From a virus (taxonomy: Duplodnaviria > Caudoviricetes), in the IMG/VR virus record IMGVR_UViG_3300042009_000023, positions 25,357 through 89,356 of that record: a stretch of DNA of 64,000 bases. The stretch is one strand, 5' to 3'. Positions 1-64,000 of the stretch are shown piece after piece; position 1 is the first letter of the stretch, and each line of letters opens with the position of its first letter. A program made the translations under genes and the position numbers. The notes below the pieces were generated by a model. That model was not told the origin of the DNA. It worked only from the letters and a program-made list of their open reading frames with translations, and made no database searches.

Positions 1-675
1 AAGGGTCTCAAAGGCACTGAAAAAGCCAGATTGCTTTTTGGGAACTGGTATGTACGAGATTCTGGTAGCGGGTTCTTCAAGCGCGACTGGCTGATCCCGG
101 TGAAAATGTTTGAACAAGAGATTGTATCCCGTTGTAGGGCGTGGGATATCGCTGGCACTATGCCATCAGATGCTAACCCAAATCCTGACGCCACTTGCGG
201 AGTTTTAATTGCTAAGACTAAACAAGGGCAATACATCATTGAAGATGTTATAAAATTTAGGGCTCGGTATGGTGAGGTTATGAAGACTATCATCAAGACA
301 GCTCAGACAGATCCAGAAGAGACTCAGATTATACTACCTCAAGAGCCCGGTCAAGCCGGAATTGCAGCCGGTAAGATGATGATCAAAGAGTTGATTGAGG
401 AAGGTTTTAGCGCCCGCATGAGACCAACTAACAAATCTAAGGTGGTTCGTTTTCAGCCTTTTGCTGCTGCTGCTGAAGCTGGTCTTGTTTCTTATGTTGA
501 AGGTCCGTGGAACGAAGCTTATTTCCATGAGCTAGAGGCTTTTGATGGTAGTCGTAATGTAAAAGATGACCAAGTGGATAGTACTTCGGACTCTTTCATA
601 ACCTTAGCCCAGAAACTCAATATCCCTCTATTCTCCATGCCCAGCATGACAAAATCCAACGAATTCAGCTTTTAA
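1..675 (+). CDS. terL: Terminase large subunit, C-terminal RNase H-like nuclease domain (5' truncated by the window edge)
   Basis: The frame is open from base 1 (KGLKGTEKARLLFGNWY). Motifs AWDIAGT, PQEPGQAG, K..R and HDD-like DDQVDSTS are typical of Terminase_6C. It lies directly upstream of the portal. Confidence 0.93.
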   Translation, partial: KGLKGTEKARLLFGNWYVRDSGSGFFKRDWLIPVKMFEQEIVSRCRAWDIAGTMPSDANPNPDATCGVLIAKTKQGQYIIEDVIKFRARYGEVMKTIIKTAQTDPEETQIILPQEPGQAGIAAGKMMIKELIEEGFSARMRPTNKSKVVRFQPFAAAAEAGLVSYVEGPWNEAYFHELEAFDGSRNVKDDQVDSTSDSFITLAQKLNIPLFSMPSMTKSNEFSF

Positions 676-698
676 ACAATTAAGCCTTAAGGAATAAC

Positions 699-2174
699 AT
701 GGCAGAAAATGACAATTTAAATCTCTCTGCCGGTGATAACCCTGCCTTAAGAATTAAGATGGGAGAAACTGGCTGGGTTGGTTTGCGTGAGTTCGATGGC
801 ATCATTCTTGAAGAGATGCGAAAGGATTTGCAATGGCCTCGTGCCAACCGCACCTACCAAGAAATGGGCGAAGATGCAACAATTGCTTCTGCTCTCTCCT
901 TGTTCTCTATGATGATTAGCCGAGTTAAATGGAAAGTAGTTCCTCCAGTTGATGCTACTGAAGATGACCTAAAGAAAGTTAAGTTCCTCGAACAATGTAT
1001 GGATGATATGGATCATAGTTGGTTCTCCTTTATTAAGGAAGTGACCAGTATGTTCACATACGGATATGCGATTCAAGAAAAGATTTATCGTCGTCGTCGT
1101 CCAAGTACAGGAAGTCGCTTTGATGATGGCTTGGTTGGTATTGCTAAACTAGCCACTCGCTCTCAGACCACTATTTATCGTTGGTTGTTTGATGATTCTG
1201 GTCGTAACCTTAATGGTGTTGTACAGGATACAAGCTTCCTAGTTGATGGTTATCGCTTAGCCAACAGTAAAGAGTACGGTGGACAGATTGACATTGAACG
1301 TAAGAAGTTTCTTCTTTTCCGAACAGATGTTAGTCGAGATAACCCACAAGGTCGCTCCCCTCTAAGTAAAGTTTATAAAGCATGGCGCTATCGTAAGCAG
1401 ATTGAAGAATCAGAAGCTGTTGGTATCACTCGTGGTTTGGGCGGTATCCCTCGTTTTGATATTCCTGCTGACTACCTTAAGTCTGATGCTACAGCAGATC
1501 AACTTGCAACTGTAGAAGCCTTTAAGAATATTGGTCGTAACCTTCAAAACAACGAACAAGCTTGCATCATCATGCCTAAGTTTTATGATGATCAAAACAA
1601 TAGCTTGTTTGACTTTGAATTGATTGGCCCACCTAACGCCTCCCAATACGATACTGATAAAGCAATCACTCGTTGGGATAACAAGATTCTTCAAGCATTG
1701 TTTGCCGATATCTTGCAGATGGGCAACTCTAAAGGTGGCTCTTTCAACCTTGCAGACTCTAAGTCCTCTATTGTACATATGGCAGTTGAAAGTTATCTGA
1801 AAGAGATTCAAGACCCTCTTAACAATGATCTTATCCCACAACTGTTTTTGCTAAATGGCTGGTCGTTAGATCGTCTTCCTAAGTTTGAATATGATCAGAT
1901 TAAAGAAGAAGATTTGGATGTTCTTTCTAAGTACTTACAACGCGCTGCATCGGTTGGTTTGATTGCGGTTACTCCTGAAAACATTAACCAAGTTGCTGAT
2001 TGGGTTGGCTTGCCTACACGTCACGATTCTGGAATGGATACTGAGGAACTTCGTACTAAGCTAACTGGATATGAATCTGGCGCTGCTGAAGGAATGACCT
2101 CAGCAGGTGAAGGGACAAGTAAAAGCCCAATGGGATCAGACGATGCTTCAGTAGGGAATTCGGAGAATACATGA
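699..2174 (+). CDS. Portal protein
   Basis: 491 aa after terL. Motifs DNPQGRSPL, W...E..E..G, GGIP and GGSFNLADSK resemble DUF935/Mu gp29-like portals. Confidence 0.88.
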   Translation: MAENDNLNLSAGDNPALRIKMGETGWVGLREFDGIILEEMRKDLQWPRANRTYQEMGEDATIASALSLFSMMISRVKWKVVPPVDATEDDLKKVKFLEQCMDDMDHSWFSFIKEVTSMFTYGYAIQEKIYRRRRPSTGSRFDDGLVGIAKLATRSQTTIYRWLFDDSGRNLNGVVQDTSFLVDGYRLANSKEYGGQIDIERKKFLLFRTDVSRDNPQGRSPLSKVYKAWRYRKQIEESEAVGITRGLGGIPRFDIPADYLKSDATADQLATVEAFKNIGRNLQNNEQACIIMPKFYDDQNNSLFDFELIGPPNASQYDTDKAITRWDNKILQALFADILQMGNSKGGSFNLADSKSSIVHMAVESYLKEIQDPLNNDLIPQLFLLNGWSLDRLPKFEYDQIKEEDLDVLSKYLQRAASVGLIAVTPENINQVADWVGLPTRHDSGMDTEELRTKLTGYESGAAEGMTSAGEGTSKSPMGSDDASVGNSENT

Positions 2175-2680
2175 GTATTGAAACAGAAGAAGTTAAGAAA
2201 AGTATTCTTGAAGGGTTCTCTGAATTCATTGAGAAATACTTTGGAGCCACTACTGATAGTGCTCCTGTAGTTGAAGAACTAGATGAAGAGATGGTGTCCT
2301 ACGAAGTTGTCTATGAGCCTCTGATTAAAGATGCTCATGGGGAATGGATGTCTGAATCTACTATAGCTGAAGCTTGTGATAACTTCAATCAGAACCTTGA
2401 GAAAGGGGTTGTTACTCCTAACCTTTTCCACATGGAAGAAACCGATGCATTCACCATTGAGTCCACTTGGGTTCAAAAGGAATTGGATGTAAAAGTTATT
2501 CAAACTGGTGAAGTTATTAAGGCTGGCACTTGGGTCGCTAAGATTAAATACCACAGTGAGGATCTTTGGAACCTCAAGAAATCTGGTGTTATTGGTGGCG
2601 TTTCCATTGGTGGACGTGGGGTTATTAACCAAAAGACTGGTGAAATTACTAACGTCACCTTTGATGGAGAAGACAATTGA
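2171..2680 (+). CDS. Prohead protease (XkdF-like)
   Basis: YEP...DAHGEW, NLFH, ESTW, GTW and GVSIGG motifs of the XkdF-type serine protease. It follows the portal. Confidence 0.8.
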   Translation: MSIETEEVKKSILEGFSEFIEKYFGATTDSAPVVEELDEEMVSYEVVYEPLIKDAHGEWMSESTIAEACDNFNQNLEKGVVTPNLFHMEETDAFTIESTWVQKELDVKVIQTGEVIKAGTWVAKIKYHSEDLWNLKKSGVIGGVSIGGRGVINQKTGEITNVTFDGEDN

Positions 2681-3600
2681 CAGACACTAAAAAGAAAAAG
2701 CCCCATCTTGCTTTGACACACAAAGCTTTGCAAGGTGGTAGTGCTAATGGACGTAATGTATCTCTACTCATGAAAAGTGATGTTGAGATTACCGAAGAAA
2801 TTACCAAGTCTCTTGAAGCTCTTGGGATTAATAAATCAATGTTCGCATCCAAAGTTAATGAATTGCTGAATGGTGCAATTCGTGAAGCATATGGTGATGA
2901 TGATCATTGGCTTTATGTAGAAGATTATGATGATTCTATTGTTCTCTTCTGTAAAGAGGAAGGTTTGTTCTCTGTAACCTATTCTCTCGTAGATGGACAA
3001 GTTACCCTAAGTGACTTAGCCAAACCTGTTTCACGGGTAATTACTTATGAACCTGTGACTGGGGATATGCTTCTGTCTGAAGACGCGGAAGATAAACTAG
3101 AAGAAGGAATCTATAGCCTTGTAACTAAAGCCCTTCAAAATAAATCCACAAAAGAACATCTTGTTGAGATGTTTAAAGCACAAGAACTTAAAAAGTCTGA
3201 GGTAGAAATTTTGGAACAAGAAATTAAGAAAGCAGTTGATGCTGCTGAAGCAATTCTCAAAGCCCAGCTTGTAGAAAAAGAAGCTGACCTGACTAAAGCA
3301 CTTGAAGAAGTTGCTGTATTCAAAGCTGAGAAACTTGAAGTAGTTGCTAAAGCTCGTAAAGAGAAACTGGCTGCTCTTGGTAGTGATGAAGAAGCTGAAG
3401 CTCTGTACAAAGCAACTGAGTCGCTAGCTGATGAAGCATTTGAAGTAATGCTGAAAGCTCTGGGTGCTAAATCCAAAGTAGAGAAAGAATCCGATCTCTT
3501 CAAAGAGAAAGGCGTAAGCGGTGAAGGTGAACCGAAGAAACAAGAAGAAGCTGGTCTGAATCTTGTTGGTGAACTTATTAACAAAAGTAAAAAACAATAA
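2677..3600 (+). CDS. Capsid scaffolding/assembly protein
   Basis: N-terminal HLAL...ANG motif and a long Ala/Glu/Lys coiled-coil C-terminus. Lies between protease and capsid genes. Confidence 0.7.
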   Translation: MTDTKKKKPHLALTHKALQGGSANGRNVSLLMKSDVEITEEITKSLEALGINKSMFASKVNELLNGAIREAYGDDDHWLYVEDYDDSIVLFCKEEGLFSVTYSLVDGQVTLSDLAKPVSRVITYEPVTGDMLLSEDAEDKLEEGIYSLVTKALQNKSTKEHLVEMFKAQELKKSEVEILEQEIKKAVDAAEAILKAQLVEKEADLTKALEEVAVFKAEKLEVVAKARKEKLAALGSDEEAEALYKATESLADEAFEVMLKALGAKSKVEKESDLFKEKGVSGEGEPKKQEEAGLNLVGELINKSKKQ

Positions 3601-3642
3601 TATTGTTTATCAATAAAATCCTAGCTAGGAGTTTCAAATAAT

Positions 3643-4041
3643 ATGGCTGCAATTGACACTCGCTCTACTCGCCTCGGCGCTGTACTGCAATATGAAGAAC
3701 ATCCAGAATACGGCTACTGCCGCAAGGTTGTTACCGTTACCGAAGCTTCGGAAGTTGTGTATGAAATCGGTCGCGTAATTGGCGATGATCTCGACACCTT
3801 CCAAGATACTGATAACTTTGTTGGTATTTACATCGGTAGCCCTACTGGCGACAACAAGCAAACTATCGCTGCTGCAACCGCAACTGATGTAGTTGTTCTG
3901 TTCCGTGGCCCGGCTGGTGTAGGTAAAGCAAATCTGGTCTTTGGTTCAACTGTAAACGACGCACCAAAGCTTGCTACTGCACATGCTGCAATCGAAGCTG
4001 CTGGTATTCAGCTGATTGACCAACCTGAACAATTCGCGTAA
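3643..4041 (+). CDS. Head decoration (cement) protein
   Basis: 132 aa with VLFRGPAGV motif, highly biased codons, immediately before the major capsid gene. Confidence 0.75.
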   Translation: MAAIDTRSTRLGAVLQYEEHPEYGYCRKVVTVTEASEVVYEIGRVIGDDLDTFQDTDNFVGIYIGSPTGDNKQTIAAATATDVVVLFRGPAGVGKANLVFGSTVNDAPKLATAHAAIEAAGIQLIDQPEQFA

Positions 4042-4054
4042 GGAATAATAAATA

Positions 4055-5098
4055 ATGGCAACTGTTCGCAGCTATGGTAATGGCTTTCAACTTACCGAAT
4101 GGACCGAAGAAATCAACAACATCGACAATCAAGCTGGTTTGATTGGCGGTATGAATCTGTTCCGTACTCAGGGTACTTCGCAAACTGCTATTGTCTTTGA
4201 CAAGAGCATGAACGACACCACTCTGCTCCCACAAGTATCCCGTCGCAGCCGTGAGACCACTAAAGGCAATGACCGTCAAGTAGAGACTTTCTCTCTGCCT
4301 TTGGCTTACTTCAAGCACAGCGACTACATCACCCCTGAAGATATTCAAGGCTGGCGTATGCCGGGCACCCCAGACGCTCCTGAGCAACTGGCCCGTGTTC
4401 GTGTACAAAAACTCACCGACATGAAAGCCCAAGTAGAGCAATCGCTTGAGTACATGAAGCTTCAAGCAGCTAAAGGGATCATGAAGACCCCAGACGGTGC
4501 TGTAATTGCCAACATGTTCACCGAGTTTGGTGTTACTCAGGAAGTGATTGACTTTGATCTTGGTGATGCAACTACCGATATCAACGCTAAAATCTCCCAA
4601 CTGAAGCGCTTTCTGCAAACCAACCTGAAAACTGGTTCCGCTATTGGTGGTGGTATTCGTGTTGTTGTAGATGGTAGCTTCTTCGACAAACTGGTTAGTC
4701 ACCCACAGATTCGCCAAGCCTATCTGTACTACTCTTCGCAAGTAGAGATTAACCGTAACAGCACCAACCAGTTCATGGCTTGGGGCTCTGTTGATCAGTT
4801 CACCTACAAAGGTGTTACTTTCATCACTTACGATCACATCTTTAAACTGCCTAACGATACCACCGAAGTAGCCGTTGCTGCTGACACTGGCCACGTGATC
4901 CCAGTTGTGAATGATCTGTTCCGTGGTTACTACGGCCCAAGCAACAAGCTTGGTGGTGCAAACAGCGTAGGTCGTGAAATGTTCGCCTATGAGTTCACCG
5001 ATCCTAAAGACGAGTTCCACGAAATGCAAGTTGAGACTTCTCCTCTGTACTTCGTAACTCAGCCACAAGTACTGGTGAAATTGATTTCTTCGACTTAA
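4055..5098 (+). CDS. Major capsid protein (lambda E-like, HK97 fold)
   Basis: 347 aa with strong high-expression codon bias. Motifs EYMKLQAAKG, NMFTEFG and VETSPL..VTQP are typical of Phage_cap_E. A terminator follows. Confidence 0.9.
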   Translation: MATVRSYGNGFQLTEWTEEINNIDNQAGLIGGMNLFRTQGTSQTAIVFDKSMNDTTLLPQVSRRSRETTKGNDRQVETFSLPLAYFKHSDYITPEDIQGWRMPGTPDAPEQLARVRVQKLTDMKAQVEQSLEYMKLQAAKGIMKTPDGAVIANMFTEFGVTQEVIDFDLGDATTDINAKISQLKRFLQTNLKTGSAIGGGIRVVVDGSFFDKLVSHPQIRQAYLYYSSQVEINRNSTNQFMAWGSVDQFTYKGVTFITYDHIFKLPNDTTEVAVAADTGHVIPVVNDLFRGYYGPSNKLGGANSVGREMFAYEFTDPKDEFHEMQVETSPLYFVTQPQVLVKLISST

Positions 5099-5110
5099 TA
5101 GTCAATAGAA

Positions 5111-5130
5111 AGGGGTTCTGAAAGGAACCC
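5111..5130 (+). terminator. Hairpin terminator after the capsid gene
   Basis: GGGGTTC-TGAAAG-GAACCCC inverted repeat directly after the MCP stop. Confidence 0.65.
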
Positions 5131-5159
5131 CATACAATTTTACAGATTAGGAGTATAAA

Positions 5160-5504
5160 ATGGCTATTACAAAAACAAGTATCCAAGAGCGTGCTTGGGG
5201 CGATGTGTTTGACGTTATTGATCGTGTAGCAACAGAAATTGATGCAGGTGGTGCTTCGGTACAAGCTGCTGATATTACTGACTCTACTGCTATTGGTCGC
5301 ACTGTTCTTACCGCTGCTGATGCAAGTGCTGTACGTACCGCTATTGGTACTGTTGCTGCAACTACCGCAGTAGCTGGTATTGTAAAGCAAATTACTTTCA
5401 CTGCCCAACAGACCCCAGATTTTGCGGATTTGGCAGCAGTTACTGTAGCTTACAATGCTTTGCTTACCAAGTTCATCACTGCTGGCTTGATGCCCGCTGC
5501 TTAA
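5160..5504 (+). CDS. Head fiber-like protein
   Basis: DITDSTAIGRTVLTAADASAVRTAIG repeat unit and C-terminal NALLTKFITAGLM, as in phage head fiber proteins. Confidence 0.65.
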   Translation: MAITKTSIQERAWGDVFDVIDRVATEIDAGGASVQAADITDSTAIGRTVLTAADASAVRTAIGTVAATTAVAGIVKQITFTAQQTPDFADLAAVTVAYNALLTKFITAGLMPAA

Positions 5505-5550
5505 AATTAGGGCAGCTTGTCTGCCCTCCTTTACTTTATAAGGAGGCTGC

Positions 5551-6051
5551 ATGGCGCTTACGCCCGTAGAAACTGTAAAGATTATCGTTGGTGACGTAGT
5601 GGGCAACCCTCTCTATCCAATTCTTGACGATGATACTTATGACTATCTATTAGAAACAACTAATGGTGATATTTGGCAAGCTGCAATCAAAGCTGCGATT
5701 ATCATTTCATTACGAATTGCAAGTTACCCTACTCGTGAAAAGGCGGGGAATTATGAAGTATGGAACACTTACTCAACTTCGTATCTAGCAGCACTTACAA
5801 ACATCATCAAGACTCCAGCAAGTCTTCTCTCTACCAAGATTATCCCATATGCGGGTGGTATTAGTAAGCAAGACATGTTCTTGAATGATAGCAACCAAGA
5901 CAACAACATCCAGACCATCTATCAAGGATTTGATAAAGGTCAAAAACCTTATAATCATGGTAACTCCACAAGAGACGCCTCCACCTTCTTCGGCATTGAC
6001 TCAGCTATACAGTTTGTAGGTTGGGACTTGGATGAGTTTGAAGATGTTTAA
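5551..6051 (+). CDS. Head-tail adaptor
   Basis: Position after the capsid genes; VKIIVGD...ILDDDTY and PYAGGISK motifs. Confidence 0.6.
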   Translation: MALTPVETVKIIVGDVVGNPLYPILDDDTYDYLLETTNGDIWQAAIKAAIIISLRIASYPTREKAGNYEVWNTYSTSYLAALTNIIKTPASLLSTKIIPYAGGISKQDMFLNDSNQDNNIQTIYQGFDKGQKPYNHGNSTRDASTFFGIDSAIQFVGWDLDEFEDV

Positions 6052-6523
6052 GCTTAAGGTTGATAAGTCAGCTTGGGTTAAAATGAAGAGGGATCTTCTC
6101 AAGGGAAACCAAGAAGAGCTTAGAGTGGGTATTGTTGAACCAACATATTATGGTTCTGATAATGACAACCTCTCTGTAGCTCAGGTTTGGCAGTGGAACG
6201 AGGAAGGTCAACCAGCTAATAACATTCCCACTCGACCTGCTATCAGGGTTGGTTTTATGGCTCCAATTAAAAAAGGACTTTACGACTCTTATTTTGTTGA
6301 AAGTATTCAGCGAATTGCTGAGGGGAAAAGCACCTTCAAACAAGAGTACACGAGACTTGGTGCCATTGCTAAGGTTGACTTGAAAGAGGCTGTTGAGCAG
6401 TGGGATTCCCCACGAAATGCTCCAATGACGGTTGAACTTAAGGGCTTTGACAACCCACTGATTGATACAGGTCTTCTGTATGATTCCATTGACTTTAAAG
6501 TAGAAAAGAAAGGAGCTAACTAA
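6032..6523 (+). CDS. Neck/tail completion protein (Mu gpG-like)
   Basis: LRVG, WNEEG...IPTRP, NAPMT...KGFDNPLIDTG motifs. Confidence 0.75.
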   Translation: MSLKMFKLKVDKSAWVKMKRDLLKGNQEELRVGIVEPTYYGSDNDNLSVAQVWQWNEEGQPANNIPTRPAIRVGFMAPIKKGLYDSYFVESIQRIAEGKSTFKQEYTRLGAIAKVDLKEAVEQWDSPRNAPMTVELKGFDNPLIDTGLLYDSIDFKVEKKGAN

Positions 6524-6891
6524 TGTCTATTGCACAATTCTCGTTAGTTAAGAAAGTTCCTGTAACTATCCTACGTCATGCAGCAGGTTCGTATGTAGAA
6601 GGTGAATGGACAGAGGGTGCCGAAACATCTGTGGGCATCCAAGCTAACGTCCAACCCTTCTCCGACTATCAAGTAAGTATTATGCCTGAATCTGACAGAA
6701 CTAAAAGCTGGGTGTGGTTGTTCACATCGTCAGAAGTTCGTCAGAAGAAAGAGGGAACTAGTGGATACGGCGGCGATAGATTTGTGTGGGAAGGTGATTT
6801 GTACGAAGTCATGAAAGTCCAAACCTACACCATGACTGTCCAAGATCACAGAGAATGCAAATGTGCTCGTATAGAATTAACCCCAAACTAA
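6523..6891 (+). CDS. Head closure protein
   Basis: GSYVEGEW...ANVQP and DRFVWEGDLYEV motifs; synteny. Confidence 0.65.
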   Translation: MSIAQFSLVKKVPVTILRHAAGSYVEGEWTEGAETSVGIQANVQPFSDYQVSIMPESDRTKSWVWLFTSSEVRQKKEGTSGYGGDRFVWEGDLYEVMKVQTYTMTVQDHRECKCARIELTPN

Positions 6892-6907
6892 GGAGTACAT
6901 TAAGCCT

Positions 6908-7447
6908 ATGTCAGTGTACTCAGATGTAAGGGCTGGTATCCGTAAAGGTGCCTTAGCAGCCCTTTCAGAATTTACAGATCCTATCGTGATTTTCAGTCAT
7001 AATAATGGCACAGAACCTGCTGAGAGTTATGTTGTTGTGAATGTTCTTAGTATTGAACAACAAGGGCATCATAGTACTTCTACTCTCTTGAATGAAACTA
7101 CTGAAACACAAACTATTCAGGCAAGCTATGAAGTGTTTGTGCAGTTTAGTTTTGTAGGAAGTCTTAGTGGAGATATGTCCCAAAGCTTTACTCAAAGAAT
7201 TAATAACAACTGCTTTGTCTTTGAAGAGCTTGGGAGAAACAAACTAGGAGTTATGAGGAAGAGTCAGATTCGTCGGGCTCCTCAGAAAAGAGACACTCAG
7301 TGGGTTGAGTATCACAACATGGACGCTTATTTCTCATACACAGTAGTTACAACACAAGAAATAGATTTGATTGAGGCCGTTATCGTTGAGAATCAAACTG
7401 AGCCGAGTGTCTTTAGAGTTCCAGAAGGTCCAATCCCTGAGTATTAA
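6908..7447 (+). CDS. Tail terminator/neck protein
   Basis: 179 aa directly before the sheath gene; synteny. Confidence 0.55.
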   Translation: MSVYSDVRAGIRKGALAALSEFTDPIVIFSHNNGTEPAESYVVVNVLSIEQQGHHSTSTLLNETTETQTIQASYEVFVQFSFVGSLSGDMSQSFTQRINNNCFVFEELGRNKLGVMRKSQIRRAPQKRDTQWVEYHNMDAYFSYTVVTTQEIDLIEAVIVENQTEPSVFRVPEGPIPEY

Positions 7448-7533
7448 GTAACAGAAGGCATTCGTATGCCGCAATATAAATAAAGTCTAATTAAGGATTA
7501 ACGAATGTCTTTTCAAACAAGTGAGGTAGCCGC

Positions 7534-8820
7534 ATGAGCGAGCTTGACCAAATAATTTCTATCACGCTGACCCGTGAATCAACTCCAGTTGCTGTTGCGA
7601 GTTTCCAGATTCCTCTGGTCCTTGCAGCCTTCACTAATTTCTCAGAACGTACTCGCACCTATACAGATTTTAGTGCAGTGACTGACGATTTCAATTCTGG
7701 TAGTTCAGTTTATACAATTGCCCAAAAGCTGTTTGGTCAGTCCACTGTTGGTGCTGTTCCTCCAAGCATTGTGGTTGGTCGTCGTCAAGTAGACGAAGTA
7801 ACACTCACCCCGGTTGTGGCAAACAGCACAGCGTACAATGTAACAATTGACGGTGTACTCTACACCTATACCTCTGACGCAAGCGCTACAGCAGCAGAGA
7901 TTACTGCCGGTTTGGATACTGCAATTGGTAGCCCAACAGGCATCACTGTTACGGATAACACCGGTACACTGACTGTAGAAGTTACCACTCCCGGCACTGC
8001 TTGGAGCATCTTGGTTTCCTCCAATCTTACTCAAGTGAATACTGCACCAACTGAAACTTGGGCAGACGCTCTTGATGCAGTCAGCGATGACAATGATGTT
8101 TGGTATGCTCTGGTTGCAGAAACCCATACCTCTGCTGATGTGCAAGCACTGAGTGCAGCTATCCAAGCACGTCGTAAGATCTTTGGCACTTCTAGTCAAG
8201 ACACTGTTGTTCCTACAACTGGCACCACTGATATTGCGTACATTCTGGACTCGATCAGTGCTGGCCGTACTTATGGTGTTTACCTTCCTACAGCAGATGC
8301 TGAATATCCAGAAGCTGTTTGGATGGGTAGTCAACTTGCATACACTCCGGGTTCCAATGACTGGGACTTCAAACGTGGTGTTGGTGCAACTGTAAGTAAG
8401 CTTAATGATACTGCTCGTGTAAATCTTCGTGCCAAAAACATGAATATGTACACCACTGTCGGCGGTGTGAACGTATTCCAAGACGGCAATATGTTTGATG
8501 GTACTCCGATTGACCAAGTGATTGTAGAAGACTGGCTTTATGCACGACTTCAGGAACAAATTTATTTCCGTCTAGTTAACACTTTGAAAGTACCAATGAC
8601 TAATGCTGGTTTGGTTATCATTGAAAACGAAATTCGTTCCGTACTCTCTCAAGCTGAAGCTAATGGTGCAATTGACCGGGGCTGGAGCGTTACAGTTCCT
8701 GATGTATTGGATATCCCAGTTACCCTTCGCGCTCTCCGTACTGCTGGTGTATTCCAGTTCCGTGTACGTTTGGCAGGAAGTATCCGCAAAGTTATCATCA
8801 ACGGGTTCTTAGCTGTGTAG
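7534..8820 (+). CDS. Contractile tail sheath protein (DUF3383-like)
   Basis: 428 aa with PGSNDWDFK, NMYTTVGG, IDQVIVEDWL and RLAGSIRKV motifs. Confidence 0.88.
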   Translation: MSELDQIISITLTRESTPVAVASFQIPLVLAAFTNFSERTRTYTDFSAVTDDFNSGSSVYTIAQKLFGQSTVGAVPPSIVVGRRQVDEVTLTPVVANSTAYNVTIDGVLYTYTSDASATAAEITAGLDTAIGSPTGITVTDNTGTLTVEVTTPGTAWSILVSSNLTQVNTAPTETWADALDAVSDDNDVWYALVAETHTSADVQALSAAIQARRKIFGTSSQDTVVPTTGTTDIAYILDSISAGRTYGVYLPTADAEYPEAVWMGSQLAYTPGSNDWDFKRGVGATVSKLNDTARVNLRAKNMNMYTTVGGVNVFQDGNMFDGTPIDQVIVEDWLYARLQEQIYFRLVNTLKVPMTNAGLVIIENEIRSVLSQAEANGAIDRGWSVTVPDVLDIPVTLRALRTAGVFQFRVRLAGSIRKVIINGFLAV

Positions 8821-8843
8821 TAATAAAAGAGTCTCTTACAGTA

Positions 8844-8873
8844 TTGACAAATCAAACACCTCCGTGATAGAAT
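8844..8873 (+). promoter_or_regulatory. Sigma70-type promoter inside the late operon, before a homing endonuclease
   Basis: TTGACA-N18-TAGAAT with an extended -10 TGn. Confidence 0.65.
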
Positions 8874-8903
8874 TTACGTTCATCAATTAAAGGGGTGTTT
8901 GAA

Positions 8904-9824
8904 ATGAATATAGATTGTGAAGTATCTATTGGACAGAGATTCAATCGTTGGAAGGTTACGTCTGATATCTACTATAAGACTTTTTCTGGCGGATCTAAAG
9001 CTAAGTTCGTAGACTGCATTTGTGAGTGTGGAACTGAAAAGTCTTTAAGGTTAGGAGCTTTGACTAGCCCAACCTCTCCCAGTTTCTCCTGTGGTTGCTA
9101 CCAGCGTGAGATGACAAAACTTAAAAACACCGGCGCTCTTAATATTGGAGACACTTACGGCAGGTTGGAAGTTTTGGAAAATCTTGGGATGTTCTATGAT
9201 GAAGGTAAAGCTGCAAGAAACATGACTCTTGTTTTGTGTTCTTGTGGAGAGTCAAACCCTTTCCAAGTAAGACAACAAGCGCTAGTTTCAGGAAATACAA
9301 AGTCTTGTGGGTGTTTGCAAAAAGAAATTGTATCTGATTACGCGAAGACACACGGAATGTCCAATACGTCGGCATATGGATCTTGGCAAAAACTTCGTTA
9401 CCGTTGTGATAGTCCCAAAGATCCTAGGTGGGATCGATACGGAGGTCGTGGTATTTCTTACCCTGTGGAATGGAATACATTTCAGGCATTTTGGGAAGAT
9501 ATGTCCGAAGGTTGGTTTGAGGGTGCGGATATTGATCGTATAGATTTTGATGGTAACTACTGTAAAGAAAATTGCCGGTGGGTTAACCGAGACATTGGTA
9601 ACCATAATAAATCTAAACCTCAAGATTGTACATCCCTCTATAAAGGAGTTTATTACGACAAGGCTCGTGATAAGTGGGTGGCCCGTATTAATCGAAATAG
9701 CATTGTATACCTTCAAAAAAGATTTGAAACAGAACTAGAAGCTGCACTTGCTTATGATAATGTTTCTGAAGAGATTTATGGGGATCGTCCCAATAGTACA
9801 CTAAGGGAGCAATCCCGTAATTAA
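8904..9824 (+). CDS. HNH homing endonuclease with C-terminal AP2-like DNA-binding domain
   Basis: Repeated GQRFNRW/CICECG/SCGC units, RYGGRGI, DIDRIDFDGNYCKENCRW, and SLYKGVY...W.ARI...F.TELEAA.AY. ATG at 8904 follows an AGGGG SD. Confidence 0.88.
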   Translation: MNIDCEVSIGQRFNRWKVTSDIYYKTFSGGSKAKFVDCICECGTEKSLRLGALTSPTSPSFSCGCYQREMTKLKNTGALNIGDTYGRLEVLENLGMFYDEGKAARNMTLVLCSCGESNPFQVRQQALVSGNTKSCGCLQKEIVSDYAKTHGMSNTSAYGSWQKLRYRCDSPKDPRWDRYGGRGISYPVEWNTFQAFWEDMSEGWFEGADIDRIDFDGNYCKENCRWVNRDIGNHNKSKPQDCTSLYKGVYYDKARDKWVARINRNSIVYLQKRFETELEAALAYDNVSEEIYGDRPNSTLREQSRN

Positions 9825-9835
9825 AGGTAAATTAT

Positions 9836-10357
9836 ATGGCAGATGCTCTGCTTGGCAACTATTCTCCAGAATCAGTTGTTGTTGTATTAAGTAAAGGCGA
9901 CTTCTTACACACAATTCAAGGTTATGCTGATGGCACTTTCCTGAATATTAGCCGTATTACCCCAGCCTCCGAACTTTATGTCGGAAGTGACTTGTCAGCC
10001 GGGAGGGTTAAACGTCGTAATAAAGCTTCAACCATTGCACTAACACTCCATCAGTTCAGTCCATCAAACTCTGTACTGCAAGCCCTTCAGCGAGCAGATG
10101 AAGAAGACGATTCAGACCGTTGGGTGGTAGCTATGACAATCAAGGATAACAGCGGCACAACCCTGTTCTCCAGTAATCAGGCTTTTATTGCAACTATTCC
10201 AGATACAAGCCTCTCAAGCACTACTGAAACTCGTGACTGGACATTCCAAGCGGTTAGCCTCAACTCCAATGTTGGTAGTAATACCCGCTTTGACCAAGCT
10301 GAAGTTGCAGCAATGGAAGCTCTTGGTGCTGAAGTACCTACTCGTTGGCAGTTGTAA
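9836..10357 (+). CDS. Tail tube protein (DUF3277-like)
   Basis: NYSPESV, GYADGTF, TIALTLHQFSPSN and RDWTF motifs; follows the sheath. Confidence 0.8.
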   Translation: MADALLGNYSPESVVVVLSKGDFLHTIQGYADGTFLNISRITPASELYVGSDLSAGRVKRRNKASTIALTLHQFSPSNSVLQALQRADEEDDSDRWVVAMTIKDNSGTTLFSSNQAFIATIPDTSLSSTTETRDWTFQAVSLNSNVGSNTRFDQAEVAAMEALGAEVPTRWQL

Positions 10358-10368
10358 GTAATAATATT

Positions 10369-10394
10369 GAGGGTAATGAACTTACCCTCTTTCC
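10369..10394 (+). terminator. Terminator after the tube gene
   Basis: GAGGGTAA-TGAAC-TTACCCTC followed by TTT. Confidence 0.65.
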
Positions 10395-10409
10395 ACCAAG
10401 GAATATTAA

Positions 10410-10913
10410 ATGACTCAATTAGCTACTTATATTCCAGAGGAAGTTAACGTTCTGATTGGTGGGTTGCTTCCAATATCTGGTTTTGTAGATGGAACTTTCT
10501 TAGAAGTTCGTAAAGATATTATTCCCTTCACTTCTACCAGAACACCAGATGGAACTGTTGCACGACTCTATAATAATGACCAAACCTATACAATTACACT
10601 AACGCTTTATAGTGGTAGTGATTCAAATGATGTACTAACTAAATTCTGGCAGTTAGATGAGATTACCCAGCGTGGTAAATTTCCTCTCATGATACGTGAT
10701 TCTAGTGGTAGTGACATGTTCTTCTCAACCACCACATGGATTGAATCCCCAGCTTCTATTGTTAAAAGTAATAACTTTGACAGTCGTACTTGGGTGTTAA
10801 GATCCTCACAAGCAGTTATCAACATCGGTGGTAACGGGGATGCAGCTTCTATTCTCGGAAGCTTGGTTAATCTTGCAATCTCAGCAATCCCAACTATTGA
10901 GGGTATTATCTAA
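10410..10913 (+). CDS. Tail tube-like protein (paralog 2)
   Basis: YIPEEVNVLIGG...SGFVDGTF, TITLTLYSGSDSND, RTWVL; same motif pattern as the tube. Confidence 0.7.
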   Translation: MTQLATYIPEEVNVLIGGLLPISGFVDGTFLEVRKDIIPFTSTRTPDGTVARLYNNDQTYTITLTLYSGSDSNDVLTKFWQLDEITQRGKFPLMIRDSSGSDMFFSTTTWIESPASIVKSNNFDSRTWVLRSSQAVINIGGNGDAASILGSLVNLAISAIPTIEGII

Positions 10914-11410
10914 TGGCTAATACCTTTGACGTGAAGACGTATAGTCCTTCCGAAGTCCAGTTGGTTATTGGTGGGTATCAAGTTACTGGCTGGCAATCAA
11001 TTAGTATTACCAGATCAGTTAAAGGGTTCACCGTAGTTCGTGGTATCCGTGGTAAGAACACTCGTGTACCCAATCGTGATACATCAGCAACACTTACTTT
11101 TCCTATTCTTCAGTCCTCACAAAGTAATGATGTATTGTCTTACATTCATGAGCTTGACTTAGAAGAAGGGACTGCAAGGATTGCACTAACACTTAAAGAC
11201 AACTCTGGTCGTTCCGTATTTAACTCCAACGAAGCTTTTATTATTGGCTACCCTTCGGCCACCTTCTCTGGACAGTTTGAATATAGAAACTGGGAAATCT
11301 TTTGTCAAACAACCGATACGTTCAAGGTTTATGGGAACTCCCGGCCCAGTACTTCGTTGTTTGACGGTGCTTTGAATGAAGCTACTAGCTTTGTTGAAGG
11401 TTTGTTTTAA
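10913..11410 (+). CDS. Tail tube-like protein (paralog 3)
   Basis: YSPSEVQLVIGG, LTFPILQSSQSND, LKDNSG, RNWEI. Confidence 0.7.
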   Translation: MANTFDVKTYSPSEVQLVIGGYQVTGWQSISITRSVKGFTVVRGIRGKNTRVPNRDTSATLTFPILQSSQSNDVLSYIHELDLEEGTARIALTLKDNSGRSVFNSNEAFIIGYPSATFSGQFEYRNWEIFCQTTDTFKVYGNSRPSTSLFDGALNEATSFVEGLF

Positions 11411-11431
11411 TTTAATTCTGAGATAAAATAA

Positions 11432-11752
11432 ATGGCAGCTCCAAAATTTGAAGTACTTGAACAAACAACTATTACAGTTGACGATATTGATTACCTTGTA
11501 ACAGCAATGCCTGCAACTAAAGGTTTGATGTTTATTGAAAAGCATCAGGCAGCTATTGATGAAGGTAAGGCTGACCTTAGTCAGATGAAACAAATCATCT
11601 GCAACTATGTCTCCAAAGAGAATATGCAAATCACTGAAAAGTCTTTTGATGTATTCTTCTCCCGGAAGTATGCACACCTCAATAAGCTTTACAAAGAGGT
11701 GCTGAATTTTAACTTCGAAGAACTTTTTCAGGCACCCGGTACAGAAGAGTAA
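11432..11752 (+). CDS. Tail assembly chaperone (G-like)
   Basis: 106 aa between the tube genes and the tape measure gene. Confidence 0.7.
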   Translation: MAAPKFEVLEQTTITVDDIDYLVTAMPATKGLMFIEKHQAAIDEGKADLSQMKQIICNYVSKENMQITEKSFDVFFSRKYAHLNKLYKEVLNFNFEELFQAPGTEE

Positions 11753-11763
11753 TTGATAAGTCT

Positions 11764-12006
11764 GTGTCGGGAGGAACAACAGTTCCAACACCGTTAGAAA
11801 AAGAAATTGATAAGACTTTCTCTCAGCACTGGAGCATCTACAGGATTGCCATGCATGAGAAAGGTGGTCTTGAGTTAGCTGTTGAGATGGAGTGGAAATA
11901 TTCTACACGGCAAATGCTGAAACTCCTTGAATTCCTTGATGTGTACGATGCTTTAAGTAAGCAAGCATTTGATAAAGCTAAAGCTGATAAAAATAAACCG
12001 AAATGA
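11764..12006 (+). CDS. Tail assembly chaperone C-terminal part (T-like), probably reached by a -1 frameshift
   Basis: The -1 frame is open from 11713 and has no convincing SD of its own. See findings. Confidence 0.55.
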   Translation: MSGGTTVPTPLEKEIDKTFSQHWSIYRIAMHEKGGLELAVEMEWKYSTRQMLKLLEFLDVYDALSKQAFDKAKADKNKPK

Positions 12007-12020
12007 CGGAGTAAAATAGT

Positions 12021-13826
12021 TTGGAAATTAGTAAATATTTTGCTTCGTTTTCCATGGATATCAATCAGGCTTCCATTAAGAAGGTTGATGAGACTTTAGA
12101 CTTATTTGAGGCTCGACTTAAGAATTTCGGTAACTTCTCTGTCAACCAGAGAAAGATGAATACAGCTTTAGGTAATGCGTTGGATATGGCAAGTGATAAA
12201 CTTGTCTTTGAGATAAGCAGATTCTCTGTGAATCAAGCCGCACTAAATCGTGATGTTTCTAACGCAATGCTGCGTGCTAGCAATTCAACTTCGTTGAGAG
12301 TTAACCCATTAGTTCCACACGGCGGTGTTCCCTCGGGAGGACTAGCACGTTCTGCTGGTGCTGCTATTGGTGGTGGTTTAATTGGTCGCGGTGTTTCTGG
12401 ATTGTATGGTCCAGCACTAGCATTAGGTTTAGGTGGTTATGGTCTAAGTGCTCTTAACCGACGTAACCAAGAAGTAGTTAGTGCCCAACTTCAAAGTTCT
12501 GCTGTTGTTCAGCAAGCTGGGGGTACGGCACAACAAGGAGCAGAGTCTTTTCAGTACTTGAGGTCCGAAGGGCAAAGAATTGGCTTCAACTACCTCGACT
12601 CTTCTGGGGATTATAATAAACTGATTGGGGGTCTTACAGGCTCCGGTATTGGTTTAAAAGAAAGTCAAAAAGTGTTTAGTGGATTTGCTGAACTTGCCCG
12701 TGTAAACAAACTTGATAAGACAACCCAGAACCGTTTGTTCCGAGCATTGTCTCAAGTGGCGGGTAAAGGTAAGTTGATGTCTGAGGAACTTACAGGCCAA
12801 ATTGCAGAGGCACTTCCCGGTGGTACAGCACTTTTTGCACAAGCTTACCAAGCAAAAATTGGTGGTAATAAAACTGGAACTGAGGCTATTCAACAGCTTT
12901 TAGCTGACATGAAGAAAGGTAAAGTAACCAGCGATATCCTTACTTACGCAGGAGCAAGGGCCAGCGAGCAAGCGAATAAAGGCGGTGCATTAGGTACTGC
13001 ATCTCAAGCATCTCAAGCTGAACAAGCTCGGTATCAAAACGCTGTGAACGATATGGCAGTGCTTGCTTCAGGTGCTGGCGTAGAAGAGGGTTTTGCCCGT
13101 ATCTTTCGTACACTAAACGCGGGTTTGAGTGAGAGCGGTGACCTAGTAAGGATTCTATCCGAAGGCTTTAATGAAGCCACAAAATGGGCGGACGACTTAC
13201 TCTTGTTTCCGCAATCTTTTGTAAGGGCTCTGGAAGGCAAGGATAGCTTGGTTGGTGATTGGTTGGGCATAGATGGCTCAGGTCAACTAGTAGCGGATTG
13301 GAAGGAGATTAAGGTTCTGTGGGAACAAATTTCTGCGATCAAACCTTCTGATCTGTTTGGTAACTTCTTACCTACTGTTGAGGCAACTGCAAGAGAAATT
13401 GCAGGTATTATGAACGCTGTTGCTGCATTTAAAACTTGGAACGACAATGCGTCATCTGCCGCTGATATCGTCCAAGCTGATTCTGCTAGTCGTGGTGATG
13501 GTCCTATTTCAAGTGGCCTCGCTAGTCTATGGGGTAGTATAGCAGGAGCAAGTGCATATATCTCTACACCCTTTAGTGTTGACGAATCTAATCAGTATAA
13601 AGACCAAGTAGCTAATGATTACTCTCGCGGCGCACAAGCAATAGCTGATCAAGAGCAATTGAAAGCAGTGTCCCAGAATTTTGAGTTTCAAATTAATTTG
13701 AATATTGACCCCGTTACAATGGCTCAAATGGATGTTGCTGGTCAAGCTGATGCATTGGCTAACGAGTTTAAAGGGTTGGTTGCAGGCATGTTTGAACAAG
13801 CAAGTGTAAGCTTCCCAACAAAATAA
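12021..13826 (+). CDS. Tape measure protein
   Basis: 601 aa, Ala/Gly-rich. RALSQVAGKGKLMSEELTGQIAEALPG is the TMP_3 core. Confidence 0.9.
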   Translation: MEISKYFASFSMDINQASIKKVDETLDLFEARLKNFGNFSVNQRKMNTALGNALDMASDKLVFEISRFSVNQAALNRDVSNAMLRASNSTSLRVNPLVPHGGVPSGGLARSAGAAIGGGLIGRGVSGLYGPALALGLGGYGLSALNRRNQEVVSAQLQSSAVVQQAGGTAQQGAESFQYLRSEGQRIGFNYLDSSGDYNKLIGGLTGSGIGLKESQKVFSGFAELARVNKLDKTTQNRLFRALSQVAGKGKLMSEELTGQIAEALPGGTALFAQAYQAKIGGNKTGTEAIQQLLADMKKGKVTSDILTYAGARASEQANKGGALGTASQASQAEQARYQNAVNDMAVLASGAGVEEGFARIFRTLNAGLSESGDLVRILSEGFNEATKWADDLLLFPQSFVRALEGKDSLVGDWLGIDGSGQLVADWKEIKVLWEQISAIKPSDLFGNFLPTVEATAREIAGIMNAVAAFKTWNDNASSAADIVQADSASRGDGPISSGLASLWGSIAGASAYISTPFSVDESNQYKDQVANDYSRGAQAIADQEQLKAVSQNFEFQINLNIDPVTMAQMDVAGQADALANEFKGLVAGMFEQASVSFPTK

Positions 13827-13838
13827 TAAGGAGGCTCT

Positions 13839-14624
13839 ATGAGCTTGGCAATCGAGTGGGGCGACTCCTCTATTCAAAACGGAGGCTTCATCTATTGTGA
13901 TGCAGTCTCTAGCTATACCCAAAATTATAAAGGTCAAGTCAGCAAACATCCCATCGACGCTGGCGGAAACATCACAGACCACTACATAAAAAGTAACCCA
14001 ATCTTCACAATCGGTGCTGTAATTACTGGTGTTGATATTTCAACTGGTACTTACTTGATTCAAGATCTGGATGGTAACTCACCTTACAACAGCAACGAAG
14101 CTCCTAATGCTGTCAGCGTAAACTCCACAGACCAAAGCGTTCTGAAGAAGTTTATTCCTGACAGCATTGGACAGTTTCTATCAGATAGTACTCCTGAAGT
14201 TATTGTAGATACAAGACGTGCTGATCTTCTTGAACAAATTAGGCAAGCTCTGATTGATCTTACTGCTGGTGTTGTCTTCAACGATAAGACTGGTCAATTC
14301 GATCCAAGTATTCAGCTTGTGCGTCTGTTTGAATATGATAACACCCTTCTTCGTAAAGTCATTAACAACCTTGTAATGACAAATATCACTTTTAAAGAAG
14401 ATCCTAACACTGGATATGGTTTGTACTGTGACATCACTTTTGAACAAGTTACCTTTGCTTTCTTGAAGAAGACTGTTATCCCAAAAGATGTACAAGACTC
14501 TCTTAAAAAGAAAGCTTCAAGTAAGGCATCTAAAGGCAAACAAGATAGTACACCACAAGATGTCGGTACTGGTGATTCTCCTAAAGACACTGACCCACTA
14601 AGACAGGCAAGGGAAAATGGCTGA
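13839..14624 (+). CDS. Baseplate hub initiator (Dit-like)
   Basis: CDAV...VSKHPIDAGGNITDH motif; follows the TMP. Confidence 0.65.
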   Translation: MSLAIEWGDSSIQNGGFIYCDAVSSYTQNYKGQVSKHPIDAGGNITDHYIKSNPIFTIGAVITGVDISTGTYLIQDLDGNSPYNSNEAPNAVSVNSTDQSVLKKFIPDSIGQFLSDSTPEVIVDTRRADLLEQIRQALIDLTAGVVFNDKTGQFDPSIQLVRLFEYDNTLLRKVINNLVMTNITFKEDPNTGYGLYCDITFEQVTFAFLKKTVIPKDVQDSLKKKASSKASKGKQDSTPQDVGTGDSPKDTDPLRQARENG

Positions 14625-14949
14625 TAAATATATAGCAATGCCTTTGTTTAGTGATGCATATTACACTTACACAATGGCCTTTCAAGGTGACTCCTATATC
14701 TTTGAGTTTATCTATAATGAAAGGGCTAAGTTATACTTCATCAATCTTTATGATGCTGATAACAATCCAATTGTTTTAGGTGAAGCCTTAGTTCCCGGTT
14801 ACCCTTTGTTCTTAGATTATGCGATCTTTCCTCTCACCGGTTTTATTTGGATGGAAGAGAAAGCAGATATCATTAGTGAGCCATATAAAGCTTATCCTGA
14901 TTCTATTGATCAGTACTATAATTTGTTTTACATCTATACGGAAGAGTAA
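14617..14949 (+). CDS. Baseplate protein
   Basis: FIYNERA..YFINLYDADNNPIVLG motif; synteny. Confidence 0.6.
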   Translation: MADKYIAMPLFSDAYYTYTMAFQGDSYIFEFIYNERAKLYFINLYDADNNPIVLGEALVPGYPLFLDYAIFPLTGFIWMEEKADIISEPYKAYPDSIDQYYNLFYIYTEE

Positions 14950-14952
14950 TCG

Positions 14953-15840
14953 ATGGATCTAATTCAGCGCAACAGAGTCTTTCAGTTAATCATTGGAGAC
15001 TTTCAAACTGGCAATGGATTAGAAATCACTGATCTTCAAGTCACTTTTGATATCTCTAAGTCAACAGACAACAAAAAGAAAACAAATAGTGCAGCTATAG
15101 AAGTTTATAATTTATCAACGGAACACATAAAGATACTCGACACAGACTATCCAGCAGCAGTCTTCAGTGCTGGATACTTAGATACTGGTGGTCCTAAAAG
15201 GCTGTTCTCTGGACAAGTGACTCACGTAACTACTCGCAAATCAGGTACGGACAGAATCACCCAGATTACTTTGGGAACTGGATACCAAGAACTGAACCAT
15301 CAGATACTCTCAGAGTTTGTTCCTGAAGGTCAAAATCCTAAAGATGCAGCAAACCGACTGATCAAAGCTATTGGTGCTGATCGTGGTGTATTCAACGGCA
15401 CTAACTTGAATAATCCTCTTATCTATGGATACCCACTAAGTGGCACACCAAAAGAGATGCTTGATGAGTTGTGTGAAAAGTATGCATGTAACTGGCAACT
15501 AGATGATGGTGTTGTTTATATACACGATAACGATAGAGCCAACACAGAAAACTTTGAACAAGCTTATGTTATTTCTAAGTACACAGGCTTGATTGAAACC
15601 CCTTATCGTGTGTCTGGTGATCGTCGTAGGTCTAAGAAAGACAAAGCTAAGAAGCCCGGTATTCAAATGAAGATTCTTCTTAATCCAGATATTAAAGCTG
15701 GAGATATTATTTACCTAGAAGACACATTGATCACTGGCTGGCTTAAAGTTGATTCTTTGAGACACACAGGTGGTTGGCGTTCGTCAGGGTGGTATACGGA
15801 GATTCGTGCATCCAGCCTAGAGAAGGTTGTCAAGTCTTGA
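14953..15840 (+). CDS. Baseplate hub protein (gpD/gp27-like)
   Basis: TFDISKS...NSAAIEVYNL, AGY...LFSG, TGLIETP, LLNPDI..G, HTGG...WYT motifs. Confidence 0.75.
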   Translation: MDLIQRNRVFQLIIGDFQTGNGLEITDLQVTFDISKSTDNKKKTNSAAIEVYNLSTEHIKILDTDYPAAVFSAGYLDTGGPKRLFSGQVTHVTTRKSGTDRITQITLGTGYQELNHQILSEFVPEGQNPKDAANRLIKAIGADRGVFNGTNLNNPLIYGYPLSGTPKEMLDELCEKYACNWQLDDGVVYIHDNDRANTENFEQAYVISKYTGLIETPYRVSGDRRRSKKDKAKKPGIQMKILLNPDIKAGDIIYLEDTLITGWLKVDSLRHTGGWRSSGWYTEIRASSLEKVVKS

Positions 15841-15853
15841 AAGGATTAAACTC

Positions 15854-16621
15854 ATGAGTGCAGAAGCTGTTGCCGCTATTCAAAGCACTATGATGAGTGC
15901 TTTCGATAGTCAAATGAATAACGTTTATACCATAATCCCATGTATCGTAGTTGCTGTGAGAGATGGCCTTAATGGTCAGATGGTTGATATTCAACCCGCT
16001 ATCAATCAGAAAGCTCAAGACGGCACTGTAAAAGAGTACCCCACTATTGGTGGTGTTCCAGTAAGCTTCCAAGTATCCAAGAAAGCCGGTTTTACATTCC
16101 CTATTGAAGTTGGTGATACTGGTACAGCAATGTTCTCCATGAGAAACATGGATGGTTGGAAAGGTGGGAACGGTAGGCCATCAAGTCCTATGAACTTTGC
16201 CAAGATGGATAAAGGAGATGCTATCTTTCTTCCGGGTATTCAACCCCCCGGTGTTGCTGTAAACAATCCAGCAAAGCATGTTCTTACTCACGATACTAAG
16301 GACACCGTGATGTTTGGTAACTTGGGTAGTGTAGAGGCTGAAGTAAGGATTAAGCTAGATGGCAGCATTGAGATTAACACTTCCAATCAGCCAGTGATTA
16401 TTAACTGCTCTGAAGCTACAATCAACGCTACCACAAGTGTAGATATTAACACTCCTTTATTTAATGTGACAGCGGATCAAACCAACTGGATTGGAAATAT
16501 TGATCTACAAGGTTCTTTGGTTCAAACTGGCGGCTATACCCAGACTGGTGTTGCTACTTTCAACGGGATAATTTTCTCTACCCATGATCATATTCCCGGT
16601 CCCGGACCTTCTAATCCTTGA
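15854..16621 (+). CDS. Baseplate central spike (gp138/gpV-like)
   Basis: N-terminal OB-like VDIQP...FPIEVGD.G motif, beta-helix C-terminus, and a terminal THDH (HxH) metal-binding tip. Confidence 0.8.
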   Translation: MSAEAVAAIQSTMMSAFDSQMNNVYTIIPCIVVAVRDGLNGQMVDIQPAINQKAQDGTVKEYPTIGGVPVSFQVSKKAGFTFPIEVGDTGTAMFSMRNMDGWKGGNGRPSSPMNFAKMDKGDAIFLPGIQPPGVAVNNPAKHVLTHDTKDTVMFGNLGSVEAEVRIKLDGSIEINTSNQPVIINCSEATINATTSVDINTPLFNVTADQTNWIGNIDLQGSLVQTGGYTQTGVATFNGIIFSTHDHIPGPGPSNP

Positions 16622-16630
16622 GGAGTTATC

Positions 16631-17005
16631 TTGGATCTATTATTGAATGTTGATACAAACGATGCAGTGTGGGTGAACGGCCCACTCACTAAAGAATTCA
16701 CTACTCAGCCTTTTACTCAAACAGTTGAACAAAGGTTAAGGATTAGACTTCAGACTTTTTTGGAAGAATACTTCTGGGACACCACTTACGGAATTCCCTA
16801 TTTTCAACGCCTGCTGGGCAAGAAGCAAACCAGTAAAGCTGCTGCTGATCTAATTTTTCAAACCAATATCCTAGCAGAAGTTGGAGTCAAAGAGATTGTT
16901 TCTTTCGATTCAACTTTTGTAAATCGTGTCTACTCATTAACTTTCAGAGTTAAAGTAGTTGATGGGACTATTTCCAGTCCAATAGTAATTAACAATATAA
17001 ATTAA
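16631..17005 (+). CDS. Baseplate wedge protein (gp25/gp46-like)
   Basis: RLRIRLQTFLEEYFWDTTYGIPY motif. TTG start after a GAGG SD. Confidence 0.7.
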   Translation: MDLLLNVDTNDAVWVNGPLTKEFTTQPFTQTVEQRLRIRLQTFLEEYFWDTTYGIPYFQRLLGKKQTSKAAADLIFQTNILAEVGVKEIVSFDSTFVNRVYSLTFRVKVVDGTISSPIVINNIN

Positions 17006-17014
17006 GGAATCACT

Positions 17015-18454
17015 ATGGCTGGAGTAACAGATGCTGGCTTTGTTATTAAAAGACTTACTGAAATCTACGGAAGCAAAGCCGCTCTAGCTGTACAGTTGTT
17101 TCAGGATCTTGTGGCTGTCGGTGATATCGTAGATACGGGTCCAAGTTCTATTATCGGACGATTGATTGCTTTAGATTCCCCAAGCGAAGCAGACCTCTGG
17201 GAAGCCGCCCAAGAAGTCTATGCAGCCTTTGACCCAAACTCTGCAACAGGTATTGCTCTCGACAACCTTGTAGCTTATGCGGGCATTACCCGCAAAGAAC
17301 AAACATTTACAACTTCCTCTATTCTTGTAGCTGGCGACACTAACACACTAATCCCTGTAGGACAGACTGTAAGTAGCTCTACAACAGGGGAGCAATTCAC
17401 TACAGTTGGCGCTATTTCTCTATCTCCAAGCAACGCTAGCGGCATCACCGTATCAGTAGTCACCTTACAGAATAGCACAGCTTACACCATCACTTATGCC
17501 AACACAACCACCACTAACACCATCACATATACATCTGATGCTAGTGCTACTGTTGCTGAAATCTTGGCTGGGTTGCAAAGTGTTATTGCTGGTGCTCATC
17601 CTAGCCTAGTATCCTCTGTTGTTGGCACAACCCTTATAATTGATCGTGTTGATATCTTCCAAACTGTAAACTTCACTACTTCAGTTAACCTTGGCATTAA
17701 CAAAGTAAGAACAGTTGGTGAAGTAGTTGCTATAGAATCCGGTATTATTGAACAGCCTGCAAACACCATTGATACCATCCTCACACCAATGCTTGGTTGG
17801 GATAGTGTAATCAACCCAATTGCAGCCACTCCCGGTGAAGATCGAGAGACAGACGAACAGCTTCGTCTTAGGTTTCGCAATGGTAAGTTTGACCGTGCAA
17901 CTAACACACTAGATGCTATTTACTCTGCTCTTATCAATCTTGATAACGTCAGTGAAGTGACTATCTATGAGAATGACACAAGTGTCGTAGACGGTAATGG
18001 TGTTCCTGCACACAGCTTCCTCCCAATTGTTTCTGGTGGTTTGTCTACAGACATTGCTAATGCAATTTGGGATAACAAGCCTGTTGGTATTTTGAGTTAT
18101 GGGAACACTACAGTAAGCATCTCTGATATCCAAGGTTTCCCTCACGATGTTAGTTTCTCTAGGGCAGACCCTGTAGTTGTTTATATTAGTATGGACATTA
18201 CAACAGATGTTAACTTCCCGGCAAATGGGAACGATGCCATCAAATCGGCACTACTGGATTACTTCACTGTGAACTTTGGTACTGGCGATGATGTAATTTA
18301 CAGCCGTCTGTATACGCCTATCAATAGCATTCCGGGCCACGAAGTTAACAGTCTATATATTGGAACTTCTCCTAGTCCTACTGGAGTTGTTAATATTCCA
18401 ATCAGCTTCGATAGCATAGCCAGTCTCAACACCAGTAACATCACCATCACCTAA
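17015..18454 (+). CDS. Baseplate J-like wedge protein
   Basis: ATGIALDNL...GITR, GEDRETDEQLRLR, ENDT...GVPAHS, KPVGI motifs. Confidence 0.85.
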   Translation: MAGVTDAGFVIKRLTEIYGSKAALAVQLFQDLVAVGDIVDTGPSSIIGRLIALDSPSEADLWEAAQEVYAAFDPNSATGIALDNLVAYAGITRKEQTFTTSSILVAGDTNTLIPVGQTVSSSTTGEQFTTVGAISLSPSNASGITVSVVTLQNSTAYTITYANTTTTNTITYTSDASATVAEILAGLQSVIAGAHPSLVSSVVGTTLIIDRVDIFQTVNFTTSVNLGINKVRTVGEVVAIESGIIEQPANTIDTILTPMLGWDSVINPIAATPGEDRETDEQLRLRFRNGKFDRATNTLDAIYSALINLDNVSEVTIYENDTSVVDGNGVPAHSFLPIVSGGLSTDIANAIWDNKPVGILSYGNTTVSISDIQGFPHDVSFSRADPVVVYISMDITTDVNFPANGNDAIKSALLDYFTVNFGTGDDVIYSRLYTPINSIPGHEVNSLYIGTSPSPTGVVNIPISFDSIASLNTSNITIT

Positions 18455-18465
18455 AGGAGAAATAA

Positions 18466-19356
18466 ATGTCTGAGATTTCTCCTTTTGAGATTCAAGATTA
18501 TCTAGAAGTTGCCCGCTCACGAGTGACGGAGCAGTTCAAAGATAAACAGGTCTTTGATTTTTATCTCCAACTCCTCCTCGGCGGAAAGATTGAACTTCAA
18601 GAAGTCTTCCGTCAACTTATGCAAGAGCGCTCTATTGACACTGCTGTTGGCGCTCAGTTAGATATTGTTGGTGAGATTGTTGGTCAACCAAGAGAGCTTA
18701 TTGATACAGCTCTCTTAACATACTTTGCTTATCTTGGTTATCCAAATGCTCAATCTTTCGGTGACTTGGATAACTCAAGTGTCGGTGGATATTACAGAGG
18801 AGTTGATGATCCTCTTGCTGGTAATACACTTTTAAACGATGAGCAATACAGGCTTTTTATCAAAGCCAAGATTATCAAGAATAATACAAACGCTACACCT
18901 AACCAGATACTTGATTTTATTAAGTTCGTATTTGGTAGTGATGTTAACCAACTCGTTGAAGAAGGTGATGCAGCTTACACTTTGCTTATTGGTAAAGAAC
19001 TTACTGATTTTGAGAAAGTGCTACTGACGTATGTGAGCTATTCAAGTGGTTATCCTTCTAGATTTGTTCCAAAACCTATTGGTGTAAGAGTTAATTACGG
19101 GACATTTATCTCTGGGGGTGCTTTTGCATTCCAAGGGGTTCCGGGTGCTAAAGGGTATGGTGATCTTCTCTCAGGTACGTTTGGATATGGCTTAGGTTAT
19201 GGGATGTCTTACGGTGATAGCGATTATGGGTTGGGTATCCCTACTTGGTCTTACACCTATGATGGCTCAACTTTGTATGACGGTATTTTCGATTACATTT
19301 CAATCCCCACATATGACGGAAGTTTTGATGGTGGTAGATATGCCTCTTTGCTCTAA
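18466..19356 (+). CDS. Baseplate wedge/fiber-attachment protein (DUF2612-like)
   Basis: IDTAVGAQLDIVGEIVG, LNDEQYRLFIKAKI, PKPIGV motifs; Gly/Tyr-rich C-terminus. Confidence 0.75.
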   Translation: MSEISPFEIQDYLEVARSRVTEQFKDKQVFDFYLQLLLGGKIELQEVFRQLMQERSIDTAVGAQLDIVGEIVGQPRELIDTALLTYFAYLGYPNAQSFGDLDNSSVGGYYRGVDDPLAGNTLLNDEQYRLFIKAKIIKNNTNATPNQILDFIKFVFGSDVNQLVEEGDAAYTLLIGKELTDFEKVLLTYVSYSSGYPSRFVPKPIGVRVNYGTFISGGAFAFQGVPGAKGYGDLLSGTFGYGLGYGMSYGDSDYGLGIPTWSYTYDGSTLYDGIFDYISIPTYDGSFDGGRYASLL

Positions 19357-19380
19357 AAGGATCTGTCCAAGGACAACACA

Positions 19381-20676
19381 ATGACAAATTTAATTGAAAC
19401 TCCGCTGTATGAGCCGGGTATCTTCCAGATAGAGACGACCACTCCAGTGAATGGTGGACAACCTGCTATTGTTGATGGAAGTCCTGTAGCTGGGCATTCT
19501 AATGCTCAAGCTTTGCAGTTGGCTAATCGTACGGGTTATTTGAAGGAACAAGTTGATGGATTGGCTGTAGAAGTGAGTTCAAAGAGGTTTGAAGGTACGG
19601 CATCTGATGATTCTGGTACACCTGATGCAGTTTTCAAAGTTGTAAGAACTCACAGTCTCGCCACATCTCCTCATGGGTTTAGAGATCAAACCACCTTTAA
19701 TCCGTCAGCGCCTGCTGTGGCAGCAGCCTGCTTTGATGCTGCACTGGAATCTATCGGGTCTCAGAATATTGACCACACTATTGGATTTCAAGCGAGACTG
19801 ACACACTCAGGTTCCGGTACAATTACAAACCTGTATGGTGGTGGGTCTTTCAACATCATAAATGGTCCTGTTTCGAACGCTTACGCATACTACGCACAAG
19901 ATCGTGCGAATGTGGCCGTAGGTCTTATGAACGGAGCCTATTTCCGTCCAGCAATCTTTGCCAACGTCACAAATGCGTATGGGTTTGTGCATGCGCCAGC
20001 TATTAACTCTGGAACCGTCACAAACAGTATTGGTTTCAGGGTAGAGACGGCTGACGGGGCAGGTTCTCTTACAAATGAATATGGCCTTTATATTAAGGCG
20101 CTTACCAAGGGGACAAACAAGCATCCGCTTTATATTGAGACTACTTCAGGCGATAATTACATTGGGACTAAGACCCAACACGATGCCTTGTTTCAAGTTG
20201 GTGGTAGCGCTAGACTCTCCGTAGGTGGTGCTACAGGCTCTGCCTTCCCACAAATAACCTATAACTATGATCCCGTTCTTAATCAGTACATTGCCACTAC
20301 GGAAGCTTCCGGTTTCTTGTGGTCAGGGACGAACTTTTCTTTTCGCCACGCCTTATCTGGTACAGCCGGAACTACTCCGACGTTCTCTACACTTCTAAAC
20401 ATCAGAACAACGAACGATGCAAACTACAAAGCTGTTTTTGCTGGAGCAGATAATGCCCAACAGCTTGGGTTGTCAACAGTAAGATGGGCTCAGACATATT
20501 CTAGAGAATTTAGACCGGGGAGCGGTGCCCCAATTTGGACATCCGGTGTAGGTACACCGGAAGGTGTAGTAACGGCGCCGATAGGGTCTATGTTCACGAG
20601 AACAGATGGTGGTGCAAACACAACTCTCTACGTCAAAGAGTCTGGCGCTAGTAATACGGGGTGGGTTGCTAAGTGA
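19381..20676 (+). CDS. Tail fiber/receptor-binding protein 1
   Basis: N-terminal anchor SNAQALQLANRTGYLK; C-terminal GTPEGVVTAPIGSMFTRTDGG...LYVKESG...GW motif. Confidence 0.75.
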   Translation: MTNLIETPLYEPGIFQIETTTPVNGGQPAIVDGSPVAGHSNAQALQLANRTGYLKEQVDGLAVEVSSKRFEGTASDDSGTPDAVFKVVRTHSLATSPHGFRDQTTFNPSAPAVAAACFDAALESIGSQNIDHTIGFQARLTHSGSGTITNLYGGGSFNIINGPVSNAYAYYAQDRANVAVGLMNGAYFRPAIFANVTNAYGFVHAPAINSGTVTNSIGFRVETADGAGSLTNEYGLYIKALTKGTNKHPLYIETTSGDNYIGTKTQHDALFQVGGSARLSVGGATGSAFPQITYNYDPVLNQYIATTEASGFLWSGTNFSFRHALSGTAGTTPTFSTLLNIRTTNDANYKAVFAGADNAQQLGLSTVRWAQTYSREFRPGSGAPIWTSGVGTPEGVVTAPIGSMFTRTDGGANTTLYVKESGASNTGWVAK

Positions 20677-20710
20677 CCGACTACTTAAAAGAATTTAAGG
20701 AATAAAAATA

Positions 20711-22750
20711 ATGGCCTCAGAATTATCCCCGTTCGTAGAAGCAAACTACGGCTGGCCTTTTGGTAGTAGCGGCTGGAATTTGGATATGGATCAGAACTTG
20801 GTTAAGTTCTCCTATCTCCATGACCGTAACATCGATGCTATCGTTTCAAGCCTCCCAGCTATTGCAGATGGTACAGCTTATTTTAATACTGCTGATAACC
20901 GTCTTTACTTTGATGCTGAAGGTGTAAGGTATTCGTCTCCGACTCCCAAGTGGTTCATTGTTACTTTGAGGAGTACAGGGACTCCTTATCAGTTTGATGG
21001 TACAAACCTCACGACCACTATTGTTGATATGGTATCTTCTGTTGCGGGCCAGTCTGGTGTAGTTACTCTGACTAAATCAGATGTTGGCCTAAGTAACGTA
21101 GATAACACAAGTGATATCAACAAGCCTGTGAGCACAGCTCAACAGACAGCACTAAACCTGAAGACGAATATCTCAGATTTGGCTGATTCCTCAGACTCAC
21201 TAAAGGGTAATGGGTTGGTTGGATTCCTCCCAGCAGGTACAGGTGCCGTTGGGCGTACTGCCTTGTCTAAGAGCAGGGAGCGCGTCACAGTCTTTGATTT
21301 CATGTCTGCATCGATGATTGCGGATAGCCAAACCGGCACACCAACTCTAGACCACATGCCTGCATTCCTCCTTGCCCGTACATATGCATTGGCCGTTGGA
21401 GCTAAATTAATTGTCCCGACCGGGTACTACCGTTGGGATGGTTCAACTACTTTTGAAGTAGATCTGGGTAAGTTTAGTTTCGAGGGCGAGGGTAAAGTAA
21501 CTATCGATTGTACCAACTTCACTGGCACTAACGCGATTCAAGTGTACTCTTCCTTAACCTATCCAAGTGCAGCTTATTACAATGATATTCACCGCTTCTC
21601 TGGTATGTTCTTCAAAGGGGCACTGGTGTCAGGTCGGCATGGAATGCTCACTGGTCATGCCACCAACGGCTACAATGGACAATGTTCAATCTGGAACGTG
21701 ACGTTCGCAAAGTTTGATCGTAACCTGCACTGCACCACCAACAGTTGGCGCTATTCATTTTGGAACTGTAACTTTACTGACGCACTGACTAGGATTTGGC
21801 ATGTCCCTGCTGGCTTAGCTAACTCCGGAGAAGTGTTTGATTTCTACCACTGCCAACTGTTTGATGGTGCTGGTGATATAGAAATTGCGTGCAACTCATT
21901 CACAGTTAACTTCCACGGGTGTTCAATTCTAAACACTATCCTACTTATTAGTGGGCAAGGGGTTAAGGTTGATTTCTTTGGCGGTAATTTGGAGAATCCG
22001 GGTGCCGGAGCTTTCTACGAATATATCAATATCACTGGAAATACTTGTCACGTAATTCTTCACGGGACCACTATCCCAATGAATCAGGCAACACTGTTCA
22101 CCGACTGTCCATTCAAAGTTGCAGCTAATAGTGTGCTTGACTTCATCGGTGTGAGATTTCCTGATGGAAGCTTCGCTTTTGATACCTCGGGTGGGTCCTT
22201 CAGCTTCTGTTCGGGGGCTGGTGTTGTAAGGGCTACTGATTGCTCTTTCCAACCACTCTCAGGTGGCAACAAGCCAAACTTAGGTTTCCCTGCACAGCAA
22301 CTTGCTAACGGTGATTTTGAAACTGGCACTACTGCTGGGTGGACTACAACTACTACAGGAGGTGGTGGTACAGCCACGGTTAATGCTGGTGCGGCTCAAA
22401 GTGGCAGTTTTGGTCTGCACTTGGTTGCAAACGCAGCATCAAGCGGAATCACTTTAGCACAGACTTATCCAGTGAGCGCTGGTCAGATGTGCATGTTTGG
22501 GGCTGCTGTTAAATGCGATGTTGTTGCAACATCAGGTAATGCTTTACAGTTTTCCTTCACTTTTAAAGATTTAGTTGGGACCACCTTGCTTTCTGGGGCT
22601 AGTAACGTAACTGGTTTGACTTCCTACATCACCATAGGTAAATCTTTGACTAGGTATGCCCCGAGAGGCACTGCAACTGTTACTGTCCAAGTAACTGCAT
22701 CCAACGGAGCTGACGTTTCGGTAGACAATGTAATTTTCAATACCCTATAA
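20711..22750 (+). CDS. Tailspike/putative polysaccharide depolymerase (beta-helix plus C-terminal carbohydrate-binding module)
   Basis: N-terminal YGWPFGSSGW..DMDQNL, VTLTKSDVGLSNVDNTSD repeat, GTGAVGRT...RERVTVFDF linker, Cys/Asn-rich beta-helix, and NGDFETG...GW CBM4/9-like end. Confidence 0.75.
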   Translation: MASELSPFVEANYGWPFGSSGWNLDMDQNLVKFSYLHDRNIDAIVSSLPAIADGTAYFNTADNRLYFDAEGVRYSSPTPKWFIVTLRSTGTPYQFDGTNLTTTIVDMVSSVAGQSGVVTLTKSDVGLSNVDNTSDINKPVSTAQQTALNLKTNISDLADSSDSLKGNGLVGFLPAGTGAVGRTALSKSRERVTVFDFMSASMIADSQTGTPTLDHMPAFLLARTYALAVGAKLIVPTGYYRWDGSTTFEVDLGKFSFEGEGKVTIDCTNFTGTNAIQVYSSLTYPSAAYYNDIHRFSGMFFKGALVSGRHGMLTGHATNGYNGQCSIWNVTFAKFDRNLHCTTNSWRYSFWNCNFTDALTRIWHVPAGLANSGEVFDFYHCQLFDGAGDIEIACNSFTVNFHGCSILNTILLISGQGVKVDFFGGNLENPGAGAFYEYINITGNTCHVILHGTTIPMNQATLFTDCPFKVAANSVLDFIGVRFPDGSFAFDTSGGSFSFCSGAGVVRATDCSFQPLSGGNKPNLGFPAQQLANGDFETGTTAGWTTTTTGGGGTATVNAGAAQSGSFGLHLVANAASSGITLAQTYPVSAGQMCMFGAAVKCDVVATSGNALQFSFTFKDLVGTTLLSGASNVTGLTSYITIGKSLTRYAPRGTATVTVQVTASNGADVSVDNVIFNTL

Positions 22751-22763
22751 GGTGGCCATTTAA

Positions 22764-23882
22764 ATGTCCGAGATTTCAAAACCTGACTACACATACCTGT
22801 GGTCCTCTGGGGGCTCTATCGTAGCCCCCAGTAATGTAAAAGTACAAACAGGGTGGACTGCTGAAGTCCCTCCTTTCCAATGGGAAAACTGGAGTCAGAA
22901 TCGTCAAGATACTGCCATTGCTCATATTCTTCAAAAGGGTGTGAGTGTTTGGTCATCCACTGGTGAGTATTACTTCACAACTTCTGGTGAACGTTCCTAT
23001 GTTCAAGGAAGTGATGGTAATATTTATGTAGCTGTAGCTGATAATGTTGGTCAAGATCCTACTACCGATTCTACAGATACTTATTGGAAGATTGCTTTCA
23101 TTGATCAAACTGCCCTCACTACTGCATTGAATGCCAATGGTCCTGTAGTGGCATCTATGCGTAACGACAGAATGTCTGTTCCTACAGCGGCTGCTACAGC
23201 TACCTTCACTGCTGATGAAGTGGTAGTTAAAAGTGCTTTGGGTGGGCTGGTTAAAACCCTTCCAAGTTTCTCTGCCTCTATCAACTTGGCAACCACTGGT
23301 GCTGGAGGCATGAACTCAGGTACTGCTCCTGTCAATGGTTTTGTAGCCTTGTACGCTATTTATAATCCTACAACTAGTACAGCAGCAATGTTGGCTGTAA
23401 ATGCTACTGCCCTTGCAGCAACATCTATTGCTAGTCCTTTGGCAATGCCTGCTGGCTATACAATGTCTGCCTTGGTTAGTACTTGGGCTACAGATGGTTC
23501 TAGCTTGTTTAAGGTAGGTTTTCAAGCTAATAGATTTGTTAGTATTCTTAGCACTACAGCCATCAGCACTACTACAGCGAATGCTTCATTCACATCCCTC
23601 AGTATCTCTAGTATTGTTCCTTTGAATGCTGTTGGTGTGAAATGTCGGGCTAACATTGCAGCCACCGATACTAACGTTACAGCAACAGCAGCTCTTGCAG
23701 GATCGAGTAGCGGTGTTGGTAGTTCAACTACACAGATTACTTCTAGCTCTGGTGGTAGTGGTATCACTGCTGAAATGGGGATTATTCCTATCATTACAGC
23801 ACAAACTATCTACTACCTAGATGTGGTGGGCTCTGGTACTGTTGCTGCATTTAGCATCACAGTTTCTGGTTATGAACTTTAA
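22764..23882 (+). CDS. Tail fiber protein 3
   Basis: N-terminal WSSGG...GWTAEVPPFQWENW anchor; SINLATTGAGGM..GTAP..GFVALYAIYNP domain seen in Pseudomonas-type prophage fibers. Confidence 0.75.
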   Translation: MSEISKPDYTYLWSSGGSIVAPSNVKVQTGWTAEVPPFQWENWSQNRQDTAIAHILQKGVSVWSSTGEYYFTTSGERSYVQGSDGNIYVAVADNVGQDPTTDSTDTYWKIAFIDQTALTTALNANGPVVASMRNDRMSVPTAAATATFTADEVVVKSALGGLVKTLPSFSASINLATTGAGGMNSGTAPVNGFVALYAIYNPTTSTAAMLAVNATALAATSIASPLAMPAGYTMSALVSTWATDGSSLFKVGFQANRFVSILSTTAISTTTANASFTSLSISSIVPLNAVGVKCRANIAATDTNVTATAALAGSSSGVGSSTTQITSSSGGSGITAEMGIIPIITAQTIYYLDVVGSGTVAAFSITVSGYEL

Positions 23883-23904
23883 GGAGGCTGGCTAAAGCCA
23901 TAAC

Positions 23905-24075
23905 ATGTCTAATATGAAAATTGTTCAATTCTCTAGTAGTGCTAAGACTAAGATTGTAGCTGTGTTTAGTTCCCCTCAAGATTCTGTTATCTATAGTCAT
24001 CTTGGGGAAGTTGAGGCTACAGATGCTCGTTATGTAACTTTCATGGCTAGTTTTCAGTCCTTTGTTGTTGTGTAG
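23905..24075 (+). CDS. Small tail fiber-associated protein (56 aa)
   Basis: Own translation: MSNMKIVQFSSSAKTKIVAVFSSPQD...DARY. AAGGAGG lies upstream. It fills the gap between fiber and lysin genes. Confidence 0.55.
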   Translation: MSNMKIVQFSSSAKTKIVAVFSSPQDSVIYSHLGEVEATDARYVTFMASFQSFVVV

Positions 24076-24085
24076 AGAATAAGTT

Positions 24086-24628
24086 ATGTCAGCCAACTCT
24101 AATTTGTATAAAAAGCTTCTTGGGGTTGGTCTGGGCACTGCGTTAGCCCTTTCTGGCTCCTTCCTTGTTATTCCACAAGAAGGTTCTGTCAAAAAGGGTG
24201 ACACTCATGTTACCTACATTGACGCTGTTGGTATTCCAACTTTATGTTATGGTCAAACTGGTAAAGATATTAAACTAGGTCGCACAGCCACTGAAGAAGA
24301 ATGTCTTAAAATGCTTTCTGAAGAACTTGTTAAAATTGATAAACAACTAGACAAGACTTTTAAAGTGCAATACCAGAATGACTATCAACATGCTGCTATG
24401 GTGAGCTTTGCTTACAATGTTGGAACTTATAATGTTCAGACATCAAGTCTTACAAAGCTATTCAATGAAGGTAAATACCAACAAGCCTGTAATCAATTAA
24501 GCAAGTGGGTGTATGCCAAAAAGAAATTGCTTAAAGGCTTGGTGACAAGACGTGAAGTAGAACGTCAATGGTGCCTTGGTAATCCACCTAAAGAAGTAAA
24601 GGAGATTGTGAATGAAAGTAATCAATGA
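24086..24628 (+). CDS. SAR endolysin, GH24 (lambda/T4-type lysozyme)
   Basis: Gly/Ala-rich N-terminal TM (LLGVGLGTALALSGSFLVI), catalytic E-x..D-x5-T (QEG...DAVGIPTLCYG), SFAYNVG, GLVTRR..E. Confidence 0.9.
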   Translation: MSANSNLYKKLLGVGLGTALALSGSFLVIPQEGSVKKGDTHVTYIDAVGIPTLCYGQTGKDIKLGRTATEEECLKMLSEELVKIDKQLDKTFKVQYQNDYQHAAMVSFAYNVGTYNVQTSSLTKLFNEGKYQQACNQLSKWVYAKKKLLKGLVTRREVERQWCLGNPPKEVKEIVNESNQ

Positions 24629-24833
24629 TTGGAAGAAACATCTAAAGTCCTACTCCTTTATTTCTCTTGCGGGAGTACTCCTAAGTGCAATCTCTGTTAC
24701 TGGACTGTCTGCACTTGGTGTTCTGGGTGCTGGGTTGTCTATGCCAGTGTTGGCTACCCTTGTAATCATCTTTGCTGTCTTGGGTGGAATTGGTAGGTTC
24801 ATTGACCAGACAGATGATAATATGGAGGGGTGA
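24612..24833 (+). CDS. Holin/pinholin, two TMDs
   Basis: 73 aa, two hydrophobic segments, basic N-terminus (NDWKKHLKSYS) and GRFIDQ C-terminus; overlaps the endolysin end. Confidence 0.7.
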   Translation: MKVINDWKKHLKSYSFISLAGVLLSAISVTGLSALGVLGAGLSMPVLATLVIIFAVLGGIGRFIDQTDDNMEG

Positions 24834-25273
24834 TGTTCAATAGCATAACGTTCTACATCATCCTTGGACTGTCCCTCTCTACCCTATCTTTTGGCTACCT
24901 TTCGTACTCCTTATCGAACGATAAAGCTGTGGCTGTATATGCACTCAAAGAAGCTCAGGAAACGATTGCAGAGAGGGAAAAGTCCCTCAACTTGAAGTAT
25001 TTGAGTTGTGAACAAGATGACAAAGACACAGCGGATGTGGAAGTAGACAAGAAAGCCTTAAAAGATAAAGTTGATGAGCTTACAGCTCAAATATCTAAAT
25101 TGAAATCTGGCATCAAACATCCAGTTTCACAAAATACAAATAATCCAGAGGCACCTAAAAATGCTGAAGCAAATACTATTTTGGTTGGGACTGAGCTTCT
25201 GTCTGATGACCTCAAGCGCATGCTCACAGAATCCTATTGTCTCGTCGAAACCACAGCTTGTGTATCCTCCTGA
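24830..25273 (+). CDS. Inner-membrane spanin (Rz-like)
   Basis: N-terminal TMD, coiled coil, C-terminal Cys; overlapped by a lipoprotein gene. Confidence 0.75.
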   Translation: MMFNSITFYIILGLSLSTLSFGYLSYSLSNDKAVAVYALKEAQETIAEREKSLNLKYLSCEQDDKDTADVEVDKKALKDKVDELTAQISKLKSGIKHPVSQNTNNPEAPKNAEANTILVGTELLSDDLKRMLTESYCLVETTACVSS

Positions 25274-25439
25274 TAGTTTAATGACAGACCCCTGCAAGGC
25301 TGTTCCTGCTGGTGAAAGTCTTATCGAACTTGCGGTTGCTTATAATCGGAATACTGGCTGTATTGGTCTTTACAAGAAGCAGATGCAAAAGCTTCGTGAT
25401 AACAAACGTGACAAGGAACTTCTTTATAATGTCAAATGA
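25161..25439 (+). CDS. Outer-membrane spanin lipoprotein (Rz1-like)
   Basis: Signal peptide ending TSSA-C, then Pro-rich VYPPDSLMTDPC; overlaps the i-spanin in another frame. Confidence 0.75.
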   Translation: MLKQILFWLGLSFCLMTSSACSQNPIVSSKPQLVYPPDSLMTDPCKAVPAGESLIELAVAYNRNTGCIGLYKKQMQKLRDNKRDKELLYNVK

Positions 25440-25740
25440 TGCCAATGCAAGAATTAATGCTGTTTGGGAGCGTGTTGCCCTCGGTCTACTAAGCTTCATT
25501 GTAGCTGGTTTGTTTGTCTTTTACCAAGGCATTCGCACAGACTACAAAGGGCTTGAAGAGAAAGTTCTTATCATGCAGACAACCAAAGTCTCCAAAGAAG
25601 ATCTTCGCGAGGTGGAAAACCGTCTTAATAATAAGATTGATGCTAGTATCTCAGACCTTATTGCAAGAAGCGCAGCAGACAAACAAGAAATCATTCGTAC
25701 CATTGAACTCTACTTTGTAGGTGTTAAAAACAAGCGGTAG
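25429..25740 (+). CDS. Single-TMD membrane protein with coiled coil
   Basis: Start placed at ATG 25429 (MSNDANARIN); TMD VALGLLSFIVAGLFVFY. Confidence 0.55.
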   Translation: MSNDANARINAVWERVALGLLSFIVAGLFVFYQGIRTDYKGLEEKVLIMQTTKVSKEDLREVENRLNNKIDASISDLIARSAADKQEIIRTIELYFVGVKNKR

Positions 25741-25753
25741 AGAGGGGCTCCCA

Positions 25754-26107
25754 ATGATATGGACGATACTTGAAAGGATTATTCACCTTCTAACTTTTGT
25801 CTTGTTAGTGCTAATGATGACTGTCATTCTAACTAATAGTAAAAGTGCAGAAGATGTTGGTAACTTCGGATTGAAGTTGGACATTGCAAAGCAAGAATCT
25901 TTGAATGCTATTAAGAACAATGTTGAATACTTTGAGAGAAGGATCAATGGTTTAGCAGAGAAACAAGATAGTTATCAAGTTGGGACAGATCAAAGAGTTT
26001 ACGTTCTTGAAATGAGAATGAAAGAGTTACAGGCTGATAAGAAGAACAGTCAGAAGATAATCAACAATAACAATTCTAATGCTGTTGTTTATCAGAAAGA
26101 ACAATAA
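25754..26107 (+). CDS. Single-TMD membrane protein with coiled coil
   Basis: ATG 25754 after GAGGGG; TMD IIHLLTFVLLVLMMTVIL. Confidence 0.55.
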   Translation: MIWTILERIIHLLTFVLLVLMMTVILTNSKSAEDVGNFGLKLDIAKQESLNAIKNNVEYFERRINGLAEKQDSYQVGTDQRVYVLEMRMKELQADKKNSQKIINNNNSNAVVYQKEQ

Positions 26108-26170
26108 TAAATCGAACTTCCATAGAAGACACATTGACTACGCCATTAGTCAAATCTCAGACACACCTTC

Positions 26171-26201
26171 AGCTCCCTTCCTTACGGTCGGGAGCTTTTT
26201 G
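26171..26201 (+). terminator. Terminator ending the late/lysis operon
   Basis: AGCTCCC-N12-GGGAGCT followed by TTTTG. Confidence 0.75.
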
Positions 26202-26312
26202 TTGCTTAAAATAAAGCAAAAGTAAAGGTCTTTCTATTTATAGGATTCAATTCTACAAGCCACGGTTTACGTGGCCTCCAGAGGTTCACTGTGGCAAGTA
26301 AGTCAACAGTAA

Positions 26313-27551
26313 TTAATTACCATCTAACCAATTGCACAATAACCTTTTCATCCTGTCACTCATAATACACAATGATACAGGTTCATCCTTACGGATACAA
26401 GTCCTGAATACCCACTGTACCAACTCAGATAGTGCAAAGCTGTCATCGTCAGGAGGTGTACCGTAGTCTTGCAGATAAGCTTTAATAGCTGTATTAACAT
26501 ACCGATTGTAAGCATGTACAGCTACTGTTTTGTGTGCCCAAATGTTAGTTGCTTTAGTACCACAATAGATCCAATCTAAATCTTTAGGTAAATTCTTGTG
26601 TAGGATGTGTCTTGTTACTCTTTCCTTCTTAATGTAATCGTAACAGGCTAACGGTTTAGGGGCAGTAAAGATAAAATCTTCTTTGCTATTATATTTTCTG
26701 TACAAAGAAAGTAAAGCATTCTTTATCTTTACTAAGTCTGCTACAGAAGCATTTTTAGCGTACCAAGTAGAAGACATAGACAACTTAGATACTGCTCTAC
26801 TAGATGGTGTATCAATAAAAGTGATTAAACTCTTAGCTCTATCCAATACATCCTTTGTATTCTTAACTAACTGAACTTCCGTGAACGGTACTACTTCCAT
26901 CCCCTTCAACTTCATAAAGGATTCCATCACACTACCTTTAAAAAGATAAGTAAGAAGAATAACACGTCTTGAAGACTGTACTAACTCGATTGGTAAGTGT
27001 ACAACCATAATTCGTCTATCCCGCTTGGCACAGTACAACATACCTAGATCAGACATCCTCTTTAGTTTGCTGTAGGCTGTATCTCCCATATCTTCATCAT
27101 TGTACCATTGCCAGATTACCCTACCAAGATCCTCTTCATCAATCCTAATATGGTTTGCCTTCTCTAGTGACAAGATATCGTCACGTTTGTAGTTACCAGT
27201 GTATGCTTCTATGAAGGCGACTTCTTCATCCACAATCAGAATGTATTCATGTTTCTTGATTAGTGCAAGGTGTTGCTTTGTTAGATCAGTGAATAGGGAA
27301 TGTGTAAAGGAAACGTTACAACCCTCTTGCAGCAGAGCAAGTAAATGTTGTCCTTTAGTTTTATATTCTTCCGTGCAAGGGTATACAAACTCAAGTGCTT
27401 GGCAAGCTGTAGGAATACGTTCTTCTACTTCTGTTAGCATTGGGCTAACGTATAAGTATTTGTTTTGAGGATTGTTCAGCATCCATTTAATAATCCCTTC
27501 GGTTTTACCCGCTGACATAATTGCATCTAGCAGTTCAATTTTAGTTGGCAC
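26313..27551 (-). CDS. SF2 (DEAD-like) helicase-related protein, possibly origin-binding
   Basis: Walker A DAIMSAGKT, YLYVSP, Walker B LIVDEE, motif III-like LLTYLF, motif VI-like QWVFRTCIR. Confidence 0.65.
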   Translation of the reverse strand: MPTKIELLDAIMSAGKTEGIIKWMLNNPQNKYLYVSPMLTEVEERIPTACQALEFVYPCTEEYKTKGQHLLALLQEGCNVSFTHSLFTDLTKQHLALIKKHEYILIVDEEVAFIEAYTGNYKRDDILSLEKANHIRIDEEDLGRVIWQWYNDEDMGDTAYSKLKRMSDLGMLYCAKRDRRIMVVHLPIELVQSSRRVILLTYLFKGSVMESFMKLKGMEVVPFTEVQLVKNTKDVLDRAKSLITFIDTPSSRAVSKLSMSSTWYAKNASVADLVKIKNALLSLYRKYNSKEDFIFTAPKPLACYDYIKKERVTRHILHKNLPKDLDWIYCGTKATNIWAHKTVAVHAYNRYVNTAIKAYLQDYGTPPDDDSFALSELVQWVFRTCIRKDEPVSLCIMSDRMKRLLCNWLDGN

Positions 27552-27555
27552 TTGT

Positions 27556-27774
27556 TCACTCCGTTCGTTTTTGAATACGCTCGAACAAAGTCTTCTCAGC
27601 CTGAGTATGCAACCCCTTCTTTACAACTTCTGCTGGAATCCCATCCTTTAAGGATTGTTCGATCTTCTTAGTCTGTGAGTCTAGGTAGTAGAAACCCCCG
27701 GTACAAATTGTTGCTAGGAGAAGCAAGCCAGCACAGGCATCAGTTAGTAGATACTTTTTCATAATCACCACCAC
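27556..27774 (-). CDS. Small membrane protein
   Basis: N-terminal hydrophobic segment; tightly packed in the operon. Confidence 0.5.
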   Translation of the reverse strand: MVVIMKKYLLTDACAGLLLLATICTGGFYYLDSQTKKIEQSLKDGIPAEVVKKGLHTQAEKTLFERIQKRTE

Positions 27775-28232
27775 AAATTAGTCCAATTTTTGAATGTGAG
27801 TTCAAGACCTTCCTGAACCTTTATTTTATGTGCATCCAGATCAGCATAGTATCGAAGCTTCTCTTCCTCATTATCACACTCTATTTTAAATGACTTGCCA
27901 TATTTTGGCTCGTATGACTTTGTAGTTTCATCCTCGTATGGAACAGTAGTCAGTTTAAAATTGTAGTCTCTTATATCAGGCTCGTTATTCTCAAAAGCAT
28001 ACATCATTTTCTTGATGTCGTCTAGCCAATCTTGTACGTCTGAATCTGTCACCCACTCAGATTCATCTTTCATGTATTCATTAGGGACTCCTAGACACCC
28101 TCCTTCTTTGTTACGTTTCTCCAATACTTCGTGGAACTTTGACAATCCTGCGTAGATGATTGGGGATAGGGTGTAGTCTAGGGAGTATGTGTCCCTGTAG
28201 GATGCGATCCATTTACCTTTTGTGTATCTCAT
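27765..28232 (-). CDS. Hypothetical protein
   Basis: 155 aa ORF after an AGGAG SD, downstream of a promoter. Confidence 0.6.
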   Translation of the reverse strand: MRYTKGKWIASYRDTYSLDYTLSPIIYAGLSKFHEVLEKRNKEGGCLGVPNEYMKDESEWVTDSDVQDWLDDIKKMMYAFENNEPDIRDYNFKLTTVPYEDETTKSYEPKYGKSFKIECDNEEEKLRYYADLDAHKIKVQEGLELTFKNWTNLWW

Positions 28233-28283
28233 TTAAATTCTCCTAAAAGAAAGCCCACCGACCATTTCTGATCTGATGGGCTA

Positions 28284-28311
28284 AGGATAGCAGATTATTT
28301 TATTGTGTCAA
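28284..28311 (-). promoter_or_regulatory. Sigma70-type promoter
   Basis: TTGACA-N16-TATCCT with TGn, on the minus strand. Confidence 0.55.
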
Positions 28312-28315
28312 GCAC

Positions 28316-30049
28316 TCATTGGCACATTTCGCATACCTCTACACGAGAAATATCACCAGCCCCCCGCATAGAATAAATGTAATACAGAGAAAGAATACCC
28401 TCATCCTCCATTGCTAGCTTGTGAATCCGACTAATATATTCCTCACTATCATTTGAAGTGAAATACAAGTTAATCGACTGAGCCTGATCGATGTACTTCT
28501 GACGCTGGGAACACAGACGAAGATAATCTTCAGCAGGAACTTCAAACCCTGTTCGGAACACAGCTTTCTCTTCTTCTGTCAACCAACTAACTTTCTGTAC
28601 ACTACCTTTATCATTAATAATCTCTTGTACTGTCTCGTCTGAGTAAGCACCTTTCTCCTTCATCAACTCAAGAAGAACTTTGTTCAGCCGGAAGAACTCA
28701 CCACCAGCAGATTGTTTAGTAAACGCCATTGCAATATCTAAACCAATACCTTCAGAAGCACCAGCCATAATCTCAGCACTTGACTTAGTTGGCGGCATCA
28801 TCAATCGTGTAGCATTACGAATACCAAGTCCTGTACAACCAAGGGGTTCACCAAGCACACCGGCAAGCCATTGCGTTGCTTTCTTTGACTCTTCATCTAA
28901 ACCTTTAAAGATTTTAGTGTTAAGGAACATACATTCCAAACTACTAACACTCAGACGTTCTTTCTGCATCAGTGTGTGCCACCCCAGTACGCCACTACCA
29001 AGCGAGCGGAACTCTCTAGTGAATCGGTAGATTTTATGCATCGCCTGTTTATCAAGATCAGTCATATCGTCCATCGTTTCAAGGTATTCACTAATATTGC
29101 AGTCGCTCATTACTTGACCAATAAAGACGAGATGTTCAGGCCATTCACGATAAAGCTCTAGGTTGTAGTTCAAAATCACACAACTAAAAGTGTAGTTTTC
29201 ATCCGATGGCAGACAAGTCTCTTGGCAGAGGTTACTAGCTTTGACAGTCATACCTTTACGACGAAACGCTTCCGCCAAGTGTCGGTTCATCTTTGAGATA
29301 AATGTAAAGTAGCCTTTGCCCCGTGGAAGCTTGACACCAAGCATCCGTTGAAACTTCCGGTGTGCCTCCTCGTCTTTATCATCCATCAAACGAATGAAAT
29401 CATCATCAATCAAATAGCCAACATTGTTTGATTCTGTACGAGCATAGAGGTGCTTTACAACCTCATCAAAATCCTTATGTTGAGGGCGAATACTGTACGC
29501 CAAACTGCCTCGACGACTACCCTGAGTTACCTCCTCCATTACAGCAATAAAGTCCCGAATGACCGGCATAACACCGAGACTTCGACCACCTCGCCGCAGC
29601 TCTGCACCCTCATGAGGCCAATGGTCAATGGAATAACTTGTACCATGACTATGTTTAGTTAGGATAGCTGCTTCAGTGATTGCGTTGTAACGATCAAAGA
29701 GGTTATTACCTACATAGCCGCCAGCACAACTAACTGTAGTACCCCGTTTACGCAAACCACCATTAGCCAACAAGGGTGTTGAGCAACTGATATAACCATC
29801 CCACATTGTTGCAAAGAAAGCATCTTCCCAAGTCTTACCGACTGTATAAGGATCAGTATCCCACCATTCAGGATAAACTTTAGGTGCATGTTTAGCCATT
29901 GCTTTAGCTACACCTTTGAAGCGGCTCTTTACTGACTCACCCTTGTAAGCATACTTATTGTGAAACAGTTGCAAACCGCCAGTAGTAAACCACTCAGGTA
30001 CTTCACCTTCCGCTTGTTGTGTCTTTCGCATTTCTGAATAGTTAATCAT
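28316..30049 (-). CDS. nrdA: Ribonucleotide reductase class Ia alpha subunit (no ATP cone)
   Basis: SCSTPLLAN, TVSC, SNLCQE (catalytic NLCxE), MPPTKSS, YIDQAQSINL, SLYY, C-terminal CEMC. Start placed at ATG 30049. Confidence 0.92.
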   Translation of the reverse strand: MINYSEMRKTQQAEGEVPEWFTTGGLQLFHNKYAYKGESVKSRFKGVAKAMAKHAPKVYPEWWDTDPYTVGKTWEDAFFATMWDGYISCSTPLLANGGLRKRGTTVSCAGGYVGNNLFDRYNAITEAAILTKHSHGTSYSIDHWPHEGAELRRGGRSLGVMPVIRDFIAVMEEVTQGSRRGSLAYSIRPQHKDFDEVVKHLYARTESNNVGYLIDDDFIRLMDDKDEEAHRKFQRMLGVKLPRGKGYFTFISKMNRHLAEAFRRKGMTVKASNLCQETCLPSDENYTFSCVILNYNLELYREWPEHLVFIGQVMSDCNISEYLETMDDMTDLDKQAMHKIYRFTREFRSLGSGVLGWHTLMQKERLSVSSLECMFLNTKIFKGLDEESKKATQWLAGVLGEPLGCTGLGIRNATRLMMPPTKSSAEIMAGASEGIGLDIAMAFTKQSAGGEFFRLNKVLLELMKEKGAYSDETVQEIINDKGSVQKVSWLTEEEKAVFRTGFEVPAEDYLRLCSQRQKYIDQAQSINLYFTSNDSEEYISRIHKLAMEDEGILSLYYIYSMRGAGDISRVEVCEMCQ

Positions 30050-31053
30050 TAGCCCTCCCAAGCAGACGTAAATTTCTTTTCGTTCCAACCACTCTCATAT
30101 TCCATACCTAAGCCAGCAGAGAAGAAGTCAATCACTTTATAAGCATATGTATTTTGTTCAAACCAGTCTGCAATCTTAGATGTAAGGTCTGGGAATGCAG
30201 GATCAAGACCAATACGTTCAAGGAAGATGTTTAGTCGTCGTTGTACAAAGATTTTGTAGTCTTCTTTACTCTGACCATTAAAAGTATCTTTCAAGATTGC
30301 AAGATCAATGATGCGGCACTCATGTTCAAAGGCATAATTTACAGCTTCGTAAATCTTTCCGACTCGTTTAGTATCTTGTTTCAACTCAACACCAAGTTCT
30401 TTGTACCGAGTGTTGATAATCTCTGCTGCAATCTGCCCGTGCAAATCTTCATCGATGGCTGACTGATTGGTCCCCCGTGCAATGACTGGAATCAAGTTGT
30501 ACCCATTAGATTGGAAGCTCTTCAGGATAGCAAAGCTTGAAAACAACAAGGCCGTCTCAGTCATACCAAAGATGATTGTTGCAAGAAGTTTATCTTCACC
30601 ACTAAGAATCTCTTCAAGCCATTCTACGCGAGCTTTTAGTTCTGGGTCATTGGTATAAGCTAGGTAATCTTCATCTTTATCCAACCCCAATTGGACGTTA
30701 ATTTGATTGTAAAACTCAGCATGAATCGCCAACTCGGTCATCCCTACGACGCTAGCTGCAAGCTTAACTTCTGGCCTTGGAAACTCTTTAATTACCAAAG
30801 CATTCCAGAACTCTTCCCCAACAATCAGCTCATAGCGAAGGAACAATTGTAATACTGTCTTAACGGCGTGTAGTTGCTCTGGTGTTAGTTCATAGAGAAG
30901 CTGCATCTTATCAAGCTCTACAGTCATCTCAGAACTAAACCAAAGCTGTTCTTCTAGTTGCTTATTAGCCATCTCAACAAGCTTTGGATAGTGTCGTGCG
31001 TAACTTAGTGTTGGTGTTTGAATCTGTGTTTTCTTATCAAAATCAATTGTCAC
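30049..31053 (-). CDS. nrdB: Ribonucleotide reductase class Ia beta subunit
   Basis: WFSSE, ELIVGEE, ELAIHAEFY, ETALLFSSF, IDEDLH di-iron motifs. Confidence 0.92.
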   Translation of the reverse strand: MTIDFDKKTQIQTPTLSYARHYPKLVEMANKQLEEQLWFSSEMTVELDKMQLLYELTPEQLHAVKTVLQLFLRYELIVGEEFWNALVIKEFPRPEVKLAASVVGMTELAIHAEFYNQINVQLGLDKDEDYLAYTNDPELKARVEWLEEILSGEDKLLATIIFGMTETALLFSSFAILKSFQSNGYNLIPVIARGTNQSAIDEDLHGQIAAEIINTRYKELGVELKQDTKRVGKIYEAVNYAFEHECRIIDLAILKDTFNGQSKEDYKIFVQRRLNIFLERIGLDPAFPDLTSKIADWFEQNTYAYKVIDFFSAGLGMEYESGWNEKKFTSAWEG

Positions 31054-31062
31054 AACAGCTCC

Positions 31063-31425
31063 TTAATTACTATGTCGTTCTAGTTCAGAAATAATATGAC
31101 CAGAATTATTGTATGATTTACCCATCGTCTTAAGAGCAATACGAAGATCTAGATCACAGTTTTCTACGATATTCGACCAACTTGCAGCCCCACTACTCAA
31201 CCACTCTTTGCAGTCTCGCTCGTGGCCTTGATACATTAGGCAATCAACAACTTGTCCCCGAAGATTACGATGCTTACATACTACCTCATCAATTTCTTGA
31301 CTGGTATCCATCCCGTTCTGTTCTAGAAACTTATTGATTGCTTCTTTATTATCTTCTCCGAATGCCTGAGCAAACCCTTGAACTAGCAGCAAGTCACTGA
31401 GACTCAAATTAAATCCTACACTCAT
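31063..31425 (-). CDS. Hypothetical protein
   Basis: 120 aa ORF, operon-packed. Confidence 0.55.
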   Translation of the reverse strand: MSVGFNLSLSDLLLVQGFAQAFGEDNKEAINKFLEQNGMDTSQEIDEVVCKHRNLRGQVVDCLMYQGHERDCKEWLSSGAASWSNIVENCDLDLRIALKTMGKSYNNSGHIISELERHSN

Positions 31426-31601
31426 ACAATTTCCCCAAATTCTTCTACGTCTTTATAATTAATATTGAAGCCCAAGAAGGTAAAGGCATCATGAAAGGCT
31501 GAGCTTAGTTCTGAAGATTCAAAACAAGCACCTTCATTATTTATGAACACTCGATAGAATCCCTCAACACCATCATCTACGCATTCAACTTCAATATTCA
31601 T
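31422..31601 (-). CDS. Hypothetical protein (59 aa)
   Basis: Own translation MNIEVECVDDG...EIV; ATGA overlaps at both ends. Confidence 0.55.
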   Translation of the reverse strand: MNIEVECVDDGVEGFYRVFINNEGACFESSELSSAFHDAFTFLGFNINYKDVEEFGEIV

Positions 31602-31795
31602 ACATCTACCCCATCTTTAAGTTCGTCTTGGAAAAATTCAAATGCTGAAATGTCTTGCATGACTGCTGCCTCGATGTCTTCGATTACATCAACAATGTAG
31701 CGTGATGATTCGCTAACACTCATCCCCAAACGAATCATCAGAAGGTTTTGATATTCTTTAATAAAGTCCGAGAACTTATAATCTACATTAATCAT
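31598..31795 (-). CDS. Hypothetical acidic protein
   Basis: 65 aa ORF coupled to its neighbours. Confidence 0.55.
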   Translation of the reverse strand: MINVDYKFSDFIKEYQNLLMIRLGMSVSESSRYIVDVIEDIEAAVMQDISAFEFFQDELKDGVDV

Positions 31796-31796
31796 T

Positions 31797-32474
31797 TTAT
31801 TTCTCCATCAATTCTTCAAGGAACGGGAAGTGCTCAATGATAACAGGTTTAATCTTTCGTGCAAGGTCTACGTGTTCTTTTTGTGTAACACCCAAGTCAT
31901 CACGAACCTTTAGATATGTAATCCATTGCCGCACTGTACCATTTGCATATATGTAGCTCATTGTATTACCTTCAGGAAGGCTTACACGAGCACACTCTTT
32001 AGCGATACCACTATCAATAGCCCAATTGTAGTTAATCTTTACTAGATCAATAACTTCCTTCTGTCGTCGTTCCCATTCAACCATCAGATCAAAATCAAGT
32101 TGATTAGTTAGGTCAAGGTCAATGCTGTTCTGCCGATTCTTTGTATCTTGTCTACGTGTCTCACGAATAACAAAATTCTGAGCTACTGCGTATCTTTGTG
32201 AGAACTCTTGGAATTTGATTGACTGGTGACGCAAGACCTGCCTTGCAATATCTCGTGGTGCTTCAATCTCCACAACAATGTTGGACATATCAAAGACAGA
32301 CCAATGACCCACCCGCATACAGTATTTCAAAAGACCTGCTGCTGTATCAAAGTTCTTTTGATTATCTGGATTACTTACCCGAGCACAGAAAGCCGGAAGA
32401 TCCTCTGCTGTTGGGATAAAATCTACAGTTGGTGTTGTTACTCCAATTACTTGTGCCTTAATGAAATCAAACAA
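31797..32474 (-). CDS. thyX: Flavin-dependent thymidylate synthase
   Basis: CARVS, GHWSVF, RQVLRHQSIKFQEFSQRY (ThyX motif), ECAR..LP, QKEH. Confidence 0.93.
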   Translation of the reverse strand: MFDFIKAQVIGVTTPTVDFIPTAEDLPAFCARVSNPDNQKNFDTAAGLLKYCMRVGHWSVFDMSNIVVEIEAPRDIARQVLRHQSIKFQEFSQRYAVAQNFVIRETRRQDTKNRQNSIDLDLTNQLDFDLMVEWERRQKEVIDLVKINYNWAIDSGIAKECARVSLPEGNTMSYIYANGTVRQWITYLKVRDDLGVTQKEHVDLARKIKPVIIEHFPFLEELMEK

Positions 32475-32652
32475 CTTCTTTCTCCTTATTCAACAAATAC
32501 TCTTTAAACTCTTCTTCACTAGGAAATGAATCAAACAAAACATAAGCCATCCCCGTTGAAACAATACCCTTATAAGCTTCAAGGGTGCTGATCATGTCTT
32601 GCCACTTCATCTTAACACGTTCTGTTGGCACTGTCACAATTAATGTCATCAC
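32467..32652 (-). CDS. Hypothetical protein
   Basis: 61 aa, overlapping starts and stops with neighbours. Confidence 0.5.
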   Translation of the reverse strand: MMTLIVTVPTERVKMKWQDMISTLEAYKGIVSTGMAYVLFDSFPSEEEFKEYLLNKEKEVV

Positions 32653-33143
32653 TGCACTTCCTTTGGAATAAACTTATCCAACTCTACAGCTACAAAGCCT
32701 ACAGGTTTAGCAATCTTCCCATCTTCTCTACGAACTGTATAAAAAGAAAGATTATTTAGAACAGAAGTTTCAATATAGTACTCTTTATCGTCACGTTCTT
32801 CAAGCTTTTCTTTAGCTTCACAAGCTTCGTAGAAAGAGTTGAAAATCTTATTCTGATTGTTGTCAATGATTTGTTGGATACCACCTTCAACATCAAAGCC
32901 AGCTTTCTCAAGCATATCAAACAACTTAGAAAGAATCACGAATGTGTCAACTGCTCCATCCAACAACTCCTTCATATCACCTACAGCCATTGCATCAACA
33001 GTTTCAGTTGACTCCTCCACAAGCAACTTACTTTGTAGCTCTACTGCTCGCTCCCAATCAAGTGTGCTGAACTCATGATCTTTAACACCAGCCTTCTTGT
33101 TCCAATCAATGATTTGATTGTAGTAACCTTGCAAATCTTTCAC
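32649..33143 (-). CDS. MazG-like NTP pyrophosphohydrolase
   Basis: LLVEESTE...ELLDGAVD (ExxE/ExxD), NNQNK, REDGKIAKP. Confidence 0.75.
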   Translation of the reverse strand: MKDLQGYYNQIIDWNKKAGVKDHEFSTLDWERAVELQSKLLVEESTETVDAMAVGDMKELLDGAVDTFVILSKLFDMLEKAGFDVEGGIQQIIDNNQNKIFNSFYEACEAKEKLEERDDKEYYIETSVLNNLSFYTVRREDGKIAKPVGFVAVELDKFIPKEVQ

Positions 33144-33676
33144 AACTTCTCCTCAATTAATAGACTTCGAATGTCAGACCAATCACAAACACCACTAAAG
33201 AATTTACCAATACTTTCATCTTGTGTGTATGGTGTTCGCATTTTGATTAGCTTAACATCATTTGGTTGCTGATTCAAATACTTATTCCTGTCATCCACAA
33301 AGTGTGTACAACGAGTAAACCCTTTCTCCTTTGTACAGTGGATGAAATCACGGAAAGGAAACCACTGATTTACCCAATCACACTTAGAAGCGAAGTGTCC
33401 TTTCTTTGCATAACTAACAAAGCCGACGTTCCAACCTTGTTCATGCAACTCTTTCAATACTTCAACACAATCTTTCTTAGGCTTAACTTTCCAATAAAGG
33501 TAATCATCAGACCAAAAACTTATTGCTGCTTTACCGAAGATTTGTGTTAGATCATAGTTGTAATCAACGTCTTCAGCGGTGAGGTTTTTGTTGAAGCTAA
33601 GGTTACACCAGTTCAGCCACATAGGCCACATATCTACACAAGTTTCATCGATATCCACAGCAATAATTTTATTCAT
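33140..33676 (-). CDS. HAD-family 5'(3')-deoxyribonucleotidase
   Basis: IIAVDIDET (DxD), K...W....FP, FVDD, TPY motifs. Confidence 0.8.
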   Translation of the reverse strand: MNKIIAVDIDETCVDMWPMWLNWCNLSFNKNLTAEDVDYNYDLTQIFGKAAISFWSDDYLYWKVKPKKDCVEVLKELHEQGWNVGFVSYAKKGHFASKCDWVNQWFPFRDFIHCTKEKGFTRCTHFVDDRNKYLNQQPNDVKLIKMRTPYTQDESIGKFFSGVCDWSDIRSLLIEEKL

Positions 33677-34191
33677 CGCTTAGCTCGCTCTTTGATCCGA
33701 TTAGATGAATACTGAATCTTATTCTGTTCGTAGTCTACATCATTACCTTCTTTACCGGCACCATTCTGAGCACCAAAAGAACGAACCAAAGCTTTCTGAA
33801 TATTGGCGTAGTCAAAGTCGGATTTAAACAAGACTTCAATCAATTCTTCTGTCTTGATAAAAGCTTTACCTTTATTATCTGCACGATCTACAATTAGTTG
33901 AACAAACCAATGAGGAAGCTCAATATCGTAGTAAGATGAACTACCCCCATCTGACTTAATTGGTGCCACTTCTTTAGCCTCTGTCTTAGCCAATTCAAAA
34001 TACTTAGAGTAGTAAATAGCTCTAGCCCCTTTAAGGGATATTGAACTACCATTATCATACAAACCAGTAACTTCATAAGCTTCATCTTCTTCAAAGCCAA
34101 AACTATAAAGTTCGTGACTAAAGCCTTCCCAAGCCTTTTCTTTTACTTTAACACTGTCGCCAATTGCGAAGCTATTTTCCGCTGCCATCAC
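33673..34191 (-). CDS. Hypothetical protein (SH3-like N-terminus; DGGSSSYY domain, DUF3310-related)
   Basis: FAIGDSVKVK start; SDGGSSSYY...NIQKALVR...GKEGN...NKI pattern. Confidence 0.45.
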   Translation of the reverse strand: MMAAENSFAIGDSVKVKEKAWEGFSHELYSFGFEEDEAYEVTGLYDNGSSISLKGARAIYYSKYFELAKTEAKEVAPIKSDGGSSSYYDIELPHWFVQLIVDRADNKGKAFIKTEELIEVLFKSDFDYANIQKALVRSFGAQNGAGKEGNDVDYEQNKIQYSSNRIKERAKR

Positions 34192-34329
34192 TCATTTTTT
34201 CTCCTTGAGTTTCTTTATTTGGTCTAGCATGTCTGATTGCTGTTGACGTAAAGTATGAACTTGTTTACTTAAGCTGTCAACAGCATCTTCAAGATTTTCT
34301 ACTGTTCGAAGTAATTTATAATTCTCGAT
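34192..34329 (-). CDS. Small coiled-coil protein with a possible non-canonical ATC start
   Basis: 45-codon open frame IENYKLLRTVENLEDAVDSLSKQV...; AAGGAG lies 7 nt before ATC. Confidence 0.45.
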   Translation of the reverse strand: MENYKLLRTVENLEDAVDSLSKQVHTLRQQQSDMLDQIKKLKEKK

Positions 34330-34330
34330 T

Positions 34331-34840
34331 TTAGTTCTCCTTAATGCCGCGCTTTGAAAGAGCACCCAATTGTGAATTCCTCCAGTGTGGTAGCCAGCGC
34401 ATATTCGCTAGGTTATACCCTAAAGAAGAATCTTCGCGGTCTACAGAAGGTGCAAGTCTCATATCATAATCTGATTCTTGGTACTCGTCAAACAAAGAAT
34501 TGAAAGTCTCATCATTTATAGACCACTCGTAAAATTCTTCTTTACTTAGAATATCAAGACCTTCGTATAAATGAGCTTTCTTACTTTGAACTCCCGTGAC
34601 TCTTGATAGCATGTTACGATAAGAGCGCATTAGATAACCACCCTTAGTTTTCTCGTAACGCTTTGTACTAGAATCACCGTTCTTCTTCCTGTCTTCTCGC
34701 TGTTTGGCGTTACTACATTCCTTGCAGCGACCACCATAACCGTTCCTACTTTCGGTAGATTTAACAAATAAAGACAAATCTTTTTCAGTATTGCAGGTTT
34801 TACATAGTTTTAGCACCGATCCAATCCCCATTTTTATCAA
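34331..34840 (-). CDS. HNH homing endonuclease with N-terminal zinc finger
   Basis: CKTC...CKEC zinc finger; PSVDREDSSLGY...NMRW...N His-Me finger. Confidence 0.75.
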   Translation of the reverse strand: MIKMGIGSVLKLCKTCNTEKDLSLFVKSTESRNGYGGRCKECSNAKQREDRKKNGDSSTKRYEKTKGGYLMRSYRNMLSRVTGVQSKKAHLYEGLDILSKEEFYEWSINDETFNSLFDEYQESDYDMRLAPSVDREDSSLGYNLANMRWLPHWRNSQLGALSKRGIKEN

Positions 34841-35693
34841 GAATCATGGCTTCCAAGATTGGAACACCATCAATAATCAAACCAGTGCCAATGACAGGGC
34901 GCTGAATGTTTACATTGTTATAACTAAACGCCAAACTAGAATCATCTACCAAGCAACCACATTGCATACCAAAGTACAAGCCCGTTGGGTTGCCCCAGTA
35001 ATCTACTTTAAAAGTGTTGTGGTAATGTCCTTGGACACTATGCATTCCCATTTGCTGACCAAGCTTTACAACATCACTTGACTTGCCGTGGTGAACATAA
35101 CACTTCTGACCATTTGGCAAAGTAATAGTTAAATCAAAACTCCATTTCCAACCATCATCAACACCAAGTACGTCGTTGTACGTTCTAATATAGTGTTTTG
35201 GGATACCGTTTGTTTTAGCTTTACGCCACACCAAAGAGCCGTGGTTAGATTCAATAATATCCATAACAGGGAACAACTCAAACACTTCTTTAATTACAGG
35301 AAGTGCCCGACGAATCTCATCCCCAGCGTTTGGTAGGTCTGGGTCGCTGTCATGGAAGCTCAAAGAGTGCTGGTCAAGTTCATCACCTAAACAGATTACT
35401 CGTGTTGGGTTGTACTTTGCTTTCAAGTGTTTAAGAAAAGGAATCAAATCTTTATGGTGATATGGGATGTGCATATCAGAAATAAACAAGATTCGGGAGT
35501 TATCTTCAACACCATCAACTTTACGAACAACATGAGCATCTTTACCTTCAACAGCACGATCATTATTAAAGTGTTTGCGAAGGTAATCCCCAACTGTCGA
35601 ACGAGCAATACCAAGTTCTTTACTGACTGCACGCCAAGACAACCCACTTACAGCGAGACTGATTGCTTGTTGTTTCCATTCTACTTCACTCAA
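34800..35693 (-). CDS. Calcineurin-like metallophosphoesterase with N-terminal HTH
   Basis: SDMH, LGDELD, SNHG, HHG, GHYH motifs; N-terminal SWRAVSKELGIARSTVGDYL HTH. Confidence 0.85.
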   Translation of the reverse strand: MSEVEWKQQAISLAVSGLSWRAVSKELGIARSTVGDYLRKHFNNDRAVEGKDAHVVRKVDGVEDNSRILFISDMHIPYHHKDLIPFLKHLKAKYNPTRVICLGDELDQHSLSFHDSDPDLPNAGDEIRRALPVIKEVFELFPVMDIIESNHGSLVWRKAKTNGIPKHYIRTYNDVLGVDDGWKWSFDLTITLPNGQKCYVHHGKSSDVVKLGQQMGMHSVQGHYHNTFKVDYWGNPTGLYFGMQCGCLVDDSSLAFSYNNVNIQRPVIGTGLIIDGVPILEAMILDKNGDWIGAKTM

Positions 35694-36553
35694 TGTATCT
35701 CTCCTTTCATTTTAAGTTTCTCTTTAAGCTCCAACACTAGCTCATAAAGATCATTCGAAATATTTAACACAATATCCAATGTCTCTTGCTTCTGGTATAT
35801 CGAATTCTTATGAAACTCATCACTAATGACTTTATTCCTCTCTTTCCAATATTCAAGTAAGAACTCTTTTGAAACTACTTCTGCGCTTATTGTGATTGGC
35901 TTATTCTTAAATAAATTAATTACATTCTCATTGGACATATCTAACCCCTACTTTCATAGTAGCTTTGGAACATGGGAGCTATGATATTAATTCCTCCCAT
36001 CACTACTGCTACCCAGAATAGGAAACCACTAGCGAGCATTGCTGCCAATATAGACCAAAGTACTGCAACTATTTCATAACCTATAGATTTAGTCATGACA
36101 TCACCCCAATGCAGTTTAACCATGTGAATAGGAATACATAGAATTGTAAGAGTAGATTGTCGTATTCAATGTTTTGTGAGAGGTCGTAGAGGAACATATT
36201 CATTTAGGTTCAATCTCCCAATCTTCATAAGAAAGTTGTTTATCACCGATTGCAGGTTCAGCTTCTTGTGGCTTCATAGCCAACTCAAGCAACTTATCTA
36301 CTTTTGCGGATAGGATAGCAATCTGGATGGAAAGCTCAGTGTAAGCAACACTACCAATTTTAAGTTTCTTGTCGGTCATTTAATTACTCCCTACGCACAT
36401 AATTTCAGGTTTAGGAATTCCAAGCTCTTCACAGAGACGTTCAAGTTCCAATTCGGCTTCAAAGAACTTCTTAACAATCTCTTGTGTTCGCCTCTTGTTC
36501 TCTTGCATTTGTATAACAGTAAGATCTTCAGGTTTGAAGTAGAACACTATCAT
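35690..36553 (-). other. Cluster of about five small hypothetical ORFs (35690-35938, 35941-36123 membrane, ~36090-36203, 36200-36379, 36380-36553)
   Basis: ORF track plus own translation; tightly coupled starts and stops. Confidence 0.5.
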
Positions 36554-37091
36554 TCTTCATTTCCTCCTCAATTTGTGCCCGTCTAATTTTAGCATTACTA
36601 CCGGGAACTATACCATGCAGTTCTAACCACTGTCTATCAGTCTTGGCTTTCATGATAGTAATAATTTCCTTATCAATTCGACTGTCTTCCATTGATAGCC
36701 CCTGTCTTTCAGAATGAGTCTTCACTTTGTGGCATGGCTTACAGCTCAACACCCACTCATCCCCAACACCACCACCACAATACCACAGAAAAGATTCCGC
36801 TGTCTCTTTTGATCTACATCCATCAGATGGTGTTTTGTGGTCACATTCTAGCTTACTCCCTGCAAACCATTGCTCACAATAAAAACATTGCCCAAGATTC
36901 TTTGTAGAGGGATGAAAGAGCTTACTAGCTTTCTCTTCTGGTGTGATTAATCGTAGTTGGTTAGCCTTCCATTGCTTACGTAGTGGATAATCTCCCCACA
37001 ATCTACGAAGTGATCCACGCAGCCATTGCCAATACTGGGATTCAGTTTTCCATATCTTGAGCCCTTCTGGTGTTAGCCAAGGTTCTTTCAT
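36528..37091 (-). CDS. HNH endonuclease (probably a conserved replication/recombination nuclease)
   Basis: CFYC...ECDH...GC...SCKPCHKVKT HNH pattern; WLRGSLRRLW N-terminus; next to the exonuclease. Confidence 0.75.
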   Translation of the reverse strand: MKEPWLTPEGLKIWKTESQYWQWLRGSLRRLWGDYPLRKQWKANQLRLITPEEKASKLFHPSTKNLGQCFYCEQWFAGSKLECDHKTPSDGCRSKETAESFLWYCGGGVGDEWVLSCKPCHKVKTHSERQGLSMEDSRIDKEIITIMKAKTDRQWLELHGIVPGSNAKIRRAQIEEEMKNDSVLLQT

Positions 37092-37264
37092 TCTTCAAAC
37101 TTCAACTTAAGACGTTCGTACTCTTCATACTCATTCATTTGAATTTGAAGCTTTGTACTTACATACCAATCGTTACCACGCAGCTTGTCCCAAATCTTTA
37201 AAGTATTTTCATCAGAGTTTTTAATCAGGACTTGCAGTGCATAAGCAAAATTACCGTCAATCAT
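37088..37264 (-). CDS. Hypothetical protein (58 aa)
   Basis: Own translation MIDGNFAYALQ...; overlaps both neighbours. Confidence 0.5.
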   Translation of the reverse strand: MIDGNFAYALQVLIKNSDENTLKIWDKLRGNDWYVSTKLQIQMNEYEEYERLKLKFEE

Positions 37265-38255
37265 ATTTTACTCCCATCTTATCCATCACGTCGTAAGCTG
37301 TGCAATTATCACCAACAAACCGCTTCATCCTAGCCATCAAAAACATTTCATTTAGAACATAGTGCCAACTGATGTTGATAGGCTCGTTTCTCCAGCCGAT
37401 AACAGTCTTTTCCTCGGGATAAAGTAGTGTGAAAACCTCTTTAAGCTTACACCATACCTCTTGGTCAGTCTTACAATCTACAAGAGCTTTGTAGGCTGCT
37501 TTATCCCCCCACTTAGTATCAGAAAAACAATTAGCCTTGTAGTTATCTGTCAAGTCATGACTGGCACATTGGAAGTAAAAGAACATTCTACCTTCCCCTC
37601 GGACTTTACCTTTATCATCTAAGAATAAATGTCCAAGCTTATTACAATCTACAACACCACGTTCTTGCTGATTACGATCCCATACTTTTATACCACAGCC
37701 CCAAAAATCTTTGTCTTCAATAATTGCAAAGTTCTTTGGTTGTTTATAACAAGCCATTACCACGGCATCGTCGCACTCAATCTCTGTTACAACTTCTGCT
37801 TTAAACTTCTTTTTAAGATACTCTGTTACTTCTAGTAGTGCAAGAGGTTTAATCAGATGAGCACGATCTTTATATTGAAGAAGCGTACTCAACTCAACCC
37901 TAAAACTATCACCCTCCCCTAGATAAGCTTTAAAGTCTTTTGCACCACTGAGTTTAAGGTCTTTCTCTACCATAACTTTTGCGGTATGTAGAACATGATC
38001 GATTGGTTCAGGACGTTGGATATCTGTGTATTCAAACTCATCCCACATAAAAGGGCTAGTTCGTCCTTTATTGATTTCAGCTAAAGCTCCACCTTCTTTT
38101 TTACGCCAATCTCCGTACCATTCAGTACGCGTCTTATATTCTTTTTCGCGCTTGCTAGCTTTGTGTGTAACCAGAACTGAACGTGTTTCACCGGCTGCTG
38201 CTGCGTGGTATTTATAGAGGTCTAAATCTAGAACTCCTGTTGTTGGGGTTGTCAT
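37257..38255 (-). CDS. 5'-3' exonuclease (T7 gp6/FEN-like)
   Basis: DLDLY, FR..L....QYK.R, EIECDDAV, EDKD, DLTDNY acidic motifs. Confidence 0.82.
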   Translation of the reverse strand: MTTPTTGVLDLDLYKYHAAAAGETRSVLVTHKASKREKEYKTRTEWYGDWRKKEGGALAEINKGRTSPFMWDEFEYTDIQRPEPIDHVLHTAKVMVEKDLKLSGAKDFKAYLGEGDSFRVELSTLLQYKDRAHLIKPLALLEVTEYLKKKFKAEVVTEIECDDAVVMACYKQPKNFAIIEDKDFWGCGIKVWDRNQQERGVVDCNKLGHLFLDDKGKVRGEGRMFFYFQCASHDLTDNYKANCFSDTKWGDKAAYKALVDCKTDQEVWCKLKEVFTLLYPEEKTVIGWRNEPINISWHYVLNEMFLMARMKRFVGDNCTAYDVMDKMGVKYD

Positions 38256-38309
38256 CCTTACTCCTTACAAAGTAGTAAGGGGCATTGAAGCCCCTATTTG
38301 TTTCTTTAA

Positions 38310-38561
38310 TTACTTCGAATACAAATCCTGCAATTCTTGCAACTTATTATATTCATCAGCTTTGGCTTTCAAGTCATCTTGTTTAGCCTTGGCTTGTGCT
38401 GCCTTAATCAAACCTTTAACTTCAGTTTTGTCAAAGCCTTCGGTGTTATATTCTTTGTCGTAAGTAAATTCCCCAGCAAGCTCTTTCATGTCTTCCTTGT
38501 TGGTGATAGCTTCTTGTGCAAGTTGATATGCACGGTCGTACAGCGATTGACGTTCTTTCAT
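38310..38561 (-). CDS. Small dsDNA-binding protein (T4 DsbA/GapR-like)
   Basis: EDMKELA....GFDKTEVKGLIK pattern; 83 aa, helical. Confidence 0.45.
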   Translation of the reverse strand: MKERQSLYDRAYQLAQEAITNKEDMKELAGEFTYDKEYNTEGFDKTEVKGLIKAAQAKAKQDDLKAKADEYNKLQELQDLYSK

Positions 38562-38571
38562 GTATTTCTCC

Positions 38572-39240
38572 TTAAATAGTTTCTAGATTGTTATCTAATT
38601 GATAACGAATTTTAACAGCTTTACTATAAATTGCTTCAACAAGACTCTGGTGGTTTTCAATGTCTGAGTGCCTAACAGCATCTTGCAAAACATCTAACTT
38701 CTTTTCTTGCCAAGCTCTGTGTGCCTCCATCGGAGTATCAAACAAACCAAGATACTGCTCACACTTACCAATAAATTTACCTGTTTCTTTGTGAAGATTT
38801 ACGCCTATTGGATATTCACCTCTCACAGAGTTACAAGAAATCAAGATAGTGTTAATCCAATTTGGAACGAACATGCAATTTTCTTTTGAGTAAGATTTTG
38901 AATCTGGATTAATTAAATCTTTATCTAGAGCCCAATATCTACCACTTCTGTCTTTGCTCGTGTATCCAAACTGATTCTGACACCATTCTGTGAAGTCTTG
39001 ATAACCTCCAAACTCGTTGTCGGTACCTGTGTAAGTTGGGTATTTGTTCCAATAGGGTTTCTTGCACCTTGAATTTACATTATCCCAGAGCAAGCTTGAA
39101 CGAGTAACTCTCCGCACATATACGTCACCCTCAACTATAGACTTTCCTTTACACCACAGACCGCTATCATCTTTGAAATCTGATACATTAAGAATTTTTA
39201 CAGTATTACGCATAACTACACTCTCTTGAGAATGGACCAT
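38572..39240 (-). CDS. HNH homing endonuclease
   Basis: WDNVNSRC, FTEW, LDKDL...YSKENCMFVPNWIN, YPIGV, YLGLFDTPMEAHRAW. Confidence 0.82.
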   Translation of the reverse strand: MVHSQESVVMRNTVKILNVSDFKDDSGLWCKGKSIVEGDVYVRRVTRSSLLWDNVNSRCKKPYWNKYPTYTGTDNEFGGYQDFTEWCQNQFGYTSKDRSGRYWALDKDLINPDSKSYSKENCMFVPNWINTILISCNSVRGEYPIGVNLHKETGKFIGKCEQYLGLFDTPMEAHRAWQEKKLDVLQDAVRHSDIENHQSLVEAIYSKAVKIRYQLDNNLETI

Positions 39241-39261
39241 CCTTGGTCCTTATAAGTTAGA

Positions 39262-39864
39262 TCAGAACGGTAAATCCGACGAAAGGTCATCTTCTGGTTC
39301 TTCTTGGACTACTGGAGCTGGACCTTGCTTCACTGCCACCTTCTCTTGCACAGGAGCTTCAGCGAGCTTTACAGGACCAAAGTCTTCAGTGACACTGCCA
39401 GCCTTAGATTTATATTCAACCAAGTCTGTAATCAGCAATGCCTGAAGTTCTACAAAGTTACCGTAGTCCTTAGTCTCCTTGATACGATAGCTCATAGTAC
39501 CTTTGCTGCCATTACCGATGAGTTTTTCGAAGGTGATGTCTTCACGAACTTCACCAACTTGTTGAATAACTCGTGGACGATATTTCTCTGGAGTTTCCTG
39601 ACCATTTTTAATGTGAGACTTCTTAAATTTAAGAATAAACTGCTCATCTTGAGAAGGGAACGGAGGCTCAATACCAAACTTCTCAGTAAAATCCGCGTTA
39701 TCAAACTCCTTCAACGAAGTCTTTGGAAACTCTTTCTTAACCTTTTTTGCATCTGCCTTGGAGCATACAACATCTACAGTCCATTCACTATCAAGTTTAT
39801 TGAATGCTGGGACAGGGTTCTGAACTTTAGCATACAGAAAGGTTACATTTTCAATCAAAGCCAT
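39262..39864 (-). CDS. ssb: Single-stranded DNA-binding protein (T7 gp2.5-like)
   Basis: IGNGSKG OB-fold motif and an acidic C-terminus ending EDDLSSDLPF. Confidence 0.75.
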   Translation of the reverse strand: MALIENVTFLYAKVQNPVPAFNKLDSEWTVDVVCSKADAKKVKKEFPKTSLKEFDNADFTEKFGIEPPFPSQDEQFILKFKKSHIKNGQETPEKYRPRVIQQVGEVREDITFEKLIGNGSKGTMSYRIKETKDYGNFVELQALLITDLVEYKSKAGSVTEDFGPVKLAEAPVQEKVAVKQGPAPVVQEEPEDDLSSDLPF

Positions 39865-39964
39865 CTTTTAAATCCTCATTTATTTCTATTGATCTGTGCT
39901 ATCTGCACATTACGTTTGTTTACAGCTTTTGCCATTGACGGCTATCTAGCTCTCGCTAAATTCT

Positions 39965-40174
39965 TTACTTACTCACCGCAGCCACAATACAAGCTCCGAT
40001 AAATACAACCAACAGGATACTCAGCACAAGTGCAATACCACCCCAGAAAGGAAGTGTTACATACCACCAAGACCAAGTGATAATTCCTGCCAGCTTCAAT
40101 CCTACAAACAATACACCCAGCAGACCAAGAATACCAATTCCGCCAGATGATTGTACACTATTTGATTTACTCAA
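39965..40174 (-). CDS. Small two-TMD membrane protein
   Basis: GIGILGLLGVLFVGLKLAGIITWSWWYVTLPFW motif, common in phages. Confidence 0.65.
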   Translation of the reverse strand: MSKSNSVQSSGGIGILGLLGVLFVGLKLAGIITWSWWYVTLPFWGGIALVLSILLVVFIGACIVAAVSK

Positions 40175-40912
40175 TGCAATTTCTCCTTTTTCTTTCCCAC
40201 TTTAATCTCCGTAACATTCACAGCATCTTCATTCTCAAAAGGACTGTCACCCGACAGATGATCACCAAACAATTGACTATCAACAAAGCTCTTCACAGCT
40301 TGATTCATAGCGTCTCGTTTACTGGACTCCCAAAGTAGAAAGTCCTGAACATCTGAGAAGACATATTCTACAGTAGAAATTGATGCATCACCAACTTTTT
40401 CTACAGAATCTTTTAATGTTACGCTGCCCATACTAGCGTACCTGCCGTTGAGACACTTGAATGTATTCCGTGCGGATAATCTTTGCATCCTTGTAGCCGA
40501 GGGCTTTCACTTCCTTCAATTCCTCTCGTGCCATAGAGCGGCTAGGAAGATCGTCTGCGAAAGTGTAGTCAGAGTTTTGAACGGAATAGTTAAATTTGTA
40601 CATTTTATTTCTCCTAGATTAATTAAGTTTTGATTCGCCAAATTCTTCAAACGTTACTACAGCTTTAGCAATCTGAATCTTACCATTTTTGATGTAAGCT
40701 TTCCATTGATCCCCTTGTTCTTCTCCATCACCTTCAACCTTGATCACAAGGTTAGGGAAGTCCTTGGAAACTTCAAGGCAATGTTCTTTCCAATCATACC
40801 ACTTTACCGTGTCAGTCTGTCCACTGTAAAACGAATACTGAGATTTGTCTTCAATAGCTTGTTGTACTGTTTCTGGATTATCAGAAATATCGTATCGTGT
40901 GTAGTAGCCCAT
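40171..40912 (-). other. Three small hypothetical ORFs (40171-40431, 40433-40603, 40619-40912)
   Basis: ORF track plus own translation; AGGAG SDs present. Confidence 0.55.
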
Positions 40913-40958
40913 CTTTCTCTCCTTTACAATTTAATTTGTACCACCATTCTCGCATGAT

Positions 40959-41510
40959 TTATTGGGTTTGTACAGCGGTATTTTCAATTTCTTTTCTTGC
41001 AAACTCAAAAAGCTCCCAGCTACTACGTCCATTGAACACACTAGAAATCGTTGTACGTGGGAAGTCTAGCATAATTGCAATCTCATGTACACCCTTTCCT
41101 TGATGTGAAAGTAAAGCAATTTCACAAATTTGAGCTGGTGTTATCTTACGGTTAGTCTTAGGACGATTTGCATTAATCCGTCCAGCCTCAATACCATCTG
41201 CTGTGTTTTGCTTCTGTGTAGTCCAGTACAAATTATCAACAAAATTGTTAGCTCGTGTATGATCCTTGTGTCCAACTTGAGGTAGTTTATCAGGATTCTC
41301 AAGGAATGCAATAGCAATCAAGCGATGTACATAACGAATTGCGACATTACTTTTATCTTTCCTCTGAAGCCCTACAATTTTATACCCTGCACCATTATCT
41401 GACCAGCTCAAATATTTCTTTTGTTGTAGGTCAAACACTCGTCCATGAGTGCTAATTGCGTATCTGTCTTGTACCAAATCAATTTGAATCGGTTTCCACA
41501 CTTCTTTCAC
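40959..41510 (-). CDS. NUMOD4-HNH homing endonuclease
   Basis: EVWKPI...YAISTHGRV (NUMOD4); VHRLIA.AF...VGHKD...NN...NL.W (HNH_3). Overlaps the polymerase 3' end. Confidence 0.88.
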   Translation of the reverse strand: MKEVWKPIQIDLVQDRYAISTHGRVFDLQQKKYLSWSDNGAGYKIVGLQRKDKSNVAIRYVHRLIAIAFLENPDKLPQVGHKDHTRANNFVDNLYWTTQKQNTADGIEAGRINANRPKTNRKITPAQICEIALLSHQGKGVHEIAIMLDFPRTTISSVFNGRSSWELFEFARKEIENTAVQTQ

Positions 41511-43662
41511 AATTCTTACCTTGTTTATCAGTTACATCCTCCGACACTGCTTCAATTAGTTTAGATGCCTGATCAATGTAATATTTATAGTCAACTCCCC
41601 ATGAGAAGTCATTAATGTTATTGCATGTTTTAACGTTCCAATCTGTATCAATACCAAGCCTGCGATACTCACCACCCTCTACCAAAGGTGGCATGATTTT
41701 AATCAATTTACCCCCTTCTTTTGCCGGATAATAACGGCAAATGTTCTGCTGTGGAATGTCCTCACCATTCTCAACAATAACCAAACTGCTACTGCGTGGC
41801 ACTTTCGTGCGTAACATAAAGTCAAACTTATTCTCATGTAGACGAATAAACTCTTCGAAGTCAACACCATCAATAAGATGAGCCTTCACGGCCATTGGAA
41901 TCACCATCGCTGAATGATTCTTGTGCCACCCAAGTTTATCGAAATCCATAAACTCATATGCACCCTTGAGTTTCACCTTGCCAGACTCAGTTACTGAGAT
42001 GTAATTGTTAACGTCCCGGATAAACATTTGACTATAGTTGTCTCCCTCCATTTGAAGTTTTGTCAAATCCTCCCACCACTTCACCCACTTATCAGCCTCA
42101 TCGAACATTTCTATATCAATGACATACTCAAAACCATCAGTGTTACACATGATAATCCGAGCATTACAATGATCAATCAGCTTTTCCATAAGCATGCACA
42201 GAGAAAGCTGACCACCGATTGTAATAGCCATCGTGTAGGCTGGATCAAGCAACGGACTGAACTCGTTGTTACTATCCCCGTAAACACCATTGAGTGCCAG
42301 CTTCAGAGCCGCATTAGCTGCTGATCCTTTCGGTGTTGCTTTGCGTTGTTCGTAAAGATCAGAATACACCTTACAGAAGGTCTTACCCAAGTGCTGTGGG
42401 TAAATCTGGTTAGCAATCGCCATATTTGGATAATAGCTGGCAACGTCAAGAGTTCGAATCTTTCGCTTCTCAGTACTACGGATAGTACCTTGTGTTGCGC
42501 CATGAATACCACCAACACCATAGTCATAACGAAACCCGTTAATCATAACATTCAAAGTTTCAGCAACATTCCAGCACCAATAATAACTCTTAGCTCCCTT
42601 TGGTGATTTAAGCTCTTTCTCCTCAATCCAACCCATCGGTTGTTCTTTACGCTTCTCAGCGATAACTTCTTCACATGGGATGTATCGTTTGTTCTTTTTA
42701 TCTACAGGATCAGACAGCTTCTTTTTCTTTACGACCATTTCAGCATACTTGGCAACATCCCCAAGTTGATGCTCCATCAAATCACTGAATACACCTTTAG
42801 TCTCAGTGATGACTTGATCTTGAAACCACTTGTGCACAGCTTGAAACTCTGGACGATCAAACTTGATGTATGGAAATAAGCAATCCTTGATCACAATCTT
42901 GTCTCGCTTAGTTTGACGTACTTCCTTACCAAACTCAGTTTTCCTGTAACAACTACCCGGAGCTTCTTTCTCCAGTGTACGAATGAACAACTCTTTACCA
43001 ATCTTTGTATCATTAAAGTTGGTGCAATCAAATCCAAACTGTTCCGTCAGATCAGCACGAAGCTTTAGGTTCTCATACGAATACCAATAGAACTTCAGAG
43101 TTTCACTAACGTCATGTTTATTGTATTTAATGAGTACGTCTTTCTGAGCATCATCAAGCACTGTACCAACAGGATAAGGAAGATCCTCAATGTTGATAGA
43201 ACGCATGTTGTACTCAAGCATCTTCAACGAGGTTGAGCGAGCTTTGTTATCAAAGTGATGAACCTTGAACAAATCAACCTGTGGAATCACCACATCTTTT
43301 TCTTTGATTGCTGAACCAAACTTATTTTCTTTACTTGAGTTAATAAGTTTCATTGCGACATCGTAAAGCTCTTTAGCTGTGACTTTCAGCTTCTTATCAG
43401 TACCATGAACCTTGCGGGCTTTTTGCAAGATATGGTGAATAACCGGATAGTCAAAGTTATTGTTGTTGAACCCTACAAAACGATGACCAGCAGATTTCAC
43501 CTTACGGAAGAAATCAAGAAGGTCTTCTACTTCATTTTTACGATCACTGATTTCAAAGGCTCGCATGCCTTTGCCGTTTGAATATACAGCAGCGAACGTA
43601 AAGGTATTTGGATAAGTTTCAATATCAAAAATCCAATCCCCCTCAAAGAATTTCTTTTCCAA
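41479..43662 (-). CDS. DNA polymerase, family B, with 3'-5' exonuclease
   Basis: ExoI DIETY, ExoII GFNNNNFD, ExoIII YNKHD; pol motifs DVASYYP, KLALNGVYG, NTDG. Confidence 0.88.
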   Translation of the reverse strand: MEKKFFEGDWIFDIETYPNTFTFAAVYSNGKGMRAFEISDRKNEVEDLLDFFRKVKSAGHRFVGFNNNNFDYPVIHHILQKARKVHGTDKKLKVTAKELYDVAMKLINSSKENKFGSAIKEKDVVIPQVDLFKVHHFDNKARSTSLKMLEYNMRSINIEDLPYPVGTVLDDAQKDVLIKYNKHDVSETLKFYWYSYENLKLRADLTEQFGFDCTNFNDTKIGKELFIRTLEKEAPGSCYRKTEFGKEVRQTKRDKIVIKDCLFPYIKFDRPEFQAVHKWFQDQVITETKGVFSDLMEHQLGDVAKYAEMVVKKKKLSDPVDKKNKRYIPCEEVIAEKRKEQPMGWIEEKELKSPKGAKSYYWCWNVAETLNVMINGFRYDYGVGGIHGATQGTIRSTEKRKIRTLDVASYYPNMAIANQIYPQHLGKTFCKVYSDLYEQRKATPKGSAANAALKLALNGVYGDSNNEFSPLLDPAYTMAITIGGQLSLCMLMEKLIDHCNARIIMCNTDGFEYVIDIEMFDEADKWVKWWEDLTKLQMEGDNYSQMFIRDVNNYISVTESGKVKLKGAYEFMDFDKLGWHKNHSAMVIPMAVKAHLIDGVDFEEFIRLHENKFDFMLRTKVPRSSSLVIVENGEDIPQQNICRYYPAKEGGKLIKIMPPLVEGGEYRRLGIDTDWNVKTCNNINDFSWGVDYKYYIDQASKLIEAVSEDVTDKQGKNCERSVETDSN

Positions 43663-43707
43663 TGCAAAATCTCCTAAATTGAATGGAGGATTTTACGCCT
43701 CCTTGAT

Positions 43708-45462
43708 TCAAAAGTCAACCATATGTGCTGGAATTTCTAGACTTTCCACCGATGGTGGCTCATCCATCAGGCTTTCTTCAATGTATGGATCAGAGGTCGC
43801 AAACATATGTGTAGTCGCACCGTCATAACGCAACCATCCAGCATCACCAGTGTTACCAGTCCGACGACACTTAACAAGTTGCAGCTTAGTGGCTGACTTT
43901 TTAATCGGACAAGGGTTCATCTTATCACGACTGATCAAAATTGTATTGAATGCAATTTGATTCAGACTTGAGGAACCCATTAATTGGTATTCCGTTACAG
44001 CGTGTGGATTCTCTTCAGAAGGTTTTCTCATGTGTGAAATTGCTACTACACAAGTATCTGTCTCCTTTGCAAACTTCAAGAGTGTATCCATGAACTCAAT
44101 GATTGCGCCGTTGTCGCTACTGTTCACACCAGCTTGAACGGGATCAATAACAATTACATCACAGTTCTCAGCCTTCGCCAGATAGTTAAGTTTATCAAAA
44201 ATCTCAGCAGTTGAAATACTACCTTGGTGGTCAACATAAACGAATTGATCTTTCTTTGCAAGGTTCTCAAAGAAACGATTCTTCAATGCTTCAATGTCTA
44301 CGTTCTCACGGTTAACTGTCCGCAAGTTCATACCAGCATCAAGCGACAACAGATCACGTACAACTTCACGTTTAGTGCCTTCCAGATACATCGCACCTAC
44401 TTTGAACTGTGTGTTCTCAATGAGAGAATAGACCACGTTGTTAACAATCGAGCTTTTACCAATAGATGTCAAAGCACCAATAATCGTGATTTCACCTTTT
44501 TCCATGCCGCCGTTCATCATTTCATTCAAGTGTGACCAAGACGAAGGAAATGGAATTTTTACGTTATTGTCTTCACTTTCAAAGTCATCCCACATTTGAC
44601 TCAAGTGCAGAACATCAACACGACTGAACGGAGTAGCTTTCCAGAAGAGTTGCTTAAGCTCTGCTGTACGACCAGTTTTAACCATATCTGAGGCATCTTT
44701 AACCCCTTGTGGAAGCTTTGCAATGAATGCCTTACCCGGAGTAAGGAGACGAGCAGCTTCTTCTACATACTTCTGTGCAGATTCGTCTTGATCAAACGAA
44801 AGGATTACTTTAGAAAAACTGTTGATGTATTCAAAGTTCGCCTTGAACTGTTTGATAATACTACCATCACCACAAGTCACACTAACACACGGTGTCCAGT
44901 ATTCTACACCGTCTTTCTTGGAGTAGAGAGCTTGCGCAAATGCCAAAGCATCTTCTTCTCCTGTGGTGATTACCAGATACTTTTGACCAGCTTCAAAGAC
45001 AGATTGACCAAACAGTTCGTTAGTTGCCTTAGTGCTACCAATCCCAACGAAGTCTTTAGGATTCAAACGTTTCTTAAAGCCTACGATCTTACCATCAGAT
45101 GTAGACGGATAATAACGAGCTGTCACGTCAAAGCCATTTTCAACCTCTGTGTGTACGCCATACTTGGTGCTTACGGGTTGACCAATACCACGTTCTTTCC
45201 AGCCACGAAATGGGATTGCTTGAATGTTTGTAAAGTCTACTACTTCGGACACTTTATGTTTCCCCTCTTTAATCTTAACTCCCACTTCTTCTAGTTGGGA
45301 ATGATTGAAATAATTTGTGCATACAAAACAGTATGCATCATTAACCTGTTCACCGTCAATCTCTTTATTGTAGACTGCCATCCCATCAGACGATGAGCAA
45401 TCATCTCCAATACAGGCAGCATGGTACAACAACTCTCCGTCTGGTCGCTCTTGTTTACTCAC
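43708..45462 (-). CDS. Primase-helicase (T7 gp4-like)
   Basis: N-terminal Zn-binding C/H motif, TOPRIM GEEDALA and FDQD, Walker A ALTSIGKS, VIDP, ISHMRK, KCRRTG. GTG start after GGAG. Confidence 0.9.
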   Translation of the reverse strand: MSKQERPDGELLYHAACIGDDCSSSDGMAVYNKEIDGEQVNDAYCFVCTNYFNHSQLEEVGVKIKEGKHKVSEVVDFTNIQAIPFRGWKERGIGQPVSTKYGVHTEVENGFDVTARYYPSTSDGKIVGFKKRLNPKDFVGIGSTKATNELFGQSVFEAGQKYLVITTGEEDALAFAQALYSKKDGVEYWTPCVSVTCGDGSIIKQFKANFEYINSFSKVILSFDQDESAQKYVEEAARLLTPGKAFIAKLPQGVKDASDMVKTGRTAELKQLFWKATPFSRVDVLHLSQMWDDFESEDNNVKIPFPSSWSHLNEMMNGGMEKGEITIIGALTSIGKSSIVNNVVYSLIENTQFKVGAMYLEGTKREVVRDLLSLDAGMNLRTVNRENVDIEALKNRFFENLAKKDQFVYVDHQGSISTAEIFDKLNYLAKAENCDVIVIDPVQAGVNSSDNGAIIEFMDTLLKFAKETDTCVVAISHMRKPSEENPHAVTEYQLMGSSSLNQIAFNTILISRDKMNPCPIKKSATKLQLVKCRRTGNTGDAGWLRYDGATTHMFATSDPYIEESLMDEPPSVESLEIPAHMVDF

Positions 45463-45524
45463 GCTCTTCTCCCCTCCAACACCCTGCAAAGAATATTAAT
45501 CAAATTGCTTCAAGAATAGCAAGA

Positions 45525-48500
45525 TTATTTGTAACAGTCATCTAGATAACCGGCGATTGAACAAGTTGCAACTGAACCTTGCATATAGCTGTAAACACCA
45601 ACCACAGTTTCACCTTGCCACACACTCAGGTTACGGCACCATAACTCTTTTCTATGTGTATGCCCATATTCAGTGTTACCAATGTATGCACCACAGCGCT
45701 CCATGATATCAAAGAATCGTTCTTTATCAACTTCTACGAATCTCATTAAACATTATCCTCCAAAAATTTCTGCCAAGGTTCTGACCAATAAACTAAAAGT
45801 TCATAATCATCTGACATGTGTGTCATTCCTGATAATTCATCACCGTAGCACCACGTACCGTCAGCCCATACAACAATGTCGTCAGAGGCTATTTTCATTA
45901 ATACACCTCGTAATAGGTTTTGAGGGTTTCGTAATCACTCATGATTTCTTCAGACACTTTACCATAAAGAAACGAATAATTGTACTCACAATCTCGAAAT
46001 ACCCGCCCATCAATATCCTCTGATTCATAAGCCAGTTCATGAATGGATTCAAAGATTTCCTTATCTTCTTCAGTCACCACTTCAAAACCGCGGATTGCAT
46101 ATTGTACACGACCATAGCCGTCATTCCAATCGTTTCGTGTATCCTCCATTGCACGAGCTAGCTTAAAATATTTATCTTTGCTATCCAACACTTCAAGGAC
46201 ATCTGACCATTCAAAGTCATCGTCAAAATTATACTTAACCTGCAACCTCGCTTTAGCCAGCACTTCCTTCTTAGCTTTCTCGGTCTTTTCTGCATCTTGC
46301 AGCTCTTTACGGATCGTACCCTTAAGAGTATCGGCATGACGCTTGAACGTGTCTTCGGCACTCTTAATTAGCGTTAACATACGGTCTTTCTCGTCGCTTA
46401 CAGGGACATTGCGTTGCAAGTCCCCAAGGTATCCGGCAGAATGAGTTGTTGTAGTCTTTGTACGTGAGCGTTGAGTCTTGAATTCAGATGTGCTGTAATT
46501 ATTTGGAACACCGATGTCCTTCATAATCTGTGTGATCTTCTCACGTACTTTCAGATTATTTTCAATAGCTGGGATATTGGCTTGATGTTCTTCCAATACT
46601 TTAGCTCGTTCCTGTTCAGCTTTGGCTAGTAATGAGATCAGTTTAGTATCAACCTCCTCAATAGTTTTAGGATCACGTTCATAATAGCTGCTTCCGTATT
46701 TGAAAGCATTAGCTGCATATGTGTTAGCCACAGAGGGTGTTGTGATTTTATTCAACTTCATCACTGAAGGGATATTACTTTCAGCTTTCTTTTCGAGTGC
46801 TACGACTAGACCTTTTACAAAATCAAATGCTTCGTCAATGTTCTTTACGTATTTCATTTATTCGGCCTCTAAGTTTCGTAAAATAGTTGAGATAGCATCA
46901 ACATAGCCAAGCTTCCAGCCAATATCAAAATCTTTCTTGTCTTCGATATAAGCTAAATTACCTTCTTCATAATCATCCCAAAGGCCCTCATCTTCTTCGG
47001 AAATCATTGCATTCAATTCTTGAATTAACCAAGATTTTCTCATCACTTATTCCTCCCAACCATTCAATTTATTTTCCATCTCACTTAGCTGCTGCATATG
47101 CTCATCAATCACTGTAAGTGATGACTTCTTGCCCACAATTACCGCAGTTGAAACCTTTAGTGGTGCACATGCAGCCAGAAATATCACGTCCTTTATATAG
47201 CTCCCGTTCCTCATTAGGTGCATATTCGTTGATGCTACCACATGCACGACAGGTTGCACGCTTATAAACTGTCTGATCTTGACCTACTACTTTAGGCATT
47301 ATTTATCCTCCAAAGCTTCAAGCTCTTTAACCAATTCTTGTTTACGTTGCTCTTTCAATTCATCACTGACCATTGCTTTATATTTGTTGAACAAAGGCCA
47401 GAAAGCCTCATACACAGCTTTAGAGTTGTCTTCACGAAAGTACAAAGCGTTATTCATTGTATCAGAGAAAGCTGTACCATAACACTTCAACTCTTCAAAG
47501 AATGCATCAAAGGTTTTCTTAGGGTAGCTCTTATCCCACAAACCATCACCACCGAATGTGTAAGCACCACAAGGAAAGCTAATCTTGAACAACCATTCAT
47601 CTTTAGGTTGCTTGCCATTATCTGAACAACCGATTGTACGACCATGTTTCTCACCAAACAGACTCAAGCCTGTCCAGTCATCGTAGACATTCTTTACACG
47701 CAAATGTGTACCAGACTGAATTCCCTGAAGAGGAATACCAAAGCGTTCACTCACCTCAAGTGCTTCTACAATGGATTTAACATGTAGAGGAGATAAGGTA
47801 ACACTCTCACGGTCAAAGGCTTCAGAGTGCTTCTTAACCACTTTCAACAGGTCTTTGTATGCTGTAATTTTATCGTTCATTTCAATTTCCCCTCAATAAT
47901 TCGTGCAAGCAATGTTACCTCTTCAGGTGTCCCGTGACAATCTTCATAATGATTCAACCAAGGAATAGCTTCTTTCAGAAGGAATTCCAACTCCTCAATC
48001 CTAGCCTCAGCCTTCAGAGACAATTCAGCGGCGGAATGCCTTGCGTCACGATGCCCTTCTTTATAAGCATATGTCCCGTCAGTACCGTATTTGTGCCAGA
48101 TATTCTTTTCGTTAATCTGAATATTCATAATCTCATTGTGCAAATTCATCCCATCCTCCCACAGCCGCCATTCTTCGAATAGCCTTTCGCTGCATAGCAT
48201 TACATTAATAATTATTCAAATTTATTTGCTTACTTCTCTAAGCCCTTCAGTCACAGCATCTTGTCACATTGTTTGTGAGGGGTTAAGACTCACCCAGCTC
48301 TTTCTTCAGACGTTCCAGTTGACGACGTTTGGAGTCCAATGCACGTTCCTTTTCAGCAGCCTCTTTGGTCACACGTTCTTGGTACTCTTCATCCGTTTCA
48401 AGACGGCGATCATACAAGTTTACCACTTGGCGATCTGAATCACCATAGCTACCGTAATCTGTTTCATACTCAAGAATCAGTTGAACACCTTCTGTCTGCT

Positions 48501-48609
48501 TCTCTTCTTTTACCTTCTGTAGACGGGATATCACCTCATCAATCGGACCGCTCATCAGGTCTTCTACGCTTTCATACTTGCGCAGTACGTCAATAATTTT
48601 CTTGGTCAT
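45525..48609 (-). other. Leftward early/middle hypothetical genes (45525-45746, 45898-46857, 46858-47046, 47105-47299 Zn-ribbon, 47299-47880, 47877-48200, 48283-48609)
   Basis: Consecutive ORFs with SDs, downstream of the leftward promoter at 48653-48681. Confidence 0.6.
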
Positions 48610-48652
48610 TTTGTCTCTCCTTACTATTCAGTGGTTCACCTCAGATACACCA

Positions 48653-48681
48653 ATCCTACCCGTCACCTCCACACCTGTCAA
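48653..48681 (-). promoter_or_regulatory. Leftward sigma70 early promoter
   Basis: TTGACA-N17-TAGGAT on the minus strand, A at +7. Confidence 0.75.
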
Positions 48682-48749
48682 GGATAATTTGTAAAATTAC
48701 GCACTGATTTAAAAATATTCTCTAGGCGATCTATTCAGGGAGAATCTCC

Positions 48750-48814
48750 TTGGGCAAATTCATTTGGTAAATTTATTCAGCAGATTTGTCTAGCAAATTT
48801 GTTTGGTAGATTTA
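48750..48814. repeat. Five in-phase tandem 13-bp repeats, consensus TYYRGYARATTTR
   Basis: TTGGGCAAATTCA / TTTGGTAAATTTA / TTCAGCAGATTTG / TCTAGCAAATTTG / TTTGGTAGATTTA. Confidence 0.75.
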
Positions 48815-48849
48815 TCTACACTCTGTCAGAAGATTTTTGAAGGGGGTGC

Positions 48850-48878
48850 TTGACAGATGTTGGTGATAGAGGTAAGCT
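48850..48878 (+). promoter_or_regulatory. Rightward sigma70 early promoter
   Basis: TTGACA-N17-TAAGCT, A at +7. Confidence 0.7.
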
Positions 48879-48905
48879 GTGTGGAAATCAATAGGAGGAA
48901 GCAAC

Positions 48906-49172
48906 ATGAACAAGAAAGAATTTATCAGTTGGGTTGAAAGCTTACCAGAAGACTTTGAAGTGTTTCCTATTAGTGCCTCTGAAATCACGGAGGAATCAAG
49001 TCCTTGGGTTTCTGACTACAGATCTGTAGGCACGACTTTTCAATCTGTCTATAAAAAGAATGTTCGTACAAATATGAAACTGGACGTAACCTTTGAGGGG
49101 GAGGTGTCTGGTGAGTTTAAGCGTGACCAGTTTGGTGTTGAGCAGTGGGCTAATATTCGGAGGGTTAAATGA
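48906..49172 (+). CDS. Hypothetical early protein
   Basis: ATG after AGGAGG; MNKKEFISWVESLP start. Confidence 0.6.
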   Translation: MNKKEFISWVESLPEDFEVFPISASEITEESSPWVSDYRSVGTTFQSVYKKNVRTNMKLDVTFEGEVSGEFKRDQFGVEQWANIRRVK

Positions 49173-49390
49173 AACAAATCACAGCAGAAGATGTACGCCT
49201 ACTCCAGAAAGAAACTGGTGAGGGGATGATGGCTTGTAAGAAGATTCTCGTGGAGAGGTATAAGGCTGAGGAGAAAGCAGAGATGGTCAAATCTATTGAG
49301 GAAATCAAATGGCAGTTGAAGTATTTTAGTGACAGGGATGTTATTGAGAATATTGTTGATGTGTTGGATTATTTGGTGAGACGATCTTGA
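49169..49390 (+). CDS. Small protein with an EF-Ts N-terminal (UBA-like) domain
   Basis: ITAEDVRLLQKETGEGMMACKKILVE aligns with EF-Ts [26 protein letters not shown]. Confidence 0.75.
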   Translation: MKQITAEDVRLLQKETGEGMMACKKILVERYKAEEKAEMVKSIEEIKWQLKYFSDRDVIENIVDVLDYLVRRS

Positions 49391-49601
49391 CAGGTAAATC
49401 TCCTGAAACCACCCAATAAACAGTGAATTCAACCTTGTGTTTGGAGGGCTATGTGTGAGATTATGGTTGTCTGGATTCAGTGATTTGGCTTGACTTTAGA
49501 AATTGTCTCAGGAAGGCAAATGGCTGTAGCCCTTGTGGTGTGCGGCCTGTAGCCTATTTTATTATTAATTACTCCTTATATAGAGAGTGAGGTGTGAAGG
49601 G

Positions 49602-50933
49602 ATGGAAGATATAGAGGAAGAAGGTTGGAATACGTTAGAGATAGGAGAACCGAGATACGAAGTACTAGAAGTTAATAAGATTGGGTATGATCCCACGAAT
49701 ACAAGATTGTTAATCTATGATATTAATTATCCTCGCTCTATAACAATACAATGTAAGTCTCTAGGTTATAAAGATACTCAAGTATTAAGTTGTGTTATCT
49801 ACAATCTCATCTCCTGTCTTCGTAAGAACAGGAAGCTTGTCTATTCCAGAGATAAATACGAGAAGAATAGAAGCAAGAAGAAGATAACAGCCTATAAAGT
49901 GATGAAAGTGGTTGACTGGCTTGAGAAAGAGGGCTATGCTACCAACTACATTGCACCACCTATCCAAAATAAGGATGACAGACAAGTGAGCTATATCATT
50001 CCAACCCTCAAATTTGTAGAACAGTTCTGTGATCTTGCAGAAGTTCAGCGTATGGCCGAGTTGGCATATCAAGAAGCCTATGCATACATTGAGCTTCGAA
50101 ATGAAGATAAAGAACCTGTATTATTTCGTAATACAAAGCAAACACAACGACTTGAAAGTGTTGTCAAGAAAATTAATATTCTAAATGACATCTGCACAGT
50201 GCGAGATAAAGAAGGAAATGTTCTAAACAACTTCTATTGCCGTGTATTTAATGGTGACTTTGGCCACGGTGGTCGATTCTATCGTGCTGATGTTCTCCGA
50301 TTGCCACACAGCGAAGGTCGTCTAGGTCGATATGATATCACTATCAACGGAAATCCCGTGGTAGAAATTGATTATGGTAATCTACACTTTCGCATAGCTG
50401 CTGTCCGTGAATATATTGATTTGTCTGAAGTGGCAAGTGATGTGTATATGGGCATTCTGGATGCAGAGGAAAAGACAGAAGCTAACCGTGCAATTGTTAA
50501 ACTGGCAGTCAACATCATGTTTAATTCACTTGATGATCGTAAAGCTAAGCAAGCTATTCAGAGTGAAATTAACCTAAAATTCAAGGATAATCAAGACCTT
50601 ACACTTCGTACAGGAACAGAAGTGTTCAATCGAGTTAAACAGGCTTATCCTCAATTTGATTCTCTGTTTTGCAATGGTGATGGGTACGGCTCAGTCTTGC
50701 AGAATTATGACAGTGAGTTGGCCGCCTGTGTGCTGGATGTGATGTCTGATAAAAATATTCCTTGCCTTCCTATTCACGATTCGTTTATAGTTGAGCGACA
50801 ACATCAGCGAACACTTGAAGAAGTGATGGGCGAATGTTTTAGAAAGTTGTTTCAAGTGGACGTTCCTGTACCAGTTGGTGTTGGTTACAGGGATGAGATC
50901 GGTCAAGTGCAAGAATATAAAATTATTGTCTAA
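49602..50933 (+). CDS. Compact T7-RNAP/PolA-fold polymerase-like protein
   Basis: GGRFY, VEIDYGNLHFRI (motif A), RAIVK (motif B), LPIHDSF (motif C). ATG 49602 follows GAGGTG. Confidence 0.7.
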   Translation: MEDIEEEGWNTLEIGEPRYEVLEVNKIGYDPTNTRLLIYDINYPRSITIQCKSLGYKDTQVLSCVIYNLISCLRKNRKLVYSRDKYEKNRSKKKITAYKVMKVVDWLEKEGYATNYIAPPIQNKDDRQVSYIIPTLKFVEQFCDLAEVQRMAELAYQEAYAYIELRNEDKEPVLFRNTKQTQRLESVVKKINILNDICTVRDKEGNVLNNFYCRVFNGDFGHGGRFYRADVLRLPHSEGRLGRYDITINGNPVVEIDYGNLHFRIAAVREYIDLSEVASDVYMGILDAEEKTEANRAIVKLAVNIMFNSLDDRKAKQAIQSEINLKFKDNQDLTLRTGTEVFNRVKQAYPQFDSLFCNGDGYGSVLQNYDSELAACVLDVMSDKNIPCLPIHDSFIVERQHQRTLEEVMGECFRKLFQVDVPVPVGVGYRDEIGQVQEYKIIV

Positions 50934-50943
50934 GGGGAAAATT

Positions 50944-51177
50944 ATGAACAATTGGATTTCCGTAGTACACCACCTACCTGAACTAAACGTAGACGGCTCT
51001 AAAGTATTTGACAGTATTGATGTAATCGCTACAGATGGTATTCATGTCTGCACTTGTGAGTTTCAATCTGGGTGGTATTGTCAAGAACAATGGTTCGCTT
51101 GGGGAAATTATAATGAAATCCCTAAGAGTCAGATTACACATTGGCAGTATTTGCCTAAGCCACCCGTGGAGGGTTGA
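50944..51177 (+). CDS. DUF551-like protein
   Basis: MNNWISV...LP start and ITHWQYLPKPP end. Confidence 0.75.
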   Translation: MNNWISVVHHLPELNVDGSKVFDSIDVIATDGIHVCTCEFQSGWYCQEQWFAWGNYNEIPKSQITHWQYLPKPPVEG

Positions 51178-51383
51178 TTATGACGGACGAGGATAAAGTG
51201 AAAATCTATGAAGCCTTCCTTCATAATCTAGATATGTTACTCTTGGTAGGAAACTCAGACAAGATTAAAGAGAAACTTGGTTTGGTAAGCGCATGGAGTT
51301 ACGCGCATCGTCAAGGTAATGGTGAACTGACAGAAGCTGAACAAAGATCACTAGTCGATAGTGCTCTGAAAAAGTTAAAATAA
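51174..51383 (+). CDS. Hypothetical protein
   Basis: 69 aa ORF followed by a terminator. Confidence 0.55.
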   Translation: MIMTDEDKVKIYEAFLHNLDMLLLVGNSDKIKEKLGLVSAWSYAHRQGNGELTEAEQRSLVDSALKKLK

Positions 51384-51391
51384 ATCCTCAC

Positions 51392-51427
51392 AGGCCGCTT
51401 GACGGCCTTTTCTTTTGTCTGTATTAT
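51392..51427 (+). promoter_or_regulatory. Composite terminator and sigma70 promoter
   Basis: AGGCCG-CTTGA-CGGCCT-TTTCTTTT hairpin overlapping TTGACG-N17-TATTAT. Confidence 0.75.
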
Positions 51428-51460
51428 TCTCACATCAGCCATTCACACAGAAGCTTTCTC

Positions 51461-51955
51461 ATGAATATCTTTGTAAGCCACAAATGCCCAACAGTATCAG
51501 CACAGAATTTACCGAACATTTTGCTAAATAAAATGGTGGTGGAAAGTTGCCAAATTTTATCCACAGTCCATCACACATTGGATGGTGTCCAAGTAGGCTA
51601 CAAACCTACACATCGTAACCACCCGAGTATGGTCTGGACCCGCTCAACCTCAGCTAATTACCAATGGCTCTATGCTCACTTCAAAGCGCTATGTTCAGAA
51701 TATACCTTTCGTACAGGAAAGATTCATAAGACATCTGAGCTATTATCTGTGCTAGACAAGCTTCCATGCAATATCAAGAAAGCTGAACTTGAGCCATTTG
51801 CTATGTGTATGGATGATGAGTATAAGAGGTTGGGGATTTTTGATCAGACGGTAGCTTATAGAAGTTATTTGAAGGCTAAGTTTGCAGAATGGGCTTGTAG
51901 AGACAGGCCTATTAAGGTACAGTGGTCGAATCGTAAACAACCGGAGTGGTATTGA
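51461..51955 (+). CDS. Pyrimidine dimer DNA glycosylase-like protein (T4 DenV/Pyr_excise family)
   Basis: MNIF...KMVVESCQILST...YKPTHRNHP...W.R....NYQWL pattern. Confidence 0.8.
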   Translation: MNIFVSHKCPTVSAQNLPNILLNKMVVESCQILSTVHHTLDGVQVGYKPTHRNHPSMVWTRSTSANYQWLYAHFKALCSEYTFRTGKIHKTSELLSVLDKLPCNIKKAELEPFAMCMDDEYKRLGIFDQTVAYRSYLKAKFAEWACRDRPIKVQWSNRKQPEWY

Positions 51956-51956
51956 A

Positions 51957-52085
51957 ATGAACAATCACGAACGCGGATACCAAGATTTCTACAAAGGTGT
52001 AGAGTTTGATGAAGATGAACTCATTGATTGGCAAGATGGGTGGTGTGCAGGTCAGTGGGAAAGAAGCTACAACATGGTTTGGTAA
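51957..52085 (+). CDS. Ribosome modulation factor (Rmf)-like small protein, 42 aa
   Basis: HERGYQ....G......W.DGW..G spacing as in Rmf. Confidence 0.5.
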   Translation: MNNHERGYQDFYKGVEFDEDELIDWQDGWCAGQWERSYNMVW

Positions 52086-52182
52086 TACTTCTTGTGCAAC
52101 ATGTGGTGATAGTCGTTGTGTTAGAATTATGCAAGCTGACTACGATAAACATCGTTATGAATCTGAAGATGAGGGTTATTAA

Positions 52183-55020
52183 ATGGCCTCTTTAGTTATG
52201 TGCGAAGGTACAGATTGTAGCCGAAAGGCATCCTGTAAACGCTTTACGCAGACTCCTTTGCTAAAGTTCCAAGCTTTTCTTTGTATGCCTGTGGCTTGCA
52301 AGAATCCTAATGATGGGTGTAAGTGGTTTGTCAACAACGAGGAGAAAGCAGAATGAAGCTCACAGGTAATGGTTTGACAGTTGAGGACTATGTATCGGCA
52401 AATCCTAATCAGTATTACAGCACCTTTACAGATAGCGAAGGTGCAACGATTAGGATTAAGACAACAACCCTTTGCCGAATGTACGAATTGGTTAAGTTTG
52501 ATCTACAACGTCGAAATGGTTGGGAATTTGTTTTGGAAGAGCTTTCAAATAATTCTTGACAACCTGTACCAAAACAGAGACAATACGGCTATCAAAGACA
52601 GCAATACATCACAGGAATTTAGGAGAGAATATTATGAACGAAGAGCTAGAAGATTTTGAAGAGTTCTATGTTTGTCCCTCTTGCGGGTATGAGGACCATG
52701 CTGACAAGTTTGGTGTATTCTGTCCATCGTGTGGAGAGAACCTAGACGAGCTTGAAGCTGAGCTAATTAAACAGGAGGAGAAATAATCATGGCAGTCAAG
52801 ACTAAACGTGCGATTGTGTCTAAGAAAGTTACTGATCAGCGGGTTGTTGATGCGTCTCGTTGGAAAGCTTTCATTTATGCATCAACCTTAGCTTACGAAT
52901 ACTTGACTGAAGAGTGGCTTGATTTCTTTTCAGCACAATCTGATCCTACTGTTGCTGGTACAGAACTTATTCGTCTGATTGATATTGCAATTGAGCGAGA
53001 TATTAAATGAGCATCTGGAGTAGCGCAACAGGAACTGTCACTGTTGATAACTCAGAACATTTCTCGCTTAAGAAATACACCCACTCCCTGTATGATGAAA
53101 TGACTCTTAACATTGAGTATGGGTGTGAGCTTGTCTCACTGCGAACAGACAAGTTCCACCTAAGTGTTTGTCTTGATGGTATGCAAGCTATGGAATTCTT
53201 TAACAAGTGGATGGAAGGAGTTCCGGGGCATGTCGATATGACTGTTGAATTGAGGATGGTGAAATGAAACTTACCCTAGAAGAGAGTTACATGATTCTTG
53301 AGCACAGGTACAAGGATGCCGCATATAACAGTGTTGAGGATGCAGAAGCTCTGTTAGAGATAGCTAAAACCTTCACTACTCTTGTAAAAGAGTATGTTGA
53401 TCAAGTTAAAGAGGCAGAAAAATGAACAACCTGTCTTTGAAAGAAGTTCAAATTATCTTCGGATACTTATATAATGTAACCTCGTTTACAAAATATGTTT
53501 CCGGGTACAGAAAATCCTACCAAGAGTATGATGTACGAGAAGATGTAGACTCAATTAGAATTTACTACGCGGGAACATCCGACTATAATATCCCTGTAAG
53601 TCGGGCTTGGGAGCTACCCCTATGAACCACCTTACCGAACTCCTAGAACGGCTCCAGCATGCAGAAACTGCCTACAAAACCTCGAAAAGTTCGTTAGATA
53701 ATAGTCTTGAGTATGTGCTTTGCCGCGAAGACTTGAAGCAGTGTCGTTTTCGCTTCGATAAGGCATGTCGTGAATATGTATTGGTTAATTTGTTTGGGCA
53801 TACTATTGAAGAGGAGGTTGAATTATAGTGAAACAAGTAACCTTATATTCGGCACATAAACAACAAGTGATATCATATGATATGCAATATGTACAGCAAT
53901 ATCACTATCCGTATGCATGGGACATTCTATCTGTACGTAATTCAGATACCATTCTTGACAAACAAGAAGTGGAAGTTAAACATCTTCCTATTGAAAGGTT
54001 TTGTTGGGCAGATGGCAGAGGTGGTTACACAAGAGAAGTCTTCGCAGCTTTTGATGAAGAGTTGAGAGAGCTTGTTGGTATCTCTCTTGAGAGATTTGAA
54101 CGTGATGTTCAGACCGCCACAGATAGGCGTGTAAAGCGAGACTATACCCAGTTGTTGGCGGTAAAAGATGACCACCAAGCATTGATAAGCCTTTCTCTAT
54201 GGGGTAGGTTAGCTTGGGCAATTAAGAAGGTTTGGAGGTAATAAAATGACTAACAAATTCCATTTAAACGAACTCATCCTCCTCCAGTCCAAAGGACAAC
54301 CAGAAAGAAATGGAGAGTATGTTGTAATTGATGTTAAGCATTCTCCAGCGTGTAGGAATGAGAGTACTGGCGAGATTCTTAAGGATGTTTATATCTATAA
54401 GCTTGAAGGGATTGAGGATGTGAGTTGGTTGGAGAGTGCTTTGCGTAAGGTTCATAAGGGAAGTGATTTTAATTTCACAGAGCTTATGAGCAACCTAAAT
54501 ACAAAGATACAACAACCTTGCTAGGAGAAATTTATGGGAAACGTTCCTGCATTCCTCTTAACACTACTGGTTGCATGTACAGTGGTTGTATACGCTCAGA
54601 GGACAGAGAACATGTGCGGTCAGGAGCAGAATAATGTCTTACTGTCAAGCAGTATTCCTCTGAAATGACTGGAAATTTAGTGGGTTTCGTCAGAAATATA
54701 TGTTGCACATGGATCCAAAAGGCGTAAACTGAACCTGTATCACCAATGACACACAACACACGTAGGAGCTTTTAATGAACACCCAAGAAATCAAGGCTAC
54801 CTTTGAACAAATGCAAGACGGTTACTCGTACTCGGAAGCACTTCTCGATTGTATCAACGCGATAAATCTCTCACAAACAGCCTTGGAAGAGCACCTTTCT
54901 AAGTGGCTGTGGCTTGCTGATGGCGAGGATTACAAGACTGAAGAGGACAAAGCTTACGCCATTACGCTAGGGAGAATTGAGGAAGTGCTTGTTTTTAAAG
55001 GATTAATTTACAACGATTGA
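52183..55020 (+). other. Run of small early hypothetical genes (Cys-rich 52183-52356; 52353-52559; Zn-ribbon 52634-52786; 52789-53010; 53007-53267; 53422-53625; 53828-54241; 54246-54524; 54775-55020 and others)
   Basis: Coupled ORFs with SDs; CEGTDC..KASC and CPSC..CPSC motifs. Confidence 0.6.
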
Positions 55021-55071
55021 TGTGGTTTGGGGAAACCATATAAATTTGTTTAATTATTTTTCAGAAAGGGC

Positions 55072-55100
55072 TTGACGGGGTGTAGGACATCACTTACAAT
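55072..55100 (+). promoter_or_regulatory. Sigma70 early promoter
   Basis: TTGACG-N17-TACAAT with an AT-rich UP region. Confidence 0.8.
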
Positions 55101-55105
55101 TTTAA

Positions 55106-55225
55106 ACATGAAAGGAGATGTACAGAGGGCCGCAGCAGTAAGCCCCTCCGGTAAAAACAGGGAGGCAAGCACGGTGTGAATAGTTCCCCGTGTTTATCAG
55201 GATCGGCGAGATCCATATCCTTTGG
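55106..55225 (+). ncRNA. Candidate structured leader RNA or sRNA
   Basis: Closing stem 55111-20/55214-23 enclosing three hairpins. See findings. Confidence 0.4.
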
Positions 55226-55233
55226 TGAATATC

Positions 55234-55826
55234 ATGGCACAAGTAGATAGTATTAAGGGCAACTTTTCTCCAGTAAGTGGCAACAATACTCGGAGGATGT
55301 TTGACAACCGGGGTAATTTCCTTGGTTTGATAATCAAGTGTTCTGAAGGGTATCGTGTGCAACGTTTGGATGGGAAATGTCGAGTCAAGAAAACATTGTC
55401 TGAGGCTTTTCGTTCTATAGCTCGGAGCAATTAGTGATGACTAAGACTCTTGGGTTCCTTATTGAACGAGATGGACGTACTTTGTTTCTCAGAGAGCTGG
55501 TAGAATGGGCTGTTGAAGATTCAGAGTACAAAGTTACAGCGTTGGTTGCTAAGGAGAATGTAGAGGATCTGGTATTGGAGGTTCCAAAAGAGCCTTCTAT
55601 TACTCAAACGGATGATACGCAGGAACGTCTCCAAATAATGGAGGAGTTGTTTGAAATACAAGAGTCTCAGATTGCACTACTGAAAGGACAACTAGAAAAG
55701 TTCATTGAGGTCGTCGAAGGCATAGTCGAGATAACGGAAGTGATTAGTCACAGTCCAATCGAAGCCCGCTCAAAGCTACTAGTTATCTCAGAAAGCTGTA
55801 AAGAGATACTGAAACCGAGCGAGTAA
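55234..55826 (+). other. Two hypothetical genes (55234-55434; 55434-55826, coiled coil)
   Basis: ORF track. Confidence 0.55.
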
Positions 55827-55844
55827 GTAAAAAGATTTACCTCA

Positions 55845-55879
55845 GGAGCCTTGACGGGCTCCTTTTTCTTGTCTAGAAT
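55845..55879 (+). promoter_or_regulatory. Composite terminator and sigma70 promoter
   Basis: GGAGCC-[TTGACG]-GGCTCC-TTTTT, where the loop is the -35 box; N17-TAGAAT follows. Confidence 0.8.
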
Positions 55880-55918
55880 TAGCACAACAGAGACAAACAA
55901 CCCCAAGGAATCGACATC

Positions 55919-56074
55919 ATGACCACCTACACAATCGTTGATATCCAAACCAAAGAAACCGTCGGTAAAGTCTACAACGACCGGAATCGTGCTCGTAAAC
56001 AAGCCGATCGACTTGACTTGAAGTACGGAGCTGTACGTTACATTGTCAAACCACACTTTACTGATGAGGTGTAA
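55919..56074 (+). CDS. Small early protein (51 aa)
   Basis: Own translation MTTYTIVDIQTKETVGKVY...DRLDLKYGAVRY; AAGGA SD. Confidence 0.65.
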   Translation: MTTYTIVDIQTKETVGKVYNDRNRARKQADRLDLKYGAVRYIVKPHFTDEV

Positions 56075-56381
56075 GATGAACGTGATCATAGTGACAGTCG
56101 AGGAACTTGAATCTCTAGTACACACTGCTAGGGACCGTGAAGGGCTGAGCCGCAATGAAGAAGTAAAATGGAATCGTAGGATTGACAATTCCAGAGAACC
56201 TAACTTCTTAGGCTACACTCAAGATGGAATGGCTCTGTACGTCTAGAGGTTAAGAATCCTGAACTTAAAGAGTGGGTGAGGGTTGAAAGCTCTTATATTA
56301 AGGATGTGGTGGTAGGTGCTAACACAGTAACCACTGGCAAGGCTGTGTTGAAAACTCTTCAAAAATAATTGAAAATACTTA

Positions 56382-56409
56382 TTGACGTAGGTGTTCAGTC
56401 TGCTATTCT
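56382..56409 (+). promoter_or_regulatory. Sigma70 early promoter
   Basis: TTGACG-N16-TATTCT with TGn. Confidence 0.7.
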
Positions 56410-56450
56410 AATCACATGAAGGAAGCAAAGGGCTTCCAAAGGGGAATGAA

Positions 56451-56621
56451 ATGACCACCTTCACAATCACTGACAACTTCACCAAAGAAATCGTAGCCAC
56501 TCGTAAGACAGAGAATGCTGCCAAGAAATGGGCTAAAGGGCTCAACCAAGGCTTGGCTCTGTTCAATGGGGAGCATGGAATGCAATTTCGGTACTCGGTT
56601 AGTAAGGTTGAAGCTAAATGA
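56451..56621 (+). CDS. Small early protein (56 aa), paralog of 55919-56074
   Basis: Own translation MTTFTITDNFTKEIVATRKTENAAKKWA... Confidence 0.65.
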   Translation: MTTFTITDNFTKEIVATRKTENAAKKWAKGLNQGLALFNGEHGMQFRYSVSKVEAK

Positions 56622-56933
56622 ACACAGACATCGAACATGATGACACAGAGCGTGGCCCACATGGTACACTGACACTCAAAAGACTTATTGCCTTGTGTTG
56701 TGTAGGAATTATTTGCTGGGTCGGGATTATCCAATGTGCTGTTAAACTATATGAGGTGTTGTCATGAACAACAAAGAGAAGTTGGAAGCTCTACTTGAAG
56801 CTATAGAGATAGCAAGAGTAAACTGTGAGGATGCTGAAGATGTATCGTCAAGGCTTAGCGTAGCTGGAATTCCTTGGGATGATTGGATGCTGATTCCTAG
56901 GCTTATTCAAGAACTTAAAAAGGAGGTAGTGTG

Positions 56934-57140
56934 ATGAGCGGCCAAGTAATGTGTTTTTGTAAAGCTTGTCAGGGTCGAACTATAGGGTTAAAGACTGGTT
57001 TGTCTTTTGGTGCCCACCTATTTAATTGGCTCCTGATTGTGTTGACAGGGGCGTTATGGATCGTTCCCTACATCCTGATTGTAGCTGTGAGCGGGTCTGT
57101 TCGTTGTACTAAGTGTGGAGGTAAGTCAAAGCAGCTATGA
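56934..57140 (+). CDS. LITAF-like Zn-ribbon membrane protein
   Basis: CKAC, then a hydrophobic hairpin (HLFNWLLIVLTGALWIVPYILI), then CTKC. Confidence 0.55.
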   Translation: MSGQVMCFCKACQGRTIGLKTGLSFGAHLFNWLLIVLTGALWIVPYILIVAVSGSVRCTKCGGKSKQL

Positions 57141-57877
57141 GACGTAAATACAATATTGGAGATGTGTGGCCCACAAAATGTGGGGTAGGTGTAAGAATTA
57201 TTAGCAAAGATACGCCAAACCAGAAGTTGACGGTAAAATGGTTGGACGAATATGGCTACGAGTATGAAGTTTACCAGTGTGCAGTATTCAGACAAGAACT
57301 TAAGAACCCTTATGAAAAGACTGTGGCCGGTGTAGGGTATATAGGTTTAGGCGATCACAGATCGAATCCTTTGAAATATAAGGCTGAGTATGTGGTTTGG
57401 GCGGGTATTCTGGACCGTGGATACGGAGATAAGGTCAGATTGAACCGACCGGGGTATGACGAAACGATTGTTGAAGATGTTTGGCACAACTTCGGTGGGT
57501 TTATTGACTGGACTAGATCCGCTATAGGTTGGGGTAAAGAAGGTTGGCATGTCGATAAGGATCTCCTTGTAAGGGGGAATAAGTCCTATGGTCCAGATGT
57601 TTGCTGCATGTTACCGGGTAAGATAAATTCCAATCTGTGGATACAAACAAAAGAAGGTGACACACTTCCCGGCGTAATTAAAATTGGAAACTCATATCGA
57701 GCCAACACAAAACTCGGGGAAGTAACGCAGGCTCGACACTTTAAAACAGAACAAGATGCTTTCTCATTCTACAGGCAAACAAAAGAGGCTTATATTAAAT
57801 ATCTTGCGGAGCAGTACAGGGACGAGCTAGATCCAAGAGCATATCAAGCTTTAATGAGTTGGGAAATTTTACCTTGA
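57137..57877 (+). CDS. HNH homing endonuclease
   Basis: KNPY.KTVAGVGYIG, W..IL.RGY, WHNF..F..W, VDKDLL.RGNK.Y.PDVCCMLP..IN, LPGV. Confidence 0.82.
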   Translation: MRRKYNIGDVWPTKCGVGVRIISKDTPNQKLTVKWLDEYGYEYEVYQCAVFRQELKNPYEKTVAGVGYIGLGDHRSNPLKYKAEYVVWAGILDRGYGDKVRLNRPGYDETIVEDVWHNFGGFIDWTRSAIGWGKEGWHVDKDLLVRGNKSYGPDVCCMLPGKINSNLWIQTKEGDTLPGVIKIGNSYRANTKLGEVTQARHFKTEQDAFSFYRQTKEAYIKYLAEQYRDELDPRAYQALMSWEILP

Positions 57878-57902
57878 CAGATACACACAGAAGCCCTACA
57901 CT
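57874..57902 (+). promoter_or_regulatory. Sigma70 promoter overlapping a long hairpin
   Basis: TTGACA-N17-TACACT; stem AAGCCCTAC/GTAGGGCTT. Confidence 0.6.
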
Positions 57903-57942
57903 GAACCTATCAGAACAGATAGCAACAGGTAGGGCTTTTATC

Positions 57943-58587
57943 ATGAGCAGAATGTACATCGTAAATCATTGGAATGATGCTGCGGCTTACTCTGGCGAGC
58001 AGATTGGGGATCGCCTCAAAGATTCCTCTGCCCTTCATTTTCACAGAGACGGATCGGCTAACGTTGAACTTTACTCTGAAGAGACAGCACTAGCTAAAAA
58101 GAAAACTTCTATTCCCCTTCGCGACAGGATCTTACCTCAGTACCGACGCATCCAGACGTTAACAGACCAACTCATAGAGCTAGAAACTGAATACAAAGCC
58201 GGTAAAATGTCAATCCAAGAATATACCCAGCTGCGGGCAGTCTTGGTGACGAAACGGAACAGAGCAACTGTTTTATATCAGAAAGCAGTCAGCGTTAAAG
58301 AACCAACCCATGAAGACGATGAATTGTCGTTCAATATGCCACAAGATGAGGTAGTTTTACCCTACGCTAGCTGCGCAGTGGACTACTCCAAGCCAGCACC
58401 AAGCCACACCTCTAGTCAAGCTCCAGACACCCATTATTCTGCGAATAATATCCCGGCATGGATAACAGACCTTTCTAGCACAAATTCTTTGAAGAAACCT
58501 TTGAAAATAGCTTGCACATTGGTACGTAAGACGGTACAATTCAGTCAGAAAGCGAAATCCTACTACCAAGAACTGAAGGCGGTGTGA
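57943..58587 (+). CDS. Hypothetical protein
   Basis: 214 aa ORF downstream of the promoter. Confidence 0.6.
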   Translation: MSRMYIVNHWNDAAAYSGEQIGDRLKDSSALHFHRDGSANVELYSEETALAKKKTSIPLRDRILPQYRRIQTLTDQLIELETEYKAGKMSIQEYTQLRAVLVTKRNRATVLYQKAVSVKEPTHEDDELSFNMPQDEVVLPYASCAVDYSKPAPSHTSSQAPDTHYSANNIPAWITDLSSTNSLKKPLKIACTLVRKTVQFSQKAKSYYQELKAV

Positions 58588-58588
58588 G

Positions 58589-59546
58589 ATGACTGTTAAA
58601 TTTAAACCTAATGTAACCCTTGCAAACGCAGCAAAGCAGATCGAAAAGCGTATGATAGCAGTAGGTAAAGAACGAGACAAGCTTGACGAACTAATCGGTG
58701 AGCTTGAACAGTTGAAATGGAATTGTGAGGAAGCTTACGACAACCTTCAACGTGCTCGTGATGCGCTTTCGGAGCTTGTATAACATGAACATCAAAACAA
58801 ACGACATTGTAAAGGCACGTATCTCTGATACATCCTCAGACGAAACAGCCATTGTCCTGACAACATATGGCAGCGTAGGGAACAAGCCTTCACAAGTCTG
58901 CCTTCGCTCTCCGATTAATGGGAAACGTTATTGGAATGTTAGTGATTTGGAGGTGGTGCAATGAACACACAATCAGAATGTTTCAAGCTTGCTTTCCTGT
59001 TGATGTCTCAGAAGAAACAAGCTAAGCTCTATAAACAAGATGGGCAATGGTATTGTGTTCCTTCGGAACAGCATTGTGAGGAAGTCAAATGAGTCAGTAC
59101 ACAACAGAATCATTCCAGAAATATGAACGCAAGCGTTCTACTAAGCGTTCTAAGCAATACAGTGACAGCAACACAGAGCGTAAATCCTGCAAGAAAGATT
59201 CTTATAAAGTAGCACGAGATATGAAACGGCAGTGTGAGGATTAGACATGAACTATCAAGAAGGTAATCTATACAAGATCTCTCACGACTATTACAACGAT
59301 ATAAAGCTAACCTGCATATGGGTAGAGTATAGTTTTGTCTATTTCAAGCTCCCTAACAGCACGAGTATAGGAGCTGATTACAAGCTTGAGCTTAAGACAA
59401 AGAAGTTGTATCGGTGGAATGATAAGTGTACAGGATGGGATACGATAGAGAACACGTTGTCTGAGTATACGGATGAAGACATCTGGAGCAGTAGGACAGG
59501 GAATGGTGGTGGGGATGGTTATTATAGTGGGATTGGGCAAAACTGA
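58589..59546 (+). other. Small hypothetical genes (58589-58783 coiled coil; 58785-58964; 59247-59546 and shorter ORFs)
   Basis: ORF track. Confidence 0.5.
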
Positions 59547-59581
59547 TAGAATCTTTCAATGAATAAAGACTAAAATAATCG

Positions 59582-59609
59582 TTGACTAGTGTTCTGGTTG
59601 CTGTAGAAT
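59582..59609 (+). promoter_or_regulatory. Sigma70 early promoter
   Basis: TTGACT-N16-TAGAAT with an AT-rich upstream region. Confidence 0.65.
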
Positions 59610-59658
59610 TGGTCTCAAGAGGGAAGCAAAAGCTTCTCAAGCCTTGGAGCTACAGACC

Positions 59659-61257
59659 ATGAACAAATTCACTAATGATTCCAACATCCTCTCCCTTCAA
59701 CACAAACTTGCTGATGCTCGTGCAAACACTCGTGAAGCTGAGAACACTGGCTGCTCCGATACTCTCATCTGTGAATTGATGGATGCTGAAGATGAAATTA
59801 CCTCTCAGTTGTTGAAGCTTGGTTGCCATCGTCGAGACTGCTGATAGTTAACAATACAAGCCACCTAGAGCGGCTTTCTTTATGGAATATACAAATGTGG
59901 ATTAAAATAAATCTCTATGCCTGGACACACTCTGAACATGGTTGGTATATAGGTAAGTGGTGGACTTTATGTGGTAAGAAAAAGACTTACTTCAGTACAT
60001 ATACAGATAGGCAGGCTAGAGAGAAAGGAGAGAATATGGCTACATTTAATAGCCTGAAAGAAGCAAAAAAGAGCTTTACACAAGAAGCTTGAAGGGTTAC
60101 AATCTGTACATACCCAACCAATACAGAGTAAATATCATGACCTACATCGAACGCTACACAGAAGCTCAAGCAATCTCTCTGGTAGCAGAGTTGAAAGGTG
60201 AAGGCTACAATGCCTACTTCACTAAGAATAATGCTGACTCTTTCACTGTTCAATACTGGAGCTAAGACTATGTTTACCACGATCTTATACGTATCGCTTT
60301 GCTTCTCTAACACTGACTGTGTAGCCTATGAACCACAGACTTGGAAAGCTAATTCTGTAGCTGAACTGAACAAAGACCTAGAAGCATGTGCTAAAGAAGA
60401 ACGTAAATACCTGTCTAATGTTATTGGCACATACAGAGAATCTGACTGCTACGTTATTGAGGCTAAATGAAATGATCATCTCCCTGATAGCTTTCTACAA
60501 AATCTTTCTTCAAGACAGCCAACCAATTAAAAATAAGCCTGTCTACCATCGGACATGGAAAGACGAAGTAGAAGGCTATCCAGCCTCTAGCTATGCTAAG
60601 AGTTTACAGATGGTTATCCACTAAAGTGGTTTATTGATGCTTGTGAGCCAGGCCAAAGCTGTGAATCACTCAAAATGCCTGGATGGACGTGTGACAGATA
60701 AATTCCTTAAAGTAATTGAAGAAAAGACTAGACAGGTTGTGAATGTGGTCCTATACTATCCATACAGAAACAAAAACAGTCTTTAGACACCCTCTCAGGA
60801 GTACACGAAATGAGCATTTACACCAACCCAGATCGTAAATTCGCTACTAACTCGGTATGCCGTAAAGATGCAATCTCTTTCGTAAAAGTGGTGAATCAAT
60901 GCTCCGAAGAGAATGCTACACACTTCGTTGATTCTCTTGTTCTGGAATGTCAGCAAGAAGCTATCAAGCTGGGTAAAGTGACTAATAAAGTCTTTCTAGT
61001 GCGGGATAGCATCAATGAAGTAGATGTCTATATCGACACATGCTACTACATGTTTGACAACTAAACACTATTCAATTGAAGCCCCTCTAAGGGGCTTTGG
61101 AGCACATCTAATGAAAAAGCTTAATGTATCCGTACCGATGAACATCAATGGGCTCATTCTATGGTCTTATTCATTCAGAGCTTATGATTATGAAGTGTTC
61201 CTTATGTTGGGGGATTATGGGTGGTATTCTCCTGTGATCTTTGATCGTACCTTTTGA
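59659..61257 (+). other. Small early hypothetical genes (59659-59844; 59895-60092; 60270-60470; 60810-61064; 61111-61257)
   Basis: ORFs with GGAG SDs, separated by AAGCC...GGCTT hairpins. Confidence 0.55.
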
Positions 61258-61287
61258 GAGGCTTTGAAAAATAGTTAAAGAAAAAGC

Positions 61288-61315
61288 TTTACACGTTGAT
61301 AAGATGACGTATACT
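61288..61315 (+). promoter_or_regulatory. Sigma70 early promoter
   Basis: TTTACA-N16-TATACT preceded by A-tracts. Confidence 0.6.
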
Positions 61316-61361
61316 GAACACAAGAAGAGAGAAAAACTTCTCTCAAGACAGAGCAAAGACC

Positions 61362-61637
61362 ATGACCTCCATTCAAAACCGCTTTCAAGTCTTCTCCCAC
61401 AACAATGGCAAGCTGGTAGTTGTAGCCCAGTTTCAAGCAAACCAGTATAAAGAGTCTATCGAATGCTGTGAAGCTCAGAAAGAACTTCTGACTATCATGG
61501 GTTCTACATTCACCCCTTTCGTTAGCGACATGAACAACCGTGGGATGATCGTTGCTGAAGCTGGTAAGGGTGATCTTGATAAATGGAACACAGCAAACAA
61601 AGGTAACTTCCTTGCAGGTTATCACCTAACCAAGTAA
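61362..61637 (+). CDS. Hypothetical early protein
   Basis: 91 aa with strongly biased codons; first gene after the promoter. Confidence 0.6.
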   Translation: MTSIQNRFQVFSHNNGKLVVVAQFQANQYKESIECCEAQKELLTIMGSTFTPFVSDMNNRGMIVAEAGKGDLDKWNTANKGNFLAGYHLTK

Positions 61638-61679
61638 TCTAATATAGAGCCCCGTAAAGGGGCTTCTGGGGCACATCAA

Positions 61680-61892
61680 ATGAAAACTTTCTCCATCTTC
61701 ACCCTCTTCTTCGGCGCTGTAATGGCAATCTCTCAAATTGCTCCTGTTCTTGGTGACATTCACCGTGCAGAAGAGGCTAAACAAGTACGTATTGTTCAGG
61801 CTGAAAAACAGGATAAAGAGATGGTTAAAAGGTGTTCTGAGGGTAAAACTTCCACTATCATGTATAGAGGCAAGATGTGCAAGCAAGATTAA
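61680..61892 (+). CDS. Small exported/membrane-anchored protein
   Basis: N-terminal hydrophobic signal and two C-terminal Cys. Confidence 0.55.
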   Translation: MKTFSIFTLFFGAVMAISQIAPVLGDIHRAEEAKQVRIVQAEKQDKEMVKRCSEGKTSTIMYRGKMCKQD

Positions 61893-61911
61893 TTCAAGCA
61901 GGACTCTCTAC

Positions 61912-61931
61912 AAAGCCCCGTGAGGGGCTTT
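61912..61931. terminator. Bidirectional terminator closing the early block
   Basis: AAAGCCCC-GTGA-GGGGCTTT. Confidence 0.75.
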
Positions 61932-62589
61932 AGTTGTTTATCCAGTATCAATGCATACCATTCAAAAGACTACCCTCTCAGAACCTTCTAAACTCTTCCT
62001 AAGCTTTATTCCTCCTAGTCTTTATGACTACATAAGTTACACTAATAAGTGTAGTTCTAGTCTCCTTCCAGTGTGGGCGAGACATCTCTGATGTTAAGCC
62101 TAACACTCTTCCGAGCGCACATTAGCACCTATACATCCATACACCACTGTATAAGTATCCACTAACAGGCTCTCACTACAGTCTAGCTACACATTTCCTT
62201 GACGTATCTCTGTGAAGTGTGGTAGGGATACAGGGTAGCTGATAGGTATCTTATTATGGTTGACATATGGGCTCTGTTCAGGGCTCCTAATTGTAACTGA
62301 TTTAACTTTTGCTACATTATGCGAAGTCCATAATCTTTTCGAGAGGTGGGTACATAAACAGGCGTTTAGTCAAGTGGTTTATTTACAGGGATAGCTTTCT
62401 GACAAGGTGTCGCTAAGAGTGGCACAGGATATGCAGTGAAGACTAAGCCTATCGATCAACATATCCTCATAGATATTTTGTATTCCTATTTGCTAGTCAT
62501 TCTCATGTAGCCGATGCTGTTAAGTGGGTCAGCTATAGATCTGAGGTTTTACAAGGCTTACAGACCACTTGCCATATTTTCCAGACACA

Positions 62590-62620
62590 AAGAAAGGAGT
62601 CACTAGTGAAAGCTGACTCC
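62590..62620 (-). terminator. Terminator after the HNH gene
   Basis: GGAGTCA/TGACTCC stem followed by TTTCTTTG on the minus strand. Confidence 0.65.
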
Positions 62621-62642
62621 CAAAAATACGGGGGTTTAGAAT

Positions 62643-63197
62643 TTACTCTGTTGGAAGAAGGTGTTTCCAAGTAAGGTTGCTAAGTATTAGTCTAATAGCT
62701 CCCTCTTTTACGCCAAACAACCTACTTATGGCTGTCTTGTTCTGCATCTCACCACTATTCCATAGTCTACGTATTTCTATAACCTGACTGTCAGTTAACT
62801 TTGCTAGATGTTGATCTTCACCTTTAGGTAATTTTCTATTTCTTTCTTCGAACCCTGTACTATTGTAGAAGTGTAGTTTGTTCTCAGTAGAAGTCACCCA
62901 TTCTAAGTTAGACATCTTATTGTTTGTAGTGTCCAAATCTTTATGATTCACTTCCAGTTCATCCATCATGGGATTAGGTTGAAAGGTTAGCATTACAAGC
63001 CTATGTACAAGTAAGGACTTTCTTTGTCTTGGTTTAGGGTAAAGCTGGACAAGCATGTAACCTGTTGTATTAGGGCTCGGTGTAAGGATCAATTCCTCTC
63101 GTCTGTAAGCCTTAACCAAACTTTTAACTCTACCCAGTGTACTAACTTCATAGCCCGGATACCCATCAATAGCTTTCCATATTTCTTCTTGAATCAT
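62643..63197 (-). CDS. NUMOD4-HNH homing endonuclease with C-terminal HTH
   Basis: EIWKAIDGYPGYEVSTLGRVKS, VHRLV...VNHKD....NN..NLEW, AKLTDSQVIEIR...ISRLFGV. Confidence 0.9.
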   Translation of the reverse strand: MIQEEIWKAIDGYPGYEVSTLGRVKSLVKAYRREELILTPSPNTTGYMLVQLYPKPRQRKSLLVHRLVMLTFQPNPMMDELEVNHKDLDTTNNKMSNLEWVTSTENKLHFYNSTGFEERNRKLPKGEDQHLAKLTDSQVIEIRRLWNSGEMQNKTAISRLFGVKEGAIRLILSNLTWKHLLPTE

Positions 63198-63299
63198 TTC
63201 ACACTCCACCGCACGTATATAATATTATCAGAAACAAGGTGCACCCACAGGAATAGTAGGTGTGCACTCTCTGTTGATTTAATAGGACACCGAAGTGCA

Positions 63300-63866
63300 C
63301 TAGTGTTTATGTCTCTCAATTAACTTCTCTACTACAACTTCATTCCGTGCAAGCCTTGTACTCAACCCTTCTACAAGTAAGTAACCATTAGATATTTTCA
63401 CTAACTCATCCAATACAGCTTTCTTATCTTGCACTTCTGGAAATTGAGAAGTGTAGTCTTCTACTGCCTCTTGAATACGCTCGTACAGGCAGTCAGCTAA
63501 AGAGTAAAGAGTCTGTTGGCTTTCAAGTGCCTTGGTAGGACTAATCCACGAAGGTCTGAACAGTGAGTTCTTATTCTTAGCTCGTGCTTTACGTTTGTAT
63601 GGTGTCATGTAGTCTCCCTTCTGTCCTAATAGTTCTGGTTTGTATTTAAGTACAATTCCAGTTAGTTCGTAGTTGGTGCATCCTTCAGGTCTGATTGCTA
63701 GTGCTACAATATCTAGAAGTATTGGATCTTCTTGTTTTGTGTATTCAACATTCTTTAATTGTCTCTTACACCAATCAACAGACAAAGCCCCATTTAAGGA
63801 GCTTGATATTTGTGCATATGTTAACCCCTGCTTTCGCAGGTCAATTGCCTTTTGTTTTAATTCCAT
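63300..63866 (-). CDS. Hypothetical protein with N-terminal HTH
   Basis: KAIDLRKQGLTYAQIS HTH-like start; ATG at 63866 after AGGAG. Confidence 0.55.
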   Translation of the reverse strand: MELKQKAIDLRKQGLTYAQISSSLNGALSVDWCKRQLKNVEYTKQEDPILLDIVALAIRPEGCTNYELTGIVLKYKPELLGQKGDYMTPYKRKARAKNKNSLFRPSWISPTKALESQQTLYSLADCLYERIQEAVEDYTSQFPEVQDKKAVLDELVKISNGYLLVEGLSTRLARNEVVVEKLIERHKH

Positions 63867-64000
63867 ATTTCTTTCTCCAATACTCCTGAGAGTTCTCCTT
63901 CTTATATTCAACTTTAATTGTGTCTGGTACACGACCGAATGCAGGTTTTTGTTTTACCTCTTTTACATAGGGTATGCACTTACCGTTATCATCAAAGCCC

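Follow-up and report, generated by a model that had tools for sequence, protein, structure and literature searches.

A compact polymerase gene beside a complete replisome

The window, a stretch of 64,000 nucleotides, corresponds to bases 25357–89356 of a phage genome that is complete at 89,356 bp and ends in 127-bp terminal repeats. The gene examined encodes a 443-aa protein, P0001 (Table 1), whose start ATG at 49602 matches that of 443-aa orthologues beginning MEDxE; the strand opposite 49602–50933 is full of stops. Translation bore out the initial annotation, which had described a 443-aa open reading frame with four motifs in polymerase order: GGRFY (residues 223–227), VEIDYGNLHFRI (254–265), RAIVK (296–300) and PCLPIHDSFIV (387–397). 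The motifs stand far above chance, because they are conserved throughout the family. Two absences pointed out in that annotation also held: no 3′–5′ exonuclease domain was seen, the N-terminal third of the protein being taken up by a predicted winged-helix-like domain, and the Tyr-Gly of motif B is missing, its position being occupied by N308–S309.

The phage carries its replication proteins elsewhere in the window. Profile matches to PHROGs recovered the complete PolB and the gp4-like primase that had been reported before, and further profiles matched a gp2.5-like SSB, an exonuclease, a ribonucleotide reductase and a thymidylate synthase. With its primase/helicase, gp2.5-like SSB and exonuclease the replisome is T7-like, but it has a PolB. 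As a separate PolB replisome is encoded, we agree with the earlier view that P0001 is probably not the replicase. Neither an initiator nor an RNA polymerase was found among the 20 window proteins scanned.

Table 1 Features of the P0001 locus and related elements (window coordinates unless marked as genome)
Feature	Position	Strand	Basis
divPolA2-family gene P0001, 443 aa	49602..50933	+	Open frame; homologue clusters; phrog_4756
N-terminal winged-helix-like domain (likely), residues 34–161	49701..50084	+	Model, VIA-align, Foldseek, weak profile matches
Compact family-A core: palm and small fingers; thumb at most two helices	50085..50930	+	VIA-align, Foldseek
GGRFY hairpin, R225	50268..50282	+	R225 in 135/135; strand 224–227 in model
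Motif A, E255-x-D257-Y-x-x-L-H262-x-R	50364..50393	+	E255 and D257 in 135/135; H262 in 129/135; hhalign to T7 DNAP IDASGLELR
Motif B (O-helix), R296-x3-K300-x3-N304-x3-N308	50487..50525	+	R296 in 131/135, K300 in 135/135, N308 in 130/135; helix 293–308
Motif C, H392-D393-S394-F395	50775..50786	+	D393 in 135/135, H392 in 134/135; hhalign to T7 RNAP LIHDSF 809–814
Conserved 29-bp dyad, CTGTAGCC-N13-GGCCTGTAG	49524..49552	.	50 bp upstream of start codon; relatives' upstream regions
Conserved box CCTTATATAGAGAG (consensus YTATATGRTAGRAGAG), possible −10 region or leader	49574..49587	+	Aligned in 23 upstream regions
Third dyad copy, convergent junction of late and replication blocks	26253..26281 (genome 51.6 kb)	-	Pattern search
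Five tandem 13-mers upstream of rightward promoter; neighbour only	48754..48818	+	Repeat count
PolB	41479–43662		phrog_1252, E = 3e-179
gp4-like primase/helicase, DnaG-type primase domain	43708–45489		phrog_239

Membership of the divPolA2 family

P0001 is almost certainly a member of divPolA2, built of an N-terminal winged-helix-like domain and a stripped-down family-A core. Profile–profile comparison with hhalign matched it to gp034 of the barbavirus Barba1A (probability 98.5%, E = 1.5e-15, 310 columns) and to ADX89516 of phage ICP1 (probability 98.0%, E = 2e-13); tblastn gave the same weak match in 115 of 115 barbavirus records, and a BFVD structure search returned a Barba31A protein (E = 6e-18). 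One barbavirus record labels its homologue ‘DNA polymerase’. The family is not new, having already been described in silico by Yutin et al. 2024 (Virol J 21:200; PMC11348598), who introduced the name divPolA2 for proteins of 110 barbaviruses and of further Caudoviricetes, found it beside a regular PolB, sometimes as two or three paralogues and in variable gene neighbourhoods, and suggested that it acts as a repair DNA polymerase or an RNA polymerase. In the literature searched, the name occurs only in that paper and its preprint, and no biochemical study of any divPolA2 member was found.

P0001 resembles the described proteins in its length (~435–450 aa in the family), in its PolA-like palm and catalytic residues, in having an N-terminal globular domain but neither an exonuclease nor a canonical thumb, and in coexisting with a regular PolB and with a paralogue in one genome. 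It differs in that it is only ~23–26% identical to the barbavirus protein, in that its N-terminal domain can be assigned as winged-helix-like whereas no similarity was found before (PMC11348598), and in that its clade has a dyad upstream of the gene. What is new here is the winged-helix-like N-terminal domain, the second paralogue, the upstream 29-bp dyad and the ICP1 homologue near a mapped theta origin.

No Pfam model covers this very large family, which also has a member in the model phage ICP1. A profile search covering 1.84 billion representatives collected at least 7,002 clusters (50% identity) at E ≤ 1e-3, of which 4,208 reached E ≤ 1e-10; the close homologues of P0001 form 226 clusters. 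Ten longer members (530–784 aa) yielded no informative Pfam domain. A plasmid replication protein was considered as an identity for P0001 and rejected, as tblastn gave four weak matches only, all in large replicons.

Searches by sequence placed P0001 in no known polymerase family. Pfam returned no family at E ≤ 10, neither DNA_pol_A nor RNA_pol (PF00940); searches of PDB sequences (phmmer with the single protein, hmmsearch with two profiles) had no polymerase among their matches; and the only PHROG matched, phrog_4756, is unnamed. Alignment of the family profile to T7 RNAP and T7 DNAP by hhalign was insignificant (probability 1.7% and 0.4%, respectively). The relationship to polymerases is visible in the fold only.

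A family-A core fused to a winged-helix-like domain

An AlphaFold2 model of P0001 built on 25 homologues (mean pLDDT 84.9, pTM 0.80) was compared with 48,161 chains by VIA-align. The 21 best matches were family-A polymerases, covering residues ~157–440, and all 17 chains at Z ≥ 9 belonged to family A. The best match was the apicoplast Pol (9qsc_A; Z 15.4, r.m.s.d. 4.0 Å, 246 aligned residues), and Pol nu (Z 15.1), Aquifex Pol I (14.5), Klenow (14.1; r.m.s.d. 4.4 Å, 244 aligned) and T7 DNAP (13.5) also scored highly; among the RNA polymerases, Z was 13.9 for yeast mtRNAP, 12.4 for T7 RNAP and 8.0 for N4 RNAP II. Foldseek against the PDB gave 73 matches at E ≤ 1e-3 (best E = 4e-6), with family A throughout the matches listed, and Pol theta was among the DNA polymerases that were the best structural matches. 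The polymerase fold claimed in the initial annotation is therefore present in the model, as a palm and fingers. The likeness to T7 RNAP proposed there held for the family-A fold, but DNA polymerases are at least as close (Z 13–15, against 12.4 for T7 RNAP), and the structural scores fail to separate DNA from RNA polymerases. Helices 146–159 and 179–197 of the model could form a bihelical thumb, as judged by secondary structure.

In the comparison of the full model, the matches ranking below the polymerases were winged-helix proteins aligned to residues ~45–150. Residues 34–161 folded alone with a pLDDT of 88, and their best 50 VIA-align matches were all winged-helix domains (top Z 7.5, r.m.s.d. 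2.8 Å, 77 residues). Foldseek matched the same segment to MarR-type regulators (probability 0.97–0.99, E about 0.02), and weak profile matches were obtained to PadR (E = 0.07) and to the RPA32 C-terminal winged helix (E = 0.1). Each of these signals is modest, with Z under 8; combined, they suggest that the modelled N-terminal domain is likely a winged-helix fold.

An invariant active site with unusual selection residues

Conservation was assessed in 135 representatives with 22–43% identity to P0001. R225, R243, E255, D257, K300 and D393 are invariant in all 135, and N192, G224, H262, D280, Y282, R296, N308, H392 and S394 are conserved in at least 90%. The two motif aspartates, D257 and D393, on whose conservation in homologues the earlier proposal depended, are thus retained in every one of these diverse relatives. 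As read from the alignment, the two-metal site (D257 and D393, plus the family-specific E255) is kept, and so are the residues predicted to bind template and nucleotide (R225, R296 and K300). Invariant active-site residues in 135 diverse representatives indicate selection on catalysis, and P0001 is probably active as a polymerase.

The residues that choose the substrate are another matter. In Klenow, sugar and base selection depends on E710, F762 and Y766, and the O-helix Tyr of T7 RNAP is Y639. The counterparts of the three Klenow residues in P0001 are H262, N304 and N308, so that both O-helix aromatic positions (Klenow F762 and Y766; T7 RNAP Y639) are Asn; in the family, the Tyr-Gly position is Asn in 130 of 135 representatives. 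The motif A position D+5 is a Gly in T7-type RNAPs, and is His or Trp in the family. E480 of T7 DNAP is a steric gate against ribonucleotides, and hhalign put H262 opposite it in the best local alignment to T7 DNAP, which paired IDYxxLHxR with IDASGLELR of motif A; the best local alignment to T7 RNAP paired PVHDSF with LIHDSF 809–814 of motif C, and both alignments are insignificant overall. The active site appears complete, but its sugar and base selection would be unlike that of every characterised family-A enzyme.

These residues bear on whether P0001 could be an accessory DNA polymerase without site specificity, engaged in repair, gap filling, translesion or recombination-dependent synthesis. 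DNA polymerases head the structural matches (apicoplast Pol, Pol nu, Aquifex Pol I, Klenow and Pol theta), the bulky H262 lies opposite the T7 DNAP steric gate in the hhalign alignment, repair is an option listed by Yutin et al. (PMC11348598) and the label on the barbavirus record agrees. Yet all three PolA selection residues are replaced, and such a role leaves unexplained the fused winged helix and the gene-linked dyad, as well as the placement at strand switches and the two diverged paralogues per genome (see below). We consider this role unlikely.

Conserved features of P0001 also fit the description of TV-Pol, a minimal A-superfamily core of predicted primase-polymerases whose synapomorphies are a bihelical thumb, an Arg hairpin, two palm Asp residues and a fingers Asp with RxxxK (Iyer, Abhiman, Aravind 2008, Biol Direct 3:39; PMC2579912). 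P0001 has the Arg hairpin (R225), the palm D257 and D393 and the fingers D280 with R296 and K300, and lacks a nuclease. It differs in its N-terminal domain, which is predicted to be all-helical in TV-Pol (PMC2579912), and in its neighbourhood, as no D5-like helicase, resolvase, integrase or transposase gene lies next to it here or in five relatives. By residue pattern P0001 may be compared with TV-Pol, of which it is a possible member. The family profile matched nothing in Microcystis phage Ma-LMM01, which is named as carrying a TV-Pol. In Rhodobacterales replicons tblastn matched Thioclava (E = 7e-16) and Paracoccus (E = 2e-7), taxa in the list of the TV-Pol paper.

A dyad linked to the gene at strand-switch points

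A second paralogue, P0269, lies at 17720–19081 of the genome and keeps GGRLY, ELDY..H, RQLAK and YHDS. Two divPolA2 copies were found in four of five related complete genomes, about 60 kb apart. In this phage, both copies sit at divergent strand-switch points that are also minima of the cumulative GC skew, at 17 kb and 74 kb; because skew extremes coincide with switches of gene strand here, the minima are not independent evidence of origins. Each paralogue stands first in a long block of rightward genes, and in relatives the divPolA2 gene is first, or among the first, after the divergent junction. The genes downstream of it differ between close relatives.

Upstream regions were compared among relatives at 41–96% protein identity and share one layout: a dyad CTNNAGSC-N9-13-GGSYTNNAG, a T-rich stretch, the box YTATATGRTAGRAGAG and the start codon. 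The strict dyad pattern occurred once per 4–11 kb locus in 25 of 36 relative loci, always 50–120 bp upstream of the gene. It is rare in whole genomes, and a reversed-pattern control gave zero matches. Dyad and box are either about 15 or about 25 bp apart, the two spacing classes being separated by one helical turn. In this genome the dyad occurs three times, each time at a strand-switch point: upstream of P0001 (74.9 kb), upstream of P0269 (genome 17600–17635) and, on the minus strand, at 51.6 kb. The first and the third of these match the strict pattern, and the copy upstream of P0269 was recognized through the shorter motif GYGGCYTGTAG. Upstream of the barbavirus and ICP1 homologues the dyad was searched for and not found.

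An RNA hairpin was considered as the form of the dyad and rejected, as RNAalifold gives no consensus structure. In a hand-drawn helix of 10 pairs, 74% of cells were paired, and covariation was 0.154 against a shuffled mean of 0.196, with 492 of 500 shuffles at or above the observed value; the complementarity is therefore that of a conserved, near-palindromic DNA sequence. The dyad looks like a protein-binding DNA element, and the winged helix of P0001 itself is an obvious candidate to bind it. The dyad could also be an ordinary promoter, operator or terminator for the gene. Lying after a promoter-like region and ahead of the gene, an arrangement known from autoregulated initiators, it would also suit a catalytically dead fold that acts purely as a DNA-binding regulator or as a scaffold for initiation, such as an autorepressor at the dyad, and the missing O-helix Tyr-Gly points the same way. 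With R225, E255, D257, K300 and D393 conserved in 100% of the 135 representatives, and H262, R296, N308, H392 and S394 in more than 95%, we regard a dead enzyme as highly improbable.

A less likely role in transcription of the rightward blocks

The long gene block behind each paralogue raises the question of a minimal single-subunit RNA polymerase for middle or late genes, in which the winged helix would recognize promoters and each paralogue would serve a promoter class of its own. Its motif C (HDSF) is the same as in T7 RNAP, the structural matches include yeast mtRNAP (Z 13.9) and T7 RNAP (Z 12.4), with which, as with N4 RNAP II, it shares the common palm and fingers fold, and the role was raised by Yutin et al. 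(PMC11348598). ICP1, which carries a homologue, has no known RNA polymerase and is thought to lack one. However, no T7-type promoters were found in the 89-kb genome, which holds no repeated promoter-like motif and no 12-mer present more than three times; intergenic enrichment is confined to ribosome-binding sites and A/T runs, and the sole shared element is the three-copy dyad, one copy of which lies at a convergent junction. The enzyme itself also differs from T7 RNAP, mtRNAP and N4 RNAP II: it is half their size or less, it lacks the promoter-binding N-terminal domain, the specificity loop and a match to Pfam RNA_pol, its O-helix Tyr (T7 Y639) is Asn, and a His (in the family, His or Trp) stands at the motif A position of the RNAP Gly. 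A thumbless enzyme is, moreover, a poor candidate for transcribing blocks of 20–35 kb. A transcribing role therefore seems improbable to us; if P0001 is nevertheless an RNA polymerase, its core of ~280 residues would be the smallest of its kind.

A possible role in starting replication

We tentatively favour, with somewhat less than even confidence, the reading of P0001 as a site-targeted initiating (priming) polymerase. The winged helix would guide the enzyme to specific DNA sites, for which the dyad, found shortly before the P0001 gene and again at other strand-switch points, is a candidate. At such a site the thumbless core would synthesize a short RNA or DNA chain, and the replisome of PolB and gp4-like primase-helicase would take over this chain. 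Such a job would equal that of T7 RNA polymerase at the T7 origin and of CcPol-MP in SCCmec. Priming at replication origins is also known from T7 RNAP and mtRNAP. We prefer this reading because the DNA-binding domain is fused to the polymerase, because the dyad is linked to the gene at strand switches and because the T7-like replisome comes without an initiator among the proteins scanned; the coincidence in ICP1 described below and the precedents of CcPol-MP and T7 RNAP add to these reasons, as does the primase-polymerase role predicted for TV-Pol. Against it stand the DnaG-type primase domain already present in the gp4-like protein of the phage, the variable neighbourhoods of the family (PMC11348598) and the lack of the dyad upstream of the barbavirus and ICP1 homologues.

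For the proposed role, biochemistry offers a single precedent, CcPol-MP of SCCmec, an A-family enzyme that begins chains de novo from dNTPs and does so at a preferred site (Bebel et al. 2020, eLife 9:e55478; PMC7581432). CcPol has been placed in TV-Pol, and its partner MP is needed for priming (PMC7581432). P0001 likewise belongs to family A and has a shortened thumb, and, as CcPol-MP does in its mobile element, it would start chains at a preferred site. The two differ in that CcPol keeps the ribonucleotide-excluding residues of Pol I and part of the exonuclease domain, and in that it needs the separate OB-fold protein MP and obtains its targeting from the helicase Cch2, whereas P0001 has a fused winged helix and no conserved partner gene was seen downstream of it.

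In ICP1, the homologue ADX89516 (494 aa) is encoded at 59,327–60,811 of ICP1_2004_A. Barth et al. reported early bidirectional theta replication of ICP1 with a coverage peak near 60 kb. The position of the homologue coincides with this peak, which is coarse and broad and comes from another isolate, ICP1_2006_E, whose coordinates may differ, and the coincidence of homologue and origin is suggestive only. No initiator is known for the theta origin of ICP1, a phage thought to be without a polymerase able to prime it. Extending the proposal from P0001 to the whole family, divPolA2 enzymes would be self-targeting origin primases with a dyad-reading winged helix, whose thumbless core starts the first chain for a T7-like replisome, replacing the role of T7 RNAP in the many phages, including ICP1, with replisomes of this type but neither an RNAP nor a known initiator; this extension is possible but doubtful.

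Should the enzyme indeed start replication, it would represent a third way of synthesizing the first chain, after the AEP and DnaG primases, and a naturally occurring minimal A-family polymerase that carries its own DNA targeting. If the family members are origin primases, the presence of two paralogues in a genome would imply two origins under separate control.

A neighbouring 13-mer array

The initial annotation had also drawn attention to a 13-mer array about 0.8 kb from the gene and had proposed DNA carrying 48650–49600 as a template. Five copies of the repeat are indeed present, 784 bp upstream of P0001. The interval 48650–49600 is partly coding, with two small ORFs with strong ribosome-binding sites, at 48906–49172 and 49169–49390. 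As a conserved partner of the enzyme the array was rejected: its copies fall from five to three in the 96% relative, and two and one GAATTTATT sites are left in the 80% and 88% relatives, respectively. It also lies upstream of other genes.

Region upstream of the polymerase gene

The array of tandem 13-mers upstream of the rightward promoter varies among relatives, which are named here by the identity of their polymerase protein. Five copies are present in this genome and three in the 96% relative. The 80% relative has two GAATTTATTC sites with a spacing of 21 bp, and the 88% relative has a single GAATTTATT site. A TTGACA box lies immediately downstream of the array, or of these sites, in all four genomes. 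The array is thus labile in evolution, and its position just upstream of the TTGACA box together with its changing copy number fits an operator with variable copy number. Two small ORFs with strong ribosome-binding sites are situated between the array and the polymerase gene; the 88-aa product had no match among PHROG families, and the 73-aa product matched only an unnamed family. On the 3′ side of the polymerase, the early operon of the 88% relative includes genes that match Pfam Gad2 and CapR; the corresponding place in this window lacks them, so the accessory cargo is variable.

Paralogue, third dyad copy and mobile elements

The second divPolA2 paralogue of this genome, P0269, keeps all catalytic motifs and heads a long plus-strand block that continues into structural genes. 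One copy of a motif related to the 29-bp dyad is located about 95 bp upstream of it. The third dyad copy is found in the gap between the convergent late and replication blocks. In the minus-strand direction, TATAAATAG comes after it, and a hairpin (AGCTCCC...GGGAGCT) lies some 50 nt beyond that; this region may represent a small RNA gene or act as a bidirectional terminator.

Three genes are HNH homing endonuclease-like on the basis of phrog_953 and phrog_59, and one directly adjoins the PolB gene. Last, a homologue comprising only the polymerase core is encoded on Thioclava electrotropha plasmid pTElox9, where its neighbours are an IS21 element, an AbiE toxin–antitoxin pair and a DNA methyltransferase. 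This setting is a hot spot for mobile elements, of the kind reported for the minimal A-superfamily TV-Pols (Iyer et al. 2008, PMC2579912).

Coordinates of the features described
Feature	Position	Strand	Remark
13-mer array	window 48754-48818	+	
Array counterparts in relatives	L010:1563-1601; L007:3645-3675		
Small ORF	window 48906-49172	+	88 aa
Small ORF	window 49169-49390	+	73 aa
Gad2- and CapR-match genes, 88% relative	L006:6343-6918 and L006:8342-8968		
P0269	genome 17720-19081 (L004:1423-2784)	+	about 450 aa; 7.6 kb before window start
Third dyad copy	within window 26170-26300	-	
HNH gene	window 38572-39240	-	
HNH gene	window 40959-41510	-	
HNH gene	window 57137-57877	+	
pTElox9 homologue	L041, 34925-35860		311 aa; tblastn E 7e-16
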